NCBI GenBank assembly: GCA_965224085.1
Contig: CBDCYI010000004.1
Location: forward strand, 672,001-736,000
Direction: 5' to 3'
DNA: 64,000 bases
Source: Candidatus Marinacidobacterales bacterium
GTDB lineage: Bacteria > Acidobacteriota > Vicinamibacteria > Marinacidobacterales > SMYC01
Shown here: in pieces, positions 1-64,000 of the stretch
How positions within the stretch are numbered: the first letter of the stretch is position 1
How the letters are laid out: every line of letters starts with the position of its first letter
The notes under the pieces: model-generated
Databases searched by the model: none
What the model saw: only the letters and a program-made list of their open reading frames with translations
What the model was told of the DNA's origin: nothing
Made by a program: the position numbers and the translations under genes

Positions 1-1
1 T

Positions 2-769
2 GGCCGCACGTGGGGGAAGGGGCCGCAGCGCCGCCCGCTCTATACGAGCCGAGCGACGGTCCTGGACAGCCCCGTCTGGCGTCTCATCGACGCGTTGCGC
101 TCGATGTACGACCCGGATACCAATCGAATTCTGATCGATGGCTATTACGACGCCATTCGAGAACCGAACGACGAAGAGCGCCGGTTGTTGCAGGTGATCG
201 GAACGAACATGAAGCATCGGATTCTTGCCTACGAGCGGGACAACATCGAGGCTTTCCGGGATGACTGGACGCCGGAGATCGCGGCCCATCATCTGATGTT
301 CGACACCACGTTCAACGTCGCGGGCGTTATAGCACCGGCTGCCCTTCCTCACCGAGCGTCCGCCCGTGTCGACAGCCGCCTCGTGCCGGATCAAGAGCCC
401 TCGAAGCAGATCGAGCTCGTGCGAGATCATCTAGCAAGAAAAGGATTCGGAGATATCGAGCTCGACGTGCTCGGCGGCTACACCTGGTCTCAGAACAGCG
501 TCACGAGTCGCCCCGTTCAGGCGGTGCTCTCCGTCTACCGCCAGCGTGGATACGAGCCACTCGTCTGGCCCCGCTATCCCGGCTCACACAACGAGCATCT
601 TTTCACCCGTGAGCTCGGCCTACCCGCCGCGCGTGGTGGCCTCGGGCATGGCGGAAACGATCACGCTCCGGACGAGTACATCGTGGTCGGCCGGCAGGGG
701 CGGGTGGCCGGCGTCGTCGAAGCCGAAGCATCGATGGCCGAAATCCTCGTGACCTATGCAGCTTTATAG
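2..769 (+). CDS. M20/M25/M40 family metallopeptidase, C-terminal part (5' end outside window)
   Basis: Frame is open from the window edge (..LDSPVWRLIDALRSMYD..ILIDGYYDAI..); dimerisation-domain signature ASARVDSRLVPDQEP and C-terminal HAPDEY motif. Confidence 0.8.
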   Translation, partial: GRTWGKGPQRRPLYTSRATVLDSPVWRLIDALRSMYDPDTNRILIDGYYDAIREPNDEERRLLQVIGTNMKHRILAYERDNIEAFRDDWTPEIAAHHLMFDTTFNVAGVIAPAALPHRASARVDSRLVPDQEPSKQIELVRDHLARKGFGDIELDVLGGYTWSQNSVTSRPVQAVLSVYRQRGYEPLVWPRYPGSHNEHLFTRELGLPAARGGLGHGGNDHAPDEYIVVGRQGRVAGVVEAEASMAEILVTYAAL

Positions 770-932
770 AGCAACGCGCAGCTTTGCCAGTTTGGCGTTG
801 AGAGGTGACGTCACCTCGTTCAAGCTGGAGAATTCGCAGTGCAACGCCCCGGGTAGGCTTTGAAATTTCCTATACTTATACTTCCTATACTTTATACTTC
901 GCTCGTCTAGCGCGAATCGAATCGAACCTTAG

Positions 933-1472
933 TGTCTCTTCCGGGGATGGTCGAAACCCCTCGCCTTTAGGCGAAGAGAAGATCGTGGTATTGTGGTCGC
1001 GTGCGTCACTACAGGCACGGAGCGCACACGAAAACGGACCTAAAAGCGCACATCGTTTGGATACCGAAATATCGTAAAAAGGTTTTGATCGGTCCAGTAG
1101 CGGTTCGTGTGCGCGATCTGATTCGTCAGATCGCGATGGAACATGAGCTGCACATAATCTCGGGTAAGGTTGCACGCGACCACGTCCACGTGTTCGTATC
1201 CTACCGACCACACCAGGACCTGAGTACGATCGTGCAGTGGCTAAAAGGAATAAGCTCCCGAGTACTCCTTCAGGAGTTTGCTCACCTGAGGAAGAAGTTT
1301 TGGGGCCGGCACTTCTGGGCCCGAGGATATCTGGCGGTGAGTTCAGGAAGCATAACGGACGAGATGGTAAAGGAGTACATAGACTCCCAGGATGGCGAGC
1401 CTCTTCACGACGACAGTCAATTTCCAATTGACAGCCCTTGAAGCCACCGCCTTCTAGGCGGTGGTTGTTCAC
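933..1472 (+). mobile_element. IS200/IS605-family insertion sequence (tnpA only)
   Basis: Left subterminal hairpin TCGCCT-TT-AGGCGA (961-974) preceded by AAAC; right hairpin CCACCGCCT-TCT-AGGCGGTGG (1444-1464) preceded by GAAG and followed by ..TTCAC (1472); candidate target TTAG at 929-932. The left boundary is inferred. Confidence 0.8.
1001..1441 (+). CDS. tnpA: IS200/IS605 Y1 HUH transposase TnpA
   Basis: HIVWIPKYRK, HUH motif DHVHVF, KGISSR, FWARGY and catalytic Tyr in VKEYIDSQ; 146 aa. Confidence 0.95.
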   Translation: MRHYRHGAHTKTDLKAHIVWIPKYRKKVLIGPVAVRVRDLIRQIAMEHELHIISGKVARDHVHVFVSYRPHQDLSTIVQWLKGISSRVLLQEFAHLRKKFWGRHFWARGYLAVSSGSITDEMVKEYIDSQDGEPLHDDSQFPIDSP

Positions 1473-1476
1473 TGGC

Positions 1477-2686
1477 TCAAAAATGCAACGACCAGTTGAG
1501 CTGGATGTATCCATCCTTCCTAATCCCGTATAGAAACAGGTCTTCGCGAGGCACGCCGACGAAATCTCTCGCTTCGACTTCTAGTGTCCAGCTCGAGCCG
1601 ATGCGTCGGCTCGCCTCGACGTTGATGAAGCTCGCACCAGTCTCGCGGTCGACGCTCGCGCCGGCGAGAATCTCGGTGCTTTGCACGTCGTTGAAAGCGA
1701 AGCGCGCGCCGACGAACACGTCGTCGTCCAACGGTGTCAGTGCTAGTTTGCCGCGTTCGTCAAAGGAGTACTCGGTGAGGACGCCGAGGTCGAGACCGGA
1801 GCTCTTGAGGTTTCCAAACGTGTACTCGAAACCGCCGGTGAACGCGTAATAGCGATCACCTTGTCCGAATCGGTTGATGGCCTCGAGCTTCCATAGCCAA
1901 CCTCCGTGGGTCATCTGAAGATCGAGCCCGGTCTGATCGATGAGATCGTATATCGGCACGAGCCCCGCGTCTCCAGTGTTCGGGTCGGGGAGGAAGCGAG
2001 GGTCGCGGCTCGTCCCGTGGAAGTGGGAGACGCCGAGATCCCACGCGCCGAACGCGTGGGACCACCGCGCCGCCCAGTCGACATGGCTCCGGCCGCTCTC
2101 GGATTCGTAAATCGGGTTTTCGGTGTCGAGAGGAAAACCGATTCCTGGCCGGCTGTCGCTTCCGAAAAAGCGCCGCTCGCGAAAGCCGAGCAACGCGAAA
2201 ACGTCGAACGTGCCGAAAGAGCGAATGATCGCCAAGTTGACCATCGGCTGGCCGAGCTTCGTCTCACTGTCGATATTCTCGTTCAAGTCGGTCTGGTTGA
2301 TGATGTCGACGAGATGTCTCGACTCGGTCACACCCCGAAACACTCTGCGAACGCCGGCGCGCACTTCGAACGCGCGAGCGCTCCACTGCCACGTGAGCTC
2401 GCGGACGTCCCAGTCGGTGCGCTCGGGGTCGTTTTGATCCAAACGGCCGAACGCCGACCAACAGGAACGACTGTCGCCCTTCGCTCCACTCCTGATACCA
2501 CTCGGGCTCGAACGCGAGCGACAGATTGCCGCCGTAGGAGTCTTCGCCGAGTGCACTTCGCGGAAAAATGCGGCCCTCGAACGACAACTTCCCGTTCCAC
2601 TCGCCCGCCTCGGGCGCTGCGCCGAAAAACGTCGTCGCGAGCAGCAATAACGTCCCCAAGCGAGCGCTCAATCCGAAGCGGTTCAC
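1477..2686 (-). pseudogene. Outer-membrane beta-barrel (porin-like) protein, frameshifted near 2455
   Basis: Signal peptide and N-terminus in ORF 2264..2686 (..FEPEWYQEWSEGRQSFLL) continue in another frame (SAFGRLDQNDPERTDWDVRELTW..ESRHLVDIINQTD..) to a C-terminal Phe; one extra base near 2455. Confidence 0.65.
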
Positions 2687-4704
2687 GGTCTTACCTCGCG
2701 CGTTTGAGACTGTTCCGATCGAAGTCGCGATAGGAGAGGCCGGTACCGAGCTCGTATTGGTCCCAAGTCAAAAGCGTGCTCTTGCCGGTCTGACGGTTCT
2801 CCATGAACAGCGCGTGAGCCCGCCAGTACCCGCCGCCGTATTGCTCGTACCCGGAGTAAGTGAGCGTTTTCAGAAGCTCGTCTTTTCTGTCGTAGAACTC
2901 GATCTTCTCCGGACGGTACTCGTTTTTGTCGTACCAAACGATTTGACGAGTGTAGCCGGAATCTTTGTCGACAGGAACGCGCTCGACGACAAAACAGTCC
3001 CGCTCGTTCGCTGCCTCGTCGCGCAAATAGCGATACGTGTATTTGTCCACTTCCTGCGACGCGAGGTCTTCGTAGGAGAACTCGCTCCCCATGAACGGAC
3101 CCGACTTGTTGTTGGACGCGATGCGCTTCACTCGTTTCAGCGCGGGGAGGTAGAGCCATTGGTCGTCGGGGCCGGTGCGGTGGGTGTAGGTTAAAAACGC
3201 GGTGCCTTTGACGTCCCGTGGTCGGTCGAAGATCACGAGCAGCTTGTCGCCGTTGTCGTTGAGCGTGTTGAGGGGGAGGAGAGCCGTCAGCAGCACTGCA
3301 GCCAACCCGCCGACCCAAAGAAGCGGGCGCCGGTGCGAAACGACGAAATCCGCGACTTTGTCCATGGCGTTCGCCGCCGAGGTCGGTGCGGTCCTCGCGA
3401 TTGGCAAGCTCCAAGCTCCCGCCATGGGCTTCCGCGATTTGACGGCTCAGCACGAGACCGATTCCGCTCCCCGAAACTTTGGTCGTGAAGAAAGGCACGA
3501 ATAAGTTCGCCGTATTCGAAAGCCCCGGTCCTTCATCTTCGATAAAGACCTCGAGATTCTCGTCGTTCACCGCCCAGCGCACCCGCACGCGGCCTTTGGT
3601 CTCCTCCGCCGCGTCCGCGGCGTTGCGCAACAGATTAATGAGCAGCTGCTCGAGCTGGTCGCCGTCGGCTTGAATCCGGATGGGTGGCCCCGCTTCAATC
3701 TCGACCGGATAGCTCGTTTGGAGTGCCGAAACACGCCTGACGAGCGTATCGACATCCACGGGTTGAAACGTCGGCTCGGGAAGGCGCGCGAGACGAGCAT
3801 AGGCGCTCATGAAGCGGCTCAACGCTTCGCTGCGCTCGCCGATGACGGCGAGCCCGCGCTTCATGTCGACTTTCCAATCATCGCCTTGGTCTCGATCGAG
3901 CAAATGAGCCAGTGTTCCCGCCATCGATTTGATAGGTGCCAGCGAGTTGTTGAGCTCGTGGCCGATGACACGGATGAGCCGCCGCCAGGCTTGCCGCTCC
4001 TCCTCTCGAAGCGCTTGGCTCAGGTCGGTGAGGACGACGATATGGTGGGGTCTTCCCTCCTCGCGAAAGCTGCCACGACGCATACCCCATCGGCCTGTTT
4101 TTCCTGGAAACGTTTTCTGAAACGTGCGATCGCTCGCGCCGCTCAGCGCTTCGAGCAGCCCGAGCTCGGATGCTTTGCGTCCGAGGAGTCGTTCTTCGGG
4201 CTGCGAGAGCAGGCGCTCGCCGGCCCGATTGACGAGTTTCAGCTCTTCTTCATCGTTGAACGTGAACAGCGCGACGTCGATCTCTGCCATGACCGTGCGC
4301 AGAAGGTTCGTGGCCTCGAGCGCGCCGAGGCGCTGGTCATGGAGCGTTTCGCCGAGCACGTTCGCCTCGAGCATGACTTGACCGAGCGCTTCATCCGTGT
4401 TCGCACCACGCGCCCGAATCGAATAGTCGCCTTCTCGAAGTGCGGCGAGCAGGTTCGAGAGTGTTTGCAGCGGGGTCACGACGCGCTCCCGCACTGCGAA
4501 CGAGAACCCGAGCCAGCCACCGAGAATGAACAGACCCAGTGTCCACTGCACTTTGGCGGTGTAGTCTCCCCCCCAGATGAGAATCATGGAAACGACCACA
4601 CCAGGGAGCCCCGCAGCGAGCGCCAGAAGAAGAACGTGGGTGTCGTGACTCAAGGCTCGCCGGCGGGAGACGAGAGTGAGAGAAGCGGGAGGATCTTCGC
4701 CCAC
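2683..4704 (-). CDS. Sensor histidine kinase (TM-HAMP-PAS-HisKA-HATPase); native C-terminus lost near 3385, then reads through a non-homologous tail
   Basis: H-box GHELNNSLAPI, N-box LINLLRNA, DEGPG, LFVPFFTTK, GSGIGL; homology stops at ..LELANREDRT. Confidence 0.85.
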   Translation of the reverse strand: MGEDPPASLTLVSRRRALSHDTHVLLLALAAGLPGVVVSMILIWGGDYTAKVQWTLGLFILGGWLGFSFAVRERVVTPLQTLSNLLAALREGDYSIRARGANTDEALGQVMLEANVLGETLHDQRLGALEATNLLRTVMAEIDVALFTFNDEEELKLVNRAGERLLSQPEERLLGRKASELGLLEALSGASDRTFQKTFPGKTGRWGMRRGSFREEGRPHHIVVLTDLSQALREEERQAWRRLIRVIGHELNNSLAPIKSMAGTLAHLLDRDQGDDWKVDMKRGLAVIGERSEALSRFMSAYARLARLPEPTFQPVDVDTLVRRVSALQTSYPVEIEAGPPIRIQADGDQLEQLLINLLRNAADAAEETKGRVRVRWAVNDENLEVFIEDEGPGLSNTANLFVPFFTTKVSGSGIGLVLSRQIAEAHGGSLELANREDRTDLGGERHGQSRGFRRFAPAPASLGRRVGCSAADGSPPPQHAQRQRRQAARDLRPTTGRQRHRVFNLHPPHRPRRPMALPPRAETSEAHRVQQQVGSVHGERVLLRRPRVAGSGQIHVSLFARRGSERAGLFCRRARSCRQRFRLHSSNRLVRQKRVPSGEDRVLRQKRRASENAHLLRVRAIRRRVLAGSRAVHGEPSDRQEHAFDLGPIRARYRPLLSRLRSEQSQTREVRP
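2691..3255 (-). pseudogene. Outer-membrane lipoprotein-sorting (LolA-like) protein lacking its own N-terminus
   Basis: GDKLLVIFDRPRDVKGTAFL..DDQWLYLPALKRVKRIAS..SGPFMGSEFSYEDL motifs; the native signal peptide appears replaced by an MMPL-like fragment. Confidence 0.75.
3256..3385 (-). pseudogene. Short internal relic of an MMPL/RND-type transporter
   Basis: AMDKVADFVVSHRRPLLWVGGLAAVLLTALLPLNTLND resembles the mid-protein TM segment of the MMPL/RND transporters usually encoded just upstream of LolA-like genes. Confidence 0.5.
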
Positions 4705-4708
4705 GGCG

Positions 4709-6076
4709 CTACAGCCGGTACCGCTCTAGCCGGCGATAGAGAGCGCTGCGGCTCAGCCCGAGCGCTTTGGAAGCGTGACTCACATTTCCGTTGTAACGCG
4801 CGAGCGCTTTTTGAATCAAGAGACGCTCGACGTCTTCGAGGTTCATATCCTCGAGCGTTCCCACACCGTCTTCGGATACGGCGCGAAGCCCGAGGTCGGA
4901 GACACGGATCATCTTCCCTTTCGCCATCAAAACGGCGCGCTCGGTCGCATGATCCAGCTCACGGATATTACCCGGCCAGGAGAACTCGGCGAGCGCATGA
5001 CGGGCTTTGTCTTCGAAGCCAACGACGTTCTTGCGATAGTGGCGCGCATGTTGGCGTAAGAACGTCATCGCGAGCGGCTCGATATCGGCCCGACGCTCCC
5101 TGAGCGGCGGTAAATGGAGCTCGATCGTGTTCAGCCGAAAAAGCAAATCCTGGCGGAACCGTCCCTCCGAGACTTCTTGTGCCAGGTCGGAATTCGTCGC
5201 AGACAGAATGCGCACATGCGCCTGTTTCGTTTTCGACGAGCCGACGCGCTCGAACTCTCCCGTTTCCAGAACACGCAGAAGTTTCCGCTGCTGGCTATGG
5301 GGGATGTTCGCGATTTCGTCGAGAAAGAGCGTGCCGCCATCGGCGAGCTCGAAGCGCCCGACCCGGTCGGTCTTCGCATCGGTGTAGGCGCCTTTCACAT
5401 GACCGAAGAGCTCGCTCTCGAAAACACCTTCGGACAGACCGCCGACGTTCACCGTGACCATCGGCCGACCGGCGCGCGAGGACACCGCGTGCATCGTGCG
5501 CGCCACGACGCCCTTTCCCGTGCCGTTCTCACCCGTGATGAGCACGTTCGCGTCCGACGGCCCGACTCGGTGGATGAGCTCGAGGACCGGCTTCATCGCC
5601 GCCGATTCGGTCACGAGCTTCGGCGAGTCCTGCCGGAGCAGCTCGTTCTCGCGCTCGAGGCGCTCGCCGCGGCGAAGCGCACGGCCGAGCTCGATCTGCG
5701 TTCTCAGGATGCTGAGAAGCCGCGCGTTGTCCCACGGCTTTTGTACGAAATCGCGCGCGCCGTGGCGCATCGCTTCGACAGTGAGCTCGACGCTCCCCCA
5801 CGCGGTCATGACGACGACGGGAAGCGTTTCATCAACGTCTTTCAACCGCTCGAGTAGATCGAGTCCTTCTTGCCCAGAGGTCGTGTCCCGCGCATAGTTC
5901 AAATCCATCAAGAGTAGATCGAAGTCCTGTCCTTCGACGGCCTTGACGATGCCTTCGGGCGTGTCGATGGTCTCGGTACTGTAGCCTTCCGATTTGAGTA
6001 AGAGCCTCAACGCCTCGCAAACGTCGGGTTGGTTGTCAGCCACGAGAACGCGTGGGACCGCCCCTCTCATGTTCAA
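4709..6076 (-). CDS. Sigma54-dependent NtrC-family response regulator (REC-AAA+-HTH)
   Basis: REC LLLMDLNY, Walker A GENGTGKG, ESELFGHVKGAYTDA, LFLDEI, WPGNIREL, Fis-type HTH ALGLSRSALYRRL. Confidence 0.93.
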   Translation of the reverse strand: MNMRGAVPRVLVADNQPDVCEALRLLLKSEGYSTETIDTPEGIVKAVEGQDFDLLLMDLNYARDTTSGQEGLDLLERLKDVDETLPVVVMTAWGSVELTVEAMRHGARDFVQKPWDNARLLSILRTQIELGRALRRGERLERENELLRQDSPKLVTESAAMKPVLELIHRVGPSDANVLITGENGTGKGVVARTMHAVSSRAGRPMVTVNVGGLSEGVFESELFGHVKGAYTDAKTDRVGRFELADGGTLFLDEIANIPHSQQRKLLRVLETGEFERVGSSKTKQAHVRILSATNSDLAQEVSEGRFRQDLLFRLNTIELHLPPLRERRADIEPLAMTFLRQHARHYRKNVVGFEDKARHALAEFSWPGNIRELDHATERAVLMAKGKMIRVSDLGLRAVSEDGVGTLEDMNLEDVERLLIQKALARYNGNVSHASKALGLSRSALYRRLERYRL

Positions 6077-6759
6077 TTTCTATCGACCCAGCCGTCCTTC
6101 AACCGGATGATGCGATTTCCATAGGCCGCGTTCGTCTCCGAATGCGTCACTTGAATGATCGTCGTGCCTTCATGGTTGAGCGTTTTGAAGAGCTCCATGA
6201 TCTCCCGGCCTTGTTCGGTATGGAGATTACCGGTGGGCTCGTCCGCAAGGATCACGCTCGGCTGCATGATGACCGCACGCGCGACGCCCACGAGCTGCTG
6301 CTGGCCGCCGGACAGCTGACTCGGGTACAGATCCTTCTTGCCGACGATCGCGAAACGATCGAGCACGTCACCAACCATCGCCTGGCGCTCCGAGCGCCGG
6401 ATGTTGCGATACGAGAGCGGGATTTCGAGGTTCTCATATACGGTGAGGTTGTCGAGCAAGTGATAAGCCTGAAAGACGAAGCCGATGAATTGCTTGTGCA
6501 GCTCGTTGCGATGTTTGACCTTCATGTCGTGGACGGAGTGGTCTTGAAAGTAATATTCACCGCCCCATTCACCATCGAGCATCCCGAGAATATGAAGAAG
6601 CGTGGATTTGCCCGCACCGGAGGGCCCCATGATGGTGACGAAATCACCTTCTTCGAAGTCGAGCGTGATTTGCCGAAGCACATAAGTGCGCCCCGCACGG
6701 GATTCGTAGAACTTTTCGAGATTATTCAGCCGGATCAGCGGCTCTCCGTTTTCACTCAC
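6073..6759 (-). CDS. ABC transporter ATP-binding protein (MacB/LolD-type)
   Basis: GPSGAGKST, LSGGQQQ, LADEPTGNL, VTH. Confidence 0.93.
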   Translation of the reverse strand: MSENGEPLIRLNNLEKFYESRAGRTYVLRQITLDFEEGDFVTIMGPSGAGKSTLLHILGMLDGEWGGEYYFQDHSVHDMKVKHRNELHKQFIGFVFQAYHLLDNLTVYENLEIPLSYRNIRRSERQAMVGDVLDRFAIVGKKDLYPSQLSGGQQQLVGVARAVIMQPSVILADEPTGNLHTEQGREIMELFKTLNHEGTTIIQVTHSETNAAYGNRIIRLKDGWVDRN

Positions 6760-6805
6760 TTGCTTGGACCCCTGTTCATTCTGTTCGTTTTGCTATGAGT
6801 CAAGA

Positions 6806-8056
6806 TCAATTCAGGCGGATTTTTCGGTAGTCTTCCCACGCGGCGGTATCGGACAAGATGACCTCATCTCCTTCGTTCAGCCCGGCGACGATCTCGATCG
6901 TATTGACCGAGCTCTTCCCCAGAATTACGTCGACACGCTCCGCGGTTCCGTCGCCGATAAGCCGGAACAGACCAATCGTCGTCCCCGCTTGGCCATAGGC
7001 CGGACGGCCCACGTAGAGAACGTCCTCGAGACGTTCGATCTCGACGGTGCCGTCGACGCTCAGGTCCGGGCGCGCGCCCTTGGGAAGTTCGGAGACCAGC
7101 TCCACGTCCACCGTGACGGTCCCCTCCTGAACTGCTGGATCGATGCGGATGACCCGGCCCTCGATGATCCCGTTCCTCGTGTCGATGCTCGCGCGTTGCC
7201 CGATCTCGACATCTTTGGCTTGTGTTTCCGCGATCCGCAGCTCGGCTTTCAAGTGCTCGGGCTGCGCGACGCGCGCGAGGTTCAAGCCAGGCGTGACTTG
7301 CTGGCCAGCTTCGACCGGTACTTGCTGAAGGACGCCGCGGATACCCGGTCGCACTTCGAGCCCGTCGACCTGACTCTTGCGAAGCGCATAGAGAGCGCTG
7401 AGCTGCTGGACGCGTGAAGCTTCGGCCGCGAGACGGGCCTCGTTCGATTCCATCGCGATCGCGAGCCGCTTTTGCTCGAGCCCGTTCCGCACCTCGAGCT
7501 CGGTCGCGCGCTCGGCGGAGAATTTGAGCGCGAGATCTCCGATGATGCCTTCGTCATGGATTTCGGTATCGGCTTCGAGCTGTAAGACGGCGGTGCGGTA
7601 CTCGGCCTGCACCGAGGCCGCGAGGGCTCGTTGGTTCAAAAGCTGGCTTTCGAGCCGAACTTGCAGGTCCTCGTAGCTCGCGTCCGCGGCGCGCAGCTGG
7701 AGCCGCGCGGCTTCGAGCGACTGTACGAGCTCCGGATTCGCCATCTCCAGTATGACCGTGTCTGCTTCCACGTCCGTGCCCGGAAGCACGAGCACGCGCT
7801 CGACACGGCCGTCGGTGCGCGCGGCGAGCCATCGGATCTCGACGGGAACGAGCGTTCCGGGCCCGCGCACTTGACGAAGCATCGAGCCCTTCGCGACTCT
7901 ATCCATCCAGACGGTCGAGCGATCGACCGAGGGCGCCGCCGGCTCGAGCTGGGCGACCCAAGCAGCGAGCGCGAGAAACACCACCCCCCCGACGATATAC
8001 ATAATCGTCTGCTTGCGTTTGCGAGCCTCAGCGACTCCTTCGCGCTTGACGTCCAT
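6806..8056 (-). CDS. HlyD/RND periplasmic adaptor (membrane fusion protein)
   Basis: N-terminal TM, VRGPGTLVP, lipoyl-like GRVERVLVLPG, coiled coil, GRVIRIDPAVQEGTV. Confidence 0.88.
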   Translation of the reverse strand: MDVKREGVAEARKRKQTIMYIVGGVVFLALAAWVAQLEPAAPSVDRSTVWMDRVAKGSMLRQVRGPGTLVPVEIRWLAARTDGRVERVLVLPGTDVEADTVILEMANPELVQSLEAARLQLRAADASYEDLQVRLESQLLNQRALAASVQAEYRTAVLQLEADTEIHDEGIIGDLALKFSAERATELEVRNGLEQKRLAIAMESNEARLAAEASRVQQLSALYALRKSQVDGLEVRPGIRGVLQQVPVEAGQQVTPGLNLARVAQPEHLKAELRIAETQAKDVEIGQRASIDTRNGIIEGRVIRIDPAVQEGTVTVDVELVSELPKGARPDLSVDGTVEIERLEDVLYVGRPAYGQAGTTIGLFRLIGDGTAERVDVILGKSSVNTIEIVAGLNEGDEVILSDTAAWEDYRKIRLN

Positions 8057-8060
8057 CTTT

Positions 8061-8094
8061 AATGAGCTCCGATCTCCAATGAGCTCCGATCTCC
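8061..8094. repeat. 17-bp tandem duplication AATGAGCTCCGATCTCC x2 over the RBS region of the HlyD gene
   Basis: Exact copies at 8061-8077 and 8078-8094; reads GGAGATCGGAGCTCATT on the coding strand. Confidence 0.85.
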
Positions 8095-8115
8095 GAGTTC
8101 AAGCTATCACGCAGC

Positions 8116-8130
8116 GCAAGTTGTGTGCCA
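8116..8130 (-). promoter_or_regulatory. Sigma54 (-24/-12) promoter of the HlyD-ABC-RR-HK operon
   Basis: Minus strand TGGCAC-ACAAC-TTGC; AT-rich IHF-like tract 8156-8172 and near-palindrome TGTCCG-TTTT-CGAACA at 8205-8220 upstream. Confidence 0.75.
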
Positions 8131-8240
8131 ATCGGTGCCAACTTCGTATCTGTCTAATTATTAATCACTAATGCGATCCCGTCCCGTTTGGCAGCCTGGA
8201 TCGATGTCCGTTTTCGAACACCTATGCGCTCGCTTTCACT

Positions 8241-10184
8241 TCACCATACGAGAGGCGGCACCCAGATGTTTGGTGGAAAAGGAGGCGGAGGGGTCGCGTT
8301 CAGAAGCGTCGCGGGCGGAACGAGACTGCGACCGGGAAGATCCGCGGAGCGTTCTAGTTCTAGCAAATCCAGGACCGTGGGCACGACGTCGATCGAACGG
8401 ACCTTGCCGAAATTCGTTCCCGACGGGATGCGCGGCCCCCACGCGGCGCAGATGGCGAGCATATTGCGCCGTGTCGGGACGAAAACATGGTTGCCGCGCG
8501 GCTCGGTCGACTCGACCACCGCATCCCCGCGTGTTCCCGTCGAAGGATAGTAACCGGGAAGATAGTCCAGAAAGAGATCTCCGGTCGACGCGCCTCCGGG
8601 CTGCAGGAGTCCGCTGGTTGCGGGATCGTAGAACGCGGTGACGATGGGTTCCCCCGTTTCCGGATCCTGCAGCGCGCCGAGCGCGCGGCGCACCTCCCGT
8701 AACACCTCCTCCCTTTCTTCTGGTCGCACGATGCCTCCGGCCCGTCCCGTCAAGTTGACCGCAATCGAGCCGTCGGCGAGCGACGGCGCCAGCGCACGGG
8801 TCGCGGACAAATCGATCGAGCCGTCGGCCTGAAGCGCCAGAAGCCCGGCTTGTGCAAGGGCCACGTTCAAATGCAGCAGACGATCCGTTCCCGCCATCCC
8901 GTGATCGCTCACGACGACGACGTGCGCGTCGTCCCGTTCGGCCGCGTCCATCAAAACGCCGAGAAACGTGTCCTGGAGCTCGAAGCCTTGGACGATAAAC
9001 GGCCAGAGCCGCGCGGCGACCGCTTCATCGTGGCCTTTGAGCGTCGGATCGAGATAGCCGACGAGCTCGTGATTCACGTCGTCGGTCACGGGGCTATAGA
9101 GCACGACGAGGTCGTAATCCTCTTCGAGGGCCACCTTGGCTTGCGCGATGATTTGGCTTTGAAGATGCGCGAGCGTCTCGAGAAGGCGCACTTCGGCAAG
9201 ACCATCGCCAGAATCCGCAAGTCTCGGCCCGAGCCCACCTCGCGAGTACGGCCACGTCGCGCCGTTTCCCGCGTAGACTTGCATCACCGGAAGATCGGCA
9301 CGCGGCATCTCGCGGTTCGAGACGGCCATTTCGGCCGCGCCCGATCGATACAGGAGAAAGTGTCGTCCATCTGCAGATAGATCAAAAATGCGGAGCGAGA
9401 ACCAGATGGACTTCCCCTCCGCCGTCGCTTCGATCGGCGTCGAGAAACCACGACCCGGTTTGACGCGTGCTTCGAACACCGTCGCTGCCGTCGCGCTCAC
9501 GATCCCGAGCGTGTCCCAGCCCGAAACGGGGTCGAGTGGATCGTCGAAGAAGAGTCCCCAGAACGGCGTCTCTCCCACCTCGAAGCGAAACGCCCGGGCT
9601 TCGCTTCCCCAAGCTTCTGGCACGGCCCAACCCGCCGGCGCTTCGAGACGCACGGAGGCTTCGTCAAAGCTCTCACCGCGCGACTGGATTTCGGTATAGC
9701 CGTGGATAAGGAAAAGGTGCTCGAGCTCGATCGGGCTCAACCGCGCCCGCGCATGGTCGAAGGGATAGGCTTGGGTCGCGTGCATCGCGTAAGTGTCGAG
9801 GCCGTGGCGCGCCGCAAGGATCCAAACGGGATCGACGCGGAGCGCGTTCGAGAAATATCCGTTCTCCGTCACCGTGCGGTCGTGCTCGGACTCCGGCAGC
9901 GAAAGGAGCCTATTGGCTGTAATCCCGCTCCGATGTCCGTAGTGGCCGGTGAAGAGAACGGCGTGCGCGGCAGCTGTTTTGGTCGGAAAGCTCGACACCA
10001 TTCCGTCGGACCAAGCGCCCTCGCGCAGCATCCGCTGCAAGTTCGGGAGCCGCCCTTCCGCCAGTAGCTTCGACGTCATGTCGTAGCCGGCGCCGTCCCA
10101 CGACACAAGAATCACGCGGGGAGCCGCGGTCGAGGGCACGCTGAAGGGGAGCATGGCGAGCACGAATGTGAAGCGGAGGAACAT
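8241..10184 (-). CDS. Alkaline phosphatase / nucleotide pyrophosphatase-phosphodiesterase family protein, exported
   Basis: Signal peptide, VILVSWDGA, FPTKTAAAHAVLFTG, DDVNHE, VVVSDHGM, GNH, DVVPTVLDLL. Confidence 0.85.
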   Translation of the reverse strand: MFLRFTFVLAMLPFSVPSTAAPRVILVSWDGAGYDMTSKLLAEGRLPNLQRMLREGAWSDGMVSSFPTKTAAAHAVLFTGHYGHRSGITANRLLSLPESEHDRTVTENGYFSNALRVDPVWILAARHGLDTYAMHATQAYPFDHARARLSPIELEHLFLIHGYTEIQSRGESFDEASVRLEAPAGWAVPEAWGSEARAFRFEVGETPFWGLFFDDPLDPVSGWDTLGIVSATAATVFEARVKPGRGFSTPIEATAEGKSIWFSLRIFDLSADGRHFLLYRSGAAEMAVSNREMPRADLPVMQVYAGNGATWPYSRGGLGPRLADSGDGLAEVRLLETLAHLQSQIIAQAKVALEEDYDLVVLYSPVTDDVNHELVGYLDPTLKGHDEAVAARLWPFIVQGFELQDTFLGVLMDAAERDDAHVVVVSDHGMAGTDRLLHLNVALAQAGLLALQADGSIDLSATRALAPSLADGSIAVNLTGRAGGIVRPEEREEVLREVRRALGALQDPETGEPIVTAFYDPATSGLLQPGGASTGDLFLDYLPGYYPSTGTRGDAVVESTEPRGNHVFVPTRRNMLAICAAWGPRIPSGTNFGKVRSIDVVPTVLDLLELERSADLPGRSLVPPATLLNATPPPPFPPNIWVPPLVW

Positions 10185-10304
10185 AGGCTGCGGGATTCTA
10201 CTGCGAATGCTCGTGGATGCGCTCTCGAATGGCGGCGTTGAACGAAAGCCCCAGGAAGCGGTCGAGAGGCTCGGCCTCGTGCATGCGGGCGTGAAAATGC
10301 ACCG

Positions 10305-11038
10305 TTATTGCGACGACGGCGCGGCCCTCGATAAGTACTGCTTCCACCACTCAAACTCGTGATGGTAGCGATGGACCATATTCCATGGAGACCAACCCCC
10401 ATGATAGGAGTCGGGGTAGCGGATGAACTTGGCCGCAACGCGCCGCTTCTTGAGAGCCGTGTACATCTGCTCTCCTTGCTCGATGGGAACACGGTAGTCG
10501 CTCTCACCGTGGACGAAAAGAGTGGGCGTCGCCGCATGTTGCACGTAGTAGATGGGAGACTGCCTCAGTAGTAGCGTCCCGCCCGTGTCTTCCCAAGGCG
10601 GCCCGAAGAACTCGCTCTCTTTCGTTCGCGGGATGTCTGCCGTTCCATAGTCGCTTACCCAGTTCGAGATGCCGGCGCCGACGATGGCCGCCGCGAAACG
10701 GGTGTCATGGGTGATGACCCAATTCGTCAAGAAGCCGCCATACGAGTAGCCGGTGACACCCATACGCGTCTCGTCGATCGGGTAGTGGGCGCGCACATAG
10801 TCGACGCCGGCAAGCACGTCTTCGGAATCGAGATCCCCCCAACCGCCGCCCCAAGTTGCGTAGCGAAACTCTTCCGCGCGTTGTCGGCTTCGTCGATGTA
10901 GTGCCGCGAGACCGCGCGGCTAATCGACGGCTCATCGGCGCTGTTAATGAGGTAGTAGTCGCGGAGCTCCAGCGCATCCCGCGCTTCTGCCGCAGCCGCA
11001 ACCATGATGCATAGACTTAAGGCCTTTCGCATGAACAT
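10305..11038 (-). pseudogene. S9 family (acylaminoacyl/dipeptidyl) peptidase with the beta-propeller region deleted
   Basis: Signal peptide and start (10727..11038 frame) join out of frame near 10875 to the catalytic domain EEFRYATWGG..GYSYGG..HGESDYRVP..YH. Confidence 0.8.
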
Positions 11039-11042
11039 CGCA

Positions 11043-11846
11043 CTACACCTCGAGATAGGGTTTGTCCCCGAACATCTGCGTGCGTTTCAAGATGCGGCGC
11101 GCGTTGGCATCGAAGGGCTCGCGCCGGTGCATCGTGCAGCGGTTGTCCCAGATCACGAGATCCCCCGGCTGCCACTTGTGGGTCCAGACGAACTCGGGAC
11201 GGGTCACGTGACGGAGCAAGGCGTCGAGAAGCTTCGAGCTTTCTTCGGCCAAAACACCCTCGATGGAGCGCGTAAACTGCGGATTCACGTACGTCGCGCG
11301 ACGCCCGGTCTCGGGATGGGTTCGGATGACTGGGTGCAGCGCCGGCACTTCAGGATTCTGCGCCTCTTCTTCGTGTCGATGGACGGCACGTAGCTCGAGG
11401 GCTCGGTCCCGAAGACTGGGGACAAGCGCGTCGTAAGCCGCATAGCCGTTCGCCCACTGAGTGTCGCCGCCTTCCCGCGGCACCTCCAAAGCGTAGACGA
11501 TGGAGAAAGAGCCCGGACGATCGAGATAAGAAAGATCGGAGTGGAACGTGAGCTCACCACTACCGAGGGCACCCAGTGGCTTTCCGTCCTCTGTCACATT
11601 CGAAATGATGAAGATCTCTTCAACGGCCCGTTTCTCTTGCTCACGAACATGACGCTCCGGCTTTCCGAAATAGCGGCTGAAGCGCACTTGCTCTTCCTCG
11701 CTCAGAGATTGTTCGCGAAAAAAAAGCACGAGGTGCTCGAGGATCGCCTCGCGGAGCGCCGCGACGACGGGGTCTTCGAGCGGCCGGCTCGTGTCCACAT
11801 TCCGAACCTCGACGCCGAGAGCGCCGCCGGTCGGAGCGATATGCAT
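11043..11846 (-). CDS. TauD/TfdA family Fe(II)/2-oxoglutarate dioxygenase
   Basis: FHSDLSY (HxD), GGDTQWAN, HPVIRTHPETGR, WDNRCTMHRR; the start may be upstream at 11879. Confidence 0.9.
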   Translation of the reverse strand: MHIAPTGGALGVEVRNVDTSRPLEDPVVAALREAILEHLVLFFREQSLSEEEQVRFSRYFGKPERHVREQEKRAVEEIFIISNVTEDGKPLGALGSGELTFHSDLSYLDRPGSFSIVYALEVPREGGDTQWANGYAAYDALVPSLRDRALELRAVHRHEEEAQNPEVPALHPVIRTHPETGRRATYVNPQFTRSIEGVLAEESSKLLDALLRHVTRPEFVWTHKWQPGDLVIWDNRCTMHRREPFDANARRILKRTQMFGDKPYLEV

Positions 11847-11932
11847 CGTTCGTAGGTTATAATACTCAAAAGTCGACATGACAAGGGCTTAGCCCTTGGC
11901 ACCTTTTTGCGACCCGAGTTTGGAGTACGTCC

Positions 11933-12943
11933 GTGTGGATCCTAGAGCTCTTCCTTGTCGCCACGGTTGCGACGGCCGCACCTTCGGTGACGCCCCCACC
12001 GCCCCTAAGGCCTCTAGAAAAAGATTCGGTAAACGTCTTCATTGACGAAATGGCGGCGAAGCACGGGTTCGACCGCAGGGAGCTCGAACGCGCCTTCGGC
12101 CGGATTCGATCGAGTGCGAGGATCGTCGAACTTATGAACCGACAGGCGAAGCGCAAGCACTGGCAGGACTATCGGGCGCTCTTCGTCAACCGCGAAAAAA
12201 TCACACACGGTTTCCGGTTTTGGCGGAACAACGCGGACAAGCTCGCCGAAGCGCAGGAGAAATACGGCGTCCCTGAAGAGGTCATCATCGCGGTCATCGG
12301 CGTCGAGACGCATTACGGAAGAAATACTGGGGGGTTCAGAGTCCTCGAAGCGCTTGCCACGCTCGCCTTCGACTATCCGAAGCGATCCAAGATGTTTCGC
12401 CTCGAGCTCGAGCACTATCTTTTGCTGGCGCGCGAGGAGACGATGGGCCTTGCTACGCCGCGCGGCTCCTACGCGGGCGCTATGGGGATTGCACAGTTCA
12501 TGCCCGGGAGCTATCGGCGCTACGCGATCGATTTCGACGGCGACGGCAAGCGCGACCTGTTCGAGAACAATTCGGACGCCATCGGGAGCGTCGCGAACTA
12601 CTTGACGGCGCATGGCTGGCAACGAGGCGAGCCGGTCGCAATCCCCGCCAGTGTCGAAAGCGCGGCAGCCGCGTCATTTGAAGCGTCGAAGCTCTCGACG
12701 CGCGTGCGCCTCGAAGAGCTCAAGAATCGAGGCGTCACCGTGTCAGGCGTCTATCCGGGCGAGAAGGAAGCGATTCCCCTTGCGCTGCACAACCGCGACG
12801 GCCGGGAATATTGGCTCGGCTTCGACAACTTCTACGTGATCACCCGCTACAACAACAGCGTGTATTACGCGATGGCGGTCTACCAACTCAGTTGCGAGCT
12901 CCGAAAACAACACGACGCCCAGGCCGCCGCCGGCGACCGCTAG
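11933..12943 (+). CDS. mltB: Lytic murein transglycosylase B
   Basis: IGVETHYG, ALATLAFDYP, GSYAGAMGIAQFMPGSY, DAIGSVANYL, NFYVITRYN. Confidence 0.92.
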   Translation: MWILELFLVATVATAAPSVTPPPPLRPLEKDSVNVFIDEMAAKHGFDRRELERAFGRIRSSARIVELMNRQAKRKHWQDYRALFVNREKITHGFRFWRNNADKLAEAQEKYGVPEEVIIAVIGVETHYGRNTGGFRVLEALATLAFDYPKRSKMFRLELEHYLLLAREETMGLATPRGSYAGAMGIAQFMPGSYRRYAIDFDGDGKRDLFENNSDAIGSVANYLTAHGWQRGEPVAIPASVESAAAASFEASKLSTRVRLEELKNRGVTVSGVYPGEKEAIPLALHNRDGREYWLGFDNFYVITRYNNSVYYAMAVYQLSCELRKQHDAQAAAGDR

Positions 12944-13031
12944 CGGGGCGCGTCCGCTCCACGACTGGCTCTGTCTGATGAGAAACGGGTAAATCGGGAA
13001 CGAATCCGAAGATTCTCAGGATTCCGTGGAG

Positions 13032-13259
13032 TTTTACACAAGAGAAGTTGCGTGTCGTGTGATGGACCCAAAGTTGCCAATCTTGTATTTCTGTGAGCAA
13101 GCTCTCCGCCACCTTACAAACAAGCCACAATGGAGCCCGTCACCCAAAAAAAACGCTGCTCAACAAGTGTGCATAGTGTTACTGGACCTTGAATAGCGCG
13201 GTCTCGAAGGCTCGCCCCCACAGTTTTTCCACAAAGTTATCCACAGAAAGTGTGGGAGT
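13032..13259. promoter_or_regulatory. Cluster of DnaA boxes in a long intergenic region
   Basis: TTATCCACA (13237-13245), TTTTCCACA (13225-13233), TTTTACACA (13032-13040), plus degenerate boxes at 13214-13222, 13168-13176 and 13251-13259. Confidence 0.6.
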
Positions 13260-13417
13260 TCAGAAACGGTGTATCGGGGGCGCCAATCACCGCGGGCAGC
13301 TCGCTTGCCCAGATGGGTGGGGCACAGCCAAGAGTACCGCCGCGAATGCTAGAGCGCGCATGCGAGACATGATACGATCCCCGCCGTTTTCAAGGAAACT
13401 CGGGAGCCGCATTCGAA

Positions 13418-13807
13418 GTGTTCACATCCGAAGCAACCACCCACGACATCCGGGTGCGCGTAGTTTCTCGCTACTCCCGCGAGAACTCGCAGCCGGACCA
13501 AAACCGCTGGTTCTTTCTCTACACTGTAGAGATCACGAACGAAGGTTCGCGTAGCGTCCGGCTCGTGAGCCGCCACTGGATCATCGAGAATGCCGACAAA
13601 GTGGTCAAGGAAGTGCGAGGGCCCGGCGTCGTCGGCGAGCAACCCACCCTCGCACCCGGCGAGTCTTTCGAGTACTCGTCCGGCTGCCCCCTTGCGACGC
13701 CCTTCGGGTCGATGCGGGGCACCTATCAGATGACCGGAGAGGACGGCACCGAGTTCGACGTGGAGATCGCACCGTTTACCCTCAGTGAGCCCTATACCGT
13801 TCATTAA
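13418..13807 (+). CDS. apaG: ApaG protein
   Basis: FFLYTVEITNEG..LVSRHWII..VRGPGVVGEQP..GSMRGTYQM. Confidence 0.95.
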   Translation: MFTSEATTHDIRVRVVSRYSRENSQPDQNRWFFLYTVEITNEGSRSVRLVSRHWIIENADKVVKEVRGPGVVGEQPTLAPGESFEYSSGCPLATPFGSMRGTYQMTGEDGTEFDVEIAPFTLSEPYTVH

Positions 13808-13852
13808 CGTGAGTCGTGCTCGTCCCCCACTTCCCTGCCCGTTCGAGGACTC

Positions 13853-14671
13853 GTGCGCAAAAGAATCAAAACGAAGCTGACGGCGAAAAACGCGGACAAG
13901 CACGTCCTGTACCAGCAAAGCGTGCAAGCACCAGAGGACGACGCGCAGTTCTTCGCGCGCTTTTACAAGAAGTACACCGGAGAGCCGCTGCGCGTCTTCC
14001 GTGAAGATTTCTGCGGTACGGCCATCCTGTCCTGCGAGCTCGTCAAGCTCAACAAGAAAAACCACGCCATCGGTGTCGACTTCCACGGGCCGACGCTCGA
14101 CTGGGCACGCAAGCACAACGTCAGCAAGCTCGACAAAGAGCAGCAGAAACGTTTGAGCTTGGTGCAAGCTAACGTGCTAGACGTGCGCGAGCCGAAGGCG
14201 GATTTGCTCGCGGGTTTGAACTTCAGCTTCGCCGTCTTCAAGACGCGCCAAGACATGCGCGCCTACATCAACAACGCGTTTCGAGCGATCAAACCCGGCG
14301 GGCTCTTTATCCTCGACAACTGGGGCGGCGGCCAGGCGCAGTTTGTGATGAAAGAGAAAAAGCGCCAAAAAGGTTTCACCTATGTGTGGGATCAAGCGGA
14401 TTTCGACCCGGTAACCAACCACATCCTCTGCAAGATCCACTTCGAGTTCCGGAACGGCTCGCGCATGAAGAACGCTTTCGTCTACGATTGGCGTTTGTGG
14501 ACCCTCATGGAGCTCCGGGAGCTGATGGACGAAGCCGGCTTCGAGGACACCCACGTATTGTGGGAAGGCACCGACCGCGAGACCGGCGAGGGCAACAGCG
14601 TGTTTCGGCGTGTCGAGCGTGGCGGAGACGAGGAAGCTTGGATTGCGTATATTGTGGCGCGGAGGCCGTAG
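13853..14671 (+). CDS. Class I SAM-dependent methyltransferase
   Basis: LYQQSVQ, REDFCGTA motif I, IKPGGLFILD, YDWRLW. Confidence 0.8.
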   Translation: MRKRIKTKLTAKNADKHVLYQQSVQAPEDDAQFFARFYKKYTGEPLRVFREDFCGTAILSCELVKLNKKNHAIGVDFHGPTLDWARKHNVSKLDKEQQKRLSLVQANVLDVREPKADLLAGLNFSFAVFKTRQDMRAYINNAFRAIKPGGLFILDNWGGGQAQFVMKEKKRQKGFTYVWDQADFDPVTNHILCKIHFEFRNGSRMKNAFVYDWRLWTLMELRELMDEAGFEDTHVLWEGTDRETGEGNSVFRRVERGGDEEAWIAYIVARRP

Positions 14672-14690
14672 CTCCCGCCATGCCAACAGT

Positions 14691-14785
14691 GCTACCTGCT
14701 ATCAGCCATCGGCTACCCCACAATTGGGACGTGTATCGGGAGAGGTCAAAAGCAGGGAGCCTATAGCCGGGAGCAGGGAGCAGGT
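14691..14785. repeat. Inverted arrays of degenerate heptamers (consensus GCT[A/C/T]CC[T/C/G])
   Basis: GCTACCT-GCTATCA-GCCATCG-GCTACCC, then reverse-complement units AGGGAGC-CTATAGC-CGGGAGC-AGGGAGC. Confidence 0.55.
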
Positions 14786-15682
14786 ATGCTGAACGGTGGT
14801 TACTCGTATTCAGAGCGGGTCGGAGCTCGGGCGGTGGGGCGGACGGTTCTCGGCTACCTTTCGGAAAGATACTCGCATTCTGGCGAGAGCACGTGGGCAC
14901 GGCATATTAAGGACGGACGGGTTCGTTTGGGCGGCGAACCGGTCGCGTCCGCTCGGCGGCTCGAGCTCGGTGAGCTTCTGACTTGGAATCGACCACCCTG
15001 GATTGAGCCCGAAGCGCCATCGGGCTTTGCTGTGCTCTATCGCGACCCTGACTTGCTCGCGGTTGCGAAGCCGCGCGGGCTTGCCGCGATGCCGGGCGGC
15101 GGCTTCTTGGAGCGGACCCTCCTTCGCCGCGTGCAGGCTTTCGACCCGCTCGCCTCACCGCTGCATCGGCTCGGACGCGGGACCTCGGGCATCACCCTTT
15201 TCACGCGACACAAGAGTGCGAGACGGGTGCTGGTCGATGCGTGGCAGCGGGGCGCGGTCGAGCGCGACTACGTGGGGCTCGCGACCGGTCACTTTCCCGC
15301 GGGCACCACCCGCATCGACGCCCCGCTCGGCCCTGTCCCGCACCAGCGCCTCGGAAGCGTCACCTCTGTGCATCCGAACGGCAAACCATCCATAAGCCAC
15401 GTCACGCTCATCGAGCGACGCCCGTCGACATCGCTCGTCGCCATCCGCATCGAAACGGGGCGAGCGCATCAGATCCGCATTCATCTCGCGGCAGCAGGCT
15501 TTCCACTCGCAGGTGACCCGCTCTACCCGCCCGGCGGCATCCCTCCGGAAGATGCGCGTGCCTTGCCCGGAGAGACCGGCTATTTCCTGCACGCAAAGCG
15601 ACTGCGCTTTCCTCATCCAAACTGCGGGCAGAGCGTGACCGTCGATTGTGTGCCTCCTCCTCCCCTGAGAGGTCCAATATGA
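14786..15682 (+). CDS. RluA family pseudouridine synthase
   Basis: AVAKPRGL, HRLGRGTSG (canonical HRLD Asp reads Gly here), ETGRAHQIRIHLA, GDPLY, LHA. Confidence 0.85.
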   Translation: MLNGGYSYSERVGARAVGRTVLGYLSERYSHSGESTWARHIKDGRVRLGGEPVASARRLELGELLTWNRPPWIEPEAPSGFAVLYRDPDLLAVAKPRGLAAMPGGGFLERTLLRRVQAFDPLASPLHRLGRGTSGITLFTRHKSARRVLVDAWQRGAVERDYVGLATGHFPAGTTRIDAPLGPVPHQRLGSVTSVHPNGKPSISHVTLIERRPSTSLVAIRIETGRAHQIRIHLAAAGFPLAGDPLYPPGGIPPEDARALPGETGYFLHAKRLRFPHPNCGQSVTVDCVPPPPLRGPI

Positions 15683-15840
15683 CAGACGCCGTCGGCAAGA
15701 GCGGTGCGTCGCTCGGCGGCGTTTGGCACCACTATCTGACCGAAGGCCGCGCGCAGCCGTGGTCGCGCCGAGTCACGGGGATCGTCGCGGAATCGAAGCA
15801 GGCGATCGTCGCACCGCTTCCCGAGCTCTCCGTCCGCTGA
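15679..15840 (+). other. Short ORF overlapping the rluA stop (ATGA), possible gene relic
   Basis: MTDAVGKSGASLGGVWHHYLTEG..; the ATGA overlap is the only support, no family recognised. Confidence 0.25.
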
Positions 15841-15863
15841 GCGACTGAGCGACTTAGACAAAG

Positions 15864-16601
15864 ATGCAGCCTTCGCGAACGGCAGCCGCGCTCATCATCG
15901 GCAACGAGATCCTCGGCGGCAAGATCCGCGAGGCGAACGTCTTCGAGCTCGCGCGCGTTTTGCGCAACAGGGGCGTCGAGCTTGCGCGCGTCGTCGTCAT
16001 TCCCGACACTATCGCGGTCATCGTCGACGAAGTACAGAAGCTCTCGAAAGCCTATGACTACGTGTTCACGAGCGGCGGCGTCGGCCCGACCCACGATGAT
16101 GTAACCATCCCTGCGATCGCGGAAGCCTTCGACGTTCCCGTCGTGCGGGATCCCGACTTCGAGCGCCTGCTCCGCGACTACTACGGCGAGGACGTGACCG
16201 AGAACCATCTGCTTCTCGCGAACGTTCCGGAAGGGGTCAAAAAGCTCCGCATTGCACGAACGCCTTGGCCTTTGACAGTTCTCGACAACGTTTGGATCAT
16301 GCCGGGGATTCCCGAAGTTTTTCGCATGAAGCTCGAGATCGTCCTCGAGCACCTCGAAGCTAGCGCGCCCTTCGTCACTCGCTCGGTGTTCACCAAGCTC
16401 GACGAAGCCGTATTGAAGCCTTTTCTCGACGAGACGGTCTCGCGGCATCCGCAGGTCGCGATCGGCTCCTATCCACGATGGCAAGATCCTAAATACGAAA
16501 CCAAAGTCACATTCGACGGCACGGATAGAGACGCCGTCGAACGCGCTTTCGAGGACTTCCAACACAAGCTCCCCGTTGGCGAGCCCCAATGGACCGAATA
16601 A
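15864..16601 (+). CDS. Molybdopterin-binding / CinA N-terminal-like protein
   Basis: LIIGNEILGGK, TSGGVGPTHDDVT, MPGIP, IGSYP. Confidence 0.85.
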   Translation: MQPSRTAAALIIGNEILGGKIREANVFELARVLRNRGVELARVVVIPDTIAVIVDEVQKLSKAYDYVFTSGGVGPTHDDVTIPAIAEAFDVPVVRDPDFERLLRDYYGEDVTENHLLLANVPEGVKKLRIARTPWPLTVLDNVWIMPGIPEVFRMKLEIVLEHLEASAPFVTRSVFTKLDEAVLKPFLDETVSRHPQVAIGSYPRWQDPKYETKVTFDGTDRDAVERAFEDFQHKLPVGEPQWTE

Positions 16602-16786
16602 GGGTCCTCACGGCCAGAACCATCCAGGAGATGAACCCGAGCCTCGCGCATGCGGCCTTTACCTTGCGAGCCGATCAAGGCGTCATGGCGAACATCTACC
16701 AACCCGATCGCGGGTGCCGCAACACGCGGCGGGAGAGCTATCGGGGCTGCGAAAGCTAGAGATTTTCTTTTCCCCGGCCATCGTGC

Positions 16787-17893
16787 TCACTCGCTCCCTC
16801 CGGGCACGTGAATCTCGGAATCGAGGTTGAAAGCGGCCCACGCGAACCAAAACGCCGTGAAGGTCGGGAGCTTTCTGAGGCGCTCGCCTTCGAGCGGACC
16901 GGAAATCGCGACCCCGTCGAGATTCCAAATCGAGCCGGTCTGTCGGTCGCGCAGCTTGAACAAAAAGCCCTCGCCCTCGACGATGTCGAACTCGAGAACC
17001 TCTCGAGCTTGCTCGGTCGCGCCCACTCTTCGATCGAACGGAATGGCCAAGCCCGAGGCGGCGTGAAAAGCGACGAGCACAGGCAGGCCTCTCACGTCGT
17101 CATTGATCGCGAGCCGAGGCCCGAGCTCCCGCATACGTGTCATCGAATAGGCGCGCGCGACCCCATCGTGTCGAATACCGAGAACGTTCTCCTTCATCGG
17201 CAGTCTCGGGTCGATCCTCGTCTGGGGGAACAAAAGCTGCGTATTGTCGAGTTGATCGTAGTCGCCATAGGGATAAACATCGTAGTTGCGACTGAAGCCC
17301 GTCTTGAAGCTGACCACGGTCGTCTCTGGATAGAGCGCTTTCCATGCGGCCCAAGTCGACTGCACCACAGGAAGGAGCGCAGGCCTCGTCCCCGACAAGG
17401 CGCCGCAGATACTTTCGAGACGCATTTGAGACCAGAGCGAGTCTGTCCTGCGGTCGAAAAGGATCAAGTTGTTGTCGAAGAGAAGGCCCGAGACGCCGAA
17501 GTTCTGCTGGGCGCCGTCCATGACGGGGTCGTAGACGATCCCACTTCCCGTCAGCGGACAGAACGTCACGAGAATGGGCCGGCCACCCAATACGTCATTG
17601 ACGATCTCGTGCCACCACATCACGGCGTGCGGATAAGCCCGGGCCTCACCGTTCACGACCACCCCGAGAACGAGATCCTCGGGAAAGAGAAACGTATCGC
17701 CGGTGGCTGCGGGAACCACTTCGGGATTGGTGAGCGATGGTATCCCGTCTTTACCCGGTCCGCCGCTGACGATGAGGTTTTGCGGAATCAGACATTGCGC
17801 TTCTAGGGCCAAAGGGGCGCCGAGCAACATCGCGACGAAAGCCAAGCAATCAAGGTTGCGAATCACAGTTCTAAGCTCCATCCATCCCATCAC
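16787..17893 (-). CDS. DUF3179 domain protein, exported
   Basis: GGPGKDGIPSL, ARAYP, HEIVND, TFCPLTGS, FGVSGLL, SLWSQ, FWFAWAAF. Confidence 0.85.
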   Translation of the reverse strand: MMGWMELRTVIRNLDCLAFVAMLLGAPLALEAQCLIPQNLIVSGGPGKDGIPSLTNPEVVPAATGDTFLFPEDLVLGVVVNGEARAYPHAVMWWHEIVNDVLGGRPILVTFCPLTGSGIVYDPVMDGAQQNFGVSGLLFDNNLILFDRRTDSLWSQMRLESICGALSGTRPALLPVVQSTWAAWKALYPETTVVSFKTGFSRNYDVYPYGDYDQLDNTQLLFPQTRIDPRLPMKENVLGIRHDGVARAYSMTRMRELGPRLAINDDVRGLPVLVAFHAASGLAIPFDRRVGATEQAREVLEFDIVEGEGFLFKLRDRQTGSIWNLDGVAISGPLEGERLRKLPTFTAFWFAWAAFNLDSEIHVPGGSE

Positions 17894-17970
17894 TTTAGGC
17901 GGCGCTTCCTTCTCGCTCTATTAACTTGTTCACAGCGCCGATAGCCTACATGGACCCCATACTAAGAGCC

Positions 17971-18801
17971 ATGGTCTCTCGCGTTCTCTCGATATTGCTT
18001 CTCCTGTCATGCGCAGCACATTCCGCGGAAGCTGGCGCATGGACGATTTCAAAAGGCGTGAACTGGCTGAAGGTTGGGCTCATGCTGCAGGAGACGACCG
18101 AGCGCTACTTCATCGATGGAGAACGCATCCCTTACTTCTTCGACGGACGCAACCAAACCCGCGCTCTATTCTTCGAATATGTAGGAGGCATTACCCAGCG
18201 ATGGGACGTCAAAGCCCAGCTCCCCTTTTTTTATATCGCCTTCGACGATATCGCGGACGAGCGCACCAGCAATGGCCCGGGTGATCTCAGGATCGAGTCC
18301 CGCTACAACCTCGTTCGCGATCCGCTCGTTCTGACCGTTGGCGGAGCGATCAAGTTTCCTACCGTGGAGTTCGTCAACGATGCTGAGATCGTACCGGTCG
18401 GCGAGGGACAATACGATGTCGATGTTTTCGTGGAAGTCGGCCGCTCGCTGTGGCCGGTGCGTGGCTACGTGACGGGTAAGATCGGTTACCGTTTCCGTAC
18501 CAAGAATCAGGAAATCGACATCGATTTCGGAGACGAGCTCATATGGCGCGTAGAAGGCGGCTATCAATTTGGCAAGCGCATCTACAGCAAAATCGCGCTG
18601 CGCGGGCTCCACGGCTTCGAGTCCACGAGCTTCGATCTCGCCATCGACAGCCTGAGGCGCCAAGCCGTCTATCTGGAACCTGGCGTGAGCTTCACCCTCG
18701 CTGCTAGCCGAGCGATAGAAGTCACCGTACCGATCTCGATCGCGGGGCGCAACTGGCCGGCAGGACCCGTTTTAAACATCCATTTCACACAGACCTTCTG
18801 A
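17971..18801 (+). CDS. Putative outer-membrane beta-barrel / transporter-like protein
   Basis: Signal peptide AEAGAW, amphipathic strands, GDL..KFPT..GEGQYD, C-terminal Phe. Confidence 0.6.
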   Translation: MVSRVLSILLLLSCAAHSAEAGAWTISKGVNWLKVGLMLQETTERYFIDGERIPYFFDGRNQTRALFFEYVGGITQRWDVKAQLPFFYIAFDDIADERTSNGPGDLRIESRYNLVRDPLVLTVGGAIKFPTVEFVNDAEIVPVGEGQYDVDVFVEVGRSLWPVRGYVTGKIGYRFRTKNQEIDIDFGDELIWRVEGGYQFGKRIYSKIALRGLHGFESTSFDLAIDSLRRQAVYLEPGVSFTLAASRAIEVTVPISIAGRNWPAGPVLNIHFTQTF

Positions 18802-18863
18802 CCTTTCTGAGCGGGCATCCGAAACCTGGCTGCGATATAGTCGTTGTTCGAAAGGGGACGATT

Positions 18864-20216
18864 ATGGCTTTCCGCATCCCTGTCCTTCTCTCTTTTTTCC
18901 TAACGTCAACAGCCATCACTTCAGCGCAAACGACGGAGCGCTACACGTTCGCGCTCACGGGTGATTCCATCATCACGCGCGCTCTCTCGGTCTACGAAGA
19001 GCCCGAGTTTCTGGAGATGATCGAGCTCATCCGGGGCGCCGACGTCGCGTTCACGAACGTCGAGATGCTCTTCCACGACTACGAGTTCTACCCGATGTCG
19101 GCGGGCGGCGGGACCTATATGCGCGCACAGCCTGAGCTCGCTAAAGAGCTCGCCTGGGCGGGCTTTGATCTCGGCTCGCTCGCCAATAATCACTCGGGCG
19201 ACTATGGACCTCTGGCCCTGCTTCTCACCGAAAAATACGTACGCGACGCAGGTATCACCGCCGCGGGCGCCGGCAGAAGCCTCGCGGAGGCGCGCGAAGC
19301 CAAGTTTCTGGAGACGACCGATGCGCGGATCGCCCTCATCGCGGTCGCCTCGACCTTCCCTGAGCACGCGATGGCGAGCGCGTCCCGCGACGACATCCCG
19401 GCGCGGCCAGGGATGAATCCCTTGCGCCACGAGACGACCTATCACGTGAGCCGGACTCGACTCGAAGCTATCCGGGACACGATGGAGGAGCTCTCGATGG
19501 ACCCTCCGGAGGACGGCGACTCGCTGCGCTTTCTTCGCAATCGTTTCGTCCTATCCGAAACGCCCGGTGTGAAGACCGAGCCGAACGCCGACGACATGGA
19601 AGCCATCGGCATGGTGGTGCGCAACGCGTCACGCCAAGCGGACTACACGATCGTGACCATTCACGCTCATGAAGGCGACGGAAGCCGTTTCGTGCCCGCG
19701 CAGTTTCTGACGAAATTCGCGCGCGCGATGATCGACGAAGGCGCCGACGTCTTCGTCGGGCACGGGCCCCACGTGCTACGCGGCATCGAGATCTATAACG
19801 GCAAACCGATCCTCTATAGTCTCGGCGATTTTCTCTTTCAAAACGAGACGCTCCAAAGACTCCCCTACGAGAACTACGCGCGCTTCGGCCTCGGCGAGGA
19901 CAAGGGGCTCGCTGATTTCAACGACGCCCGCTACAAAAACGATAGCATCGGCTTTCCCGCTACGCCGGAGATTTGGGAGTCCGTCGTCGCCATGCCCGTT
20001 TTTGAAGGCAAGAGGCTCGTGGAGCTACGCCTTCACCCGATTTCCCTCGGATTTGGTAAACCGCGCACCGTGCGCGGGCGCCCAATGCTCGCCGACGACA
20101 CACTCAGCCGCAAGATTTTGACGGATTTGAAACGGGTCTCGGAGCCCTTCGGGACCGAAATCGACACCGTCGACGGCATCGGCGTCGTGCAGCTGGACCT
20201 CCGCACGAGCAACTAG
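18864..20216 (+). CDS. CapA (PGA_cap) family metallophosphatase
   Basis: TGD, FTNVE, SLANNHSGDYG, HAHE, GHGPHVLRGIEIY, YSLGDF. Confidence 0.88.
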   Translation: MAFRIPVLLSFFLTSTAITSAQTTERYTFALTGDSIITRALSVYEEPEFLEMIELIRGADVAFTNVEMLFHDYEFYPMSAGGGTYMRAQPELAKELAWAGFDLGSLANNHSGDYGPLALLLTEKYVRDAGITAAGAGRSLAEAREAKFLETTDARIALIAVASTFPEHAMASASRDDIPARPGMNPLRHETTYHVSRTRLEAIRDTMEELSMDPPEDGDSLRFLRNRFVLSETPGVKTEPNADDMEAIGMVVRNASRQADYTIVTIHAHEGDGSRFVPAQFLTKFARAMIDEGADVFVGHGPHVLRGIEIYNGKPILYSLGDFLFQNETLQRLPYENYARFGLGEDKGLADFNDARYKNDSIGFPATPEIWESVVAMPVFEGKRLVELRLHPISLGFGKPRTVRGRPMLADDTLSRKILTDLKRVSEPFGTEIDTVDGIGVVQLDLRTSN

Positions 20217-20392
20217 CGTGACGCCGCTCGCGGTCTATCTCCTGAATTGCTCAGAAGATAAATCTGCTGCGGGCTCATGAGCTGCGGCACTTCGATAAGG
20301 TCGACAATCGTCATCGCGCGCTTCGTTTGCGCGGCGACGAGGGTGGAGGCCAAGCATCCCACGAAAAGCGGGAAAATTCTTCGTAACCTCAT
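20213..20392 (-). pseudogene. N-terminal relic of an S9 peptidase
   Basis: Signal peptide then QTKRAMTIVDLIEVPQLMSPQ|QIYLL, a typical S9 start with most of the gene missing. Confidence 0.55.
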
Positions 20393-20509
20393 AAAGCCCT
20401 TCAGAATCGGTCGTTTGGAAAGACGAAGGTTACACGATCGGCTCCCACTTTGCCCCTTCGCCACAGAGGCTTCGACGTGAAGTATAATTTTTTGGATTCT
20501 GGAGGTTCG

Positions 20510-21409
20510 ATGAAAGTTGCCATCAGCGGTGTTACCGGTCTGGTGGGGACGGCCCTGCGTGCGAATCTAACTGCCGACGGCCACGAAGTGCTAGCACTCT
20601 CGCGCCGCGCAAGTCTTCCCCCACTCACGACGATTACTTGGGATATCGAAAACGGCCGCTTCGACGCAGGCCTCCTCGAGGGTGTCGATGTCGTTGTCCA
20701 CCTCGCCGGCGAGCCCGTCGCGCAACGTTGGAGCGACAAGACGAGGAAAGCCATTCGACACAGCCGTGTTCAGGGCACCCATCTCCTCGTCGAGGGGCTC
20801 AAGAGCCTGAAGCTCAAGCCACAGCTCCTGCTTTCGGCTTCCGCGGTGGGCTTTTACGGAGACGGCAAGGACCGAGAGCTTGATGAGACTTCGCCGCGGG
20901 GCGAAGGCTTTCTGCCAGAGGTCTGCCAGGAGTGGGAGACGGCGGCCCTCGACGCGATGGGGCTCGGAATAAGGGCAGTTTGTTTGCGCACGGGCATCGT
21001 GCTATCGACCAAGGGGGGAGCTCTCGCCAAAATGCTCCTGCCGTTCCGCCTCGGGTTGGGCGGCCGCCTTTCTAGCGGACGTCAATGGATGCCTTGGATC
21101 CACATCGACGACCTCGTCGGGGCGATGCGGTTCGTCATGCAGAAAGAAGACCTCGTGGGGGTCGTGAACGGCACTTCTCCCCATCCCGTCACGAATGCGG
21201 ATTTCACGAAGGGCCTAGGCAAGGTCCTTCGCCGCCCAACGCTCTTTCCTGTACCGAAATTCGGGTTGAAACTGCTATTTGGCGAAATGTCCCAGATTCT
21301 CTTGGAAGGACAGAGAGTCAAGCCGCAAAAGCTTCTCGACACGGGGTATAGGTTCCACTATCCCGAGTTCTTAGAAGCTCTATCTGATGTCGTTGCAAAC
21401 CGCAAGTAA
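20510..21409 (+). CDS. TIGR01777 family NAD-dependent epimerase/oxidoreductase
   Basis: ISGVTGLVG, VVHLAGE, SASAVGFYG, RTGIVL, GRQWMPWIHIDD. Confidence 0.9.
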   Translation: MKVAISGVTGLVGTALRANLTADGHEVLALSRRASLPPLTTITWDIENGRFDAGLLEGVDVVVHLAGEPVAQRWSDKTRKAIRHSRVQGTHLLVEGLKSLKLKPQLLLSASAVGFYGDGKDRELDETSPRGEGFLPEVCQEWETAALDAMGLGIRAVCLRTGIVLSTKGGALAKMLLPFRLGLGGRLSSGRQWMPWIHIDDLVGAMRFVMQKEDLVGVVNGTSPHPVTNADFTKGLGKVLRRPTLFPVPKFGLKLLFGEMSQILLEGQRVKPQKLLDTGYRFHYPEFLEALSDVVANRK

Positions 21410-21463
21410 GCCCGACGGTTTGGCTATAATTAAGGATGGTCGCGCGCCCTAGAGGCGAGATTC

Positions 21464-23752
21464 ATGGATAGCTTGAAGTCAACTTCGGCCCTCGAAACAC
21501 GATCGCATCGCGGGCGCAAGCTCGTCAAAATCATCGTCATTTGCGTGCTCTTCGCGCTCGCGGCGATGGGCGGCACGTTGACGGGACTCGTCCTCGCTTA
21601 TCAGCGGGACTTGCCCATCATCCAGGAGATCGATAACTACCAGCCGAGTATCATTACGCAAGTCTTCGACGATGTCGGCGAGGTGATCGCCGAGTTCGCG
21701 GTCGAGCGGCGCGTAGTGATCGGCTTTCAGGACGTTCCCGATCATCTGAAACAAGCGATCGTTGCTTACGAGGACCAGCGTTTCTGGAGCCATCACGGTT
21801 TCGATCCCGTGGGGATGGCGCGCGCCGCCTGGGACAATCTCTGGGCCGGTGAAATCGTCTCGGGCGCGAGCACCGTCACACAGCAGGTTTCACGACTGTT
21901 GTTCCTTACCCGTGAGGAAACGTATAGCCGCAAGATCAAAGAGGCCATTCTCGCTTTCAAAATCGAGCGGGCTTATACGAAAGAAGAAGTTCTGACCTTG
22001 TATTGCAACTTGCAGCATTACGGCCACGGCCTTTATGGTGTAGAAGCCGCCGCGAACTACTATTTCGCGAAACCAACGGCCGAGCTCACTCTGGAAGAGG
22101 CCGCGCTCATCGTCGGCATCGCTCCCTCGCCGGGAAACTTCAGCCCCTTCGTCAATCCGGAGCTCGCTCTCGAGCGCCGCGACCTCGTGCTGGGGCGGAT
22201 GCTGGAAGAAGACGTGGTCACGGTCGAAGAAGTCGAGCGTGCCAGATCCGTCCCACTGAAGCTGCGACGCCGCGGGCCGAGCGGGAACATCGCGCCCTAT
22301 TTCGTCGAAGAGGTTCGCCAATATCTCGAGAAGAAATACGGCTCGACGCGGATCTTTCGCGGCGGTTTGCGCGTGCATACGACCTTGAATCGCTCGATGC
22401 AAGAGCAAGCCAATATCTCGGTCGGGCAAGCGCTTCGAGCGCTCGACAAGCGCCAGGGCTATCGAGGCGTTCAGCAAAACGTGCTCGGCGACATGGAGAT
22501 CTCCATCCAGGAGTTCCAGAGCGATGACTGGGTCGAGCCTTTCACAGCGGGACAGATCGTCACTGGCGTCGTCACCGAGGCCGAGGGTAGCCCCACCGTG
22601 AGAGTCGGCCGCTTCACGGCCACAGTCGACTCCGAGTCGGTGGCTTGGACGAAGACGGCGCTTTTTGACTTGTTCGAAATCGGTGACATCTCGACGTTCG
22701 AGATCGCGAGTGTGGACTCGGAGACGACGTCCATGGTGCTCAAAGTCGAACAGGAGCCCATCGCGCAAGGGGCGCTTCTCGCCATCGAGGCGCGGACCGG
22801 CCGAATCAAATCGATGGTGGGCGGCCTCGACTTCGACAAAAGCAAGTTCAACCGCGCCGTCCAGGCGCGTCGCCAACCTGGCTCGGCCTTCAAGGCCTTC
22901 GCGATCGGTGCAGCGGTGGAAGAAGGCTACACGGCGACGTCGCTCATTCTCGACGAGCCAGTTCGCTACGTCGATCCGCATGTCGAGGAGGTATACGAGC
23001 CGAGAAACTATGACCGCAAATTCGAAGGCTGGATCACGCTGCGCCGCTTGATCGAAGCCTCGCGGAACGTGCCCGCGGTCCGGCTCACGCAGCAAGTCGG
23101 CCCGCAGAAAGTAGCGGACTATGCGAGACGCCTCGGTTTGTCGGGACCCATCCCACCGTATCTCAGCATAACGCTCGGCGCCGCGGAAGCAAGCCTGCAA
23201 GAAATGGTCTCCGCCTATTCAGCCTTTGCGAATCAAGGCATCCGCATGCGACCACATTTCGTCACGAAAGTCATGGACCACGAAGGCAACGTTCTGGAGG
23301 AGACCTACCCCGAGGCCGCGTCTGCCATTAGAGCCGACTCCGCCTACATTGTCACGAACCTTCTCCGAGGCGTCGTTCAGCGCGGCACGGGGGTCCGGGC
23401 GGCGCGTTTAGGACGGCCGCTCGCCGGCAAGACAGGCACGACCAACGACTACACGGATGCGTGGTTCATCGGATTCGACCCGACGCTCGTGGCAGGCACT
23501 TGGGTAGGTTTCGATCAGAAGCTGAGCTTGGGCGATCGCGAGACGGGATCGCGGGCCGCGCTCCCTCCGTGGATCAGCTTCATGGAGCACGCGCTCGCGG
23601 ACGAGCCGATCGAAGATTTCCCAGTTCCGTCGAATATCGTTTTCGTACCCGTCGACAAGAAGACGGGCGACCCAGCAGCATCAGGGGGTGGCCAAGTCAT
23701 CCTGGAAGCCTTTATCGCGGGGTCCGAGCCCGAGGGGTATCCGGGGCAATAA
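21464..23752 (+). CDS. mrcA: Penicillin-binding protein 1A (class A PBP)
   Basis: TM anchor; GT motifs EDQRF, GASTVTQQ, RKIKE; TP motifs SAFK, SRN, KTGT. Confidence 0.92.
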   Translation: MDSLKSTSALETRSHRGRKLVKIIVICVLFALAAMGGTLTGLVLAYQRDLPIIQEIDNYQPSIITQVFDDVGEVIAEFAVERRVVIGFQDVPDHLKQAIVAYEDQRFWSHHGFDPVGMARAAWDNLWAGEIVSGASTVTQQVSRLLFLTREETYSRKIKEAILAFKIERAYTKEEVLTLYCNLQHYGHGLYGVEAAANYYFAKPTAELTLEEAALIVGIAPSPGNFSPFVNPELALERRDLVLGRMLEEDVVTVEEVERARSVPLKLRRRGPSGNIAPYFVEEVRQYLEKKYGSTRIFRGGLRVHTTLNRSMQEQANISVGQALRALDKRQGYRGVQQNVLGDMEISIQEFQSDDWVEPFTAGQIVTGVVTEAEGSPTVRVGRFTATVDSESVAWTKTALFDLFEIGDISTFEIASVDSETTSMVLKVEQEPIAQGALLAIEARTGRIKSMVGGLDFDKSKFNRAVQARRQPGSAFKAFAIGAAVEEGYTATSLILDEPVRYVDPHVEEVYEPRNYDRKFEGWITLRRLIEASRNVPAVRLTQQVGPQKVADYARRLGLSGPIPPYLSITLGAAEASLQEMVSAYSAFANQGIRMRPHFVTKVMDHEGNVLEETYPEAASAIRADSAYIVTNLLRGVVQRGTGVRAARLGRPLAGKTGTTNDYTDAWFIGFDPTLVAGTWVGFDQKLSLGDRETGSRAALPPWISFMEHALADEPIEDFPVPSNIVFVPVDKKTGDPAASGGGQVILEAFIAGSEPEGYPGQ

Positions 23753-23831
23753 TATATGCTCCCATATCACTCATATAAAGGCGGCTCTCCTGACACAGCA
23801 AACTATTGTACTGCAATAGTTTGACCCTCAT

Positions 23832-23860
23832 TTGACAATTCCACACTAAATATCGATAAT
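23832..23860 (+). promoter_or_regulatory. Sigma70-type promoter of lon with overlapping HAIR-like site
   Basis: TTGACA (23832-23837), 17-nt spacer, GATAAT (23855-23860). Confidence 0.7.
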
Positions 23861-24000
23861 ACGCCCGTCGCGGATGATGCCGTTTCGCTTGAGTGCTCGA
23901 GACCTCCTTAGGTACCCTTAGTATGAAGCACGTTCATCGACGATCGGAGCCGAGCGGACCCGCACGCTCGCGTTATCGATAACGCACTGAGGTTCAAAGC

Positions 24001-26433
24001 ATGCAGACATTCGAAGAAAGCAACCGAGAAAGCGACGGCGAAATCCATCGCGCCGTCCCCGTCCTCCCCCTTAGAGATACGGTGATCTTTCCGCAGTCGA
24101 TCCTGCCCTTGGCCGTCGGCCGCGAGAGTACCGTTCGCCTATTGAACGAGAACGGGGAGTCGGCGGATTTCATCGGGGTCGTAACTCAGAGGGACGCTAC
24201 CATCGAATCTCCCACCGCGACCGATCTGCATCACGTCGGAACGAGCGTGCGCATTCACAAATCGGTTCGGATGCCCGACGGCTCCATCCGGCTCGTCGTC
24301 CAGGGCAGTTTCCGGTTCAAAGTGCTGAGCGTCATCCAGGTGAGCCCTTACCTTCGCGCAGACATTCAAGTACTGGGAAGCCCTGCCTCAGCCGAAGACG
24401 CCATCGAAGTCGACGCGCTCTCGAGAAACGTGCATTCCGCTTTCTCGAAAATCGTCGAGATGTCTCCACAGCTGGCCGACGAAGTCGGCTCGCTCGCCGC
24501 GACGCTGAACGATCCGGGACGGCTCGCGGATTTCGTCGCGCAGAACCTTCCCAGTTTGGATACCGAGAATCGGCAAGAGGTGCTCGAGGTCGTACGCGTG
24601 AAGGAGCGCCTAACAAAGGTGCACGAAGCGCTTCTGCGCGAGCAGGAAGTTCTAGAGGTCGGCAACAAGATCGAGTCCCAAGTCAAGAACGAAGTCGGCC
24701 GCACCCAGCGCGAGTATTACCTGCGCGAGCAGATGAAAGCGATTCAAAGGGAGCTCGGCGAGAACGACGAGAACGTGAAGGAGATCGACGAGCTACGCGA
24801 GAAGATCAAGGAAGCGAAGATGCCCGAAGAGGCGGTAAAGGAGGCGACGCGCGAGCTGAATCGCCTCTCCAAGATCCCGCCCGCCTCAGCTGAATATACC
24901 GTCGGACGCACCTATCTCGATTGGCTCGTGCGCATTCCCTGGTCGAAGAAGACCGAAGACGTCTACGACATCCCGAAAGCACACGAAATTCTGGAGGCCG
25001 ATCACTACGACCTCGTGAAAGTGAAAGACCGCATCCTCGAGTTTCTGGCCGTGCGGAAGATGAAGCCCGACATCAAAGGGCCCATACTGTGTTTCGTGGG
25101 CCCTCCCGGCGTCGGCAAGACGAGCCTGGGGAAATCCATCGCCAAAGCGCTCGGGCGGAAGTTCGTCCGGATGAGCCTCGGCGGGATTCGCGACGAGGCG
25201 GAGATCCGCGGCCACCGGCGAACCTATATCGGTGCCCTTCCAGGACAAATCATCCAGAACTTGTGCCGCGCGGGCACGAAGAACCCCGTGTTCATGCTCG
25301 ACGAGGTCGACAAGCTCGGGATGGATTTTCGCGGCGACCCGAGCTCGGCGCTTCTCGAAGTTCTCGATCCGGAGCAGAACGACACGTTTCGAGATCACTA
25401 CGTTGACCTTGCGTTCGACCTCTCGGAGGTCCTCTTCATCGCGACCGGCAATATGATGGACCCCATCCCCCCTGCGCTCAAAGACCGTATGGAAGTTCTC
25501 AACCTCGCGGGATATACAGAAGAAGAGAAGATCCAGATCGCGAATCGGCATCTCATCCCGCGCCAGCTCGAAAACCACGGCTTGACCGACGAGACGATGG
25601 CGCCTACGTTCGAGCGCGACGTGATCTCGCACATCATTCGCGACTACACGCGCGAAGCGGGTTTACGTAATCTCGAGCGCGCCATTGGCGCGATCTGCCG
25701 CAAGGCTGCTCGGAAGTTCGCCGAAGGTGAGACGAAGCCGCTTCACGCAACGGTCGATAGCCTCCAGGAGCTCCTCGGCGCACCGACGTCCCTGTCGCGA
25801 GAGATTCACGACCGTGTCACCGTGCCGGGCGTCGTCATTGGCCTCGCCTGGACGCCGGTCGGAGGCGACATTCTTTTCGTGGAAGGTTCCAAAGTGCGCG
25901 GCGCCAAGAACCTGACCTTGACGGGACAGCTGGGCGACGTCATGAAAGAGTCGGCGAGCGCGGCCTTGACTTGGGTGCGGTCGAATAGTCTCTCTCTCGG
26001 CCTCGAAGGGGACTTCTACCGTAAAATGGACATTCATCTTCACGTTCCCGAAGGCTCGACGCCTAAGGACGGCCCTTCCGCTGGCGTCACGATGGTCGCG
26101 GCGCTCGTCTCGATCCTCTCGGATACGCCCGCGCGTTCCGACGTCGCCATGACGGGTGAGATCACTCTCTCGGGCCACGTATTGCCCGTCGGCGGTATCA
26201 AAGAGAAACTGTTGGCCGCCCATCGTTACGGAATCAAGGAAGTGCTGATTCCCAAGCTCAACGAGAAGGGGATGCTCGAGGACTTGCCCGAGGAAATTCG
26301 AAAAGAGCTCAAGATCCACCTTGTGTCGAGCCTCGACGAAGTGCTGCCCCTCGTGTTTCCGGACCTGCCCGTCAAGATGGTCCCGCCGCAACCACTGGGA
26401 GGCAAGAGTTCATCCGAGATCAGGGTTCAGTAA
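24001..26433 (+). CDS. lon: ATP-dependent Lon protease
   Basis: [44 protein letters not shown]. Confidence 0.97.
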
Positions 26434-26450
26434 CGCCCTCGTAGCTGATG

Positions 26451-26471
26451 CACTGATCACTGATCACTGAT
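26451..26471. repeat. Heptamer tandem repeat (CACTGAT)x3
   Basis: Three exact copies between lon and the J-protein gene. Confidence 0.7.
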
Positions 26472-26512
26472 GCGTCGCGTCGGCCGCTCGCTGGCGGCAA
26501 CAGTCGAGTTAG

Positions 26513-27493
26513 ATGGACTACAAGGATTATTACGAGGTTCTAGGGATCCAGAAGACCGCGAGCGAAAAGGAAATCAAACAAGCCTTTCGCAAGCTGGCGC
26601 GGAAGTACCATCCCGACGTCAACCCGGGGGACCGGGGCGCCGAGAACAAATTCAAAGAGATCAACGAGGCCCACGAGGTTCTCTCTGATCCCGAGAAACG
26701 CCGGAAATACGATCAGCTCGGCGCGAATTGGAAGCAGTACGAACCATCTACTCGACCCGGCGGTGGCGCCGGGTTCGGAGGTTTCAACGTCGGCTTCGAA
26801 GGGACTGGCGGCGGCTTCTCCGATTTCTTCAAGACGTTTTTCGGTGCAGGGATGGGCGTGGACGACCTCTTCGGCCAGGGCGCCGGTTTGCACGGCGCAC
26901 GACGCGGGGGCGGACCGCGAGGCTTCGGCGGGGCACCTCCGTCTGCGCCGGGGCGCGACGTGACCGCCGGCATCAACATTACTCTAGAAGAGTGCCACAA
27001 CGGCACCGTGAAACGGCTTTCGATCGAACGCGCGGGCAAAACGGACGTCATCGAAGTGAGAATTCCGAAAGGGGTGAAGGACGGCTCGAAAGTGCGCGTT
27101 GCTGGTAAAGGCGAGCCCGCAGGCTCGGGTAAGTCCAAGGACCTCTACCTCGAGGTTAAAATGGTCCCGCACGCGCTTTATCAACGTGAAGGGGACGATT
27201 TGTCGCTCGACTTGCCGGTGACCTTCGCGGAGGCGGCGCTCGGCGCGGAAATCGAAGTGCCCACCTTGTCCGGCAAGGCCAGGATCAAGTTGCCGAAAGG
27301 CTCTCAGCCGGGCCGGCGCATGCGTCTCAAAGGCAAAGGCATGCCAAAGCTCAAAGGGAGCGGTCACGGCGATCTGTTCGCGAGGATCATGGTCGTTGTC
27401 CCGCAGGAGCTCGAGAAGAGAGAGAAAGAGCTCGTCGAAGAGCTCGCCACCCTAAGCAACGAGAATCCACGCGCGAATCTCGGGTGCGCGTAA
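26513..27493 (+). CDS. Class B J-domain protein (CbpA/DnaJ-like, no zinc finger)
   Basis: [17 protein letters not shown]-rich linker, DnaJ C-terminal domain, no CxxCxGxG repeats. Confidence 0.92.
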
Positions 27494-27495
27494 GG

Positions 27496-28524
27496 ATGGC
27501 TGCGGTCATCGTTCTTTTTGGAGGAGACGGAAGCGAGCATCGTGTCTCCGTCGCCTCAGCGCAGAACGTCGCCTCGCATCTCGCGGGGGCGAGGCTCTGG
27601 TTTTGGACTCGCGACGGAGCGGTGCACGATGTCGAGCGAGACGCTTTGCTCCGATTCGAGCGGCCTTTCGAGCGCTATTTCTCTCCGACGCCCCGCGCGA
27701 TCTGGGCGGATATCGGCCGCGCTTTCGCGGACGGCGCGGCCCGGGAATCTGTTTTCTTTCTCGCCCTCCACGGCGGCTCCGGTGAGAATGGTACACTCCA
27801 AAGCCGACTCGAGACACGTGGGTATGCCTTTACCGGTTCGGGAGCCGAGGCGAGTTGTGCCGCCTTCGACAAGGTCCGTGCACGGGAAGCGCTCTCCGCG
27901 CGAGGGGTGCGTGTCGCCGACGCTTGTCTCGTCGACGGAGACAGCGCCACTCACGAGAAGCTCGCCCACCTCTTCGAGACCTACAGGAAAGTGGTCGTGA
28001 AACCGGTCGCCGACGGCTCGAGCCACGGCGTGCGGTTCATCGAGACGGAGAAGGATCTAAACGAGGTCATCGTCGACGTGCGACGCCAAGGCGGCGGCAA
28101 AGTGCTCGCCGAAGCGTTCATCGCCGGACGCGAGCTCACGGTAGCCGTGTGCGAGAGTGCTCACGGGCGGACGGCTCTGCCGTGCTCGGAGGTCCGTCTA
28201 GACGACGGTCGCACCTTCGACTACGAAGGAAAGTACCTCGGCAAAGGCACGACCGAGCTGACGCCTGCGCCGGTGCCGGACGATGTGGCTGCCGCCGCCC
28301 AGAACGTCGCTCTGACGGCGCACGACGCGCTCGGCTGCTACGGCTACTCCCGAACCGATGTCATCATTCGAGATGGTCCAGATCGAGGCCCGGTTTTCCT
28401 CGAGCTCAATACACTTCCCGGACTCACCGCGGCTTCTTTTGTCCCTCAGCAACTCGAAGCAGCGGGGATCGCGATGGACGTGTTTCTCGCTCGCCAGATC
28501 GAGCTCGCACGCGCTCGACGCTGA
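27496..28524 (+). CDS. ddl: D-alanine--D-alanine ligase family protein
   Basis: LFGGDGSEHRVS, ALHGGSGENG, KPVADGSS, FDYEGKY, LELNTLPG. Confidence 0.85.
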   Translation: MAAVIVLFGGDGSEHRVSVASAQNVASHLAGARLWFWTRDGAVHDVERDALLRFERPFERYFSPTPRAIWADIGRAFADGAARESVFFLALHGGSGENGTLQSRLETRGYAFTGSGAEASCAAFDKVRAREALSARGVRVADACLVDGDSATHEKLAHLFETYRKVVVKPVADGSSHGVRFIETEKDLNEVIVDVRRQGGGKVLAEAFIAGRELTVAVCESAHGRTALPCSEVRLDDGRTFDYEGKYLGKGTTELTPAPVPDDVAAAAQNVALTAHDALGCYGYSRTDVIIRDGPDRGPVFLELNTLPGLTAASFVPQQLEAAGIAMDVFLARQIELARARR

Positions 28525-30043
28525 GCGCTCGCTGTCCATGGTTGCACGACTATCGGCGGCGCATTACCATGAATTTACTGTTGCCGTCCCACCCGAGACC
28601 GACCACCACACGACGTAGCCCCAAACACATCCGACCCGACCTGTATGGCTAGCAGAGACCCCCGGGCCAAGACGCGTAAGACTTCGACCGCACATAAACA
28701 TGGAGGCTTGAAAGAGCTTCCCGCAACCGCGATCTGTGGAAACGATATCACCTCTTCGGTGCTCTACGTCTCCGCACTCTCCATTATCGCGGGCGGCAAG
28801 TGGGCCTGCCTGTCGCTTCTTATCGTCGCCGCCGTGTTGTTCCTCTTCCGCGGAATCTATGCCGAAGTGGTCGGCGCCCTACCGCTCAACGGAGGCGCCT
28901 ATAACGCGCTGTTGAACACGACGAGCAAAAGATGGGCTTCCATCGCGGCGTGCTTGACGATCCTTTCCTATATGGCCACCGCCGTCATTTCGGCGGGAGA
29001 AGCCATGCACTACGCGCATGGGCTCTGGGATGGGCTGAACATATTCTGGGCCACGATCGTTCTGATGGCTATCTTCATGATGCTCACGATCATCGGCATC
29101 CAGGAATCGTCCCGCGTTTCGGTCGGCATCTTTCTCTTCCACCTCTCGAGCCTGACCCTCCTCGTCGCGGTAATCAGCATCCGCTTGTCTCAGACCGGCC
29201 TCTCGGTCCTCTCGCTCAACCTCGCCACGCCGACCGAGAGCGTGCCGAAAGCAATCTTCTTCGGCTTTGCCGCGGCGCTGCTCGGGATCTCCGGCTTCGA
29301 GAGCTCGTCTAATTTCGTGGAAGAGCAAGCCGAAGGCGTATTCCTGAAAACGCTTCGCAATATGTGGGTGGCGGTCAGCGTTTTCAATCCATTGATGGCT
29401 TTTCTCGCGCTCGCCATCGTCCCCATCGGGGACGTCAACGCGCATCAAGAAGATCTCCTGGCGTATATGGGAAATCTGGCGGGCGGCCAATGGCTGTCCA
29501 CTATCGTCTCCGTGGACGCCACGCTCGTCTTGAGCGGAGCTGTGCTGACCTCCTTCGTCGGCGTCACCGGGCTCATAAAGCGAATGACCCTCGACCGCGT
29601 GCTACCTCAGTATCTATTGAGGACGAACAGGCGCGGCACGACGCATTGGATCGTCATCGTCTTTTTCCTGCTCGCCGTGTCGGTTCACTTCATCACCCAT
29701 GGAGAGATCGGAGCCCTCGCGGGTGTGTATACGATCTCCTTTCTTTCGGTGATGGCGCTTTTCGGGATCGGCAACGTTTTGTTGAAAGTCAAACGCGCGA
29801 GGCTCCCGCGGCCGTCGAAAGCACCGTGGCCAGCTGTCCTTCTCGGCATCGCCGCGGTCCTCGTGGGTCTCGTCGGCAATTACCTCGACAGCCCGGAATA
29901 TTTCTGGGTGTTCCTCCAATATTTCATCCCCACCATACTCGTCGCCTTCGTGATGCTCGGACGTATCGGGCTGCTCAAAGTCTGTCTGTACTTTATCCGA
30001 CGGATCAGCCAGACCATCGCCGGGATCACTTCGTCTCTAGCTA

Positions 30044-31728
30044 GTACCCGTTCCTGACAGGTGTAAGAGGTTGAGAAAAAAGGGGTAATCGCAAATTTAG
30101 GGCTAGCCTTCTGAGGGAGTGTCGTTTAGTATCGAGTCGACAAAAACGCAGATTCTAAACGACTTAACTCCAAAGGAGACCAGCCCTAAATGCGAAAAAC
30201 GATCAACCCACAACCAAGCCTTCGCGAGCCCTGGCTGGAGCTGGAGCACGCACGCGAGCTCGAAACGATATCATCGCTGCTCGATGCCCATCCTAAGCTG
30301 AATGAGCTGGTACTGCAAGACCTGAGGTCGGTCACCCCATCGGCAGGGAGCGATGTTGGTCGTGGGGGAATGAGCGCGGAGCAGGTTCTCCGGGCGTTGT
30401 TGGTCAAGCAGCTGAATCAGTTCACCTATCGGGAGCTGGCGTTTCACTTGGCAGACTCTCGAAGCTATCGGACGTTTTGCCAGCTCGGCATCATAGAGCC
30501 GAGCCCGTCGAAGTCGACCCTAGCAGCAAACATCAAAGCCGTGAAGTTCGAAACGCTGGAGAAAATCAACCGAGAGTTGGTGAGTGTTGCCGAGAAGACC
30601 GCGATCGAAAAAGGAAGAAAAGTACGAGTGGACTGCACGGTAGTGGAGTCGAATATTCATTCTCCTACGGACTCCGAGCTTCTTTATGACTGCGTCCGAG
30701 TTCTCACTCGCCTCATGTGCCGAACTCGCGAACTGCTGGGTACAGTAGTGGTCTTCGGCAATCGAACGCGTCGAGCGAAGAGACGTCGACTGGGAGTTCT
30801 AAACGCGAAGGATAAGGAACAAAGGCGTCGCGTCTATCGAGATCTACTGAAGGTGTCGGAAGAAACCTATCGCTCCGCTCAACGCGTTGCAGACCAGTTG
30901 GACGAGTCCGGCTTGACCGAGCCGGTGAAGCGAGCGAGTGCGGAGAAGATCGCCGCGGATTTTAAGCACTTTCTCGTCCTCACCGAAAAAGTCATCAACC
31001 AAACTCGGCGTAGAGTGATTGATGAAGAGCGTGTGCCTGCGGAGGAAAAGGTCGTTTCGATCTTCGAAGAACACACCGACATTATTCGCAAAGACCGGCG
31101 CGAGACTCTCTACGGTCACAAGGTGTGTTTGACTGGTGGCTCGTCCTCGATGATTTTGGATTGCGTGATCTTGGATGGGAATCCGTCCGATTCAACTCTC
31201 GCGGAAACCATGATCGACCGTCAAGTCGAACTCTACGAACGGGCCCCGCGCCAGGTTGCCTACGATGGCGCGTTTTCTTCAAAGGCAAACTTGGAAGCCA
31301 TCAAAGGCAAGGGAGTTGAAGATGTTGCCTTTACCAAGGCTCACTTCGCGGTGACCGATATGGTCAAGAGTTCCTGGGTCTATCAACGCCTACGGCGATT
31401 TCGCTGCGGAATCGAAGGCGTCATTTCGTTCTTGAAACGAGTCTTTGGTCTCGACCGATGCACATGGCGCTCATTGCCTTCTTTCAAATCCTACGTATGG
31501 AGTTCCATCATCACCTGCAACCTGTTGGTAATGGCAAGGCACCTATTACGATAATAATGATTGCTCTTACTGCGTTTATAGCCATGGATTGCTGACGATT
31601 CGCCTCTCGTTTCGTCCAAGATTTTCATTCGCTTCCGAGCCTACGAGGTGCCGACTGAAAACGTATAATACCCACATCTTCGATAGGCCTCTCGTACACC
31701 ACAAGTTATGGTGTTTCTGGACAGGAAC
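30044..31728 (+). mobile_element. ISNCY/IS5-like insertion sequence
   Basis: Flanked by direct repeat (C)TAGCTA (30037-30043 and 31728-31734); imperfect terminal IRs GTACCCGTTC / GGACAGGAAC; visibly more AT-rich than the flanks. Confidence 0.85.
30190..31554 (+). CDS. DDE transposase (ISNCY / IS5-like)
   Basis: GMSAEQVLR, RVDCTVVESNIH, YGHK, AYDGAF, RCGIEGVISFLKR. Confidence 0.9.
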   Translation: MRKTINPQPSLREPWLELEHARELETISSLLDAHPKLNELVLQDLRSVTPSAGSDVGRGGMSAEQVLRALLVKQLNQFTYRELAFHLADSRSYRTFCQLGIIEPSPSKSTLAANIKAVKFETLEKINRELVSVAEKTAIEKGRKVRVDCTVVESNIHSPTDSELLYDCVRVLTRLMCRTRELLGTVVVFGNRTRRAKRRRLGVLNAKDKEQRRRVYRDLLKVSEETYRSAQRVADQLDESGLTEPVKRASAEKIAADFKHFLVLTEKVINQTRRRVIDEERVPAEEKVVSIFEEHTDIIRKDRRETLYGHKVCLTGGSSSMILDCVILDGNPSDSTLAETMIDRQVELYERAPRQVAYDGAFSSKANLEAIKGKGVEDVAFTKAHFAVTDMVKSSWVYQRLRRFRCGIEGVISFLKRVFGLDRCTWRSLPSFKSYVWSSIITCNLLVMARHLLR

Positions 31729-32110
31729 TAGCTAAAGGACTGTACGATAAGATCGACGAAATCAACTCGCAGCAGGTCGTCTTCTTTACTCGCGGCGACA
31801 GCATCAACAACTTGAACGAAGCGATGTTGTACGTGCGCAACAACGAACATACGAATCGTCTCAAGGTCGTGACCGTGGTGGAGAACGAAAAAGACGTGCC
31901 GCCGCGGCTGAAGAAAGACCTCGAGTTCCTCGACGAGGCTTATCCCGAGATCGACATCGAGTTCGTCGTTCGCCTGGGTGAGTTCGGCCCCAAGCTCATC
32001 AAAAAGCTGTCCAAAGAATGGAAAATCCCCACGAATTTCATGTTCATTGCTTCCCCCGGCGACCACTTCCTTTACGGCTTGGCCGAACTGGGTGGCGTTC
32101 GTCTCATCAT

Positions 32111-33206
32111 TTAGGCTTCGCGTCGGATCAGGAGGAAGGCTTTGATGAACGCGTCGAGGTCGCCATCCATCACGCGATCGACATCGGAAATCTCGACTTT
32201 GGTGCGGTGGTCCTTGACCATGCAATAGGGCTGGAACACGTAGGAACGGATTTGGTTCCCCCAGGCGATGTCTTTCTTACCGTCGTGCATGGCGTTGACC
32301 TTTTCTTGCTTTTCTCTCAATTTGAGGTCGTAAAGACGCGCCCGTAGAACCTTCATCGCCATATCTTTGTTCCGATGCTGGGAGCGCTCGTTCTGGCACT
32401 GCGTGACGATGCCCGTCGGGATGTGTGTGATCCGGACGGCGGAATCCGTGACGTTCACGTGCTGTCCGCCCTTGCCGCTCGATCGGTAGGTATCGATGCG
32501 CAGGTCCTTTTCGTTAATGTCTACCTCGACGTCTTCGTTTATCTCGGGGAAAACGAAGACCGACGCAAAAGAGGTGTGCCTTCTTTTCGCCGCATCGAAA
32601 GGCGAGATCCTGACGAGGCGGTGGACGCCGACCTCCGCGCTCAGATAGCCGTAGGCGTATGGACCCGTGGCCGTGAAAGTAGCACTCTTGAGCCCAGCCT
32701 CTTCCCCTTCCTGGTAGTCGATCATCTCTGTTTTGAAACCGCGGCTCTCCGCCCAGCGCAGATACATGCGCAGTAGCATCTCCGCCCAGTCCTGAGACTC
32801 GGTGCCGCCGGCGCCCGGGTGGATGCTGACGATGGCGTTCGTGGCGTCGTTCTCTCCGCCGAGGAGCTTCTGAAGCTCGGCGGACTCGACTTCCGCCTGC
32901 CAAGTGTCGAGATGCGCGATGAGATCGTCGGTGACGTTCTCCCCTTCCCTCGCCCATTCCACGAGCGTGCGCACTTCCTCTTCGCAGTCGTTGAGCTTCT
33001 GAATGAGATCGAGGTCGGTCCGAAGACGGCTCCGTTCCCGCGAGAGCTCCTCACCTTTTCCCGCTTGGGACCAGATGTCGGGTTCGGAGAGTTTTTGGTC
33101 GAGCTCGTGAATGGATTTTTCTAGGGCAGCTTGGTCAAAGATAGCCTCGAACATCGCGGGCACGACGGCCGAGAATCTCCGAACGCTCTAGAAGATCCTC
33201 AATCAT
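32111..33206 (-). CDS. prfB: Peptide chain release factor 2 with programmed +1 frameshift
   Basis: ATG at 33206 gives MIEDLLERSEILGRRARDVRGYL, then CTT TGA C (33134-33140) with internal SD-like GAGG; the +1 frame carries SPF and GGQ motifs. Confidence 0.96.
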
Positions 33207-33240
33207 GATGACTCACTCGCTCCCCTTGAACTTGATGCCG

Positions 33241-33906
33241 CTACTGCGTGATGTAGGGCTTGAACTTTTCCTCGTCGCGCAGCTTCTGGACGACCTTCTC
33301 CGCTTCGGCACGCGTCGAAAAGCGGCCCACGCGCACGCGATGAAGCCCTGCCTCACCGCCGGCCTCCAGATAAGCCCGGTAGTTCTTGTTCTTGAGTCGG
33401 GACAAGAGAGACTGCGCCGCATCCTCGGTCTTTAGGGCAACGACCTGAACCGCAAAAGCACCTTCAGCGCTGCCGAGCGTCACCGCTCGGCGCACCGGAG
33501 CCGGCTTGGGCGGAGGCGACGCCTTGGGCGTCGGCTCGCGCCTCGCCTTGCGCAACGTCGTTTCGGGACTCTCGGATTTTACCGTCTGGAGCTTGCTTTG
33601 CACGATGCCCGTCTCGAGACGATCCGGGTAGTCGAGCTCCGGCTTGGGCTTGGACGTGGACGTGGACGTGTCAGTGCTCGCTTTCCCATTGAACTTCTCC
33701 GCGGACCGCGTCAACGTGCCTGCGGCGATGTCGTTGGGCACAGCGGCGAGGGTCGCGTCTCGGACACCTCTACCCACCATCACGCCACATAGGAAAACGA
33801 CTACCGCGATGGCTAGGGTAGCCATGAAGAAGAAGACCAACTGCTTGTTGTTCAGCTGGACTTCGTAGTAGGCCCCATCATCGTATTCGGCCATCTCACT
33901 ACCCAC
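33241..33906 (-). CDS. SPOR domain cell-division protein (DedD/FtsN-like)
   Basis: N-terminal TM, low-complexity linker, FAVQVVAL..HRVRVGRF SPOR domain. Confidence 0.85.
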   Translation of the reverse strand: MGSEMAEYDDGAYYEVQLNNKQLVFFFMATLAIAVVVFLCGVMVGRGVRDATLAAVPNDIAAGTLTRSAEKFNGKASTDTSTSTSKPKPELDYPDRLETGIVQSKLQTVKSESPETTLRKARREPTPKASPPPKPAPVRRAVTLGSAEGAFAVQVVALKTEDAAQSLLSRLKNKNYRAYLEAGGEAGLHRVRVGRFSTRAEAEKVVQKLRDEEKFKPYITQ

Positions 33907-34009
33907 TCCTTTGACCCCATACGCTAATATTTTACTTGAGACGAAGTATTCTAACCCAATATCAACATTGAAGGGGGAAATTTGTCGTGGAAGCTCCCAG
34001 TCGCCCCAG

Positions 34010-35312
34010 CTAGCTTTGGCTCAGGATGCTCGTCGCTACCGCTTCTTGCTCGCTCTTGCCTAACCGGCGACCAATCTCGAGAAGGAGACCATAGGTGAGC
34101 TCGTTGAGCCCATCGACAAGCACAGCCCTTTTGGCCTCGTGCGGCTTGTTGCCTAGATTCTGAAGCAGCTGGTCGAAATCCACCCGCCCGGCGGTGCCGA
34201 GCTCCACGCTCTCGAAGAGAAGCGGGAATTGCTCGGCGACCTCGGTCATGACGTCCGCGCTGAACGCGAGGGCGGCTTCGCCTTCGAGCTTGCGGCTGAG
34301 ATAACTACAAACGCGCTCGAAGTTGCGGTTGTAGTGCTCGACCACTTCCTGGAGCTCGTACTCGAGCTCGATACTACGCTTTTCCGTTTCGTGGGAACCG
34401 CCGCGCTCGACAACGCCAGCGGCAAGAAGACCAAAAAGAATCCGCAAAGTCTCGAAATTCGGCAGATAGCTCATCGCAAGAATCTGCTCGACGTTGATGC
34501 GTCCGTTCACGAGCGAATGGACTTGAGATTCGTCTTCGTCGAGACGCAGTTTGTAGATCAAACTGTCGGCACTGTCCGACGGCCGCAAGACCGCTTCGAG
34601 CGGGCCGACTCCAGCATATATCCGCGTGAAATCCTTGAGGCGGCGAATGCCTTCCAGGATGACGTTCTCCGAGTCGAGGTCGAGCACCATCGGCCCGTCA
34701 GCGGTGAGGTCCTTGATCACGAACTCGTACTCGCCGCGGGTCCAGACGAACAAGCTATAGACGATCGCTTCCGCGTGCCGATGGATGGCAACGAAAAGAT
34801 CATCCGGGGTGATGATGCCTTGTTCGACGAGAACAGCGCCGAGCTTCTTGTCCGGCTGTATCTTCTTGCTCGCCTCGAGGAACTGCCGCACCGTGATTTT
34901 CCCCGTCTTAACCCTAATCGCAAAATCTTCGAAGCACGAAAACGCGAAACAGCCGCACTTGGCGCAGGCGAGAAGCTCGTGCTGGGGCACCCGCTCGCCG
35001 CCACTATAGGTGATTCTGCACGGTGTATGCAGAACCTGGAAAAGGTGCTATTCACGGGGCCAAAGACCTCAGACACGGTGACGTTTATTTGCGATTAGGG
35101 TTAAGCAAGAACTCGCCGAGCCGATCGTCCTGCGAGTTCGACATCGCGTAGATGATGCGACCTTCTTTGAAATAAATGGCCTTCCACCGTCCGGCGTCGT
35201 GGAAATTGAGAATCCCGGTCTCTTTGCTCCGGCTGATCGAAGCGAGTAGCTCGGGCAGGCTCGACTCGGACAAAGAGCCGCGAATCGTCAGCTCTTCACC
35301 TTGCATGGTCAT
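34010..35312 (-). pseudogene. DUF4388 domain protein with MshEN-like motifs, split by a MITE
   Basis: GSLSESSLPELL..DDRLGEFLL joins KTGKITVRQF..KLGAVLVEQGII in frame when 34912-35104 is removed. Confidence 0.85.
34912..35100. mobile_element. 189-bp MITE with 13-bp terminal inverted repeats and TTAA target duplication
   Basis: TTAA|CCCTAATCGCAAA ... TTTGCGATTAGGG|TTAA; no transposase inside. Confidence 0.92.
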
Positions 35313-35348
35313 GACAGCTCCTCCTGCGAGCCCCGCATCCCGCCAGTT

Positions 35349-36140
35349 CTAGTCCTTGGCCGCTCCGTTGCTCCACTCCTTGAATCGGCGGAGGAGTGGC
35401 TCGATGAGCTCGATGGGTAGCGGAAAAATGATCGTCGAGTTCTTCTCGGTTGCGATCTCCGTCAGCGTCTGAAGATAGCGAAGCTGCATACCCAGAGGGT
35501 GCTTGCCGACGATCTCAGCCGCCTTCGACAGCATCGCGGACGCTTGAAACTCGCCTTCGGCGTGAATGACTTTCGCTCTTTTCTCACGCTCGGCCTCCGC
35601 TTGTTTGGCGATCGCGCGCTGCATTTCCGACGGCAAGTCGACATGCTTGACCTCCACCGACGTGACTTTGATCCCCCACGGATCGGTGTGCTTGTCGAGG
35701 ATGTCCTGAAGCTGCATGTTCAGCCGGTCTCTCTCAGCGAGAAGATCGTCGAGCTCCGCTTGCCCCAGAATGCTCCGAAGTGTCGTCTGCGCGAGCTGTG
35801 ACGTCGCATAGAGAAAATTTTCTACTTCGACGATAGCTTTGATCGGCTCGACAACGCGAAAGAACACGACGGCGTTGACTTTCACCGAAACGTTGTCTTT
35901 GGTGATGATGTCTTGCGGCGGCACATCGAGCGCGACGAGCCGCAAGCTCACTTTAACGATGCGATCGATCGGCGCGAAGACGAGAACGAGCCCCGGGCCT
36001 TTGGGCCTCGGGATCAAGTTGCCGAGACGGAAGACGACACCGCGCTCGTACTCATTCAGGATCTTGACCCAGTTGAGGAGAAAAATCGCGACGACGATGA
36101 CCACCGCGATCGTGGGAATTGAAAATCCACCAGGCATCAT
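35349..36140 (-). CDS. SPFH/stomatin-like (slipin) protein
   Basis: [48 protein letters not shown]. Confidence 0.93.
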
Positions 36141-36148
36141 GTCCCCCG

Positions 36149-37459
36149 TTATGACGATTCCGGATCGCGCTCGACATGTAGCAGCAACCCGTCGACGGAT
36201 AAGACGCGTACGCGCTCGCTTTCCTGAATGGGCTCGTCCGCATGCGCGTCCCAGAACTCACCTCGTATGAAAACCTTTCCGCGATGGTCGATCAGCGTGC
36301 GCGCCGTCGCGGACTGGCCGATCAGACTCTCGATGCCCGTCATCGGGGCGCGGCGTTGCGCTTCAACCACTTTGCGGCCGAGAGCGATGACGACCACGCC
36401 GAGAACAATGGCAACAGGAACCACCATAGCCCAGCTCACGCGGAGCGCGGGCGTCGGGAGCGGCTGTTCGTCGAACAGCAACAGAGCACCGAGAACGAGC
36501 CCGACGACGCCTCCCATTCCGATGATTCCGAACGACGGCGTGACCACTTCCACGATGAGAAGCCCGAAACCAGCGACGAGAAGAATGACACCGACGATGT
36601 TCACCGGCAGAATCTCGAAGGCGAAGGCCGCGAGCAGGAGCGCTACTGCGCCGAAAATGCCTGGAAAGAGCAGGCCTGGATTCGAGAATTCCATATAGAG
36701 CCCGGCGAGACCAATCATCCCTAAAAGAAGCGCGATGTTCGGGTTCGCGATGAACGCGAGGATCTCTTGCTTGCGCGTCATCTTGCGAAGCACCACAACT
36801 TTCCCCGCCGTCGCCAAAACGATCTCGGCGCCTCCGCGTCTCGGGATCGCCTTGCCGTCGAGCAGCTCGAGTAGCTCGCTCTCGCTGCTCGCGATGTAAT
36901 CGATGAGACCGACTTCGAGGGCTTCAGAAGCCGTCCACGAGAGCGTCTCCGTTACAGCTTTTTCCGCGACTTCCGGTTCGCGGTTCCGGCGCTCTGCGAT
37001 CGAACGCGTATAAGCAGCCGCATCCGACGTTACCTTCTTTTGCATCATCTCCTGCAAATCCTGCCCGCTGCCGGATACCGGCGTTGCCGCCCCGGTATTC
37101 GTGCCCGGTGCCATCACGGCGACGTCGGCGGCGATCGTGATGAGAAATCCAGCCGAGGCCGCATGGGCTCCTGCCGGCGCAACATAGACGATGACCGGGC
37201 GCTCACTGTTGAGCATGACCTCGATCATATCCCGCGTTGCGGAGAGAAGCCCGCCCGGTGTCTTGAGCTGGATGAGCACGAGCTCGGCATCATCTTCGGC
37301 GGCAGCATGGATGGTGTCGATGACGTGACCTGCCGTGACGCCGTGGATCACATCGTCCAGGACAACTTTGTATATTGGTCCAGAGGACGCGGCGACGCTT
37401 GCTCCTAAACCGACAGAGACGCCTACACAAGTGGTTGACAGGACGCGAAATATTCGCAT
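36149..37459 (-). CDS. NfeD family membrane-bound serine protease (ClpP class)
   Basis: [26 protein letters not shown] bundle, C-terminal OB fold GEFWDA; canonical partner of the stomatin gene. Confidence 0.92.
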
Positions 37460-37664
37460 GGCTTTACTCTGGGATTATAGGATCCCGGCCTTTCGCTGTC
37501 AAGACGGAAATCCCGTTAAGTCCCTACGGAACAATTGCTTAGGGACCACCCCTAGAAACCCGACGCGTACCTGTACGACCAAAATGCTGCCTTTCTTGCT
37601 CTTTTGGAAAAGAAACGAACCGCGGCGGTTCGCTGGGCTGTGCTAGTGTCGCGAAAACGCTGAT

Positions 37665-39548
37665 ATGCTCGCACACCCCCGCCTCTCCGCCGCCGCGGTC
37701 GCGCTCCTCTTCGTCACGCTGACGGCGCTCTTCGCGTTGCCGCTCAGCACCGCGCCCAGCGCAGAGGCGCTCGATCTCGGTCCGGATACCCGTCTGTTTC
37801 TGTGGACGCTCGGCTGGGACGTCCACGCGCTCGCGCACGCGCCCCTTTCAATCTTCGATGCGAACATCTTCTACCCAGAGCCCAACACGCTCGCTTACTC
37901 GGAGCATCAAATTGGAAGCGCACTCGTCGCGGCGCCCGTGCTGCTCGCCACCGGAAAGCCCCTGCTCGCAATGAACCTCGTGTTGCTCGCCTCGTGCGCG
38001 CTTTCGGGGTTCGGCGCCTTCGTGCTCGCGCGCGAGCTCGGGCTCGGGATTTGGGGCGCGCTCGTCGCCGGCCTCGTCTTCGCCTTCGCGCCGCCACGAT
38101 TCTTCCGGCTAGGCCAGCTGCATCTGGCTACCGTGCAATGGATCCCGTTCTGCCTCCTTTACCTTCACCGCTACGCGCGAAAAGGCTCCACGCGACACCT
38201 CGTCGCGGCTTGTCTCTTTTTCACGATGACGGCTTGGTCCGGCGGACAAAGCGGGCTCTTTCTCGCCCTCACGGCCACGAGCCTGCTCCTTTACCTCCTT
38301 CTCCTGGGCGAGCTCGGTCCTTCGAGCCACCTCGGAAAGGACGTCGTGGTGGCCACGGTCTTGGTCCTACTCCTCAACGTGCCGTTCCTGCTTCCCTATC
38401 TCAGCGTTCAGAAAGAGCTCGGGCTCGAGCGTAGCTTGGAAGAGGCCACCTTCTGGTCGCCCAACGCGGAAAGTTTCCTCGCCTCGCCTGCGCACGCGCA
38501 TCGAGCCGTTTGGCAGCTCCTCGGGTGGCAAGCTCGCATCGCGCGTGAGGCGAAAGCGTTCCTCTTTCCCGGATTCCTTCCCATCTTGCTCGCGGTGGCG
38601 GCCCTCATGGCCCGCAAGGAGCGGCCGAGGACGAGCTCTCAGGCCTCCGCACCGCTTCTCGACGTCGCCATCATCGCGGTTGTGCTCTTCGCAATCTTTA
38701 TCGAGGCCGCTTCAGGCCTCCGAATCGGAAGCGTCTCCGCTAGCAGTGGTTGGCGTGCGGTCGTCGTCGCCGCCATCCTTGTCGGCGCTCGCGTCGCGAT
38801 TTATCGCCGAACACCTTTCGCGCACGGTTATCGTCGAGCGTTCCGGAGTTGGGCCGAGGCTCGCATGGGAGTCCACGCGTCGTTCTATCTCGGCCTCACC
38901 TCGCTCACGCTTTGGGCATCGCTCGGCCCACAAGGCGGGCTTTATGCGGCACTCTATCAGTGGCTCCCTGGTTTCGATTTCATCCGCGTGCCGTCGCGGC
39001 TGACGATTCTCACGGTGTTGGCTCTCGCGATGCTCGCAGGCTTCGGCGCTGAGCGTGTCGCTACGCGCCGACTCTCGTGGGCGCCGCTCTTTGCCGTGCT
39101 CATTTTGGTCGAGCTCGCCGCGTTCCCCCTCGACACCCACCTCTACGCCGTGACGTCGACGCCGATGGATAGCTGGCTGAAGGAGCAAACCGACCGCGAG
39201 CCTATCGTCGTGCTCCCGATTCCGGATCCGGCTGACGACCTCGCAGCGGCGCGTCACCACTCACGCTATATGCTCGACTCGCTCGTGCACCTGCGCCCGC
39301 TCGTGAACGGCTATAGCGGCTTCACGCCGCCGTCGCACCGTCGGCTCTTTCGGATCCTTGGGAGCTTCCCGGACGACGTCGGCCTAACCGAGCTCGACAA
39401 GCTCGGTGTGCGCTACGCCGTCTTCCATCGCATTGGCTACGACACCCGCGGTTGGGAGGAGGTGCTCGAGCGCGCGGCGAGCCACGCGGACAGAATGGAG
39501 CTCAAAGCGTCTTTCGAAGGGGGCCGCGTCTACGAGATCAGCCGCTGA
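37665..39548 (+). CDS. Multi-TM membrane protein (YfhO/GT-C glycosyltransferase-like)
   Basis: WTLGWDVHAL, FDANIFYP..LAYSEH, IRVPSR, LVNGYSGF. Confidence 0.65.
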   Translation: MLAHPRLSAAAVALLFVTLTALFALPLSTAPSAEALDLGPDTRLFLWTLGWDVHALAHAPLSIFDANIFYPEPNTLAYSEHQIGSALVAAPVLLATGKPLLAMNLVLLASCALSGFGAFVLARELGLGIWGALVAGLVFAFAPPRFFRLGQLHLATVQWIPFCLLYLHRYARKGSTRHLVAACLFFTMTAWSGGQSGLFLALTATSLLLYLLLLGELGPSSHLGKDVVVATVLVLLLNVPFLLPYLSVQKELGLERSLEEATFWSPNAESFLASPAHAHRAVWQLLGWQARIAREAKAFLFPGFLPILLAVAALMARKERPRTSSQASAPLLDVAIIAVVLFAIFIEAASGLRIGSVSASSGWRAVVVAAILVGARVAIYRRTPFAHGYRRAFRSWAEARMGVHASFYLGLTSLTLWASLGPQGGLYAALYQWLPGFDFIRVPSRLTILTVLALAMLAGFGAERVATRRLSWAPLFAVLILVELAAFPLDTHLYAVTSTPMDSWLKEQTDREPIVVLPIPDPADDLAAARHHSRYMLDSLVHLRPLVNGYSGFTPPSHRRLFRILGSFPDDVGLTELDKLGVRYAVFHRIGYDTRGWEEVLERAASHADRMELKASFEGGRVYEISR

Positions 39549-40017
39549 GCTTCGCGTCGTGGATGGTAACGAGCTTCATGATCTCGAAATTCTTCTCGCC
39601 GCCGGGCGTCTGGACGTCGACTTCGTCGCCCTCCTCTTTCCCCATGAGCGCGCGTCCAATCGGTGAGCTTGTCGAGATCAAGCCCTTCGAGACGTCCGCC
39701 TCCTCACTCATGACGAGCTTGTAGACAATCTCCTTTTCCTTCTCCAAGTCGTACAATGTGACCTCGGAGCCGAATGAGACCTTGCCCTCGGGTATCTTGT
39801 CGAAACTGACCATCGAGAGCTCGCCGAGACGTTTTTTTAGCTGGCCGAGCCTCGCGTTAACATAGCCTTGGCGCTCCTTGGCGGCGTCGTAGTCCGCATT
39901 CTCGGAAAGATCGCCATGCTCCCGCGCGACTTTGAGCGCTCTCGGGAGTTCCACGTGAAGCTCCTCTTCCAATTTCTTGATCTCTGCCTTGAGTTTGTCG
40001 ATGATTTCATGGCTCAT
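39538..40017 (-). CDS. greA: Transcription elongation factor GreA
   Basis: AREHGDLSENADYDAAKERQ, ISTSSPIGRALMGK. Confidence 0.95.
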   Translation of the reverse strand: MSHEIIDKLKAEIKKLEEELHVELPRALKVAREHGDLSENADYDAAKERQGYVNARLGQLKKRLGELSMVSFDKIPEGKVSFGSEVTLYDLEKEKEIVYKLVMSEEADVSKGLISTSSPIGRALMGKEEGDEVDVQTPGGEKNFEIMKLVTIHDAKLSG

Positions 40018-40064
40018 AGTTTTTTGGCATGATAACCAGGCTGACCGCCTTCCGCAAGGGATTC

Positions 40065-40796
40065 ATGAAGCGCATCGAGAGCCCTCAAAACCCGCTCGTT
40101 AAGACGATTCGCCGCCTCGCGCAGGCGCGGAAGCGCGAAGACAGGTTCTTGCTCGAAGGTAGCAAGCTCGTCGATGCCGTCCTCGAGAGAGGCGCACGGA
40201 TCGAGACGGTGGTGATCTCGAGCACATTCTCCGGGAGAGTGCCCGAGGGTGTTCCGGCCGTGGAGCTACCCGAGCGATTGTTTAAGAGCGTGAGCTATCT
40301 GGATTCCCCCGAGGGAATCCTCGCGGTAGCAGAGCGTCCGTCGCGCGTCGAGCTTCCCGACCGGGGTCTACTCGTCGTCTGCGCCGGCATTCAAGATCCC
40401 GGCAATCTCGGCGCCATCGTGCGCGTCGCGGAAGCCGCGGGCGTCTCGGCGCTCGTCACGCTTCCCGGCTCGGCGGATCCTTTTAGTCCGAAAGGGGTGC
40501 GCGGCTCCATGGGCAGCGTACTACGTCTGCCCACCTTCGAGATCGAAGACCCCGATGAACTCGAGGGGTTCCGCCTTGCAGCCCTCGTCCCTCGGGACGG
40601 GATCGACTACCGGGAAGCGGACTACGCACGGCCGATGGCCATTCTGCTCGGACGCGAGGGCGCCGGTTTGGACCCATCGCTCCTCGCCAGAGCGGAGCTC
40701 GCGCTCACCATTCCGATGCAAGGTGAGGTGGAGTCGTTGAACGTGGCCACGGCGGCGGCGCTCGTTTTGTTTGAAGCCGCTCGACGGGAGCCGTAG
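40065..40796 (+). CDS. TrmH/SpoU family RNA methyltransferase
   Basis: IQDPGNLGAIVR, LGREGAGL, IPMQGEVESLNVA. Confidence 0.92.
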   Translation: MKRIESPQNPLVKTIRRLAQARKREDRFLLEGSKLVDAVLERGARIETVVISSTFSGRVPEGVPAVELPERLFKSVSYLDSPEGILAVAERPSRVELPDRGLLVVCAGIQDPGNLGAIVRVAEAAGVSALVTLPGSADPFSPKGVRGSMGSVLRLPTFEIEDPDELEGFRLAALVPRDGIDYREADYARPMAILLGREGAGLDPSLLARAELALTIPMQGEVESLNVATAAALVLFEAARREP

Positions 40797-40815
40797 ACCG
40801 GAATAAGCTTCTGCC

Positions 40816-42150
40816 ATGGATCAGCAACAGCTCTTCTCGAAAGCATCCGGCGCCGGAGGGCCGGCGCCGCTCGCGGAGCGGATGCGGCCGCGCGATCTCG
40901 ACGAGCTCATCGGGCAAGAAGAAATCGCCGGCCCGAACACGACGCTCTTCGCCGCGATCGAGAAAGACCGGATCGGCTCGCTGATCCTCTGGGGTCCTCC
41001 GGGCTCCGGCAAGACCACCCTGGCACGGATCATCGCGGAGCGCACCCAGTCGCACTTCGTCCCGTTCAGCGCCGTCGTCTCCGGCATCAAGGAAATCAAA
41101 ATGGTTATGAAGGAGGCGGAACAGCAGCGCCACATCTATGGCCGCCGCACGCTCCTGTTCGTCGACGAGATCCATCGATTCAACAAAGCGCAGCAAGACG
41201 CGTTCCTCCCTCATGTGGAAAGCGGCAACGTTATCTTGATCGGCGCAACGACCGAGAACCCTTCCTTCGAAGTGAACGCCGCTCTTCTCTCGCGATGCCG
41301 CGTGCTCATCCTCCGTCAACTATCGCCAGAAGAGCTCGTGCGGTTGATGAAACGCGCGCTCGCGGACGAAGAGAACGGGCTTTCAGGCCGCCTTCGCATC
41401 GACGAGGAAGCCCTCGAGTGGCTCGCGCGCCAGGCCAACGGAGACGCGCGATTCGTATTGAACGTGCTCGAAGCATTGACACCGATGGCTGGGGCGGACC
41501 GTGTGCTCGGCGTCGCCGAGCTCGAGAGCGCGCTCCAGCGAAAAGCGCTTCTCTACGACAAGAGCGGCGAACAGCATTTCAATATCATCTCCGCGCTCCA
41601 CAAGTCGATCCGAAACTCCGATGTCGACGCGAGCCTCTACTGGCTCGCCCGCATGCTCGAGGCCGGAGAAGATCCGCTCTACATCGCCCGGCGGCTCGTC
41701 CGCTTCGCATCCGAAGATATTGGCCTCGCCGAGCCCGGGGCGCTCGCCCAAGCCGTCGCCGCCAAAGAAGCCTTTCATTTCATCGGCGTCCCCGAAGGCA
41801 AGCTCGCTCTCGCGCAAGCGGTCGTTTATCTCGCGGCCGCTCCCAAGTCGAATGCCGTCTACCGCGCCTATGGCGCCGCGGCGAAAGACGCGCTCGAAGA
41901 TGCGACTGAGCCCGTTCCCCTTTATTTGCGAAACGCGGTCACAGGTCACATGAAAGCTTGGGGCTATGGCAAAGGCTACGAATATGCTCACGATAATGAA
42001 GAGAAGATCGCCAGTATGGAATGCCTCCCCGAGCGGCTACGCGGACGGCGCTACTACGCGCCGACGGAGCAAGGCTTCGAAAAACGCATGGGCGAGCGGC
42101 TCGAGCAGATCGAGAAGACCCGGGACAAGTTGAGAAACAAAGACGGGTAG
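40816..42150 (+). CDS. rarA: Replication-associated recombination protein A (RarA/MgsA)
   Basis: PLAERMRP, WGPPGSGKTT, DEIHRFNKAQQD, ATTENPSF, ISALHKSIR. Confidence 0.96.
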   Translation: MDQQQLFSKASGAGGPAPLAERMRPRDLDELIGQEEIAGPNTTLFAAIEKDRIGSLILWGPPGSGKTTLARIIAERTQSHFVPFSAVVSGIKEIKMVMKEAEQQRHIYGRRTLLFVDEIHRFNKAQQDAFLPHVESGNVILIGATTENPSFEVNAALLSRCRVLILRQLSPEELVRLMKRALADEENGLSGRLRIDEEALEWLARQANGDARFVLNVLEALTPMAGADRVLGVAELESALQRKALLYDKSGEQHFNIISALHKSIRNSDVDASLYWLARMLEAGEDPLYIARRLVRFASEDIGLAEPGALAQAVAAKEAFHFIGVPEGKLALAQAVVYLAAAPKSNAVYRAYGAAAKDALEDATEPVPLYLRNAVTGHMKAWGYGKGYEYAHDNEEKIASMECLPERLRGRRYYAPTEQGFEKRMGERLEQIEKTRDKLRNKDG

Positions 42151-42161
42151 CATATCTTCCT

Positions 42162-42222
42162 GGCTTGGCAGGCTTGGCAGGCTTGGCAGGCTTGGCAGGA
42201 TTGGCCAGATTGAGCCAGATTG
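42162..42222. repeat. 9-bp tandem repeat (GGCTTGGCA)x4 plus degenerate copies
   Basis: Exact units 42162-42197, then GGATTGGCC and AGATTGAGCC, ending at the likely TTG start of the next gene. Confidence 0.85.
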
Positions 42223-42941
42223 AAAACGAGCGACGTCCACACCATCCAACTCAGCGGCGGGAACGCGAACGCCATCGATGAGGCGCTTCTGAAGACGCTG
42301 ACCGATGGGCTTCGCGCGGCGCTCGACACGGGAAAAACGGCCGTGGTCTTGAAGGCTGTGATCGATTCTTCTCGGCGGGCCTGAACCTCAAATCGCTTCC
42401 CGAGACCCGCGAAGGGATGGCGTCGTTCGTCGCACGTTTCGAACAGGCGAATATCGAGATGCTTCGATTCCCGCTACCCGTCGTCGCGGCCGTCAACGGC
42501 CACGCGATCGCGGGCGGCTGCGTTCTCGCCTGCGCCGCCGATCTGAGGATTGGCGCCAGCGGGAGCCACAAGCTCGGTGTCTCCGAAGTCACGCTTGGAG
42601 TAGCCTTTCCCGCGAGTGCTTTCGAGATCATGCGGCACGCGCTCACGCCGGCTTTCGTCCCGGAAGTGCTCCTTTCTGGCAAGCTCCTCTCTCCGGAGGA
42701 AGCACTCTTGGCCGGGATGCTCCATCATGTCGTCGCGCCCGAAGAGCTTCTCGCCGAGGCCACCGCACACGCCGAAGAGTTCGGCTCGAAACCGCGTCAG
42801 GCCTTTCACCATAGCAAGCTTGCTTTGCGCGCACCGATGTTCGAGCGCATCGAAAAGACGCAAGAAGCGGCGCGCGAGGAATTTCTCGAATCTTGGTTCT
42901 CGCCTGAGGTCGTCGAGCGCCGAAAAGCGATGCTCGCATGA
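42220..42941 (+). pseudogene. Enoyl-CoA hydratase/isomerase family protein, frameshifted near 42352
   Basis: LKTSDVHTIQLSGGNANAID..AVVL, then after a missing base GCDRFFSAGLNL..AAVNGHAIAGGC. Confidence 0.8.
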
Positions 42942-43368
42942 AGCTCTGGTTCCTCTTGATTGGGCTAGTTGGGCTAATCAGCGCATGCGCCAAGCAAGAC
43001 GGCGTCGACAAGGTGGTCTTCAATGAAAAGATCGTCACCCTCGACCGTTCCTCTTACGGGCTGCAGACGATGCCCAGAGGGCCCTACATCGCCATTGTCC
43101 GCGGATTGAACGAGCGCGGCTGGCGGGTCGGAACGTACGCCGTCGGCGACGCCGTTATCGATCTCGTGCTCGAAGCTTACGAGCGAGCGAAGACGAAAGC
43201 ATCGTCGACGAGAGATGGGCCATCGAGCACGGCTTCATCCCGAGAGCGGAGCACTTCGCTCGCCTGAGAGCCCTTGGGCTCCATGTGGCCGCCCAGCATC
43301 ACCTCTATCTCGCCGCGCCGAGTCTCATCAAATATTGGGGACAGGAGCCCGCCGAGTGGGTGACGCCA
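42938..43368 (+). pseudogene. Amidohydrolase-3 (YtcJ-like) lipoprotein relic
   Basis: Lipobox LISAC, VFNEKIVTLD, large deletion, YAVGDAVID (normally HAxGD), frameshift near 43195 to RWAIEH..QHHLY..YWGQE, truncated. Confidence 0.7.
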
Positions 43369-43627
43369 GATAGTCGATGAATCCCATGTTCACCACGGCG
43401 AGATAAGTGCAGCAACCGAAGCCGAGCACACGATCGCCGCGGCGGGCGACGAGGTAGTTGAAATTGAATGGCCGACTCAAGCCGAGACGCGATTCCACGA
43501 GATGCTCGTAGAAATAGCGCTTGGGCATCTGCTCGTCGCGCGGAAAGACCCGGCGATGCAAGGCGTAAGAAGCGCGAAAGAGCGGAGAGCGAACGTCTTC
43601 GACCGACTCGATCAGGATTTCCGACAT
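43369..43627 (-). pseudogene. GNAT-like acetyltransferase, 3'-truncated
   Basis: YALHRRVFPRDEQ..YLVARRGDRVLGF..GFIDYL, then runs into antisense amidohydrolase sequence. Confidence 0.5.
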
Positions 43628-43654
43628 CGCAAAACGCAGGGTCAACTACCGTCC

Positions 43655-46345
43655 TCAGCTGACTTGAATGCGGGCCAACGCGTCCATCGCAGCGTTGGCG
43701 ACGTTCGTATCGGAGGCTTCCACTGCAGATTCTAGCACTCGCACGCTTCGAACCGAGCGGAGATTCCCGAGTGCTTCGAGTGCGAGGGCACGAGCGTCGC
43801 CCGGGTCGCCGGCGAGCCGCTCGAGCCTGTCCACCGCCCATGCGTCTGCGCGCGCTTCGAGCCCGAGGCATGCGATACGCGCGGCCATCGCGTCGCCGCT
43901 TAGCAAGCCTTGCTCCAAAGCGGCGCGCAACATGAGATCCACTGGCTTTGACGGACTTGTTTCGCGAAAACAAGCGCAGGCGAGCACGAGGTCTCTCTCG
44001 ACGAGATGCTCGACCAGACGAGCGCCGTCGTTTTTCAGACCACCCAAAAACGGCACGGAGCCGTGAAACGGTCCGCGGCTCAAGTTCAATGGCCGGACAG
44101 TGTCGCCATCGATCTGGCGCCAATCGGCACGCTGAATCAAGTTCACGATCGTGCTCGGTGCGCCGGTCCGGAGCGCGTAAGCGGTCAGGAACTCTTGGAA
44201 GGCCAGGTTGGGAAACGCAAAGGCGGTTGGACCTCGCAAAAGGCGAGTCTTAGAGACCTCCACCACGAGCTCTTCGGCGCTCATCGCCCCGATGCTGCGA
44301 AAGGCGACCGCTTGGGCGAGCGCCGCCGCATCTTCGGTGCGACGGCGGTCCTCGAGGTCCTTCTTCACGAGCGACACGCGGTCGGACTTGCTCATGAAAA
44401 ACGCCAATTGCGGCAAGAGGTCTTCGCGCGCGAGTGTCGATCCCGCGACCCGCAGGAAAGAATGAAAGATCCCCGTAACACTAGTGGGGACACGGGCGCC
44501 TTCGCGCCACAAGCGCCGCGCGAACGCGAGCAGTTGTGGATTACCGGCGCGCGCGCCTAACGTTTTCGTGAGCTGCGCGTAGAGAATCTTCGCCGATTCG
44601 GCGCGGACCCCGCCATTGTGCATCAGGAAGTCCATCGCTTCCCATTCGGCAAATGGCAGCATCTCGACCCAGTTTGGTATCTCGACCGCGCGCGTGCTCG
44701 GAAGGCGCGAGCTCACAACGAAGCGATTCAAGGGGTAGCGCCGCATGAAATGGTTCAAGGCATCGGTGCGGCGGGCGGTTCCTTCCGCGCTCAGGCCGTC
44801 GAGCCCGTCGAACAGGAACAGGAAGCGGCCCTCGTCGAGATCGCTCGCGAATAGATCTCGGTCGTATTCTTCCGCAAGAAACTCGAAGAGATCCTCGGAC
44901 TCCCGGAGGTCAGCAAGCGCCAGATAGATCGGCAGCGGCGACTTCTTTTCGTAGGCCAGGATGGGCTGCGCTGCTTCGTAGAACAAGCGATACAGCGCCA
45001 TGCTCTTACCGGAGCCCCCTTCACCGAACAACAGCAGACGCTGAAAGCGGCGCGAAAGCTCGCACGCGCTCTGTGGCTGTCCCAGAAAATCGGCGGCGAC
45101 CACATAGCCGACGAGCGGCTGCGTGCGCGGCATCCACCGCAGAAGCTGCGGGAAGTAGCGCTCCGGCTTTGGCCAGAAACGGTTCAGGCTTTCGCGCAAG
45201 CGACGGCGATAGCGGCCCTCGGAGATTTGATAAGCATCCGTCGAGCTCCCGCTCGCCGCGTTTTCGAAGATCGCCGCGTCTTTGCGAGAAAGATAGATCC
45301 CGGGCATCATCCATTCACCCTGGGATGGAAATTGCGAGCGCGCCGCGCTGCACGCGGCCGCGAGCGCGGCGTCCACGGGCTGGAGGGCGACGAGAGCCCT
45401 GTAGAGCTCGAGCGTATAGAGCTCGAGAAGCTCATCGGATAGGCTGTCACGTTGACTGAGCATGGCGGGTACCGCGTCGAGCAAGCCGTCGGCGAAAGTG
45501 GGCGCGAGCGCACCCGCTCCTGAGCCACCGCTCCAAATAACGAGGGCCGGGCTGCTCGCCGCGAGCACTCGCGCCAAGGCGACGAGCTCGATCTCGCCGT
45601 GCGCCGACGGGAAAACGGCTCCCTCCCCATCCCTGGTCGCGTCTGCAATGAGGTGCACGACGTCGAAATTCTGTGCGAGAAGGGCCTCGGCGGTGAGGTC
45701 GTCTCCACCAAGCTCAGAGCCGGCCTCGACCACTTGGGCGACGCCCTCGGCTTCGAGCTCGGAGAGAGCTTGGGCCGCGACGCGAGCCACCCGTGTCACG
45801 CGCGACGCTGACGGGCCGTAGCCGGATTGCGCCACGAGAAGCACTTTGAGCGGGTGTCTTGCCGCGACGGGCTGCGGTGCCCTCGCTCGAGGCGCTACGT
45901 ATCGTACGAGCGTCACGTCCCTGCACGTGCTCAAAAACTTCTCTTCTCGGGTGTCGTAGAGGCACTCCCAAGGAAGACGCGCGACGATCGTGGGCTCGAG
46001 CTTGAGCCGCACCCGCAGCCTGGCACCCGTATGGCGCACCTGCTCCCGCAAGTGGACGTAGAGGCGAAGGATCTCACCGTGAAACAACGCGTCGAATAGG
46101 CGAGCGCCCACATAGTGGAGCTCTCGCGAGCTCAGCTCTTCCAGTCGATCCGCGAATCGAACGAAGCTGCGATCGTCGAAAGGCAAATAGCAACGGACCG
46201 ACGGCGTTGTGCGGCCAAATTCCTCCTCGGCTTTGGCGCGGAACATCCCCGGTATCTCGTCGGGCCACACCGAAACGAATAGATCTCTATATTCGATGGA
46301 CAACATGACCGAGTGCGCCTCGTGGGGGAGATCGGCGCGCTCCAA
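43655..46345 (-). CDS. CHAT-like (degenerate) + NACHT NTPase + HEAT-like repeat protein
   Basis: CHAT hallmarks GARLFDALF, LRVRL, LPWECL, LVRY, PLKVLLV, FDVVH; NACHT GEGGSGKS, FLFDGLD, VVSSR, GNPQLL, FQEFLTA; Ala/Leu-rich helical C-terminus. Confidence 0.85.
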   Translation of the reverse strand: MERADLPHEAHSVMLSIEYRDLFVSVWPDEIPGMFRAKAEEEFGRTTPSVRCYLPFDDRSFVRFADRLEELSSRELHYVGARLFDALFHGEILRLYVHLREQVRHTGARLRVRLKLEPTIVARLPWECLYDTREEKFLSTCRDVTLVRYVAPRARAPQPVAARHPLKVLLVAQSGYGPSASRVTRVARVAAQALSELEAEGVAQVVEAGSELGGDDLTAEALLAQNFDVVHLIADATRDGEGAVFPSAHGEIELVALARVLAASSPALVIWSGGSGAGALAPTFADGLLDAVPAMLSQRDSLSDELLELYTLELYRALVALQPVDAALAAACSAARSQFPSQGEWMMPGIYLSRKDAAIFENAASGSSTDAYQISEGRYRRRLRESLNRFWPKPERYFPQLLRWMPRTQPLVGYVVAADFLGQPQSACELSRRFQRLLLFGEGGSGKSMALYRLFYEAAQPILAYEKKSPLPIYLALADLRESEDLFEFLAEEYDRDLFASDLDEGRFLFLFDGLDGLSAEGTARRTDALNHFMRRYPLNRFVVSSRLPSTRAVEIPNWVEMLPFAEWEAMDFLMHNGGVRAESAKILYAQLTKTLGARAGNPQLLAFARRLWREGARVPTSVTGIFHSFLRVAGSTLAREDLLPQLAFFMSKSDRVSLVKKDLEDRRRTEDAAALAQAVAFRSIGAMSAEELVVEVSKTRLLRGPTAFAFPNLAFQEFLTAYALRTGAPSTIVNLIQRADWRQIDGDTVRPLNLSRGPFHGSVPFLGGLKNDGARLVEHLVERDLVLACACFRETSPSKPVDLMLRAALEQGLLSGDAMAARIACLGLEARADAWAVDRLERLAGDPGDARALALEALGNLRSVRSVRVLESAVEASDTNVANAAMDALARIQVS

Positions 46346-46489
46346 CCGTCTTTCGACTATGAAGGTTTGCTATGAATGCTGCTCTTCTAAACTAGCACGA
46401 TCGGCGTTGTTAAGGTTGGATTGTTTCGGATAACGAGAGCACTTTGCGAATCGCCGCCACGGTCGCGTTCGCCCGCATTCGAAAGCTCA

Positions 46490-47275
46490 TCAAGAATGAA
46501 AATTAGCTTGCATCGTGCTCTGACGATAGTCATCCCCGTCGATCCGCACGTCCCGGCACATTTCGTAGAGGCGCGATCGCAGCCGCACGGTGATGCGATC
46601 CGCGAGCGTCGCCTCTGCCGCCCCCATGCGAGCGGATAGTTTGTTGACCGCGACCGGCCCCGTGCTCGTCGGCTTGTCGGAGTAGTTGGTCGTGATGATT
46701 GTCAGCTTCTTTTCGTTGTAGCGTTGATTGAGGATATAGAAGAATGTATCGAGAACCCAGAGCGTCGGGCTTTCCCCACCAAGGTCGTCGAGCACGAGCG
46801 GCTCCGCTTGAAGCACCGGCCTCAAGACCTCCATCTCCGTCGCTGCTGTATCCGGGTGATAGGAGCCCTTTATCTCGCGCAGCAAAGAGCGAAAATCGCA
46901 AAAAAGCGCCGGCGCCGCAATTTCGCGCTCGAGCAGAATTCGCCGAAGCACCGCCACCGAGAGATGGGTTTTCCCGACACCCGGCGGTCCGCTGAGCAAA
47001 AGCCCCGCCTCTGCGTCGGGAAATCGCTCCGCCCAACTCTCCGCGACTTTTGTCGCGCGTTCGAGGCTCGGCTTCAACCCGTCGAAGGGGCGGCCGCCGC
47101 TTCGCCCGTCGAACGCGCATTCTCGATAGCGCGTGGGGACACCGGCCTTCGCCATCGCAGAGTCGTGGCGGTCCCCGACCCAACAGGCGCAGCGAATGAC
47201 CGCGTCGACGCCGTCGCGCTCGACGCGCCTCCAGGAAGTGTCGGCGCACTCGGAGCAGGCGATGTGCTCGCTCAA
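46490..47275 (-). CDS. DnaC/DnaI/IstB-like AAA+ ATPase with N-terminal Cys motifs
   Basis: [57 protein letters not shown]; TTGA overlap with hspR. Confidence 0.88.
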   Translation of the reverse strand: MSEHIACSECADTSWRRVERDGVDAVIRCACWVGDRHDSAMAKAGVPTRYRECAFDGRSGGRPFDGLKPSLERATKVAESWAERFPDAEAGLLLSGPPGVGKTHLSVAVLRRILLEREIAAPALFCDFRSLLREIKGSYHPDTAATEMEVLRPVLQAEPLVLDDLGGESPTLWVLDTFFYILNQRYNEKKLTIITTNYSDKPTSTGPVAVNKLSARMGAAEATLADRITVRLRSRLYEMCRDVRIDGDDYRQSTMQANFHS

Positions 47276-47709
47276 GAGTCCTTCTTCACGAGATCGCGTG
47301 GAGGCAGGCGGACGAGGGCATTCTGGACACGGTCTTTCCAGCCGTCCTCTTGCCGGCCCATCTCCCGCTGAACGTATTCGATGAACTCGCTGATCTCGCT
47401 CTGCATCTTTTCCATCTTCTGCCGCATGTTGAGGATTATCTCGACGCCGGCGAGATTGACGCCCAGATCTCGCGTCAAGTTCAAAATCGTCTCGAGCTCA
47501 CGCAAATCTTCTTCGGCATAGAGACGCGTATTGCCTTCCGTTCGCGACGGCGCCAAAAGCCCTTCACGCTCGTAGAGCCGGAGCGTCTGAGGATGGATCC
47601 CGTAGGTCTCGGCGACGGCGCTAATCATGTAGTAACCCTTGCCCTTGCCCTTGCCCCGATTGCGCGGTCCGTCCGAGCCCCCTGTTGCTGATGGTGTCGA
47701 CTTTTTCAC
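47272..47709 (-). CDS. hspR: MerR-family heat-shock repressor HspR
   Basis: YMISAVAETYGIHPQTLRLYEREGLLAPSRTEGNTRLY..GVNLAGV; directly after dnaJ. Confidence 0.88.
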   Translation of the reverse strand: MKKSTPSATGGSDGPRNRGKGKGKGYYMISAVAETYGIHPQTLRLYEREGLLAPSRTEGNTRLYAEEDLRELETILNLTRDLGVNLAGVEIILNMRQKMEKMQSEISEFIEYVQREMGRQEDGWKDRVQNALVRLPPRDLVKKDS

Positions 47710-48824
47710 CTGGGTGCTCCTTCCGGACTCTTGCGGAGCGACTCGCGGGCGTCCATCGGGTTCAGCCGGTCGAGCTCACGCAAAAGCTCACGGGAGCGAT
47801 CGTCGTAGACCGTCGGGGTCACGACGTGAATAACGACGAACAAGTCGCCGCGACCCTCGGCGCTTCGACGCGAGCGTGCGCCCCGTCCGGATAACTTCAG
47901 CTTCTGTCCCGATTGCACTCCCGCCGGCACGCGCAACGTGACATCGCCATCCGGCGTCGGCACATCGAGCTTCGCACCGAGCGCCGCCTCGGCGAACGAG
48001 ATCGGCACCGTGCAAAACAAATTGTCCCCTTTGCGCGAGAACAGAGTGTCGGGCTGGACTTGAATATGGATGTAGAGATCCCCGGGACGGCCCGAGCCTC
48101 TTCCTTGATTGCCCATTCCCGGAACAGAAAGTTTGTCTCCATCCGAGACGCCGGCCGGGATCTCGACCGAGATCGTCTGCTCTTCCGTGTCGCGTCCCCC
48201 GCCGGCGCAATCGGGGCACCGCTCGCGCGCGACCATGCCCGCGCCGCGGCACTTTTCGCAGGGCTTCGCGAAGAGCATGAAGCCGCGCGTTTGTGTCGCA
48301 CGGCCCCGCCCGCCGCAAGCGCTGCAAGGCCGCGGCTGACTAGCGGGAATCTCCCCGAAACCTTCGCACGTTTCGCACGAAACTTGTCGGCCCACGCGAA
48401 AACGACTATCGATCCCATGGAGAGATTCCTTGAAAGAGATATTCAATCGGTGGTGAATATCTTCTCCGTCCGGGCGAGTGATACCAGAGCTCGCCGTCGG
48501 TCGGCGGAACAAGTCTGGAAAGATGTCGACCTCCCGACGTTCCTCGAGCGAGAAGTCGAACCCTTCGAAACCGTAGCGGACGGGCTCCGTGTGCCGCGGC
48601 GCCTCAGGCTCCGCTCCGATATTGTCGTAGCGCTCGCGGCGGTCCGGGTCAACGAGAACTTCGAACGCCTCCGCGATACGCTGGTAGTGCACCGCCGCGA
48701 CGTTGTCTCCAGGATTGATATCGGGGTGGTACTTGCGTGCGAGCCTTCGGAAAGCGCGACGGATTTGGGTTCTCGAGGCGCTCGCCTCCACGCCAAGAAG
48801 CACGTAATAGTCGTTCCGGGCCAT
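47706..48824 (-). CDS. dnaJ: Chaperone DnaJ (class A)
   Basis: J-domain with HPD, four CxxCxGxG repeats, C-terminal domain. Confidence 0.93.
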   Translation of the reverse strand: MARNDYYVLLGVEASASRTQIRRAFRRLARKYHPDINPGDNVAAVHYQRIAEAFEVLVDPDRRERYDNIGAEPEAPRHTEPVRYGFEGFDFSLEERREVDIFPDLFRRPTASSGITRPDGEDIHHRLNISFKESLHGIDSRFRVGRQVSCETCEGFGEIPASQPRPCSACGGRGRATQTRGFMLFAKPCEKCRGAGMVARERCPDCAGGGRDTEEQTISVEIPAGVSDGDKLSVPGMGNQGRGSGRPGDLYIHIQVQPDTLFSRKGDNLFCTVPISFAEAALGAKLDVPTPDGDVTLRVPAGVQSGQKLKLSGRGARSRRSAEGRGDLFVVIHVVTPTVYDDRSRELLRELDRLNPMDARESLRKSPEGAPR

Positions 48825-48836
48825 GTTCGTTTCTGT

Positions 48837-50735
48837 CTATTTCTTCTCGTCCGAGTCCACGATCTCGGCGTCGATGACATCCTCGCCGTCCAACTGAGAG
48901 CCCTCGGCGGCTTGCGAGGCGTCGGCGCCGGTCTCGTCGGTTTCTTGGTACATGAACTCGGCGAGCCGGTAGCTCGCTTTTTGGAGCACCTCCCGTGCGT
49001 TGCGAATCCCTTGCACCTCCTTTTCATTGAGCGCTTTGCGGGCATCGTCGAGTGCTGCCTCGATCTGCTTGGCGTCCGTTTCCGGGATCTTCTCACGGTG
49101 CTCGTTGAGAAGCTTCTCGGTCTGATAGATGAGGTTGTCGGTCTCGTTCTTCTCCTCGACTTCCTCGCGACGCTTTTTGTCGTCCTCGACATTGAGCTCT
49201 GCGGTCTTGCGCATCTGGTCGATTTCTTGGTCGCTGAGCCCGCTCGACGCGGTGATCGTGATCGCCGTTTGCTTGCCTGTCGCCATGTCCTTCGCAGAAA
49301 CGTTCAAAATGCCGTTTGCGTCGATATCGAACGTGACTTCGATTTGCGGCACTCCACGTACCGCCGGGGGGAGCCCCACAAGATGGAATCTTCCGAGGGT
49401 GCGGTTGTCCACCGACATCGAGCGCTCGCCCTGCAGGACGTGAACTTCGACCTGGGTCTGGTTGTCGGCGGCGGTCGAGAACACTTCGCTCTTCTTGTGG
49501 GGAATGGTCGTGTTGCGCTCGATGAGTTTCGTGAACAAGTTGCCGAGGGTCTCGATCCCGAGAGAAAGCGGCGTCACGTCGAGGAGCAAAAGGTCTTTGA
49601 CCTCGCCTCCGAGAACGCCTGCTTGTACGGCAGCACCGAGAGCGACCACTTCATCGGGATTGACACCCTTGTGGGGCTCCTTGCCGAAAAGCTCCTTCAC
49701 GATCTCTTGGACCTTCGGGATACGCGTCGAGCCGCCGACGAGCACCACCTCGTCGATCTCGGAAGCCTTGAGTCCGGCATCTTCAATCGCCTGCTTGCAG
49801 GGCGCGACCGTCTTTTGAACGAGATCGTCGATCAGCTGCTCGAGCTTCGAGCGCGACAGACGTCCCGAGAGATGTTTGGGTCCGCTGGAATCGGCCGTGA
49901 TGAACGGAAGATTGATCTCGGTCTCCATCGTCGAGGAGAGCTCGATCTTCGCCTTTTCCGCCGCTTCTTTCAGGCGCTGAAGCGCCATCCGGTCTTTCGA
50001 AAGATCGACACCGTCCGAGGACGAGAACTCATCGATGAGCCAATCGATAATTCTCTGATCGATATTATCGCCACCGAGATGGGTATTGCCGTTGGTGGAC
50101 TTGACTTCCACAACGCCTTCACCGACCTCGAGGATCGAGATGTCGAAGGTGCCGCCGCCAAAATCGAAAACGGCGATCTTTTCGTCTTTCTTCTTGTCGA
50201 GACCATAGGCGAGTGCCGCCGCCGTGGGCTCGTTGACGAGCCGCATGACTTCGAGCCCAGCGATTTCGCCAGCGTCCTTGGTCGCTTGACGTTGGCTGTC
50301 GTTGAAGTGGGCCGGAACGGTGATGACGGCTTGTTCAACCTTTTCGCCGAGATAGTCCTCCGCGGCAGACTTGAGCTTTTGGAGCACCATTGCCGAGATT
50401 TCGGGCGGCGAATAATGGTGCCCTTTAATGTCCACTCGGGCATCGCCATTCTCTTCTTTGACGACTTTGAAGGGGACCATTTGCATTTCTTCCGAGACCT
50501 CGTCGAAACGACGTCCCATGAAGCGCTTGATCGAGAAAATCGTGTTCTCGGGGTTGGTGATAGCTTGCCGCTTGGCGACTTGTCCAACGAGCCGCTCGTT
50601 GCCTTTCGCGAAAGCGACGACGGAAGGCGTCGTACGGCCGCCCTCGGGATTCGTGATGACCGCCGGGTTCCCACCTTCCATAACGGCCACGACCGAATTG
50701 GTGGTTCCCAAGTCGATCCCGATGATTTTGGTCAT
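48837..50735 (-). CDS. dnaK: Chaperone DnaK (Hsp70)
   Basis: [36 protein letters not shown]; ATG at 50735 after an AGAAGGAG RBS. Confidence 0.98.
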
Positions 50736-50788
50736 GGGTGCTCCTTCTCTGTATCCCTGGTATTCTGACAGAGATTCAGTCAAACAAA

Positions 50789-50818
50789 ACCATACGATAT
50801 GAGTCCGAATTTGTCAAT
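50789..50818 (-). promoter_or_regulatory. Sigma70-type dnaK promoter with overlapping HAIR-like HspR operator
   Basis: Minus strand TTGACA-17 nt-TATGGT; operator-like ATTGACA-N7-ACTCATA (50798-50818) versus HAIR CTTGAGT-N7-ACTCAAG. Confidence 0.72.
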
Positions 50819-50949
50819 TTTCTTATCTCGAAACGACGACAAAGTTGTCCCCAAAGAGTGACTTCGATCACATTTCGCCCACCAGTCATGTCTCGAGCAA
50901 CCTCTTTGTTTTCAATTCTTTCAGCCATTTGCGCTCGCGGACCGCTCCG

Positions 50950-50965
50950 TGGTATAGAGGTTGCA
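50950..50965 (+). promoter_or_regulatory. Putative sigma54 promoter of the FecR-domain gene
   Basis: TGGTAT-AGAGG-TTGCA with correct GG/GC spacing; IHF-like TTTCAATTCTTT near 50910-50921. Confidence 0.55.
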
Positions 50966-51019
50966 TCTGAGATGATTAGGGCGTGTCGGGCGCTCGCATA
51001 TTCTCAGGAGGATCGGGAA

Positions 51020-52996
51020 ATGATGGGGAAAGGACCTGTTCTCGGCATGGTTATGCTGCTAGGGTTGTCCGCCCTGCCGGTCACGAGCGTCGCTCAGGAA
51101 AATTCTTACGAGAACGCCTATATTCACTACGTCGACGGAGACGTCACGCTGCAACGAGCGACGGAGCCCGAGCCCGGAGCCATCAACGTTCCCATTCTTC
51201 CGGGAGATCGGCTCTGGACGCATGCGAGCTCGCGTGTCGCTATCCGTTTCGCCGACGGTACGATCCTTCGTCTCGACGAGAGCACGAAAGTCGACTTCGT
51301 CACATTCGATCGCGAGCCCAATATCTTGCTGTGGAGCGGCAGCGCCATCCTGAAGCTCGGCGCCAGCAGCGCAAATCCTCGCATCGACTCGACCGCCGGA
51401 AGTGTGTACCCGCAATTCGAAGGTGTCTATCGCATCGACGTACAGGGCGGCACGACGATGAAGTTGTCGGTCCGACAAGGCCGCGCCGAGCTCGCGAGTA
51501 CCGAAGGTTCCGTCCTTGTCGGCGCGGGCGAGCAAAGCTTCATCGAAGCGTCCCACGAGCCGCCGTCCCCGTCTGCGCCATTCTCCTTCGATGCGGCAAG
51601 CGGCGACGCGTTCGACCAGTGGAGCGCAGAGCGGAATCTCTACGATCCGCGCCGCCGCGAAGTACCGCTCGCCGAAGTTCCCGAAGAGGTCCATCACTAC
51701 GTCGACGAGTTGAGCGAGCACGGCGAATGGCGGGCGCACGAAGAGCAAGGTTATGCCTGGTACCCGAGCGTGAGCGTCGGTTGGGCGCCTTACCGTCACG
51801 GCCGTTGGGGCTACACGCATTACGGCTATACGTGGATCTCCTACGAGCCATGGGGCTGGGCGCCGTATCACTACGGCCGTTGGGGTTACAATCACTATGG
51901 ATGGCACTGGGTTCCGGGCCGCCATTGGGGACCCGCTTGGGTCTCCTTCGCCATCGGACCCGCTTGGATCGGCTGGAGCCCGCTCGGCTATCATGGCGGG
52001 CCTGTTTTCTCTTATAGCTCCCTCCACTACGGGTCCCATAATTACGGTTATTACGGCCGCACCCGTGGCGCCACTCGATCGCGTCGAGCTCGTTACCGTG
52101 GCGGCAAAGCCGTGCCGCGCCACGTCTACGACAACGGTGCCGGATGGAACTTTTCCCACACAAGAAACTTCGGAAGCCGTGCGCGACGTGCCCGGCTGCG
52201 CCCGGATCAAGTTCGATCGACGTCCCGCGCCGCCGCACTTCACACGACGGCCTCCGTCTTGGATCGTAACTTGACGCCTAACGCGCTCGACGCGCGTGGG
52301 AGAGCTCAGGGAACCCTGGGACGACGTCGAGGTATAATCCTCCGCGCAGCGCGACCGCGAAGGGCTTCGCCCGAGGCAAGCTTGCAGCGGGCGCAGGAGC
52401 TCTCCGGCCGAACGGACACGAGAGTGATCCGGCGCGACAACACCGCCGCGCGCGCCGCCGCTCGAAGATTCGACACGGGCACGACAGCGAGGCCTGGGCC
52501 GTCGAGTACAATCCTGAGGGCCATGACTCGTAGTGGGTCCCAAGAGCGCGCCGAGAGCCAACCGACGGTGCGCACTTTTTGCACACCCAACACGACGGCC
52601 CGTCGTCCCGCAATTCGATCCGGAACCAGCACGGAGCGCGCAACGCCCACCCGCACCTTTCGCACGCCAAGCTCAGGTAACGCCAAGCTCCCCAACCGCT
52701 CAGGCACCACCACAAGCCCCAACCGCTCAGGTTTCCGGACCCAGCGGCCTTCGCCCAATAGCTGGCGCCGTGCACCGGCAGCACAGCCACGCCCTAGGCA
52801 GCCTAGTTCCAGCAAGCGGCGTGGGACACTATCGGCGCCAAGCCGCCCATCCGGCGTGCGCGCAACCCCAATACCGTCACGCGGCGGGTCTGCTACCCGA
52901 GGCACCCGCTCACCCTCGCGCCCGTCGTCGTCCCGTGGCAGCCGAGGCTCCCGAGGCCGAGGTTCAGCCCGCTCCCGCGGCAACAACAACCGGTAA
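51020..52996 (+). CDS. Exported FecR-like / DUF6600-type protein with aromatic repeat region and Arg/Ser/Pro-rich disordered tail
   Basis: Signal peptide, YVDGDVTL..GDRLWT..RLDEST, WAPYRHGRW..EPWGWAPYHYGRW..WGPAWV, basic low-complexity C-terminus. Confidence 0.75.
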   Translation: MMGKGPVLGMVMLLGLSALPVTSVAQENSYENAYIHYVDGDVTLQRATEPEPGAINVPILPGDRLWTHASSRVAIRFADGTILRLDESTKVDFVTFDREPNILLWSGSAILKLGASSANPRIDSTAGSVYPQFEGVYRIDVQGGTTMKLSVRQGRAELASTEGSVLVGAGEQSFIEASHEPPSPSAPFSFDAASGDAFDQWSAERNLYDPRRREVPLAEVPEEVHHYVDELSEHGEWRAHEEQGYAWYPSVSVGWAPYRHGRWGYTHYGYTWISYEPWGWAPYHYGRWGYNHYGWHWVPGRHWGPAWVSFAIGPAWIGWSPLGYHGGPVFSYSSLHYGSHNYGYYGRTRGATRSRRARYRGGKAVPRHVYDNGAGWNFSHTRNFGSRARRARLRPDQVRSTSRAAALHTTASVLDRNLTPNALDARGRAQGTLGRRRGIILRAARPRRASPEASLQRAQELSGRTDTRVIRRDNTAARAAARRFDTGTTARPGPSSTILRAMTRSGSQERAESQPTVRTFCTPNTTARRPAIRSGTSTERATPTRTFRTPSSGNAKLPNRSGTTTSPNRSGFRTQRPSPNSWRRAPAAQPRPRQPSSSKRRGTLSAPSRPSGVRATPIPSRGGSATRGTRSPSRPSSSRGSRGSRGRGSARSRGNNNR

Positions 52997-53099
52997 ACCG
53001 CTAAAGCTGCACGCAGGCAGCGACACCTTTTCTTTGCACCTGTGCGTTATCTTTTCTCAAACATTGGTCCTTTTTCTTTGATTTAGATTTCTTGACGCT

Positions 53100-54686
53100 C
53101 TAGCGGATCCGAAAGATACGTGGCATTAACAAGAGGAGCTCTTCTCGCGCTAGCGTCTCGACGAGGGCGATGCGCTCGAGGAGCTCGGTCATCAGGCCTT
53201 CTCGGGGACCGACGAGTCCGACACGCAGCCGCTCTCGTAGGCTGCGGCGGCGTGGGTAGACGGCGATACGTGCCTTTCTAAGATCGAGATGGGCTTTTTG
53301 GGCCGCGAGCTGAAGGGCGGTGTTGAGGCCGCCGAGCTCGTCTACGAGCCCGAGCTCACGTGCCTGCCTTCCAGTCCAGACGCGTCCTCGCCCGGCGGCG
53401 TCTGCTTGCTCGATCGTGAGATCTCTTCCCTCCGCCACGACGGGTAGAAACCGGCGCCGGTAGAACTCCTCGAGGTAGCGCCGGTGCCACGCACGCTGCT
53501 CCTCCGTAAACGAGCGCAGCGGCGAGTTGATGCGGGCATTGCCTCCGAGGGCGATGCTCTCGCGGTGGATGCCGAGACGATCGAGCAAACGCCTCACGAC
53601 GAACTTCCCTCCGACCACGCCAATGGAGCCGGTTAGTGACGTTCCCTCCGCGACGACCCCACTCGCCGCGGCCGCGATGTAATAGCCGCCGGATGCCGCG
53701 ATGTTCCCCATCGAAACGACGACAGGTTTTTCCTTCACGGTAAGCGAGAGTTCGCGGTGAATGGCATCGGAGGCGATAACGCCTCCTCCAGGGCTCTCGA
53801 TCCGCAGGACGATCGCTCGTATGCGCGGATGGCGTCTGAGCTTCTGGAGCGCTTCGCGCAAGGCGTTGGCCGAGGCCGTCGACCGGCCGATTCCCGTCGT
53901 CAAGACGCCCACGACATGGAGCACTGCCACGCGGGGACGCCGCCATCGTGCGACGCGGCCGAGCCAGCCGGGCGACCCGTAGCGTGTATACTCGACGCGT
54001 TTCGCTCTTGGACCGATAGCCTCTTCGAAAAGCGTGTCGCAAGAATCCTCGTAGCCGAGCTCGTCGACGAGCCCCGCCCGTTTCGCATCCTGCGCCATAT
54101 GAGGACCGGCGGCAACCGCCGCGGCCGCAGCATCCGTCGTGATCCCGCGACCTTCGGCGATATGCCGGACGAATTGCTCGTTCATGTCCTCGAGGATGGA
54201 TTTCATCTCTCGGCGGTGCGGCTCCGACGAGCGGCGCTGCTCGAAGATTTCGCCCGCGGATTTGAACTCACCCACCGCGTCGAGCTCGGGGCTCACACCG
54301 AGCTCACCGAGCAAGTCTTTGAAGAACAGCCCTTCGCTCGAGAGCGCTTGCAGCGTCAGAGTCGCGCTCGGCGCGAGGACGATCCTTTCGCACGCGCAAG
54401 CCAAAAGGAACGTCGCGTTCGAAGCACCCTCGATAAAGGCCACGGTCGCTTTTCCTTGACTGCGCAACGCGCGAATGCCCCGGTGCAAGCTCTCCGCTTG
54501 TGACCAGCCGATCTCGATATTCGCAAGCTCGAGATAGAGCGCTCCGATGCGTTCATCGTCGCGCGCGCGGTCGAGTGCGCGCTCGATTTCGTAGATCGAC
54601 GCCCGCTCCGAACGCGCCCTTGGAAACCTTCCGGGGAGCTCACTCACGCCATGTGCGATTCGAATTTCGAGAATTCTTCGTTTCAT
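53100..54686 (-). CDS. sppA: Signal peptide peptidase SppA (S49, two-domain type)
   Basis: GEFKSAGE, LRIESPGG, SMGNIAASGGYY, TGSIGV, GRVWTG..GLVDELGG. Confidence 0.9.
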   Translation of the reverse strand: MKRRILEIRIAHGVSELPGRFPRARSERASIYEIERALDRARDDERIGALYLELANIEIGWSQAESLHRGIRALRSQGKATVAFIEGASNATFLLACACERIVLAPSATLTLQALSSEGLFFKDLLGELGVSPELDAVGEFKSAGEIFEQRRSSEPHRREMKSILEDMNEQFVRHIAEGRGITTDAAAAAVAAGPHMAQDAKRAGLVDELGYEDSCDTLFEEAIGPRAKRVEYTRYGSPGWLGRVARWRRPRVAVLHVVGVLTTGIGRSTASANALREALQKLRRHPRIRAIVLRIESPGGGVIASDAIHRELSLTVKEKPVVVSMGNIAASGGYYIAAAASGVVAEGTSLTGSIGVVGGKFVVRRLLDRLGIHRESIALGGNARINSPLRSFTEEQRAWHRRYLEEFYRRRFLPVVAEGRDLTIEQADAAGRGRVWTGRQARELGLVDELGGLNTALQLAAQKAHLDLRKARIAVYPRRRSLRERLRVGLVGPREGLMTELLERIALVETLAREELLLLMPRIFRIR

Positions 54687-54845
54687 TCCGCGTTCCGGGA
54701 CCCTCCTTCATACAACAGACTGAGACCACGCGTCCATTCGAACATTGCGCCGATGTCGGGCAAACCCCACACAGCCTTCAAAGTCGGTTGTGATTTGGTC
54801 GGAAATTGTAGAAAATAATCCCGTTCCAACAAAATAGTCCCGATC

Positions 54846-56600
54846 ATGGCAGCAACGAACGTCAAAGGGGTGGCCTCCCGAGTGGAGTGGATCGGCTCGC
54901 TCGATGCCGTCCCCTTAGCGCAAGTTCTTCGTCAAATCGCCGCCGAGGAACGAAGCGGCGATCTTCAGATCAATCTCGGCTCCGCCATCAAGACCATTTA
55001 TTTCGATCACGGATTTGTCATCTTCGCCGGTAGCAATTTGAAACGCGATCGTCTAGGCGAAAGCCTCATCGGAGCCGGACGGATCTCGCGGCACGAGTTC
55101 GCGCTCGCGAGCATGTTGATGAAGGGCAGCCGCCGCAAATTCGGGCAGGCCCTCGTCAAAGCGGGCGTCATGTCCGAAGAGGAGCTCGGAAAGCATGTCG
55201 CTGCTCAAGTCAATCGGATCGTGATGTCGCTGTTCAAGTCCCCCGACGCGGTCTATAGCTTCGACGAGCGCGACACGGTGATCCCGATGGAGTTGATGGT
55301 GGGCTTGTCCATCTACCGTATCCTCCTCGAGGGCGTGCGGCACATGACGAACGGGAAGCTCCTCCTCGCTGGCCTTCCGCCGCTCAACACGATGGTGCAG
55401 GTCGCGGAGCATCCCCCTTTCACCATCGATCCGCGCAAGCTGAAGCCGATCGAGCAAAGCGTTTTGCGCGGTGCCGGCAGAGGAGCCCCTCTTTCAACAT
55501 TACTACGGCGCGGCGACAGCGAACGCGGCCTCGTGCTTCGGGCGTGTTACGGCTTGTACGCGGCGGGGCTTCTCGATCCGGCCGACGAAAGCCCGCGGCG
55601 TCCTTTGAAGGTGCAGGAAGAGACGGGCGTCTTCGTGCTCTCCGAGATTCAGAGAAAGTTCGCGAAGATTCAAGCAACGAACGCGCAGCAGGAGATCCTG
55701 ATGGAGTTCGACCGCCTGGACCGCGCCTCGGAACAAGAGCTGCTGCGCCTCGAAGGTCCGGCTCAGGAATCCGCCATTCAAAAAGCGTTCGAAAAGCGCC
55801 AATCCGAGTGGAGAAAAAAGCGCGCGATGGTGGAAGCACAGCAGACGCTCGTCGCCAAAATCGACGTCATCCAGGAGCGGCTGCAAAAAGCCTACGAGCG
55901 CATGCTCGAACAACGTGAGCGAGTGAACGAGGATACCAAGCCCGATACCGCTGCAGTACCGACGTTCGAAACACCGACCGAACACCAACTGCCTCCGCTG
56001 AACGAAGGGTTGTTCGAGGAAATGGGGAACGACCTCAGCGTGGCCAACGAAAAGGCCGCGCACTCTCTCGTCGACACGCAGCCACCCGAGCCGCCAGTGC
56101 CACCGGCGGACGCCGCGTCCGCGGAGGAGAGCCTGGAGCGCGAGCCGGACGAAGATGCCAACGCGGACGCCGTTGCGGGATTGACGGGTGCCGTTCGCGC
56201 CGATCGCGTGCGCCAACTCCTCCGCGACGTCAAGCTGCACTTTCAAGTACGTGACTGGGAGCACGCCGTCTCGCTTCTGTACGAGCTCGTAGAACTCGAG
56301 CCGGAAGTAGCACAACATCACGGTATGCTCGGCCGCGCGATGGCGCGCCACCCCGTCATGAGAAAAGATGCTGAACGCCACTTCATCGAAGCCCTTCGGC
56401 TCGCGCCCCAGGACGCAGACCTCCATTTCTCGCTCGGGCTGTACTACAAATCCTTCAACATGCACTCGCGGGCGCAGAACGCGTTCCGCACGGCACTGCG
56501 TATTCGTCCCGAGCATGAAGGAGCACGAAAACAATTGAGCTCGGGGCCGGGCGGTAAAAAAGACCCGCTGCGCGACATGTTCAAGAAAATCTTCGGTTGA
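54846..56600 (+). CDS. DUF4388 + MshEN-like + degenerate J-like domain + TPR protein
   Basis: GSLDAVPLAQVL, RLGESLIGAGRIS / KFGQALVKAGVMS, ELLRLEGPAQESAIQKAF..LQKAYERM without HPD, C-terminal TPRs. Confidence 0.72.
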   Translation: MAATNVKGVASRVEWIGSLDAVPLAQVLRQIAAEERSGDLQINLGSAIKTIYFDHGFVIFAGSNLKRDRLGESLIGAGRISRHEFALASMLMKGSRRKFGQALVKAGVMSEEELGKHVAAQVNRIVMSLFKSPDAVYSFDERDTVIPMELMVGLSIYRILLEGVRHMTNGKLLLAGLPPLNTMVQVAEHPPFTIDPRKLKPIEQSVLRGAGRGAPLSTLLRRGDSERGLVLRACYGLYAAGLLDPADESPRRPLKVQEETGVFVLSEIQRKFAKIQATNAQQEILMEFDRLDRASEQELLRLEGPAQESAIQKAFEKRQSEWRKKRAMVEAQQTLVAKIDVIQERLQKAYERMLEQRERVNEDTKPDTAAVPTFETPTEHQLPPLNEGLFEEMGNDLSVANEKAAHSLVDTQPPEPPVPPADAASAEESLEREPDEDANADAVAGLTGAVRADRVRQLLRDVKLHFQVRDWEHAVSLLYELVELEPEVAQHHGMLGRAMARHPVMRKDAERHFIEALRLAPQDADLHFSLGLYYKSFNMHSRAQNAFRTALRIRPEHEGARKQLSSGPGGKKDPLRDMFKKIFG

Positions 56601-56820
56601 ACTGGTCCACGAAGCCCGAACGCGAAAATAGGATCTCGTTGAAAACTCGCGGCGTCACCCATCCTCCACTTAAAGCAGCACTTTACCAGATTAGCGTTAA
56701 CTGTATTTTGGGCGCGCCCGATCCGGGGGTGATATATGCGTATTGATATTTAAATAATTGTTTTATAGAAGATATACGTCTAGCGCGCCCGTCCCTAAAT
56801 CCCATCTGCTCATAAGCTTC

Positions 56821-56868
56821 CCCCTACATTTAGTGGGTCCAATTACCCAACAACGCAAAATCTAGTAT
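56821..56868 (+). promoter_or_regulatory. Tandem NrdR boxes
   Basis: cccCTACATTTAGTGG (56821-56836) and acgCAAAATCTAGTAT (56853-56868), 32 bp apart, matching acaCwAtATaTwGtg upstream of nrdJ. Confidence 0.78.
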
Positions 56869-56875
56869 TTTTTTC

Positions 56876-56904
56876 TTGACAGCGAATCGTGCTCCGCATA
56901 TAAA
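56876..56904 (+). promoter_or_regulatory. Sigma70-type promoter of nrdJ
   Basis: TTGACA-17 nt-TATAAA. Confidence 0.72.
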
Positions 56905-57165
56905 ACTATTTCCAAGGCTCGCTCAGAAAGAACCACTAGGTTATTAGAGCTGCTGGCCGCGGCGGGAAGTTCAGTACGCCCTCGATTTGTCTTTCGCGAC
57001 GCTCGGGGGAGCGGGGATGGTATTCGCTGAACATGAGCCCAGTTGTACCAAACAAGATTTCTAGAGGGTTTCGGCGATAGGCCAAGCAAAAGTGGAACCG
57101 CGTAACGAGCGCCGTGAGGCGGTGGCTCGGAAATCAGGTTTTTTCTCGCGACCGGAGGGTCCAGG

Positions 57166-60027
57166 ATGGCGACGACGAAAAAAGATATTTCTTTGGTGTT
57201 GGACTCAGAATCGACGGAGCCAAAAACAACTGGATCAAAAACGACTGAAAACAACGTCTCAAACGATATGACCACGAACTCGAACGGTCAGGACACCGTA
57301 AAGAAGCGTTTGAAGGCGCTTCGATTCGAGCGGATCTTCACCGAGAAAAGTGTTTCACCTTACGACGCCATCGAATGGGAAATCCGAGACGCGGTCATCA
57401 CGGACGAAAAAGGCGACATCGTCTTCGAGCAGAAGAACGTCGAAGTCCCGAAGAGCTGGTCGCAAATGGCGACCAACATCGTCGCGTCGAAATATTTTCA
57501 TGGCTCGCTCGAGACGGACGAGCGCGAGTACAGCGCGCGTCAGCTCATCGGGCGCGTCGTCGACACGATGACGCGTTGGGGACAAGAAGGCGGCTATTTC
57601 GCCAGCGAGGATGATACGGAAACGTTCCGCGACGAGCTCACATTCCTGCTCTTGAACCAGCACGCCTCGTTCAACTCCCCCGTGTGGTTCAACTGCGGCA
57701 TCGAAGCAAAGCCCCAATGCTCCGCGTGCTTCATCAACTCCGTCGACGACACGATGCACTCCATCCTGAACCTCGCGAAAACAGAGGGTATGCTCTTCAA
57801 ATGGGGCTCGGGAACGGGCTCGAATCTCTCGACCATTCGAAGCTCCAAAGAAAACCTCTCGGGCGGCGGCATCGCTAGCGGCCCGGTCTCCTTCATGAAA
57901 GGCTATGACGCTTTCGCCGGCGTCATCCGGAGCGGCGGCAAGACGCGGCGCGCGGCAAAGATGGTGATCTTGAACGTCGACCATCCGGACATCATGGAGT
58001 TCATCGAGTGCAAGCTCCGTGAAGAGCACAAGGCCTGGACTTTGATCGATGCGGGTTATGACGGTTCGTTCAACGGTGAAGCCTACGCGTCGGTCTTCTA
58101 CCAGAACGCCAATCACAGCGTGCGTGTGACCGACGATTTCATGCAAGCTGTCGAGCAGGACAACGAATGGTCGACACGATCCGTAAAAACGGGTGAAACT
58201 CACAGCACCTATCGCGCGCGAGACGTACTTCACAAAATCGCCGAATCCACGTACGTCTGCGGGGATCCAGGCATGCAGTACGACACCACCATCAACCGGT
58301 GGCACACGTCGAAGAATACCGGACGCATCAACGCTTCCAATCCTTGCTCTGAGTACATGTATCTCGACGATAGCGCGTGCAATCTCGCGTCCCTGAACCT
58401 CATGAAGTTCGTGACCTCCGAGGGCGGACTGTTTGACGTCCAAGCGTTCCGAAAGGCGGTCGATGTCGTCATCAGCGCGATGGAGATCATCGTCAGCAAT
58501 GCGAGCTACCCCACACCGACGATCGGCCGCAATTCGCAAGACTATCGGCCTCTCGGGATTGGCTATGCCAACCTCGGCGCTCTTTTGATGTATCAGGGTA
58601 TTCCGTACGACCACGACAAGGGCCGTGACACCGCCGCCGCCATAACGGCGGTGATGACGGGACAGGCCTATCGTCAGTCTTCACTCATCGCCGCCAATCT
58701 CGGCCCGTTCGAAGGCTACAGCGAAAACCGCGAGTGCATGAACAAGGTCATGAGGATGCACCGGGACGCGGTCGAGGCCATCGATCCCGGGCGCGTCGAG
58801 CCGGATCTCTACCGCGCCGCCGTCGATACGTGGACCGAGGCGGTGCAGTTCGGCGAAGAGCACGGTCACCGGAACGGACAAGCTTCCGTCCTTGCTCCGA
58901 CCGGCACGATCGGACTTGTGATGGATTGCGATACGACAGGCGTCGAGCCGGATCTCGCGCTCGTCAAGTACAAGAAGCTCGTCGGCGGCGGGCTGATGAA
59001 GATCGTCAATCAGACGGTGCCTTCGGCACTGGCGCGGCTCGGCTATCGGGAAAACGAAGCCGACGCGATCGTAGACTACGTCCACCAGAACGGATTCATC
59101 GAGGGTGCGCCGCTCTTACGCGATGAGCACCTGCCGGTTTTCGACTGCGCGGTACAGTCGCCCGGCGGCAAACGCTCTATCCACTTTATGGGCCACGTCA
59201 AGATGATGTCGGCCGTTCAGCCGTTTCTCTCGGGCGCGATCTCGAAGACGGTCAACATGCCGAAAGAGTCCACTATCGACGAAATCATGCAGACGTATCT
59301 CGAGGCGTGGAAGCTCGGCTTGAAATCAATCGCCATTTATAGGGACAGCAGCAAGCGGACGCAGCCCTTGAACACTTCGGGCCAAGCCACCATGCCGGGC
59401 GGCGTCCCTCAGGCCGCACGACCCGTGCAGCGCAAGCTTCCCGTCGAGCGACAGGCCATTACGCACAAGTTCAGCATTGCGGGGCACGAGGGCTACATCA
59501 CGGTCGGCATGTACGACGACGGCTCGCCAGGCGAGATCTTCATCAACATGTCGAAGGAAGGGTCGGCAGTGTCCGGCTTGATGGACGCTTTCGCCCGCGC
59601 CATCTCCTATGCGCTCCAATACGGTGTGCCGCTGGAAGTGCTCGTCGACAAGTTCGCTCATACGCGTTTCGAGCCCTCGGGATTCACCGGCAACGATCAA
59701 ATCCCCTACGCGAAGTCCATTACGGATTATCTCTTCCGGTGGCTGGCGTCGAAGTTCTATTCGCCGGATAAGCTCGCACAAGCCGGCGTTGTCGAGGAGA
59801 CCCGTACGATCGCGAATGGAGGCCCGCTTAATCCCAGTCCCGCTTCGGAGCCGGCCGCCGCCCCTACCGCGAAACCGGAGTCGGAATCGGGAGCCCATGA
59901 TTCAATGCCTTCGATGCCGCCTTTGTTCGAGGATGCGCCGCCGTGCTCCACTTGTGGCTCGATCATGGTACGCAACGGAAGCTGCTACAAGTGCCTCAAC
60001 TGCGGGACGACCAGCGGCTGCTCGTAA
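57166..60027 (+). CDS. nrdJ: Class II (adenosylcobalamin-dependent) ribonucleotide reductase with TSCPD and Zn-ribbon C-terminus
   Basis: FNSPVWFN, QCSACFI, NPCSE, ACNLASLN, APTGTI, C-terminal CSTCG..CYKCLNCGTTSGCS. Confidence 0.95.
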   Translation: MATTKKDISLVLDSESTEPKTTGSKTTENNVSNDMTTNSNGQDTVKKRLKALRFERIFTEKSVSPYDAIEWEIRDAVITDEKGDIVFEQKNVEVPKSWSQMATNIVASKYFHGSLETDEREYSARQLIGRVVDTMTRWGQEGGYFASEDDTETFRDELTFLLLNQHASFNSPVWFNCGIEAKPQCSACFINSVDDTMHSILNLAKTEGMLFKWGSGTGSNLSTIRSSKENLSGGGIASGPVSFMKGYDAFAGVIRSGGKTRRAAKMVILNVDHPDIMEFIECKLREEHKAWTLIDAGYDGSFNGEAYASVFYQNANHSVRVTDDFMQAVEQDNEWSTRSVKTGETHSTYRARDVLHKIAESTYVCGDPGMQYDTTINRWHTSKNTGRINASNPCSEYMYLDDSACNLASLNLMKFVTSEGGLFDVQAFRKAVDVVISAMEIIVSNASYPTPTIGRNSQDYRPLGIGYANLGALLMYQGIPYDHDKGRDTAAAITAVMTGQAYRQSSLIAANLGPFEGYSENRECMNKVMRMHRDAVEAIDPGRVEPDLYRAAVDTWTEAVQFGEEHGHRNGQASVLAPTGTIGLVMDCDTTGVEPDLALVKYKKLVGGGLMKIVNQTVPSALARLGYRENEADAIVDYVHQNGFIEGAPLLRDEHLPVFDCAVQSPGGKRSIHFMGHVKMMSAVQPFLSGAISKTVNMPKESTIDEIMQTYLEAWKLGLKSIAIYRDSSKRTQPLNTSGQATMPGGVPQAARPVQRKLPVERQAITHKFSIAGHEGYITVGMYDDGSPGEIFINMSKEGSAVSGLMDAFARAISYALQYGVPLEVLVDKFAHTRFEPSGFTGNDQIPYAKSITDYLFRWLASKFYSPDKLAQAGVVEETRTIANGGPLNPSPASEPAAAPTAKPESESGAHDSMPSMPPLFEDAPPCSTCGSIMVRNGSCYKCLNCGTTSGCS

Positions 60028-60090
60028 AGAACCTCCGAAAGCCGTACGTTCGTCTCGCGAGCCGAGTTCTGAGATAAACTCTCGCGAGCC

Positions 60091-61131
60091 ATGACGACAG
60101 CCTACGATTTTGAGTCACTGCCACGCGAGCTCGACTGTCTTGCCATCGATCCCGCACCCCTCACGCCCACGGACGACGAGCTTTTGCGCATGTACCGAGC
60201 CATGCGGCTCGCACGCATTTTCGAGACGCGGCTGGCCTCCTTGTACCGCCAAGGCAAGATCATCGGCGCCGTCTATCTAGGCACCGGACAAGAGGCCATC
60301 GCGACGGGCGTGGCTTCGTTGATGGACAGCGACGACATCGTCAGCACCGTCTCGCGCAGCTTGGCGGCCTGGTTTTACCGCGGAGTGGAGCCGAAGCACG
60401 TCGTCGCCCGCTGGTTCGGCAAAGACGTGCCGCCATCGCACGGCCGCGACTTGGGCCTGTTCCTCGCCGACCTTGAAACCTACGGCATCGCGCCCTATCA
60501 CAACGGCTCGATGGCCTCCTGGATCCCGTCCGGGGCCGGCTTCGCTTTGGCGTTCAAGATGAAACGCCAGCCGAACGTCTACATCGCCTTCACGGGGGAT
60601 GGCGCAACGAGCCCGGGCGATTTCTACGAAGGACTGAATCTCGCATCGATTCACAAACTGCCGCTCGTCGTCATCATCGAGAACAATCAGTTCGCCTATT
60701 CCACCCCGATCCACAAGCAGATGCCCGTCAAGCGCGTTTCGGACCGCGGCCCCGCATTCAACCTGTACACGGACGTCGCTTTCGGAAACGACGTCTTCAA
60801 CGTCATCCGGCACGCGAAAAAGGCGATCTCCCACGCCCGCAGCGGCCAGGGCCCAGCTCTTTTGGAGTTTCTCACTTTCCGCCGGCGCGGCCACGGCGAG
60901 CATGATGACGCGTCCTATGTCTCGCAAAAGGCCCGAGACTACTGGGAGGCACGCGACCCCATCAAGCTGTACGAAGAATACCTTCTCGGTAAAGGCGGTC
61001 TGACGCGGGCGGCGCTCGAGACCGTCGAAACCGAGTGCACCGTCATCGTCGACGATGCGGTCCGCTATGCCGATTCTTTGCCTTTTCCTAAGCCGGAGTC
61101 TGCGACGACTCGGTTGTTCGCGCCGCGATAG
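60091..61131 (+). CDS. TPP-dependent dehydrogenase E1 alpha subunit
   Basis: GQEA, GDGATS..ENNQFAYS (GDG..NN), RRRGHGEHDD, RDPI. Confidence 0.88.
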   Translation: MTTAYDFESLPRELDCLAIDPAPLTPTDDELLRMYRAMRLARIFETRLASLYRQGKIIGAVYLGTGQEAIATGVASLMDSDDIVSTVSRSLAAWFYRGVEPKHVVARWFGKDVPPSHGRDLGLFLADLETYGIAPYHNGSMASWIPSGAGFALAFKMKRQPNVYIAFTGDGATSPGDFYEGLNLASIHKLPLVVIIENNQFAYSTPIHKQMPVKRVSDRGPAFNLYTDVAFGNDVFNVIRHAKKAISHARSGQGPALLEFLTFRRRGHGEHDDASYVSQKARDYWEARDPIKLYEEYLLGKGGLTRAALETVETECTVIVDDAVRYADSLPFPKPESATTRLFAPR

Positions 61132-62417
61132 CTGCCGAGCAAAGCGAGCGCCAACTCGTCGGTCACTTCGTGGACCGTGACGCGGCGAAACGTGTTGCGA
61201 AGAGGCTCTTTTGAGTAGGCGCCCACACGGAGGTAGTTGCTCGTGAGCCCGGTCCAAAGGCCACTCGCGTCCTGCTGCTCGAACAGCACCTCGACGTCCT
61301 CTCCAAGATAGCGGCTCGCGAAGGCCCGCCGTTTCGCGAGAGAGAGCTCCCGGAGCGCCTGACTTCGCGCCTTGATCACATCTGGCCGTATATGTCCGTC
61401 GAGACGGGCGGCCTTCGTACCGTAGCGCTTCGAATAGCTGAAGACGTGGAAATAAGCGAACGGCAGTGCTTCGAGATAGCGATAAGTCTCCTCGAACATC
61501 GCATCCGTTTCTCCCGGGAAGCCGACAATGATGTCGGTACCGAGCCCTATATCTGGAACGGTCGCGGCGACGAAGTCGACGAATTCTTTGTATTCCTCAG
61601 GCGTGTAGCGGCGGTTCATCCTCTCGAGAACGGGCGCTTGCGCGCTCTGGATGGGGACATGCAGATATTCGCAGAGCTTGTCCGAGCGCGCCATGTGCTC
61701 GACGAGCGATCGCTCGATCGTCGTGGGCTCGATCGAGGTGATCCGAATGCGCTTCAGCTCCTCGATCTCCTCGAGTTTTTGGATCATATCCGCGAAGCTC
61801 GTCCCCGCCTGGTGATAGCGGCCGATATTCACACCGGTAAGAACGAGCTCTTGATAGCCGCGTGCGGCGAGCTCCCGTGCCTCCCTGAGGAGATCGGCCA
61901 GATCGCGGCTTCGCTCGCGACCTCGAGTGAACGGAATGATGCAAAACGAGCAGAAAAAGTCGCACCCATCCTGTACTTTCAGATTTGCGCGCGTCGTGTG
62001 ATAGACGCCAGTCCCAGGAACTTCGAAATCTCCATCATTAATCAGGTTCGAATGAAGCACGACTGGATCTCTGAGCTTGCGCGGATTCTCGATGAAACTC
62101 GGGAACTTGTACTTGTACTCGGTGCCCACAATCATGTCGATGCCGTCGATCGCGCGCAACGCCTCGAGCCCCACCTGCGCATAGCAGCCCGTCACGACCA
62201 CGAAAGCCTCGGGCTGACGACGTAGCGCTTGGCGAATGGCGCTTCGACATGCAGCCTCGCCCCGCTCGGTGACAGAGCACGTATTGATGACGACGACGTC
62301 CGCCCGCTCGCCCCATTCGACGACGTCATAGCCTTTGTCTTGAAACGCACCCGCGAGTGACGCCGCTTCGGTTTGATTCAATCGACAGCCAAGCGAATGA
62401 AACGATGCCGTGGACAC
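61065..62417 (-). CDS. mtaB: tRNA t6A37 methylthiotransferase MtaB
   Basis: LGCRLNQTE, NTCSVT, TGCYAQ, QDGCDFFCSFCIIP, DIIVGFPGET, HVFSYS. Confidence 0.93.
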   Translation of the reverse strand: MSTASFHSLGCRLNQTEAASLAGAFQDKGYDVVEWGERADVVVINTCSVTERGEAACRSAIRQALRRQPEAFVVVTGCYAQVGLEALRAIDGIDMIVGTEYKYKFPSFIENPRKLRDPVVLHSNLINDGDFEVPGTGVYHTTRANLKVQDGCDFFCSFCIIPFTRGRERSRDLADLLREARELAARGYQELVLTGVNIGRYHQAGTSFADMIQKLEEIEELKRIRITSIEPTTIERSLVEHMARSDKLCEYLHVPIQSAQAPVLERMNRRYTPEEYKEFVDFVAATVPDIGLGTDIIVGFPGETDAMFEETYRYLEALPFAYFHVFSYSKRYGTKAARLDGHIRPDVIKARSQALRELSLAKRRAFASRYLGEDVEVLFEQQDASGLWTGLTSNYLRVGAYSKEPLRNTFRRVTVHEVTDELALALLGSYRGANNRVVADSGLGKGKESA

Positions 62418-62475
62418 CCTATCTCCTTGAAACGAAAAGTATACCGCGCAGCTTCCAATGCCCGCAATCCGAGTG

Positions 62476-62537
62476 GCTACCCGTTCCCGCTACCTGGCAA
62501 GCGTAGACACGGAAGCAGGTAACTGGAAGCAAGTAGC
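62476..62537. repeat. Inverted arrays of degenerate heptamers (same family as 14691-14785)
   Basis: GCTACCC-GTTCCC-GCTACCT, then CGGAAGC-AGGTAAC-TGGAAGC-AAGTAGC. Confidence 0.55.
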
Positions 62538-62552
62538 AACCTGGATCGCGGT

Positions 62553-62758
62553 TTAGGGCCGCCCAGCGCCAGATCCTGTCAGAGCATCGACCAAGACTTC
62601 CGCTTGCTTGACACTGGGCTCGCCCTGCGCCCGCCGCACGAGCGCCAACAGAATGTGGCATCGCTCGCACGCCTCGACATGCTCATGCACGAGGAATCCC
62701 GGCATACCGCCCTGCAATAAAGCCGCAAGCTCGAGCGCAGTGTAATGCGAGACTCCAT
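62553..62758 (-). pseudogene. Small zf-HC2 (anti-sigma zinc-finger-like) ORF with frameshift right after the start
   Basis: RBS AGGAGAG + ATG at 62758, but HYTALELAALLQG..HVEACERC (HxxxCxxC) is one base out of frame. Confidence 0.45.
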
Positions 62759-62815
62759 AAGCGGTACTCTCCTGTATCCTCAACGGATAGACGAACGAAT
62801 CCGGCTCTTTCTCGG

Positions 62816-64000
62816 CTAGAGGTTCGGATTTTTCATGATTTTTCGGATTTCGTCCTGATCCGCGGACGCTGGAAGACCCCATCCCTCCTGGTAGCCGAAA
62901 TGCTCGCGCACGCTCTTCGTCCGGAGGCGGTCGTCGACGATGTCGAGCTGGTTGGTGGTGACGAAGGACGGGTGGGGATGACCGCACGCTCTCGATAGCA
63001 AAAGAATCTCCTTTCTGAGCGTCACGAGATAGTTGGCAAGCCTCGCGCCCTTCGAGTGGGCATCGAGCCCCCGTATGAGCCAGGCGCTCTGCGTTGCCAC
63101 CCCCGTCGGACAATGTCCCGTGTGGCAACGCTGGGCCTGGATGCAGCCGACAGCGAGCATGGCCTCCCGCGCCACCTGGACCATGTCGCAGCCGAGCGCG
63201 AAAGCGAAAAGCGACGACTCGGGAAACCCGAGGCGGCCCGAGCCGATGAACAAGATCTTCTCGGCGATCGAAGCCTCCTTAAAAACGCGATAGACCTCGG
63301 CGAAGGCGACTTTGAACGGCAGCGCGACATGGTCGGCGAAGACGAGCGGGGCCGCGCCCGTGCCGCCTTCACCGCCATCGACCGTCACGAAGTCGACTCC
63401 CCGCTCCGTTGAATCCATTTGATAAGCGAGACGCGTCCAAAAGGTCGTGTCGCCCACAGCCGATTTGATACCCACGGGAAGCCCGGTAGCCTCCGCGAGC
63501 TTTTCGACGAAGTCGAGCAGCTCGTCCTCATCGCGGAACGTCGTATGGCACGAGGGACTCACGCAGTCCTTCCCCATCGGGATCCCGCGAATCGCTGCGA
63601 TCTCCGGCGTCACCTTCGCGGCCGGAAGAACACCGCCCATCCCGGGCTTCGCGCCTTGACTGAGCTTGATCTCGATCGCACGAACGTCGTGGCGGTCCAC
63701 CGTCTCGCGGAAACGCGACATGTCGAAACCACCATTCGCCGCACGGCAGCCGAAATAGCCCGACCCAATTTGCCAGATGAGAGCGCCGCCGTGATCGTGA
63801 TGGGGCGCGATCCCGCCTTCTCCGGTGTTGTGCAAGCAACCCGCGAGCGCCGCGCCACGGTTCATCGCCTCGACGGCCCGCGCGCCCAACGAGCCGAAAC
63901 TCATTCCCGAAATGTTGACGACCGAGTCGGGTCGAAACGCCTTCGCCCGCTCGCGAGCTCCGCCGAGGATTTTGGCCGCAGGCAATGCATAGGTCTCCGA
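62816..64000 (-). CDS. FMN-binding glutamate synthase family protein (5' end outside window)
   Basis: NISGMSFGSL, HNTGEGG, EIKLSQGAKPG, DGGEGGTGAAP, GCIQAQRCHTGHCPTGVATQ. Confidence 0.92.
   Translation of the reverse strand, partial: SETYALPAAKILGGARERAKAFRPDSVVNISGMSFGSLGARAVEAMNRGAALAGCLHNTGEGGIAPHHDHGGALIWQIGSGYFGCRAANGGFDMSRFRETVDRHDVRAIEIKLSQGAKPGMGGVLPAAKVTPEIAAIRGIPMGKDCVSPSCHTTFRDEDELLDFVEKLAEATGLPVGIKSAVGDTTFWTRLAYQMDSTERGVDFVTVDGGEGGTGAAPLVFADHVALPFKVAFAEVYRVFKEASIAEKILFIGSGRLGFPESSLFAFALGCDMVQVAREAMLAVGCIQAQRCHTGHCPTGVATQSAWLIRGLDAHSKGARLANYLVTLRKEILLLSRACGHPHPSFVTTNQLDIVDDRLRTKSVREHFGYQEGWGLPASADQDEIRKIMKNPNL

Follow-up and report, generated by a model that had tools for sequence, protein, structure and literature searches.

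The window, i.e., the whole stretch of 64,000 nucleotides analysed here from a Candidatus Marinacidobacterales bacterium, carries an open frame of 896 codons on the reverse strand (43655..46345), beginning at a TTG codon at 46345. A start methionine with the motif MxSxEYRD, common to all full-length homologues, lies 13 codons inside this frame. Since these homologues all begin at the internal methionine, the likely coding sequence is 43655..46306 (reverse strand, ATG at 46306), encoding 883 amino acids. The intact 896-codon frame reported in a preliminary description of the locus is thus indeed open from the TTG codon, with its likely start further in. The protein has three parts: an N-terminal CHAT/caspase fold that appears catalytically dead, a NACHT ATPase that is intact, and HEAT-like repeats at the C-terminus. 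All motifs quoted in the preliminary description were recovered from the translation: HLIADA, IWSG (within LVIWSGG), Walker A, Walker B, GNP (GNPQ, residues 588-591), and FQEFLTA (residues 703-709).

Upstream of the gene lies an operon (46490..50734, reverse strand) of dnaK (48837..50734), dnaJ (47706..48824), hspR (47272..47709), and a gene for a DnaC/IstB-like AAA+ protein (46490..47275), all on the reverse strand. All 41 relatives have this operon, whether or not they carry the CHAT-NACHT gene; a co-occurrence of the CHAT-NACHT gene with the upstream AAA+ gene was rejected, because the AAA+ gene was found in 41/41. Further neighbours at the locus are rarA/mgsA, spoU, and greA. As judged from aligned upstream regions, the CHAT-NACHT gene has its own conserved promoter-like element (46384..46413, reverse strand), in which TTAACA (46413..46408) and TAGAAG (46389..46384) are separated by 18 nt, 107 nt before the ATG. 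Ten of 11 orthologous upstream regions carry the hexamer TTGACA, which reads TTAACA here, between -105 and -132. The element was absent from the output of a consensus promoter scan. A terminator-like hairpin over the stop codon (43641..43663, reverse strand) is a consensus match only, with 11 such hairpins found regionally against 8.4 expected, and an Rfam scan of 43200..47000 gave no match at E<=0.1. On the downstream side, decayed neighbours were observed as originally described. A GNAT acetyltransferase gene directly 3' of the CHAT-NACHT gene (remnant at 43328..43645, reverse strand) breaks off after about 94 of its roughly 230 codons, an amidohydrolase is present as a fragment, and an enoyl-CoA hydratase is short at its N-terminus. 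In nine sequencing runs of three studies, the share of sampled words recovered was 0.65 or more; in two metatranscriptome runs it was only 0.05-0.06.

The position beside the chaperone genes raises the possibility that the CHAT-NACHT protein guards or reads the adjoining DnaK/DnaJ system, in the manner suggested for bNACHT25 of E. coli, whose phage sensing is reported to require DnaJ and a DnaJ-DnaK contact (PMC12169576). Apart from this precedent of DnaJ dependence, the reading draws on a common gene order: in all 16 loci compared, the CHAT-NACHT gene lies 3' of the dnaK-dnaJ-hspR-AAA+ genes and shares their strand. However, a region of ~15 kb is collinear across the relatives' loci, so the adjacency may be only historical, and the operon is unchanged where the gene is lacking, i.e., in family f3 and in genome G023. 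The gene's own promoter-like element also speaks against a functional connection, as do creatininase-like and thioesterase-like ORFs that separate the gene from the operon in G005. No HspR-type inverted repeat was above chance, none was common to the upstream regions of the operon and the CHAT-NACHT gene, and the HspR operator consensus gave two matches with three mismatches against 1.5 expected. We therefore consider a chaperone guard improbable.

The CHAT/caspase-like domain covers residues 5-345 (45272..46294, reverse strand), as delimited with an AF2 model, Foldseek, VIA-align, and phmmer, and is divided into an N-terminal subdomain (residues 1-135) and a caspase-like core (136-345). The model of this domain had a pLDDT of 88.4 and a pTM of 0.90. 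Its best structural match in VIA-align was Csx29 (Z 19.3, rmsd 3.6 Å, 291 residues aligned), while Z was 17-18 for separase, 16.0 for SAVED-CHAT, 15.5 for DdvA, and about 10 for caspase-6 and -7; the structural matches from Foldseek and VIA-align include gingipain and caspases. Foldseek returned 48 PDB matches at E<=1e-3, reaching E 3.2e-9, and all but one among the matches listed were clan-CD proteases or other CHAT-/separase-like chains. With phmmer, the family matched 6175 library proteins at E<=1e-3 and 2143 at E<=1e-10. Canonical Pfam CHAT proteins align to residues ~60-350 with about 30% identity, and PF12770 was present in 37 of 38 sampled remote phmmer matches (E 1e-17 to 1e-58). A genome search with PF12770 recovered 11 orthologues or remnants above the 24-bit cut-off (26-43 bits); hmmscan of the window copy did not find this domain at E<=1. 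When only the N-terminal alignment served as a profile against the PDB, no CHAT match was found; the full-length family profile matched 8tl0 at E 3.8e-4. By homology and by predicted structure, the N-terminal region is a CHAT/caspase fold, in agreement with the preliminary assignment, and the columns of the catalytic dyad could be mapped on it to Asp222 and Gly261.

The His-Cys dyad of CHAT proteases is missing from these columns. The canonical HFIGHG segment is represented by HLIADA (residues 218-223, 45638..45655, reverse strand), with Asp222 (codon 45641..45643) in place of the catalytic histidine, and the canonical LVVLNAC by LVIWSGG (residues 255-261, 45524..45544, reverse strand), with Gly261 (codon 45524..45526) in place of the cysteine. 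Among 139 aligned remote CHAT domains, 130 have His at the first of these columns and 128 have Cys at the second, whereas neither residue was present there in any of the 36 members of the family. The loss of both catalytic positions, predicted from the translation, was thus borne out, as was the reading of HLIADA as the histidine segment, whereas "IWSG" for LNAC proved to be one residue out of register, since LNAC falls over WSGG. In pairwise alignments, HYVGHA of P0060 and HFIGHG of P0142, both dyad-bearing CHAT proteins, fall over HLIADA; their cysteine motif aligns through gaps only, with INAC of P0060 one register off WSGG. Within the family, the old histidine column is occupied by Asp in 17 members, Ser in seven, Glu in five, Gly and Pro in two each, and Lys, Thr, and Gln in one each. 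As neither residue remains in any member, the loss must be ancestral, and since the dyad is replaced in every member examined, it is older than the split of the two carrier families. The sharing of the loss by all close homologues, which had been proposed as a check, indicates a long-kept pseudo-protease rather than a single degrading copy. Part of the dyad was also missing in 12 of the 139 sampled remote CHAT domains.

Within residues 1-360, the only His, Cys, and Ser positions conserved among the 36 members were H85, C115, H218, S259, and S340, with the structural His218 as the sole conserved His or Cys left in the caspase-like core. These residues bear on whether the protein might still be a protease through other residues. 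H85 (36/36) and C115 (35/36) are family-specific: the H85 column in remote CHAT domains is varied, with R, V, S, A, and E as its commonest residues, and the C115 column is mostly F, Y, or L, with C in 4 of 139. Position 259 is Ser in 31 members. On the other hand, H85 and C115 lie outside the caspase-like core, in the N-terminal subdomain, the old histidine column is variable, S259 is replaced by Gly in four members and by Thr in one, and the surroundings of the old active site are the least conserved segment of the protein (majority-residue fraction 0.46). A protease relying on other residues is therefore hardly credible.

The NACHT module, in contrast to the CHAT domain, retains its motifs. 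Its NTPase core (44627..45037, reverse strand) scored 35.7 bits in Pfam (cut-off 26.7, E 9.9e-9), and the translation contains Walker A (GEGGSGKS, residues 428-435, 45002..45025) and Walker B (FLFLFDGLD, residues 495-503, 44798..44824), both on the reverse strand. The Walker A, Walker B, and sensor residues are invariant in the family (G428, G431, G433, K434, D500, and R534). The full-length model (pLDDT 83.3, pTM 0.60) matched NLRP3, NLRC4, and NOD2 with E 1.3e-10 to 1e-9, and its predicted NBD-HD1-WHD-HD2 fold is that of NLRs. The C-terminal end is all-helical in this model, with HEAT-like repeats at about residues 796-883 (43658..43921, reverse strand). The family profile matched HEAT-type alphaRep chains in the PDB over positions 805-887 at E 5.4e-25, while Pfam HEAT_2 on the single sequence remained below its cut-off (16.4 bits against 27.7, E 0.011). 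The suggested NACHT/STAND NTPase and the suggested helical HEAT-like C-terminus are thus both upheld.

The CHAT-NACHT gene was found in 15 of 18 genomes of family f1 and 7 of 8 genomes of family f2, as a single copy at one fixed locus, and was not found in 174 genomes from 17 other families of the class. Its homologues are labelled Vicinamibacteria, and the protein family is limited to these two bacterial families of one order. CHAT-NACHT distances follow the distances of dnaK (Spearman 0.78), dnaJ (0.77), and the AAA+ gene (0.64) over 28 non-independent pairs, and by this measure the gene is vertically inherited. Intact orthologues are, as estimated from a dN/dS of 0.09-0.16 between them, under strong purifying selection, with 0.01-0.08 for the N-terminal subdomain, 0.11-0.29 for the caspase core, and 0.06-0.25 for the C-terminus. 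The majority-residue fraction was lowest in the caspase core (0.60, versus 0.74-0.77 for NACHT and the N-terminal subdomain), and such low conservation fits a spacer equally with a binding surface.

This distribution has to be weighed against an antiphage role, in which the protein would be a non-enzymatic NLR of the bNACHT/Avs type that oligomerises on sensing infection, traps an essential protein on its inactive CHAT domain, and thereby arrests the cell. Bacterial NLR-related defence proteins have the same tripartite layout of effector, NACHT, and repeats, and two reports include caspase-like peptidases among their N-terminal effectors (10.1101/2022.07.19.500537; 10.64898/2026.01.04.697583). 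Costly defence genes are also typically lost repeatedly. However, PADLOC-DB gave 0 families at E<=1, and the neighbours from dnaK to greA are housekeeping genes, so the locus is no defence island. The gene has also descended vertically as a single copy at a fixed locus across two families, and purifying selection on its sensor end is strong, without signs of diversification. The antiphage reading is accordingly unlikely, and the original framing as an immune receptor is unsupported by the PADLOC result, the neighbours, and the vertical descent.

Clearly decayed copies were observed in 6 of 22 gene-carrying relatives (G001, G003, G004, G016, G021, and G033), with the housekeeping neighbours intact, and G023 has no CHAT-NACHT gene at that locus. 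The gene is thus dispensable. The three other genomes of the window's genus with decayed copies are G001, where only residues 683-883 are left, G003, where only 208-471 and 812-883 are left, adjoining an IS1-like transposase, and G004, whose copy is in five pieces with a TGA. In G002, the closest relative and of the same genus, the copy has a 1-base deletion; a single-base frameshift was noted in G013 as well. The window gene may likewise be a relic, i.e., a copy from a functional family that has lost its partner and is drifting to a pseudogene. The state of the copies in the genus agrees with this, as do a dN/dS of 0.28 between the window copy and G002, compared with 0.09-0.16 for intact orthologues elsewhere, the truncation of the GNAT gene by a rearrangement, and the -35 hexamer, which is TTAACA in the window and TTGACA in 9 of 10 relatives. 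Against it, the 883-codon frame is open and retains all invariant NACHT residues, an identical protein has been recorded from two contigs, and 0.28 is far under 1 and resembles the values of neighbouring non-essential genes (orf627 0.26, FecR-like 0.33, spoU 0.41). We regard a relic as somewhat unlikely. The earlier suggestion that the frame is under selection thus holds for the family, and in a weaker form for the window copy, given its higher ratio, decayed congeners, and truncated GNAT gene.

A dead CHAT domain could also serve as a decoy for canonical CHAT proteases or regulate them, in the way cFLIP acts on caspase-8. The window's own genome encodes one dyad-bearing TPR-CHAT protein (HFATH, LSAC), canonical CHATs were found in f1 and f2 and not in f3, matching the distribution of the CHAT-NACHT gene, and the remote dyad-less CHAT domains of P0080 and P0149 are fused to Peptidase_C14. 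In G010 (97% complete, one contig), however, an intact orthologue is the only PF12770 match and PF00656 has none, and the number of CHAT paralogues ranges from 0 to 17, unrelated to the state of the CHAT-NACHT gene. Among the genomes with decayed copies, PF12770 is absent in G004 and G016, and G021 has only its own decayed copy, which fits a decoy either way. We consider such a decoy very improbable. Of the pseudo-caspase NLR proposed in the preliminary description, the dyad-less, long-kept CHAT domain with an intact NACHT stands, while the version with a decoy function or an active caspase partner is weakened by G010.

The GNAT gene provides a further lead. It was found in 9 of 41 genomes, always directly 3' of the CHAT-NACHT gene on the same strand, with a dN/dS of 0.04-0.10 and only 17 homologues in 5.8 billion clusters. 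The exclusive adjoining gene is therefore a concrete candidate partner. It was not found in f2 (0/8) nor in 4 of 9 genera of f1 (g7, g9, g10, and others), and because these lineages have intact CHAT-NACHT genes, the GNAT enzyme cannot be the general output. A complex prediction that combined the CHAT domain and the C-terminal part with the G006 GNAT protein scored 0.00 ("no answer"), which is evidence neither way. That the output was handed over from the dead CHAT domain to a separate GNAT acetyltransferase is doubtful.

Taken together, we favour, by a modest measure, a lineage-specific, non-proteolytic, NLR-like STAND switch in which the protease fold was kept and its chemistry lost. As the dyad was lost long ago and the domain was kept, the protein probably binds partners rather than cutting them; the role as scaffold, adaptor, or decoy suggested in the preliminary description remains an inference. 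In this non-proteolytic switch, the NACHT module would still open and oligomerise in a nucleotide-dependent manner, thereby clustering a CHAT surface that has no catalytic function and binds a partner without cleaving it. In the subclade with the exclusive 3' GNAT gene, the GNAT enzyme would be the most likely partner or output. With the GNAT gene truncated and selection relaxed in the window, the NLR copy there may be an orphan of a two-gene module. The combination of a vertically inherited, non-proteolytic NLR, a CHAT domain as docking adaptor, output via GNAT, and monitoring of DnaK/DnaJ, its neighbours throughout the history of both families, is quite improbable as a whole; if true, it would describe an NLR for proteostasis surveillance rather than for pattern recognition of phage proteins.

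Bacterial CHAT-STAND fusions, in which CHAT is joined to NB-ARC, NACHT, or nSTAND and to TPR, WD40, or HEAT (P0142, P0071, P0084, and P0093), resemble the window protein in domain order, in the homologous CHAT domain (about 30% identity over residues ~60-350), and in the central STAND NTPase. They differ in keeping HFIGHG and LNAC, whereas the window family has neither catalytic residue, occurs in only two families of one order, and sits at one fixed locus. The two-part CHAT architecture is shared with Csx29/TPR-CHAT (Craspase), SAVED-CHAT, separase, and DdvA (Z 19.3, 16.0, 17.8, and 15.5 to the window CHAT, respectively). SAVED-CHAT keeps the His-Cys dyad. The DdvA paper reports the dyad as H862/C907 and describes those of craspase and separase. 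Craspase, SAVED-CHAT, separase, and DdvA are activated by RNA-guided complexes, cyclic nucleotides, securin release, and an unknown signal, respectively, and not by a fused NACHT. The bNACHT/Avs proteins share intact NACHT motifs, the tripartite layout, and an NLRP3/NLRC4/NOD2-like model; the window protein differs in its null PADLOC result, the lack of a defence island, vertical single-copy descent, and the lack of an active effector domain. Pseudo-caspases, i.e., cFLIP of animals, mentioned in PMC8195603, and the pseudo-orthocaspases of bacteria (abstract of PMC6426788), likewise keep the caspase fold without the dyad; they belong to family C14 and have no NACHT fusion, so the likeness is one of principle only. 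A dyad-less CHAT domain fused to NACHT was not found described in the literature searched, although the supplementary architecture tables of the bNACHT paper may list such forms.

The clade lost its protease chemistry before the two families diverged, yet selection has maintained the domain beside an intact ATPase, most of all the N-terminal subdomain, with its dN/dS of 0.01-0.08. Fusions of the CHAT-STAND and caspase-NACHT kinds are interpreted as switches for death or defence that combine a sensor and a protease. Because of the dyad loss here and in part of the remote CHAT domains (12/139), protease annotation calls for caution: CHAT-NACHT proteins should not all be annotated as protease-armed immune receptors. 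The family thereby provides a natural test case for non-cutting roles of CHAT domains, comparable to cFLIP for caspases.

The open frame of the CHAT-NACHT gene (window 43655..46345, minus strand) comprises 896 codons counted from a TTG. Full-length homologues, without exception, and the identical database entry start with MxSxEYRD, 13 codons after this TTG; the predicted coding sequence was therefore taken as 43655..46306 (883 aa), and residues are numbered from this Met. All motifs quoted in a preliminary description of the gene were found in the protein at their stated positions. Pfam matched NACHT (E 9.9e-9; 35.7 bits against a cut-off of 26.7) and, weakly, HEAT_2 (E 0.011), and CHAT was not found in the window copy at E<=1. 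NCBIfam gave a weak HetF stretch only, and PADLOC gave no match.

A search with residues 1-360 against 1.84 billion cluster representatives recovered 6175 proteins at E<=1e-3, of which 2143 reached E<=1e-10, with matches outside the protein's own family covering ~60-350 of the query at about 30% identity. Pfam CHAT was present in 37 of the 38 remote matches scanned (E 1e-17 to 1e-58), fused to NB-ARC and TPR, nSTAND, NACHT, WD40, pentapeptide repeats, FGE-sulfatase, kinase or Peptidase_C14 domains. An AF2 model of the same residues (37-row alignment; pLDDT 88.4, pTM 0.90) gave 48 Foldseek matches in the PDB at E<=1e-3, with Csx29/TPR-CHAT, SAVED-CHAT, separase, DdvA, gingipain and caspases at the top. 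With VIA-align, model residues 5-345 aligned to Csx29 over 291 residues (Z 19.3, rmsd 3.6 A); Z was 17-18 for separase, 15.5 for DdvA and about 10 for caspase-6 and -7. Homology search, predicted model and structural comparison thus agree that the N-terminus is a CHAT fold.

The His-Cys dyad that CHAT proteases use for catalysis was compared with 139 remote CHAT proteins, i.e. the 144 listed matches P0065-P0208 minus three shorter than 350 aa and two spanning fewer than 200 query positions. These proteins read H-F-I-G-H-G over HLIADA, with His in the Asp222 column in 130/139, and L-V-V-L-N-A-C over LVIWSGG, with Cys in the Gly261 column in 128/139. BLASTP alignments to the dyad-bearing proteins P0060 (E 1e-19) and P0142 (E 2e-25) gave the same correspondence for the His motif, and their Cys motifs adjoin gaps. 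Within the family (36 full-length members, 47-100% identical to the window protein), the Asp222 column holds D in 17, S in 7, E in 5, G and P in 2 each, and K, T and Q in 1 each, and the Gly261 column G in 30, E and D in 2 each, and S and P in 1 each. All 36 members therefore lack both the His and the Cys, so the loss is conserved among homologues and the proposal that the domain is catalytically dead is well supported.

The His, Cys and Ser residues kept in at least 60% of the family within residues 1-360 are H64, S73, H85, C115 and S128 in the N-terminal subdomain, and H218, S259 and S340 elsewhere. As the latter three are the only ones in the caspase-like core, no substitute dyad was seen there among residues kept at this level in the 36 members; H218 is common to all CHAT domains (137/139 remote proteins). 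His85 (window 46052..46054, minus strand; 36/36 members) and Cys115 (45962..45964, minus strand; 35/36) are conserved in this family only. Canonical CHATs vary at the first position, where R, V, S, A and E are commonest, and at the second have mostly F, Y or L (C in 4/139). A FastTree phylogeny of the 139 remote domains and 11 family members recovered the family as monophyletic (support 1.0), with another dyad-less CHAT, P0188, as its sister (support 0.82). The other 11 dyad-less domains were dispersed among active ones, indicating that dyad loss recurs in the CHAT superfamily.

Outside the CHAT domain, the protein looks functional as judged from sequence and model. The P-loop residues G428, G431, G433 and K434, the Walker B residue D500, R534, GNPQ and FQEFL are invariant or nearly so in 36 sequences. 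A full-length model (pLDDT 83.3, pTM 0.60) matched NLRP3, NLRC4 and NOD2 in their NACHT modules (E about 1e-10), and positions 805-887 of the family profile matched HEAT-type alphaRep proteins at E 5.4e-25. The literature searched, with passages of PMC8195603, PMC11506125, 10.1101/2022.07.19.500537 and 10.64898/2026.01.04.697583, gave no account of a CHAT domain that lacks the dyad and is joined to an intact NACHT.

The gene is present in one copy in its own genome. Matches were found in 15/18 genomes of family f1 and 7/8 of family f2 (unpublished G027 among them), in 0/14 of family f3 within the 40 nearest relatives, and in none of 174 genomes from the class's 17 other families, among them f3; the named sources of homologues are Vicinamibacteria. 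All 16 loci with long flanks carry dnaK, dnaJ, hspR, a DnaC/IstB-like AAA+ gene and the CHAT-NACHT gene in this order, within a more widely collinear block (FecR-like, ECH, rarA/mgsA, spoU, greA). Its protein distances correlate with those of dnaK (Spearman 0.78), dnaJ (0.77) and the AAA+ gene (0.64) over 28 non-independent pairs from 8 genomes. The constant gene order and these distances show vertical descent of the gene at one fixed locus, and not a mobile defence island.

The chaperone adjacency is worth noting because, according to PMC12169576, phage sensing by bNACHT25 of E. coli requires DnaJ and the DnaJ-DnaK interaction. Adjacency is conserved in our comparison, but any functional link is putative. 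The dnaK operon, including the AAA+ gene, occurs in 41/41 relatives; the CHAT-NACHT gene is absent beside it in f3 and in one f2 genome (G023). Upstream of the start codon, TTGACA (TTAACA in the window) was found at 105-132 nt in 10/11 orthologous regions, with a TA-rich hexamer 16-18 nt further on, and this conservation argues that the gene has its own promoter. Operon and gene are separated in G005 by creatininase-like and thioesterase-like ORFs, and no HspR-type repeat was found above chance.

Leaders running from the promoter-like element to the start codon (window 46307..46383, minus strand; same place in the orthologous loci L021-L029 and L036) share short blocks, CATAA/CATAG and then GGGGAGCGCCG-like; Rfam had no match in the window leader. 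The AAA+ gene (46490..47275, minus strand; 261 aa, DnaC/DnaI/IstB-like) overlaps the hspR stop by 4 bases and is the last gene of the dnaK-dnaJ-hspR operon in 41/41 genomes of the order, at 38-95% identity. Its NCBIfam matches were all under cut-off (PRK08116 scored best, with 117.9 bits), and it is unusual for a heat-shock operon to include, as a fixed member, a helicase-loader-like ATPase. On the strand opposite dnaK and dnaJ, a 951-aa open frame (47913..50768, plus strand) matched Pfam PF10712 (NAD-GH; E 7.7e-163), and was rejected as a gene and taken as an antisense-frame artefact of that profile because it overlies an Hsp70 gene.

Selection was estimated as dN/dS (Nei-Gojobori) between intact orthologues within genera, giving whole-gene values of 0.10 (G005-G014), 0.11 (G005-G017), 0.09 (G014-G017) and 0.16 (G008-G015). 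For the same pairs, values were 0.01-0.08 in the N-terminal subdomain, 0.11-0.29 in the caspase core, 0.04-0.19 in the NACHT part and 0.06-0.25 in the C-terminus. These low regional values indicate that the dead CHAT domain is held under constraint, strongest in the N-terminal subdomain. Across the 36 sequences, conservation (majority-residue fraction) is lowest in the caspase core (0.60 vs 0.74-0.77), with a minimum of 0.46 at residues 221-240. The earlier suggestion that the gene is under selection thus holds for intact orthologues, but less so for the window copy, which has a dN/dS of 0.28 against G002 (CHAT 0.34, NACHT 0.22). Comparison values were 0.10-0.13 for dnaK, dnaJ and the AAA+ gene, and 0.26-0.41 for spoU, the FecR-like gene and orf627.

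Among the 22 relatives with a match, ten carry an uninterrupted full-length frame (G005, G006, G008, G010, G012, G014, G015, G017, G025, G029) and two are cut by a contig end (G019, G027). Two have one single-base deletion with intact neighbours, indistinguishable from an assembly error (G002, G013), and two are broken together with housekeeping genes of the locus (G018, G031). Six are clearly decayed, with large deletions, several frame breaks or stop codons (G001, G003, G004, G016, G021, G033); their flanking genes read through wherever flanks were fetched, and three of the six belong to the window's own genus. Judged from these sequences, the gene is dispensable. In G003, which belongs to this genus, the place of the first ~220 codons is taken by a creatininase-like gene plus an IS1-like transposase (L032, 6316..8095).

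Decay of the downstream neighbours, also part of the preliminary description, proved real: the GNAT gene has lost its 3' part and the enoyl-CoA hydratase is short compared with relatives. The GNAT remnant, at 43328..43645 (minus strand) directly 3' of the CHAT-NACHT stop codon, codes for the ~94 N-terminal residues of an acetyltransferase of ~230 aa. Relative to G002, the rest of this gene and about 900 bp are missing, replaced by 407 unrelated bases with an amidohydrolase fragment. The enoyl-CoA hydratase has 174 aa from its first start codon vs 242-283 aa in relatives and lacks the first 77 profile positions. The adjoining 109-aa fragment matches only Amidohydro_3 positions 254-305, and the whole hydratase/amidohydrolase patch (42417..43267, plus strand) is rearranged relative to G002.

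The intact GNAT protein of G006 matched Acetyltransf_1 (E 1.8e-9) with a conserved acetyl-CoA motif. Nine of 41 genomes, all f1, have the gene; in each it sits immediately 3' of the CHAT-NACHT gene, in the same orientation, and was not found elsewhere in those genomes. Its dN/dS is 0.04-0.10, and a large protein collection held only 17 homologues (50-100% identity). The truncated neighbour is probably a partner of the CHAT-NACHT gene. As universal output the GNAT gene is excluded: none was found in f2, nor in several f1 genera whose CHAT-NACHT genes are intact.

The window's own genome encodes one canonical, dyad-bearing TPR-CHAT protein, and no Peptidase_C14 was found in it. This sole canonical CHAT (locus L048 on contig C11, 1366..3837 of the locus, minus strand) keeps its dyad intact (HFATH, LSAC), and its C-terminal tail is hydrophobic and resembles a membrane anchor. 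The explanation that the CHAT-NACHT protein is the dead partner of an active caspase is weakened by G010 (97% complete, one contig), which carries an intact orthologue without any other PF12770 match and without a PF00656 match. We lean, with modest confidence, towards an NLR-like switch that ATP would drive, in which the CHAT domain without its dyad would now serve as a binding module and the GNAT enzyme would be the likely partner in genomes having its gene. The copy in the window may itself be an orphan on which selection has relaxed.
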